Part shown: positions 1 to 16,931 of the stretch, one piece after another
Layout of the letters: every line of letters begins with the position of its first letter
How positions within the stretch are numbered: position 1 is the stretch's first letter
DNA from: an uncultured Myxococcales bacterium
GTDB taxonomy: Bacteria > Myxococcota > UBA4151
Direction: 5' to 3'
DNA length: 16,931 bases
NCBI GenBank assembly: GCA_964013405.1
Contig: CAXGWI010000071.1
Location: forward strand, 1-16,931
Program-made: the position numbers and the translations under genes
The notes under the pieces: model-generated
The model's database searches: none
What the model saw: only the letters and a program-made list of their open reading frames with translations
What the model was told of the DNA's origin: nothing

Positions 1-2598
1 CACCATCCAATAACCATCCACCGGGTTGTTATGCTGGGCAATCTCTGAGGCATCGAAAGATTGGTTACCAAGGACCCCCGGGGCCATCGCCGGCTTAAAC
101 GGGGTGAAGATGTCGAGCATCAGACGCCCCTCGCCCGAGAGGCGATAAAACTGTTCGGCTGCTGTGTTCGCCGCTCGCTCGGCATCCTCCATTTGATCTT
201 TAAAGTGGCTTTTGAGGCAGTCCTTGAGGGCGCTGATCACGCTTTGGGCGAAGGCGCTTTGGCCGCAAATGTAGGCTGAGCCTCCATCACCGCCGTCGGC
301 AAGGGGCAGCAAGGCTTGAAGGACCTGTTGCTGAAGGGCTGGCTCTTGTCGGAGGAGACCGTCCACTCGCCGTTGCGGACCTGGTTCGAAGGCCGTCGGG
401 CTCAACTTGGGCTGCCAGCGGGTGGCTTCCCGAGAAAATGCGACCTGGACCTGGACCCGATCATCCTGACTCCACTGGCTGAGCAAGGCTTCATAGTACA
501 ACTGCTTGGAACTGCGTGTCCCAAAGAGCAGGAGATTGTGTCCCTCAGCACCGGTCTCGAGTCGATTTTGGATGAAGCCGATGAACGGAGCGATGCCTGT
601 GCCCGCGGCGAACATGACGATCGGGCGGCTGGGATCCGCCGGCAAGTGGAAGCGTGATGGCCGATGGATTCGTATCGGGATTTCAGCTGCACCGTCCTGG
701 GTCCCCTGCAGTAGATAGGTGGATGCGGTGCCCGTGACCTCCCTATCCTCGCCATGGGGTCCCCGCTCCGCCCGATAGCGAAGGCCGCCGACGGTCAGAC
801 TCAATTCATCGACGGGCCCATCGTCCGTTGGGCTCTGACTCGAGGCGATCGAGTACAGACGATAACGATCGGGCGGCAACAAGCTCGAGAGGCTCTCCGA
901 CTCCCAAGGTGCGGCCCGCCAAAGGCGGCGGAGGTCGTAGTTGGACTGCCGATTGATCAGTTCACAGAGTCCGACAAAATCCCACTGATCCTCGGCCCGC
1001 GCTTCGAGCAGATCCCTCAGGGCTCGGGCGCCGGTGAGGCGAGCCATTCGGCGAAGGGTGGAACGCTCCATCGGTCGAAGACGAGCATACCGCAAGAAGG
1101 TGTCTAGGCGGACAAAAGCCCCCTCTTCCCGACTTGAGATCTCCTCGCCATGACGCAGCAGATGGGCTCGCCATTCCGCTGTAACCCCAAGCTCTTGCTG
1201 CCCCTCGGCCCGGAGAATCTTCATGGCCGCTTCCACGTCCCCAGGGCGGCTCTGGGGCAGAATCGCACAGCGATCGCCGGGCTGGTAGCGAAGCCCTTGT
1301 CCCCGAGTGTCCAAGGTGAGTCGTCGGACCGGTACTTCGGGATCTTTCACCACGGCCGCCCCTTGCCTGAGCGTGGCGGTACTGGGCCGGAGGGTCAGCC
1401 CCTCATAGCGTTCCCGTCGAGCCGCTTCGATGTGGTCGTCGACCCGATCCCAAGCCCGGGGGCCCATCGAGGCACTGAAGCCCCCATTGGTGGCTCTTCG
1501 ACCGGTCTTAAAGCCCAACTCGATGTAACCATAAAGTTTAAGACGGTGAATCCCCAGGAAGCCGCGCTCGCCGGCATAGGCATCTAAAGCCCCCTGATAC
1601 AGCCCCTCCAACTCCCGATCGTCCCGCTGCCGTATCCACCCACGCAGGTCGACGGCCCCAATGGAGCGATGCAAACGCTGAAAGTCCGAATGGAGCCAGG
1701 AGAGATTATGTTTGCTCTCTTGGCCCAGCGCTGAGCCGTATTCTTGTCGACGAAAGAGGGCATCGAGAATTTGAAACGTGGGTGTCTCCGTCCCGCTAAA
1801 GCCTGGCTCATCGGCCCGGGTCGGTGCGCCGAAGGGGGCCACAAGTTTCGCCCAGACGATGGGATCCGCGTAGTGTTTTGCCCAAGAGTTGGCTTCCAGC
1901 TTGAGGAAACTGCCGTAGGTCAGGCGGTCTAAGGCGCTCCGGACCTCGTCCAAATGCGCAGCGACGACATCTCGGTCGTCCGCGAGGACCCCTTCGGTCG
2001 CGCCAACCACTGCCGCGAGCAGCGGCCCCGACTGGGAGAGGATCTCGGTGACGGTCAACATGGAAAAGCGCTCGGCATCATTGCCCATCGTGGGGATCAG
2101 AATCTCCATATTCTCGAGGACTCTGGGACCCTCCGGATCCTTCAGCCGCCAGTTGTAGGCGACAAAGTCCGCTGAAGAGAGAAAGGGAGCCGGGCGTTTG
2201 AGCCGTGCGCTCACCGTCTTCCAGGGGGCCATGAGGCAGTTGGGGACGCTGGGGTATTGCTCGGGATGGGATCGAACCCAGGCATGGACAAGGTGACCTA
2301 GAATGGCCGCCGCTCGGCAAAGAGAGGGCGCCTCAAGCGAGGCTGCATCAGCGGAAAGCTCCGGTAAGTCTCGTACGGCGGCAAGGATCTGTCGGTCCCG
2401 CAGGAGCCGAGGCATGTCGGCGGCAAGCTCATCCCATAAAGCATGGGAGGATGGGAGTTCTCGCTGGGGCGGAGCGATCGGCACGAAGCCCTGGGCGACA
2501 GAGCAAAAGAGGTCGGTTCCATGCCCCTCCTGCAACTGGGTCTTCTCGGCTTCTGCAAGCACCAAGCCTGGGGAGGGGTCGTCCGCGCTTGGGATCAC
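1..2598 (-). CDS. IDO-like heme dioxygenase fused to FAD/NAD(P)H reductase (CPR/FNR-like) and cytochrome b5-like domain; 3' end outside window
   Basis: Hand translation shows no stop from GTG at 2598 to base 1. An in-frame TAG lies at 2599-2601 and GAGG about 8 nt upstream. IDO-like motifs: QGFVPIAPP, LPSSHALWDELAADMPRLL, PWKTVSARLKRPAPFLSSADFVAYNWRLKDPEGPRVLENMEIL, SGTETPTFQILDAL, GIHRLKLYGY (His 1546-1548), ATNGG. Reductase motifs: YQPGD (1287-1273), RLYSIAS (861-841), GTASTYL, GTGIAPF (603-583), LLFGTR, VAFSRE, YICG (273-262), MLDIF. Cyt b5-like start: FDASEIAQHNNPVDGYWMV (57-1). Confidence 0.9.
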   Translation of the reverse strand, partial: MIPSADDPSPGLVLAEAEKTQLQEGHGTDLFCSVAQGFVPIAPPQRELPSSHALWDELAADMPRLLRDRQILAAVRDLPELSADAASLEAPSLCRAAAILGHLVHAWVRSHPEQYPSVPNCLMAPWKTVSARLKRPAPFLSSADFVAYNWRLKDPEGPRVLENMEILIPTMGNDAERFSMLTVTEILSQSGPLLAAVVGATEGVLADDRDVVAAHLDEVRSALDRLTYGSFLKLEANSWAKHYADPIVWAKLVAPFGAPTRADEPGFSGTETPTFQILDALFRRQEYGSALGQESKHNLSWLHSDFQRLHRSIGAVDLRGWIRQRDDRELEGLYQGALDAYAGERGFLGIHRLKLYGYIELGFKTGRRATNGGFSASMGPRAWDRVDDHIEAARRERYEGLTLRPSTATLRQGAAVVKDPEVPVRRLTLDTRGQGLRYQPGDRCAILPQSRPGDVEAAMKILRAEGQQELGVTAEWRAHLLRHGEEISSREEGAFVRLDTFLRYARLRPMERSTLRRMARLTGARALRDLLEARAEDQWDFVGLCELINRQSNYDLRRLWRAAPWESESLSSLLPPDRYRLYSIASSQSPTDDGPVDELSLTVGGLRYRAERGPHGEDREVTGTASTYLLQGTQDGAAEIPIRIHRPSRFHLPADPSRPIVMFAAGTGIAPFIGFIQNRLETGAEGHNLLLFGTRSSKQLYYEALLSQWSQDDRVQVQVAFSREATRWQPKLSPTAFEPGPQRRVDGLLRQEPALQQQVLQALLPLADGGDGGSAYICGQSAFAQSVISALKDCLKSHFKDQMEDAERAANTAAEQFYRLSGEGRLMLDIFTPFKPAMAPGVLGNQSFDASEIAQHNNPVDGYWMV

Positions 2599-2689
2599 CT
2601 AAGAGGCCTCGCATTGAGGCTGAGACTGAACAAGGCGATTGCAGCAGGAGTTCTCAAAACCCCCGAAGAATGCCTTCGTTGCCTTCAAG

Positions 2690-4963
2690 CTAATCGACCT
2701 GCTGAAAGCAGTAGATCGGGCTGAGTCGGTCACAGCCCTGACCCGCACACCAACTGGTCCAGTTAGAGACCATGTCATAACGACCCCAATACCCAACCCC
2801 TTCTTCACTGGTCCAATTCTGGCAGGAGTTGCGCAAAGTGTAGCCGTTGCGTTCTACCCCACTCCAGACGGTGCGGAAGCCCCCGCCGGAACACATGGTC
2901 GTGCCAACGGCCTCTGGCCTTCGACCATACTCGTCTCTGTCGATGACGTTCGTGATCCCGTTGGTCAAGTGCCACCAGGTCTCCGCAACCATCTCACCGG
3001 TCGTAAGGACATAAGGGAAGGCCCGTCGATTCCAGGTGTTTGCAGGTGCTTGTCCAGCGACCCCGAGCCAGGCGGTGTAGCGACCAGGGAGACCCGCTGC
3101 CTGAGCCAGACGGTTACAGTGGGCGTCCCCACCTGCTTGTCCACCCAAGTTGCCCGTAAACATCTCACTGGAGAGGAAGACGTAATAAACCTCCTCTGTG
3201 CAACTCGCGCTGCAGCCGTCGCCATCGTCATTGTTGCCATCATCACACTCTTCATCTCGATCGTCGTCTAGATTGCCATCACCACAATAGTGGGTCGTTC
3301 CAGCGGCGACCTGGCAGCCCGGCGTACACACTTCACAGGCCCGCTCCCCGTAGGCACAATCGAGCCGATTGGCTTCACCCTCGTCACAGGCTTCGCCATC
3401 GGCATCATGGACCACCCCATCGCCACAGACCCGCGGGACGCCGGCCGCTTGGGCACAACTCAGATTACAGACTTGGCACGCGTCTTCACCATAGGGGCAA
3501 TCTAGGGTGTTGCCCTCGCCATTGTCACAGTCCTCCCCTTCTTGCTGCTGCACTTCACCATCCCCACAGTAATGGGTTTCTCCGGCTTCCTCGCCGCAGG
3601 CTTCATTGCAGACGGTACAAGCCCGTTCCCCGTAGGCGCAGACTAGGTTCACATTGCCCCCTGCATCGCAGTCTTCGCCGTCAAGCCCATCGATCACGCC
3701 GTCGCCACAGTAGTGGGCCTGACCTGCACGGCGCTGACAGTCGGGATGGCAAAGCTCACATGCTTCGAGACCATAGGCGCAGGTTTCCGTGTTCCCGTCG
3801 CCCTCGTCGCAGGCTTCGCCGTCGTCACCGTCGATCTGCCCATCCCCACAGAAGTGGACGGCACCGGCTTGCTGTTGGCATTCCGCATTGCAGACTTGGC
3901 AGGCCTGTTCGCCATAGGCACAGGTGAGGTTGACCCCGTCCCCTGCATCGCAGGCCTCTCCCGCCCCTGCGTCCGTCGACCCGTCGCCGCAGAAGCTCGT
4001 CAGCCCTTGGCCGCGTTGGCAGACCGGCGTACAGACCTCACAACTCTGCTCACCATAGACACAACGCTCCGTGTTCCCTTCGCCTTCATCACAGGCTTCG
4101 CCCGCAGCTTCGTTGGTGAGCCCATCACCACAGAGGGCCGGGCTGCAATCCGAGTCACAGGTTGCGGTCGCTTCACCATCATCACAGGCCTCGTAACCGT
4201 CCTCACCGGGCTCGAGGTCGACTCGGAGGATGCTGTCCCCACAGCGAGCGGCCTCGCAATTGGCTAGGCAGGCATCTTCATCCACCAAGCCCCCATCGTC
4301 GCAGGCTTCGCCGTTGTCGACGACGCCATCACCGCAAGCTGCTAACTGGCATGAGCTTCGGCAGGCATCCGCGACTAAGTCGGAGTTTGCTTCGCCGTCA
4401 TCACAGGCCTCGAAACCCTCGTCCCCCTCCGCCAGATCCGTTCGGAGGAAACCATCACCACAACCGGCCTCTTGGCAATTGGTCAGGCAGTTATCGGTCT
4501 CGCTTGCGTTACCGTCGTCGCAGGCCTCCGAACTGTCGACCACCCCATCGCCACAACCCCCTTGCTGGCAGTCCGTACGGCATTGCGCATCCGGAGCTTC
4601 GCTGTTCTCATCGCCTTCGTCACAGGCCTCGAAATCCGAATCCTCGCCTTGAAGATCGGTTCGCAGGAAACCATCACCACAGCGTGCAGCGACACAGGTC
4701 GCTAAACAGGCATCCGTATCCTCGGTGTTTCCATCGTCGCAATCTTCCACCCCCACATGCCGAATTCCATCGCCGCAGACAGCTTCCCGACAGGCCGCCG
4801 TACAGGCATCAGAATCGACCTCATTACCATCGTCACAGGCCTCTCCGGTGCCGACGATGCCATCGCCACAAACGACACGATCTTCTGGCTCCGGTGTCTC
4901 CAAAGCCAAACAAGCCGTGGTCAACGAAAACAGGGTAAGGAAAGCGACTTGGCGAGGCATCAT
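2690..4963 (-). CDS. Probable lipoprotein with Myxococcus Cys-rich (DUF4215-like) repeats and C-terminal DUF1554/endostatin-like domain
   Basis: Many CGDG..(G)EACDDGN...C repeats. C-terminal [39 protein letters not shown]...PIYCFQ. Start moved from 5047 to ATG 4963, which has GGAG 6 nt upstream and gives a signal peptide with a lipobox-like end ([18 protein letters not shown]). Confidence 0.88.
3287..4132 (-). repeat. Six tandem 47-aa (141-nt) six-cysteine repeats within the Cys-rich CDS
   Basis: Unit CGDG-x6-GE(A/D)CDxG-x6-CxYG-x3-CxxC-x3-C-x4-G-x4, counted six times in the translation. Confidence 0.9.
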
Positions 4964-5158
4964 AGGGAGCTCCAAACAGGCGAACTCTGCCCGAAAGGGA
5001 CCACCCTCGTAAACACCCCCCTCAGAAGGTGCAATTCCCAGGTCCATCCTACAGCGCCCATTGCGTCGTCTACGAAGCCATACGGTGGCGATGGCTTGTG
5101 TCCAGTGCAGCTGTTGCGCAGGATGCTGGGGCGCGATGATCGACCGGGGGTTCGGCTT

Positions 5159-6001
5159 GTGGACGAGGGTTTTTCCCCAGCAGTGCTGGCTTGGTGGGCG
5201 GTCATGTCCGGTATTGGGCTTTTCAATATCGGGCTTTGGATCGCTTTCGGCTTAAGACACAGGCGGCGAACGAGTCGGGACAGGCACTGGGCCGCCTACT
5301 GGCGTTGGCAATGGTGCCTTTCAGGGCTCTATGTGCTCGGCTGCGCCTCCCGTTGCTTTGTCTTGCGCAGCGACGTGAACCGTTATGCGCTCATCGACTC
5401 ATGGATCGCCAGCGTGGCGGTCGGGCGCAGCGTAGCGACGGTGGCTGAGCTGGCTTTCGTCGCCCAATGGACGGTACTCTTGCTGTTGTTCGCCCGGGTC
5501 AGTCGGGCGAATTTTGCCGCCCGCTGTGCTTGGCCGATCGTGCCGCTCATCGTCTTCGCTGAGTTCGCCTCATGGTACGGTGTCCTCACGACGAACTATC
5601 TAGGGCACGCCATCGAAGAGTCTTTGTGGGCCTTGAGTGCGGCGCTGATGGTGCTGGGACTCTGGCACTGTCGCGAGGGGGCCCCCAAGGCCTTTCAGAA
5701 GCCCATCAAGGCGGGCCTGTTTTGCGGCCTAAGCTACATACTTTACATGGTCATCATCGACATCCCGACCTATGTCGGTGCCTGGGCCCGCGACCAAGAG
5801 GCGAGCAAGGTCTATTTCACACTGAGCGAAGGCCTCGGGGATATTCAACGGGTCGTGGTGACCGGGCGTACAGAGGATTGGCAGTACCCCATGGTGTGGA
5901 TGACCCTGTATTTCAGCCTCGCAGTCTGGATCAGCTTGGCGATGGTTCGTTGGCCCGAAGAGGTCGATTTGCCAGCCATAGAGTCGCAGCCCGAAGACTA
6001 A
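5159..6001 (+). CDS. Multi-pass integral membrane protein of unknown function
   Basis: About 7 hydrophobic segments, with motifs [32 protein letters not shown] and [14 protein letters not shown]. The track start at 4757 overlaps the divergent gene. The real start is probably GTG 5159 or ATG 5123 (uncertain). Confidence 0.8.
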
Positions 6002-8244
6002 AGGAAGCCCTTATGCCCCAAGAGGTAGAGCCGCAGCATGAAGCCGCGAGCGATACCGGTGCTTTCTCTGGGAACCCCCGCTCCCATCCAGTCATTGTCT
6101 TCGAATTTCACCTGACCGTTGACTTGAAATCCTTCAGTTTGGATCGCCCAACGGCCAGAAAACAGCGTGCAACCGCCACCCGCACCGAGCCCCCCCACCT
6201 CACCATTCACGATGGCCGCTTCATTGCCACCATGGGCTTCGACAAGGCCGCCTGGCGCTTGGCGAAAGCTGCTGATGTGCCGGTCCCGAAAGAGGCTGAT
6301 CTGAGCCCGGCTGTGGACACCACAACGCAGGACAGACTTGGGAAAGCGCCAGACATCCGTACTGAGAATCGCCTTGGAGAAGCCCTGGATTGCGCCGCCC
6401 ACCGGAAAAGCCCAACCGCCTTCGAAGGCTAACTCCCCGAAGGGGCGCCGGAAGACCAAACCACCGACCACCTCACCGCCGAGGCGCCCATAGATGTGCT
6501 GGCCAAACCACGGCGACTTGATCTGCAACGCGATCGAAGGTGCGATGATGCCAGTCACATCCGTATTCCAGCGTTGGTCGTCCCGATCACCCATTTCCAG
6601 ATTCAGGGAGCTGAACCCGCCGAGGGTCAAACCGAGATAGTCGTGGCGAGGTGCGATGGGAAACAACAGGGACCAGGGTACTTTTTTGTGTTTGGTCGGG
6701 GTCGCGGCCTGCTTCGCTTGGGTCGGCGGTGGCACCGTTTTACGGTGGCTGGAAGACCCTGGCTTCTGCTCTTGTTTCTTTGCCCTACGCTTTGAGTTCT
6801 GACGGTTCTTCTGACGTTTGGCTTGACGCTTCGCTTTGCGCTTCGCTTTCCGTTTTGCTCGCTTCCCGGCCTTGGATTCCTTGGCTCTCTTGGCCTGGTG
6901 CCTCTGTCGTTGTTTTGCCGCCTTTTTCTGCGCCGATCGGTGGGCCCGCCAAGACCTCAGTAGGGCGCTACGTTTTGCACGACGCGCCGGCTGACGTGCT
7001 TTCCGTTTCGCTTGTCGGGCCCGTCGGCGCTCGACCGCTGCCGTGAGATCGATCTCGCCCTTTGGCTTCACATCCGGCTCCAGGCCATCGGCGATGCCGA
7101 AGATCCGCTCCTCCTCAGGCCCCAATGAGAGGACGAGGGCGAGGTCCTGGGCCTGGCCCTTGAGGCCGAAGAACACGACCCAGCCCTGGGTCGATTGGCC
7201 CGGTTGCAAGGTCTTTGACCGCAGCAGATTGGGGTCGTCCTTAGGCAGCTGGGTCAAGGCGGGAAAGAAGCGAGAACTTGAGTGCCCTGGCTGTTGATCC
7301 ACAAGGGCAAACTGGTTCAGGTCGTAGGTAAAGGGCTTCTTCTGGCTGCCCAAGTCGACCCACAGTCCCACTGTATATCGTCCGTCTTTCTCCTTGTGAT
7401 ACCGGGCCGCATTGAGTCGGATCCAGGCGCCCCCACCCAAGTCGATGGGGCGACCAAAGTTACCGATCCATAAACTTCCGAGACCTTGACCGGGAAAGCC
7501 TTCCGTGGCTTGCCGTATGGCGACTTCGGCGGCCAAGCGTTGCCGCTCTCTCTCCTCTTCCTTTTGTTGCTTTCGAACGGCCTTGACCATGCCCTCGCGC
7601 CGGGCCGCTTCCGCCACTGCTTCTCTTTTCGCTGCTTCCTCTTGGAGCCGCCGTTGTCGCTCCGCTTCCGCCGCCAAAATCCGCTGTTTCGCCTCAAGTT
7701 CGGCTTTTGATGTTTTCGGCATAAAGCCTGTGATGGGGCGGTCGGGGAGAAAGATGGAACTCAGAACCGTCTTCACCACGGGCCCGAGCTGCTCCCGCAG
7801 CCCTTCGATCTGATCGGCGGACACCATCTCAGTGGCGAGGCTGCGCTCCCCGCTCCAAAGTTTGAGGCTCACCTCAAAGCCGGAGCCGACGGTGTAGAAT
7901 TCCGTACCGAGTAGGTAATTGATGTCCAAAGCGCCCATGATCTCCTGAACGCACTCGTCATCCTGACAACTTTGTCGAGCCTCCTCGGAACTCATCCCGG
8001 AAGCCTGAAGCAGGGCTAAGACATTCGAGGGCGTTGTGACCGCAAGCCGCCCCCGGCTCTGCCGGAGGATGGCTGACTCCACCCAGGATTCCACCCGCCG
8101 CCCCGGGCTCCCCACGTTCCCCGCACACAAGGCTGCAGGGAAACAATCGATGGGCTTCATGGCTAAACTGGGCAGGGGCGCTGCGTCGCCCGGGTTCATG
8201 AGCATCAGGAGGGCGGCGAGGGGCTGCAGCAACATCAAAGACAA
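5998..8244 (-). CDS. Secreted multidomain hypothetical protein (N-terminal alpha/beta domain with CxxxxC, coiled coil, DUF4352-like Ig fold, K/R-rich linker, beta-rich C-terminus)
   Basis: 748-aa ORF with signal-like N-terminus (LLQPLAALLMLMNPGDA), CQDDECVQEIMGALDINYLL, an E/R/A-rich helix, and FALVDQ...LQPGQSTQGWVVF. Start is TTG 8244 or ATG 8235. Confidence 0.75.
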   Translation of the reverse strand: MSLMLLQPLAALLMLMNPGDAAPLPSLAMKPIDCFPAALCAGNVGSPGRRVESWVESAILRQSRGRLAVTTPSNVLALLQASGMSSEEARQSCQDDECVQEIMGALDINYLLGTEFYTVGSGFEVSLKLWSGERSLATEMVSADQIEGLREQLGPVVKTVLSSIFLPDRPITGFMPKTSKAELEAKQRILAAEAERQRRLQEEAAKREAVAEAARREGMVKAVRKQQKEEERERQRLAAEVAIRQATEGFPGQGLGSLWIGNFGRPIDLGGGAWIRLNAARYHKEKDGRYTVGLWVDLGSQKKPFTYDLNQFALVDQQPGHSSSRFFPALTQLPKDDPNLLRSKTLQPGQSTQGWVVFFGLKGQAQDLALVLSLGPEEERIFGIADGLEPDVKPKGEIDLTAAVERRRARQAKRKARQPARRAKRSALLRSWRAHRSAQKKAAKQRQRHQAKRAKESKAGKRAKRKAKRKAKRQAKRQKNRQNSKRRAKKQEQKPGSSSHRKTVPPPTQAKQAATPTKHKKVPWSLLFPIAPRHDYLGLTLGGFSSLNLEMGDRDDQRWNTDVTGIIAPSIALQIKSPWFGQHIYGRLGGEVVGGLVFRRPFGELAFEGGWAFPVGGAIQGFSKAILSTDVWRFPKSVLRCGVHSRAQISLFRDRHISSFRQAPGGLVEAHGGNEAAIVNGEVGGLGAGGGCTLFSGRWAIQTEGFQVNGQVKFEDNDWMGAGVPRESTGIARGFMLRLYLLGHKGFL

Positions 8245-8351
8245 ATCCCAACCAAACCTTGGCCGAAGCGCTTAAGAGGTGCAAGCCGGGACCTACTGAA
8301 TATCGACTGCCGACCAACTGGGGATTTCGAATCCCAGAAAGCAGAATTTAG

Positions 8352-10436
8352 ATGTCGCTACGCTCTCGAGCTACACAGGCTTCGATGGATCCCTTGCTTC
8401 TCACGCGCGTAGCGGCCTGGTCACTGCCCCTCGCCATTGTCTCGATCGCCCCACCCGTTTTGGCGAAATCACCGATGCCAAGCATCGAGACGAGCCACTC
8501 AAAGCCTCCAACCCTTCGAGGCGCTGTGAAAGAGGTGGATGAAATAACCGTCGCCCGTCTCAGGGGAGAATTCCATCTTCTCGACCCCAACGGGCGAGCC
8601 GTTCTTGCCATGGAACCCAAAATCCAAGCGATCTATCACGACGGTGAAAAGCCCATCAGGCGTCAAGCCCAAGTTCGGGATTGGCGGCATGTAAAAGATG
8701 GGACTGCCTGGCAACTCATCGGCCAACACGACAGCCCTTATGCCCATTGGCAAGTCACCTGGAGTGGCGCTCGTCAAAGCCCTGCAGTCGCTCTCAAGGT
8801 GGAGGTCACCTATCGGGCCAATGTCGCTGTGATCCATGAGTCCGTCCGCTTTCAATTGCTTCAGCAAGGTCGTGTTTCCGGATCCATCTTCGACCGCGCC
8901 TATCGTTGGCGTGCGCTACGGGGCCTCCACCGCATCGATCAGTGGACTCCCCAGCGATTTCGCTGGGGGAAGGGAGCGCGCGGGTATCTGCTGGCGGCAG
9001 AAGCTCAGTCGATGGCCGTTCGGGCTCAAGGCCGTGGTTATGAACTCCAACTTGATGTGGATGATGCTCGCAACCACCCACTCTCGATTTTTCGTCACTG
9101 TTGGTCCGCCTACGCGAAGGTCCAAGAAGGCCTCCGTCGAGATAAGAGCGCCCAATGGCGGACCCCAGGAGAACGGGTACAAGTTGGCGCGGTGGTCAGG
9201 CCTTGGACCGGGCTCCAGTTGGCGAAGCGGCGCTATCCAAAGGGCTTTCGAGCCGCCCTTGTCTTCACCGATCATGCGGATCAGTCCAGTGCCGCCCGTC
9301 TGGCAGCCCTTATGTATGGGGAGGGCCGAGACAAGGCACCGCATGCACCGAAGCAGCCAAGCCGAGGCTTTGCGACCCATGGGCTTGGCATGTCCAAATC
9401 GGTCTACGCCCGGGGCGGTGCCTTCAAACAACTCGACGGTCCCGAATACCGTGCGTTGGTCCGCCGCCTCTTAAGAGAAACACAGGGCAGAATCGAGATT
9501 GGCCCCCACTCCACCAGTGGGCGGCGGGAATCTCGGCTCTCGGCTCTGAAAGACTTACGGGATTTCCAGCGGCTAGGCGCTCGTTTTTGGATCGACCATC
9601 AGCCCTCCACCAATTGCGAGGCGATCACCAATCAGGGGGCGGACGAGAGCACCAAATATCACATCACGGATGTCCTCGGACATTATGGTTACGATTACGT
9701 CTGGAGCGGCCTCGACCGCCGCCAGAGCAAGGGAAGCTTGAACCTATTCCAGCCGAAACGTTCACGGCAGCACCAACCCATTCTCTTTCAGCACAGCCGG
9801 GTCGATGGCAAACGTCGAGGTCTTTGGCTTTTTAGTTCCGTCTGGGCCGCCCACGATTTCTCGGCCTTCTTGCGGCGCTATGGCCCGAAGCGCTTAGACG
9901 CGCTTGCGGAAGAACATGGCATCCACATCGCTCACACCTACCTGGATACCTATTTGGCAGGAGGCGCCATGAAGAATTGGACCCTACTCGATCGGGTGCC
10001 CGGTGGTTTTCGTCTTAAGGACAAAGCGGAGCGACTCTTTCGGCGCTTCGCCGCCCGTCAGTCTCGTGGCGATCTTTGGGTGGCTGGTGTCGTCGCTGTC
10101 GGCGATCACTTGATTGGGATGGCCGACGTTCGCATCGCTTCAAAGCCAGATGGGAGCTTTCTCCTGCATCACAGCGGGGATCGAAAACTATCCGGCGCCA
10201 CCTTCAGCGTGACCGCTGAGGCCGGTCACCCCCATCTGAACGACCACCCCCTTCCCCAAGCACAGATTCGGACCAGTTCCCGAGCCAATCAACGATGGTT
10301 CTGGTTCGACCTGGAGGCCGGCCAAACGGTCAGACTTCGTTTTCCTGAACCGGGAGCGGCCCTTAGACCGGCGGCAGCCCAGGGTAGTCGGTTGTTGTGG
10401 ACCGAACCTCCCACCGGTTTCCTCAGAGCCCCCTAA
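8352..10436 (+). CDS. Secreted protein with polysaccharide deacetylase-like (NodB/CE4-type barrel) domain
   Basis: 694-aa ORF with signal-like WSLPLAIVSIAPPVLA. YPKGFRAALVFTDHAD, IEIGPHS, WIDH, LGHYGYDYVW, HTY and GDLWV occur in the order expected for the deacetylase barrel. Start may be ATG 8385. Confidence 0.65.
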   Translation: MSLRSRATQASMDPLLLTRVAAWSLPLAIVSIAPPVLAKSPMPSIETSHSKPPTLRGAVKEVDEITVARLRGEFHLLDPNGRAVLAMEPKIQAIYHDGEKPIRRQAQVRDWRHVKDGTAWQLIGQHDSPYAHWQVTWSGARQSPAVALKVEVTYRANVAVIHESVRFQLLQQGRVSGSIFDRAYRWRALRGLHRIDQWTPQRFRWGKGARGYLLAAEAQSMAVRAQGRGYELQLDVDDARNHPLSIFRHCWSAYAKVQEGLRRDKSAQWRTPGERVQVGAVVRPWTGLQLAKRRYPKGFRAALVFTDHADQSSAARLAALMYGEGRDKAPHAPKQPSRGFATHGLGMSKSVYARGGAFKQLDGPEYRALVRRLLRETQGRIEIGPHSTSGRRESRLSALKDLRDFQRLGARFWIDHQPSTNCEAITNQGADESTKYHITDVLGHYGYDYVWSGLDRRQSKGSLNLFQPKRSRQHQPILFQHSRVDGKRRGLWLFSSVWAAHDFSAFLRRYGPKRLDALAEEHGIHIAHTYLDTYLAGGAMKNWTLLDRVPGGFRLKDKAERLFRRFAARQSRGDLWVAGVVAVGDHLIGMADVRIASKPDGSFLLHHSGDRKLSGATFSVTAEAGHPHLNDHPLPQAQIRTSSRANQRWFWFDLEAGQTVRLRFPEPGAALRPAAAQGSRLLWTEPPTGFLRAP

Positions 10437-10822
10437 GGTGACATCAATAAAGGCTCGTCTTCACCCCCAGAGGTCGGGAGCTCCTTCGGCGGGTTGAGAT
10501 CGGGGATCCGGGCCCGCAGGCGATCACTGAGTTCATCGAGGGGGACCACCCGACCCGTCGCGACCAGCAGGCCCGTGGGCCGACCATGTTCCCGGATCAA
10601 GCGATGATCATCATTACAGATCGCAAGGCGTTGCGTGAGTCGTGCGAAGGCCAAAAGAAAGCCGCCCTCAACGCAGGCTTGAAAGACCGCATGAGAGCAG
10701 GATGGGCGAAAAAGGCACGAGCGAGTGCTCAGCACACCTTTGCGTTTCGAAAACCAATAGAGCCGTATCAAGAGGCAGATCGGATGGAACCAGGCTCGCA
10801 GCCGACGGAGGGCCGAGAACAT
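10433..10822 (-). CDS. YidD-like (membrane protein insertion efficiency factor / haemolytic domain) protein, divergent
   Basis: LIRLYW...SCLFRPSCSHAVFQA...GG...RLAIC matches the three-Cys YidD pattern CRFxPxCSxY...RxxRC. Confidence 0.7.
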   Translation of the reverse strand: MFSALRRLRAWFHPICLLIRLYWFSKRKGVLSTRSCLFRPSCSHAVFQACVEGGFLLAFARLTQRLAICNDDHRLIREHGRPTGLLVATGRVVPLDELSDRLRARIPDLNPPKELPTSGGEDEPLLMSP

Positions 10823-10829
10823 GCCGCCT

Positions 10830-11522
10830 TTACTCCATCATTTTGTCGACGCGCTTCAGCAGTTCCTTATGCTGATCCGGAATGGGGAGTTTGTAACAGC
10901 CCATGCCTTCGAAACAGCCCTCCTTGGGGCCTTCCGGCACCTTCCACATCTCGATCATAGGCACCGTCAGGCTCGGGTGCTTCCGTTTGATGTTATAAGT
11001 CGAGGTCTCAAGAATCGCCTTTTGGATCTCGTTGAGGTCATCGAACTCAGCCGCATTACGCACGGCCCGAACGATCTCATCTTTGATCCACTCATCGAGA
11101 CGAACCGTTTGCTCGCTCCCACCTCGGAGATATTTGACCATGAGATCATTCCGAGTGTCCTGGGCCGAGGACTGGATGTCGTAATGGGTCAGCGCATGCA
11201 GCGGGATGTTCGTCGCTGAGCCCGCCTCGGTCACAATATAGCGATAGTTGGTGAGAATATCGCCTACGCCGATGCTGACGGGAAACTCGCCTTTCAAGAC
11301 TGGAAAGTCCTGCAGGACCTTGACGGCAATTTTGTCCGCATCTGAGCGCGCACAGAGCGCGTAGTACTCTTCCGGGCCCATATTTCGGTACTGCTTATAG
11401 ACGGCATATGGGGCTTGGAGCCCGGCGTGATAGGCCGGCCAGAAATCTGCCGTCGTCGCGACAAACTCGTCGATATGCTCCTGAGAAAGTTCGGAAAGAT
11501 TGAATGTTGACTCGCTCGCCAC
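10830..11522 (-). CDS. Hypothetical protein, possibly with a bacterial PH-like domain
   Basis: 230-aa ORF with GTG start and AGGAGG 6 nt upstream. ILTNYRYIV...IPLHALTHYDI resembles a bPH pattern (weak). It ends 7 nt before the YidD-like gene. Confidence 0.75.
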   Translation of the reverse strand: MASESTFNLSELSQEHIDEFVATTADFWPAYHAGLQAPYAVYKQYRNMGPEEYYALCARSDADKIAVKVLQDFPVLKGEFPVSIGVGDILTNYRYIVTEAGSATNIPLHALTHYDIQSSAQDTRNDLMVKYLRGGSEQTVRLDEWIKDEIVRAVRNAAEFDDLNEIQKAILETSTYNIKRKHPSLTVPMIEMWKVPEGPKEGCFEGMGCYKLPIPDQHKELLKRVDKMME

Positions 11523-11588
11523 TGGCGGCCTCCTATAAGGTTGCTAAACGCCCTCAGGAACCGATCGAGAGGGCTCAAGTTCTGGGGC

Positions 11589-11622
11589 AACCTATTGGAT
11601 AGACGGCGCGTCCGTCAATCCA
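11589..11622 (-). promoter_or_regulatory. Candidate sigma70-type promoter overlapped by an inverted repeat
   Basis: Minus strand TTGACG (11618-11613), 18-nt spacer, TAGGTT (11594-11589). Dyad TGGAT-a-GACGG-cgcgt-CCGTC-a-ATCCA at 11596-11622. Confidence 0.4.
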
Positions 11623-11714
11623 GCCAAGATGATAAAAATGATAACGGCTACGGGGGGGCAATTCCTGTTCGTCAACGGGGCTCTTGAGCGCCGTAAGCAC
11701 CCTCTATTCGAAGC

Positions 11715-12266
11715 CTACTTCAAAGGTGCTAGATAGTGTCTCTCTAAAGGCCAAGTTGCCGAAGCCTCCCCCGCCGTAACGAGCAACAACCCCTCATGGA
11801 GTAGTAAAGACCATTGATTCCGTCGCCCAAGACCTTGTGCTACCGCTGCGAGCCCGTCGGCATCGAGGGTATAAACTTCGATGGTTTCGGCCTCGTAGAG
11901 ATTCGCTGCCCGGAGTTTTGCGAGCCAGGCTTCCGTCGCATTATAGCTGTACACGATGACCCGAGGCGCCCGCTTCGAAGCCCGGTGGAGTCGCTCGGGC
12001 GACGGCTGCCCCACGTCGAGCCAAATGGAGAGCGCCCCCGTAAGGTCCTGGGCGAAAAGGGCTGGATCATCACCATTGGATAGGCCGCCCTTCGAGAGTT
12101 GCAGCGCGTCTCGACAGTGGAGGCTATAAGCGATCACCCGGGTGAGCATGCGGATGTCGGTCTCCGAGGGGTGTTGAGCGACCCGCAGGTTGACCTGCTC
12201 GTAAACCCCACGGTCGACATCGCTTACATCGATTTCAAAGCTGAGCAGTTGGGATGGGCGGGCCAA
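11715..12266 (-). CDS. yaeQ: YaeQ family protein
   Basis: SDVDRGVY...VAQHPSETDIRMLTRVIAY...KGGLSNGDDPALFAQDLTG...WLDVGQPSPERLHRASK. TTG start with AAGGA upstream. Confidence 0.93.
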   Translation of the reverse strand: MARPSQLLSFEIDVSDVDRGVYEQVNLRVAQHPSETDIRMLTRVIAYSLHCRDALQLSKGGLSNGDDPALFAQDLTGALSIWLDVGQPSPERLHRASKRAPRVIVYSYNATEAWLAKLRAANLYEAETIEVYTLDADGLAAVAQGLGRRNQWSLLLHEGLLLVTAGEASATWPLERHYLAPLK

Positions 12267-12314
12267 CGGCGTATCCTTTCTCTTGCAGGGCAGATGACAG
12301 CCGCCGTTACGGGC

Positions 12315-12608
12315 CTACTCGCCCTCGTCCACAAAGGCGGCCTTGAGGCGCTTCTCAATGCTCGCTTTGAGTCGAATGGGATCGACACCCACCGCTTTTG
12401 CCATCATGCCCAACTTCACCGTCACGACGACTTCAGTGGCTTCGATAACGATCGAACCGCTGACCCCCATGCCTTTGAGGTTGGCTTGGGCCTCCTGCCA
12501 TTGGGCGGTGACACCGTACTTGCCCATCATCTCTTGAAATCCGCCCATGCGCTCCTGAGCCTCCGTCAACGAGAGACTGTGAGCTTGTCGAACGACCACG
12601 TCAGCCAT
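12315..12608 (-). CDS. Polyhydroxyalkanoic acid system family protein (PHA_gran_rgn-like)
   Basis: 97 aa: MADVVVRQAHSLSLTEAQER...YGVTAQW...GVSGSI...VTVKLGMM. GGAGG RBS. Confidence 0.85.
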   Translation of the reverse strand: MADVVVRQAHSLSLTEAQERMGGFQEMMGKYGVTAQWQEAQANLKGMGVSGSIVIEATEVVVTVKLGMMAKAVGVDPIRLKASIEKRLKAAFVDEGE

Positions 12609-12659
12609 GGTGACCTCCCCGCGCCTGCGGCCTGAAGCCTGCGCTGAAGGCAGACAAAC

Positions 12660-13193
12660 CTAACTATCGAACTTAAACAAGGGGCCGAAGAGAAGTTGGG
12701 TATCGTGGATCACACCATCGTCGTCGAGGAGGTAGCGATACTGCCCGTGACCAAAGAAGTGAAGATTCGACACCACCTTAAAGGAGACCCCCGCCAGAAC
12801 CCCCATATGGGGCGTTAGCTCATCTAAGGAAGAGACCCCCGTGGTGACGCCGGCCATGACGTCCCAACGCCTAAGGGGAACGATAAACTTGAAGTTCATC
12901 GAAATATCGGTGGCGGCCATCGGCCGGCTGCCATCCTTGCGATCCAAGCGATAGACGATGGTCGAGGGCGAGATATGAAAGGTCCTGAGCAGTGGGATGT
13001 CGGTGTAGAAGCCCCAGGCGCCCGACGGTGAAAGGGCTTCCACGCTGCTTGGGACCTGAAAGCCTGCGGCGATCCCGAGGCCAACATTGTTGCGCCCGCT
13101 CAGGTAGGGCGGACGGTATTGGGCTTCGGCCGACTGGGGCCAAAGGGCGACGACTGAGGCGACCAGCAAAGAAAGACGAAGAAAAGAACCCAT
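12660..13193 (-). CDS. Small outer-membrane beta-barrel protein (about 8 strands)
   Basis: Signal peptide ending AEA-Q, alternating amphipathic strands, C-terminal GPLFKF. Confidence 0.8.
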   Translation of the reverse strand: MGSFLRLSLLVASVVALWPQSAEAQYRPPYLSGRNNVGLGIAAGFQVPSSVEALSPSGAWGFYTDIPLLRTFHISPSTIVYRLDRKDGSRPMAATDISMNFKFIVPLRRWDVMAGVTTGVSSLDELTPHMGVLAGVSFKVVSNLHFFGHGQYRYLLDDDGVIHDTQLLFGPLFKFDS

Positions 13194-13359
13194 TGCAAGG
13201 TGCTCCTGGTGCCAACAGACGTTGGTCTAACCCTTCAGATTCAACTTGGCAAAGACAGCCTATTGAAGCTTCAGAAAAAAAGTTGAGAGGGGGTCTAGGC
13301 AACCCGATGTCGTTGAGTGTAACTGGCCCCATCTGAACACCTTAATGGAGGATTATAAC

Positions 13360-13770
13360 GTGACAGAACAGGAAATGGCCGGTGCGGGTCTTCTCGCTGG
13401 ATTCGGTTTGATGATGCTCGCTATTTGGTTTGCGATCGCTTTGGTGCTCTTCGCATCGATCTGGAAGTTGTTTACCAAAGCCGGACAGCCCGGTTGGGCT
13501 GCGATCATCCCCTTCTACAATACCTATGTCATGGTGGTCCCCATCTGTGGCCTGCACATCATGTGGTTCATTTTCTTCTTTGTTCCCGTGCTCAACATGG
13601 TGGCTTCGATCTATCTTCCGTTCAAACTTGCGTCAGCCTATGGCAAGGGTGCCGGATTTGGCATTGGCCTGATTTTGCTTCCTTTCATCTTCTTGCCCTT
13701 GTTGGCCTTCGGGTCCTCGACGTGGGTTGGTGCAGGCGACGCTCAGGCAGCCCCGGCGCCCGCCGCCTAG
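13360..13770 (+). CDS. DUF5684-family membrane protein
   Basis: WKLFTKAGQPGWAAIIPFYN...LASAYGKGAGFGIGLILLPFIFLPLLAFG. GTG 13360 is preferred because GGAGGA lies 7 nt upstream; ATG 13345 is the alternative. Confidence 0.88.
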   Translation: MTEQEMAGAGLLAGFGLMMLAIWFAIALVLFASIWKLFTKAGQPGWAAIIPFYNTYVMVVPICGLHIMWFIFFFVPVLNMVASIYLPFKLASAYGKGAGFGIGLILLPFIFLPLLAFGSSTWVGAGDAQAAPAPAA

Positions 13771-13823
13771 ACAACATTCCTCACGGGCGGAACTGTCTTC
13801 CGCCTGAACGGGAAGATCAAGGG

Positions 13824-13859
13824 AATGGGACGTTGTTTGGCGTCCCATTTTCTCTTTTT
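13824..13859 (+). terminator. Intrinsic terminator after the DUF5684 gene
   Basis: Stem AATGGGACG / CGTCCCATT followed by TTCTCTTTTT. A second hairpin GGCGGAA-ctgtc-TTCCGCC lies at 13786-13804. Confidence 0.75.
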
Positions 13860-13899
13860 AGGCCTGAGAGGATGGCAGTTGGATGAACAAAGGGGTTGC

Positions 13900-16800
13900 C
13901 TAGGGCAACCAGCGATCTTCCAAGCCCACCACCCGGTTGGGCTCGGCACCGGGAGCTAGCGGTTCCAAGTTACGGCCCCAACAGGAGAGAGATCCTTCGC
14001 CGTGGAGGGCGCAGGTGGTCTGGGTGGCGCAAAAGAGCTTGCTGATTTCAGCGGGTGCGCCGGGCATCGGGCCCAGAACCCCAGGCTCGGCCTGAAGTCC
14101 CCTTTCGCCATAAGAGTTGCTGCCCCAACACCAGACTTCATTGCTTTGGGTGAGCACGCAATCGAGAGCTCCGTTGCCACAACCATCGATCACGTGGGTC
14201 GGCACCCGCAGGGGCTCAACACTGTTTTCAGCGATTGCATAACCAAAATTGATCACTCGACCATCGTTTCGCACAGCCTGGAACCGGTGCGGGCTCCCAC
14301 CCGTGAGACTGAACCGGGCGATCCCATCCAGGCCCGCAAGGGCGCTGGGTTGATCGACGCGCTGTGACCCTTCGCCTCGTTGCCAAAACAAGTTCGTACT
14401 GGTTCCCCAGCAAGAGATCTGCCCCTCGCCGTCCAAGGCGCAGGCAGCATAACCGCCCACCGCAATTTGCTGCACATCATCGAGGCCAGGGACCTGTTCG
14501 AAGTACTGAAAGTAGTCCACTGGAACGCCATTGCCGAGTTGGGCTTCAGCATTGGCGCCCGCACAGAAAACTTGGCGTTGTTCACCGCTGATCACGCAAA
14601 GGACGGGATTGGAGCCCCATCCGGTCGTCTGTGTCGTGTCAAAGTCATGTACGTAGGCCAAGGGGATGACCTGGGGTACCCGGGTCAGGCTCTCGCCCCC
14701 CAAGCCCATAAAATTGGCGTGGGTGCCCCAACAACTGAGCAGCCCTTCCCCATGGAGCCCACAGCCTGAATAATAAAGGAAGCGTAGTTTATGGACATCG
14801 TCCAAGGTCGGAACTGCGTGAATATGATCGGTGTATGGATCGAGAAAATCTGGATCGGCAAAGCGACCAAAGGTGCTATTCGACCCCCAGCAGTGTACCC
14901 TCCCCTCCCGATCAATGACGCAATTCGTCCCCGAATATGTGCTCCCTTGAAAGCTCCGAATGGGAGGGATGTTCGCCATCAAGGTCGGCTCAACGTGCAC
15001 TTTCGGCCGCCCTGCCCCTTCGAGGCCGGAGTTCCGACCGTCGCTGGAGTAGCATCGCACCACGTTGGCATCGTCCAGCTCGCATCGAAGGTGACCATGG
15101 GTGGCGCTGCGGACGGCGGAGGTGACGTGCTCGACATCAAGCACGTCGCCGTAGGGGAGCCTTAACCAGGCGCCGGTCTCGACCTGTCGTAAATAAGTCA
15201 CCTCCTGCATGGGCCAAAAGCTCGACTCGTTGCGCAGTTGACCCACCGCACCGTAGGCAGCGAGATGAACTGGCGAGAGGCAATGGCTGCTTTCCTCGCA
15301 ACCTAAATCCTCTGAAGTCACCAGGCGGTCTCCGTCCCGTGCGCGGGCGCCCCAGAGGTCCCCTGGGGAATCACCCCACCACGCCCGTTGGCCTGGTCGC
15401 GCCTCTGGGGTCCGATCACCTTCTCCCCAGCACCAGAGCTCGTCCTCGCCATTGATGGCGCAGGTGTTGTCACCAAAGGCATAGAGCGAACGCATGCCTG
15501 TCATGCCGGGGACAAGGACCGGCTCCTCCGAGTTCTCCGTGGTCCCCTGACCGAGTTGTCCATGGAGATTGTCGCCACTGCACGCAACTTCCCCTGCTTC
15601 CCCCATCAGGACGCAGCGATGGTAGTCACCCACTGCAACAGCTGTGGCTTGGGTAAAGCCTCGGGACTCCTGAGCAAGACGGTTGCTATCAATACCCCAA
15701 CAAATGAGATCCCCCCCACTGCGGGCGGCACAACAGCCATTGATGCCGCAGTCGAGGTCGATGAGGTCGGTGAGTGGTTGTCGGTCGGCGCCCAGCACAC
15801 GGGCTGGCTGGGACGAGCGAAAGAACGCCGGATCTAAGCCCAGACCAAGGGCCCCATTGGGCACGTTATTCCCCCAACATTGAACGCCGCCATCTCGGAG
15901 CAAGGCACAGAGTCGCTCCGATCCCGAGTTCACCAGTTTGGTGGCGTTGTCGATCTCGGGCAGCCGAGTCGCGCGGATGATGTCCGAGCGGTCTGCCCGT
16001 GGCTCCGCCGGAATGGGAAAGCCGAGGGCGCCATTCCGGTTCGAGCCCCAGCAGTAAACCCAGCCCCGCTCTAAGAGGGCACAGGTCCCGTATCGGTGAC
16101 TCTCCAGTTGGATGATACCAGCGCCACATCCGGCCGGACAATCATCACCATCAAGCCGGTTGCCGTCATCGCACGATTCGTTGCGATTGATCGCACCATC
16201 ACCACACATGGTTCCTTCACAGGCATTGTTGCAGGCGTTCAGATCATCGACGTCACCATCATCACAGCTTTCAAAGCCGGGTTCCCCCACCGTCAAATCG
16301 CGCCGAAGAATGCCATCGCCACATCGAGCCTCCACGCAGTTGTTTCGGCAGCCGTCATCTTCGACATCATTGCCATCGTCACATTCCTCCCGCCGGGGAT
16401 CCTCGGGAAAGCTGCCCTCAAAAATGACGCCATCGCCACAGTCCGATCGTTCGCAACTGTTTGAGCAGCCATCCCCATCGTCGATGAGGTTACCATCATC
16501 GCAGGCTTCGAAACCCTCTTCGCCACGAACTCGGTCCAGGCGCATCACCCCATCACCACAGCGAGCGATCTGGCAATTGTTTAAGCAATCATCCGTTTGG
16601 ACGTCATTGCCGTCATCGCAGGCTTCCTCCAGCAGCCAGTGGAGCCCGTCACCACACACATTCAGTTGGCAGGATGCAGTGCAGCTGTTGTCATCTCTTC
16701 GGTCGCCATCATCGCAAGCTTCATAGCCCGGCTCCCCCTCGCTGCGGTCCTCCCGTCGCATGCCGTCGCCACAATAGCTGAGCTCGCAGTTCGTGGTGCA

Positions 16801-16931
16801 GGCATCCAAATTGTCATTGTTGCCATCGTCGCAGGCCTCGACCCCAACCCGCACGATGCCGTCCCCGCAGCGAGCCGGGAGGCAGGCGTTCGTGCAGGCA
16901 TCGAAGGCTTCATCGTTGCCATCGTCGCAGC
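13900..16931 (-). CDS. Large Cys-rich (DUF4215-like) repeat protein with C-terminal RCC1-like beta-propeller repeats; 5' end outside window
   Basis: The frame stays open past the track start to the window edge (CDDGNDEAFDACTNACLPARCGDGIVRVG...). CGDG/EACDDG repeats run to about 16125, followed by repeated TCAL..G.V.CWGSN..G.LG units. Confidence 0.92.
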   Translation of the reverse strand, partial: CDDGNDEAFDACTNACLPARCGDGIVRVGVEACDDGNNDNLDACTTNCELSYCGDGMRREDRSEGEPGYEACDDGDRRDDNSCTASCQLNVCGDGLHWLLEEACDDGNDVQTDDCLNNCQIARCGDGVMRLDRVRGEEGFEACDDGNLIDDGDGCSNSCERSDCGDGVIFEGSFPEDPRREECDDGNDVEDDGCRNNCVEARCGDGILRRDLTVGEPGFESCDDGDVDDLNACNNACEGTMCGDGAINRNESCDDGNRLDGDDCPAGCGAGIIQLESHRYGTCALLERGWVYCWGSNRNGALGFPIPAEPRADRSDIIRATRLPEIDNATKLVNSGSERLCALLRDGGVQCWGNNVPNGALGLGLDPAFFRSSQPARVLGADRQPLTDLIDLDCGINGCCAARSGGDLICWGIDSNRLAQESRGFTQATAVAVGDYHRCVLMGEAGEVACSGDNLHGQLGQGTTENSEEPVLVPGMTGMRSLYAFGDNTCAINGEDELWCWGEGDRTPEARPGQRAWWGDSPGDLWGARARDGDRLVTSEDLGCEESSHCLSPVHLAAYGAVGQLRNESSFWPMQEVTYLRQVETGAWLRLPYGDVLDVEHVTSAVRSATHGHLRCELDDANVVRCYSSDGRNSGLEGAGRPKVHVEPTLMANIPPIRSFQGSTYSGTNCVIDREGRVHCWGSNSTFGRFADPDFLDPYTDHIHAVPTLDDVHKLRFLYYSGCGLHGEGLLSCWGTHANFMGLGGESLTRVPQVIPLAYVHDFDTTQTTGWGSNPVLCVISGEQRQVFCAGANAEAQLGNGVPVDYFQYFEQVPGLDDVQQIAVGGYAACALDGEGQISCWGTSTNLFWQRGEGSQRVDQPSALAGLDGIARFSLTGGSPHRFQAVRNDGRVINFGYAIAENSVEPLRVPTHVIDGCGNGALDCVLTQSNEVWCWGSNSYGERGLQAEPGVLGPMPGAPAEISKLFCATQTTCALHGEGSLSCWGRNLEPLAPGAEPNRVVGLEDRWLP

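Follow-up and report, generated by a model that had tools for sequence, protein, structure and literature searches.

A gene spanning two contigs

The window, 16,931 nucleotides in full, is the whole of contig C71 in a 244-contig assembly of an uncultured Myxococcales bacterium, and a minus-strand gene is truncated by its left end. As the preliminary description had it, the frame is uninterrupted; it runs from a GTG at 2598 to base 1 (866 codons). Homologues begin at the same place as this GTG, and the cut by the contig end is the likely reason why the frame is absent from the ORF track. A tblastn search with P0001 against its own genome returned C71 only, because just ~20 residues of the cytochrome b5 domain fall within the window; family HMMs located the remainder on contig C57, whose first bases overlap the end of C71 in frame (Table 1). 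This leftward extension, proposed earlier as a check on the b5 part, supplied the HPGG His881, His905 and the stop codon. The C57 part (L051:2-883) is 52% identical to residues 863–1123 of P0002, the closest homologue (57% identical). Within 2500–2800 no match to a sigma-70 promoter or terminator was found, and no RNA holder is listed among 19 runs, which has no bearing on expression.

A gene that is split over two contigs, and that was not found in 40 relatives, five of them of the same genus or family, could be chimeric through misassembly, or in decay. Against this, one independent 1048-nt contig of run X2 (~93% alike) bridges the join, its bases 1–423 corresponding to window 423–1 and its bases 420–1048 to C57 1–629 with no gaps listed, and a second X2 contig spans 1309–2019, the IDO/reductase junction, without gaps. 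The differences from X2 lie mostly at third codon positions (30 of the 40 listed; 119 in all), and the layout is common to 135 proteins, P0002 likewise having 1158 residues. We saw no sign of the misassembly that the preliminary description had named as a risk. Given the bridging contigs and the homologues, chimera and decay are refuted and keep a negligible probability, and the window frame and the C57 frame are confirmed as one gene for one 1158-residue protein.

Table 1. Features of the four-domain gene and its surroundings (window positions unless a contig is named)
Feature	Position	Strand	Basis or remark
N-terminal 866 codons of the 1158-aa four-domain protein	1..2598	-	GTG start at 2598, stop-free to base 1, open at 3′ end
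Remaining 292 codons and stop	contig G000:C57, L051:5-883	+	frame starts at base 2 of C57
GAGG, likely ribosome-binding site	2607..2610	-	8 nt before GTG 2598; putative, read from sequence
GGTG, 4-base overlap with first bases of C57, in frame	1..4	-	sequence comparison of contig ends
IDO-type heme domain, aa ~22–397, small and large subdomains	1408..2535	-	Pfam PF01231 E 2.5e-24
His351, likely proximal heme ligand	1546..1548	-	181/181 in family; the domain's only invariant His
Ala254, place of IDO1 Arg231 (binds Trp carboxylate)	1837..1839	-	HMM alignment to IDO2
Diflavin-reductase-type FAD/NADPH module with connecting domain, aa ~408–832	103..1377	-	phmmer E 1e-22 to SiR-FP
First ~20 residues of cytochrome b5 domain	1..60	-	too short for a Pfam match within the window
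CBS gene	L051:880-1338 on C57		overlaps stop of four-domain gene

Four domains and a predicted docking site

The earlier reading of a three-part fusion of an IDO-like domain, an FAD/NAD(P)H reductase and a cytochrome b5 holds for each of its parts, but the protein has a fourth, helical domain and its gene is coupled at the stop codon to a CBS gene. The N-terminal domain (model pLDDT 92.5, pTM 0.92) has the two-subdomain IDO fold by Pfam, by VIA, with Z 41.6 to IDO2 (rmsd 1.9, 351 aligned) and 38.7 to IDO1 (rmsd 1.9–2.2 and ~350 aligned residues across the two), and by Foldseek (query TM 0.76–0.81). PrnB, MarE, SfmD and TDO belong to the same superfamily of His-ligated heme aromatic oxygenases, but the domain lies much further from PrnB (Z 25.4), TDO (12.4) and MarE (10.3) than from IDO, and solved chains of the PrnB group comprise 255–349 residues without reductase or b5. 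No P450 Pfam domain was matched, and the IDO fold of this domain does not suit a P450 heme-thiolate enzyme.

Although the fold is that of IDO1 and IDO2, identity is only ~21%. His351 is probably the equivalent of the heme ligand His346 of IDO1, an assignment from position, as the HMM alignment ends before that residue. The DE-loop Ser268-Gly269 and Asp279 (equivalent to Asp274) are retained, and Trp249 is conserved in 177 of 181 family sequences. By contrast, the Arg231 of IDO1/IDO2 is missing from all 181: its position holds Ala in 161 and Arg or Lys in none. The GTGG motif of IDO1/TDO is replaced by T-x-G-G, where x is I, N, V or T. Passages of PMC5700043 describe R231 as critical for substrate binding and GTGG as invariant across both the IDO1 and the TDO family. 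Thr370 of the T-x-G-G (175/181; its register against IDO1 is provisional) and Arg367 (176/181) lie on the equivalent of the JK-loop. Equivalents of IDO1 Tyr126 and Phe163 are mostly kept family-wide (124/181 and 164/181), whereas the subclade of this protein has Ser142, Ser179 and Val183 in place of Tyr126, Phe163 and Ser167.

The reductase part matches NAD_binding_1 (E 7.7e-12) and, below its cut-off, FAD_binding_1 (E 2.6e-6). VIA on the reductase of P0002 gave Z 36.6 to SiR-FP60, 35.5 to the BM3 FAD domain and 31.5 to nNOS, against 18.3 to Ncb5or, which is of the b5R type. R580-Y582-S583, C778, D829 and F831 are all present in this protein and recur across 90 aligned rows (R580 in 86, S583 in 87, C778 in 87, D/E829 in 83 and F/Y831 in 82). 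With a connecting domain, the Ser-Cys-Asp residues and the shielding aromatic, whose roles in the FAD/NADPH module we take to be as in the known enzymes, it is a reductase of diflavin type. An FMN flavodoxin domain (PF00258) was not matched in the family members scanned, and none of the 135 full forms, whose linkers do not exceed 71 and 96 aa, has room for one.

On C57 the b5 domain is matched by Cyt-b5 (PF00173, E 2.9e-14), with His881 and His905 as bis-His heme ligands, kept in 175/175 and 174/175 IDO+b5 proteins. After it comes a helical C-terminal domain of ~220 aa, also encoded on C57, for which there was no Pfam match, no usable Atlas match, no listed VIA row and no likeness to the IDO profile. 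The full-length model of P0002 (pLDDT 94.7, pTM 0.94) indicates that its four domains are arranged as a single, defined unit. We modelled a complex of P0002 IDO(1–398) with b5-CT(840–1145) and two hemes. It scored 0.87 against 0.00 for the best of three controls, at least 87% of contacts agreed between runs and partner pLDDT was at least 85. Of 157 solved complexes 116 reach the pass mark, and 2 of 215 mismatches do so too, rates that are only rough here. The two parts belong to one chain, and their shared alignment favours passing. In this model the edge of the b5 heme rests against the proximal-His helix of the IDO domain and the helical domain clamps b5 there, with Lys361 set against Glu959/Asn962 (Lys364, Glu962 and Asn965 in this protein). 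These residues are well kept (K/R at Lys361 in 126/126, Glu959 in 118/126, Asn962 in 124/126), although interface residues of the helical domain as a whole are just marginally more conserved than the remainder (p 0.08). The model thus supports, but does not show, binding of b5 to the proximal-His helix. As for the electron chain to the catalytic heme that the preliminary description had proposed, the predicted placement of the b5 heme agrees with it.

In joining a catalytic heme domain to an NADPH/FAD module in one chain, the protein is like P450BM3 (CYP102A1), NOS and flavohemoglobin, and to that extent the analogy with P450BM3 drawn earlier is apt. It departs from them in having a His-ligated IDO fold in place of a Cys-thiolate P450, a NOS oxygenase or a globin, and from P450BM3 in having no FMN domain; a b5 placed C-terminal to the reductase is the likely shuttle. 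NCB5OR and nitrate reductase also combine b5 with an FAD reductase in one chain, but that reductase is of the b5R type, whereas the one described here is nearer SiR-FP, and they have no IDO domain. For IDO1 and IDO2 b5 is likewise a proposed reductant, but there b5 and CPR are separate partners, while here reductase, b5 and helical clamp share the chain and TDO is encoded in the same genome.

Family distribution and gene neighbourhood

The four-domain layout occurs in 135 of 207 retrieved proteins. Database names such as 'sulfite reductase flavoprotein' or 'hypothetical' hide a family with members in six or more bacterial phyla and in an alga; the cultured Oligoflexus tunisiensis (L004) is one of the carriers. 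Twenty-two forms keep b5 without the reductase, and no separate reductase was found in the six of their loci that were checked; the built-in chain is therefore not essential. Loss of the reductase (22 of 162 rows, P0101 excluded) is counted as ten changes, without a shuffled control, on a FastTree tree with many weak forks. Add-on domains in the family comprise FHA, EF-hands, a STAS-like tail, GGACT and NAD_binding_2. A metagenome scan with P0001 gave no relative among 40 pattern matches, and a plasmid search found no family member. Literature searches of titles and abstract starts, mostly outside subscription journals, returned no paper on an IDO-reductase-b5 architecture, in line with the earlier statement that no such enzyme is known to have been characterised. 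PF01231 is also mentioned in bioRxiv 10.1101/2025.01.08.631966 (Ukko defence system); that passage, like those in PMC1821046, deals with other proteins.

The genes flanking the locus encode a DUF4215 protein and the CBS protein, not a prnABCD cluster. At E < 1e-15, orthologues of the CBS protein are present here and in 9 of 42 carriers, against none of 12 non-carrier relatives; the family is thus not always paired with CBS, which accompanies it in 10 of 43 carrier genomes. Directly upstream in 42 loci stand a PAS-kinase-receiver (10), a CBS gene (8), another gene or none (18), or a cut-off end (6); the regulatory partners vary from clade to clade, and no metabolic enzyme gene recurs in four or more loci among the clusters listed. 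Contig C5 of this genome carries separate genes for TDO and kynureninase, with ~8 kb between them. TDO is present in 23 of 43 carrier genomes, this one included, and a kynureninase match in 13 of 43, six above the cut-off. That 23 carriers hold TDO is contrary to the mutual exclusivity of bacterial TDO and IDO reported in a passage of PMC4191572.

Proposed function and significance

We judge it evenly balanced whether the protein acts as a regulated, NADPH-driven monooxygenase on a small aromatic molecule, of indole type or another. Electrons would likely pass from NADPH to FAD, to the b5 heme and on to the IDO-type heme, b5 taking the place of the FMN domain of a CPR-type reductase as one-electron shuttle. 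The catalytic heme would then activate O2 and insert one oxygen atom into the substrate, probably not cleaving Trp for the kynurenine pathway. Each turnover would consume electrons, which would explain the built-in chain; in IDO, monooxygenation needs re-reduction every turnover and dioxygenation does not, according to passages of PMC12921851, which describe PrnB and MarE as monooxygenases. PrnB with b5 or CPR gave no product in vitro, according to passages of PMC11791213. The activity may be switched, here by the CBS protein and elsewhere by FHA, EF-hand, STAS-like and PAS-kinase partners; if so, signalling is the likely purpose of the product or of its removal, although 18 of 42 loci have neither a PAS-kinase nor a CBS partner directly upstream.

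The 'dioxygenase' of the preliminary description is doubtful. A self-priming indoleamine dioxygenase, converting Trp or an indoleamine to formylkynurenine with the chain merely rescuing autoxidised heme, is in our view unlikely. The nearest fold is that of IDO1/IDO2; the Ser-Gly of the DE-loop, Asp279 and a T-x-G-G loop are retained, and Arg367 and Thr370 could stand in for Arg231, so that Trp would be bound nonetheless. Serotonin and tryptamine lack the carboxylate that needs Arg231 and would not require this residue. IDO1 accepts serotonin, melatonin and tryptamine (passages of PMC9786828) and is supported in vitro by CPR with or without b5 (part of PMC13142367, where their action in vivo is 'still unclear'). 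Plain Trp dioxygenation is nevertheless doubtful, with Arg231 missing throughout and both TDO and kynureninase encoded elsewhere in the genome; the altered Tyr126, Phe163 and Ser167 positions of this subclade, and TDO in carriers despite the reported exclusivity, also speak against a dioxygenase.

A gas- or redox-signalling heme enzyme without organic substrate, comparable to flavohemoglobin, NOS or NOX and acting under CBS/EF-hand/FHA control as an NADPH-driven NO dioxygenase, nitrite reductase, O2 sensor or regulated superoxide/H2O2 source, we also rate as improbable. It would suit the mostly regulatory add-ons and neighbours and the absence of the CBS orthologue from the 12 non-carrier relatives; passages of PMC9786828 ascribe nitrite reductase and peroxidase activities to IDO1, and Trp turnover was lost in IDO-like myoglobins (passages of PMC4191572). 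The conserved substrate-site and loop positions (W249, S268-G269, T370, R367) instead suit an organic substrate, and GGACT and NAD_binding_2 are metabolic, not regulatory, add-ons.

IDO1 is a drug target in cancer immunology, and its physiological reductant is described as still open in part of PMC13142367. Since b5 and reductase lie in one chain here, b5-to-IDO-heme transfer would be measurable and solvable without mixing partners. The fusion had been put forward as evidence for an IDO-b5 link; for human IDO1 it is only indirect, because the predicted docking uses a helical domain that human IDO1 lacks, and results would transfer only indirectly for the same reason, the predicted clamp being specific to the family. 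The protein would also be a His-ligated self-sufficient oxygenase, working without ascorbate or methylene blue and useful in biocatalysis. A more tentative reading, less likely than not, sees in the family an undescribed class of switchable, NADPH-driven, signal-making heme enzymes of bacteria and some eukaryotes that would parallel NOS and NOX but use the IDO fold, with b5 replacing the FMN shuttle, a helical clamp on the proximal helix, gating by CBS, FHA, EF-hand, STAS-like or PAS-kinase partners, and an oxidised indole or a gas/ROS messenger as product. If that were true, a solved structure would show for the first time how b5 docks on a heme of IDO type.

A fusion gene completed across two contigs

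The single uninterrupted minus-strand frame proposed in the preliminary description was borne out. Pfam matched it to IDO (E 2.5e-24), NAD_binding_1 (7.7e-12) and, under the cut-off, FAD_binding_1 (2.6e-6), and a sequence search of the PDB brought up a sulfite reductase flavoprotein at E 1e-22 as well as IDO1 at E 4e-13. The window takes up the entire contig C71 of a 3.9-Mb assembly in 244 contigs, and the end of the gene, which was to be sought leftwards through the b5 HPGG motif and a stop codon, lies on contig C57 with both b5 histidines present. Homologue-built HMMs matched the start of C57 (b5, E 4e-30; C-terminal domain, E 8e-51), where a 293-codon frame opens at base 2 with 52% identity to residues 863-1123 of P0002, the closest homologue; the first four bases of C57 are common to the window end and the reading frame is maintained. 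In sequencing run X2, bases 1-423 of a single 1,048-nt contig align to window 423-1 and its bases 420-1048 to C57 1-629, while a second contig spans the IDO/reductase junction without gaps, excluding the misassembly that would have undone the proposal. Third codon positions account for 30 of the 40 window-X2 differences listed, and the sequencing runs compared with the fusion gene are labelled marine metagenome. The fusion is real, and an artefact is extremely improbable. The completed protein has 1158 aa, the same length as P0002; it contains the three expected parts (IDO, reductase and b5), but also a fourth, helical C-terminal domain.

Features of the window and of contigs C57 and C5 of the same genome
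Feature	Position	Strand	Remarks
Fusion frame, 866 codons	window 2598-1	-	Stop-free, GTG start; read from sequence
GAGG	8 nt upstream of fusion GTG	-	Read from sequence
CBS gene, 152 aa	C57		PF00571 E 2e-21; ATGA overlap with fusion stop
Large DUF4215 Cys-rich repeat protein	window 2690-5047	-	Pfam
Large DUF4215 Cys-rich repeat protein	window 13900-16929	-	Pfam
Large DUF4215 Cys-rich repeat protein	L051 (C57 region):1367-4207	-	Pfam
ORF, 309 aa	5072-6001	+	No Pfam match at E 0.01; membrane-bound appearance by eye
ORF, 694 aa	8352-10436	+	No Pfam match at E 0.01
ORF, 129 aa	10433-10822	-	C-x-F-x-P-S-C-S motif
ORF, 230 aa	10830-11522	-	No Pfam match at E 0.01
YaeQ	11715-12266	-	Pfam; ordinary neighbour
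PHA_gran_rgn	12315-12608	-	Pfam; ordinary neighbour
DUF5684	13345-13770	+	Pfam; ordinary neighbour
TDO	C5:72823-73635
Kynureninase	C5:64025-65239

Predicted structure and heme pocket

The IDO/PrnB fold anticipated for the N-terminal part holds: the predicted window domain (pLDDT 92.5) is far nearer IDO2 (Z 41.6, rmsd 1.9, 351 aligned) and IDO1 (38.7) than PrnB (25.4), TDO (12.4) or MarE (10.3), and the fusion was placed outside PrnB. In the full-length P0002 prediction (pTM 0.94), the reductase matches SiR-FP60 (Z 36.6), the BM3 FAD domain (35.5) and nNOS (31.5). Its FAD and catalytic residues are conserved in the family, and none of the 135 full forms has room for an FMN domain; lacking one, the fusion is not a diflavin reductase. 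A Ser-Arg pair, which we take to mark NADPH preference, aligns with SiR-FP and points to NADPH as the probable donor. The expected b5 heme ligands are present as His881 and His905, conserved in 175/175 and 174/175 sequences.

Among 181 family sequences His351 is invariant, and Asp279, Ser268-Gly269, Trp249, Lys354, Arg367 and Thr370 are nearly so. R231 is critical for Trp binding and GTGG fully conserved across the IDO1 and TDO families, according to PMC5700043. In HMM alignment to IDO2 the Arg231 equivalent is Ala254, with Arg or Lys in none of the 181, and the family has T-x-G-G rather than GTGG; with both features absent, the family falls outside IDO1/IDO2 proper. The Phe163 equivalent is Ser in the window protein's subclade (P0001-P0004; 8/181 overall), and the window protein carries Ser142 at Tyr126 and Val183 at Ser167. 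These Ser/Val replacements suggest a wider substrate pocket, although Arg367 could take over the role of Arg231, which would counter this argument.

We modelled P0002 IDO (1-398) with b5-helical (840-1145), both from one chain, and two hemes. The complex scored 0.87, while the highest-scoring of three controls reached 0.00, with at least 87% contact agreement between runs and partner pLDDT of at least 85; the mark applied, roughly applicable to this job, is reached by 116/157 solved complexes and 2/215 mismatches. The model supports predicted binding of b5-helical to IDO in P0002. Modelled contacts (P0002 numbering) join b5 878-884 and 895-901, beside the His ligands, to IDO 242-249 and 350-363, the latter beginning just past proximal His348. 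In this model Lys361 of IDO is paired with two helical-domain residues, Glu959 and Asn962 (family conservation K/R 126/126, E 118/126, N 124/126); the helical-domain interface overall shows only marginal excess conservation (p 0.08).

Family layouts and spread

From a profile search across 1.84 billion representatives the best 150 matches were listed, and a genome scan of 58 candidates gave 42 loci. Block HMMs built for the analysis sorted 207 proteins, a few of them duplicates or fragments, into IDO-reductase-b5-helical (135), IDO-b5-helical (22), IDO-reductase-b5 (18), IDO-reductase (17), reductase-b5-helical (7), reductase only (4), IDO only (3) and IDO-b5 (1). Carriers belong to Myxococcota, Bdellovibrionota (including Oligoflexus tunisiensis), Poribacteria, Chloroflexota, Actinomycetota and Pseudomonadota. 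The fusion is absent from all 40 relatives of the source genome examined (the five closest are 59-93% complete), 10 of which have reductase-only matches; this patchy spread suggests transfer or loss.

Reductase-less forms (22/162 rows) require 10 changes on the IDO-domain tree, counted without a shuffled control, and no reductase lies near any of the six loci of this kind that were checked, so that the steadier partners are b5 and the helical domain. P0167-P0174 and P0101 (~780-910 aa) carry, between IDO and b5, a shortened and degenerate reductase that seems to lack the connecting domain (two sequences inspected by eye), and are possible intermediates of reductase loss. At L041:~10000-12100, the IDO domain of a reductase-less copy is interrupted by frame changes, through sequencing error or as a pseudogene.

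Among the fused extras are FHA, GGACT, EF-hands, NAD_binding_2, DSBA and a STAS-like tail, the last name being an Atlas lead at 0.90. GGACT/AIG2 is N-terminal in Myxococcota and Oligoflexus forms (L001, L002, L004, L005, L012, L013, L028), and in many cases a second, unassigned stretch of ~150 aa comes next. Rhodelphis marinus, an alga, is the source of two of the EF-hand forms (P0112, P0137, P0093), and one form has its EF-hand inside the reductase; NOX5 is under calcium control, a likeness hinting that these forms may be too.

Genomic setting and proposed mechanism

A CBS orthologue is present in the source genome, in 9 of 42 carriers and in none of 12 non-carrier relatives, with the caveat that kin are not independent; direct upstream neighbours at the 42 loci are PAS-kinase-receiver (10), CBS (8), other or none (18) and contig end (6). 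Two of the three DUF4215 proteins flank the fusion-CBS pair; two contain RCC1 repeats and one a weak DUF1554 match. The motif of the 129-aa ORF is reminiscent of YidD-type membrane insertion factors. Among 43 carrier genomes, many incompletely assembled, 23 have TDO and 13 a kynureninase match (6 over cut-off); bacterial TDO and IDO are described as mutually exclusive in PMC4191572.

IDO monooxygenation needs re-reduction at every turnover and dioxygenation does not, according to PMC12921851, a difference in keeping with a built-in electron chain. In what we consider the most likely reading, at about even confidence, electrons would pass from NADPH to FAD to b5, which would fill the role of the absent FMN domain, and on to the catalytic heme, which would monooxygenate an indole-type or aromatic molecule under control of the CBS partner. 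That the protein is instead a dioxygenase priming itself is rather unlikely, and a gas or ROS signalling enzyme, a reading favoured by the side activities that PMC9786828 records for IDO1, is unlikely to much the same degree. The literature searched, with subscription journals mostly outside its coverage, yielded no publication on this architecture. The monooxygenase reading would make the fusion resemble self-sufficient heme oxygenases such as BM3, NOS and flavohemoglobin, but built from IDO parts.
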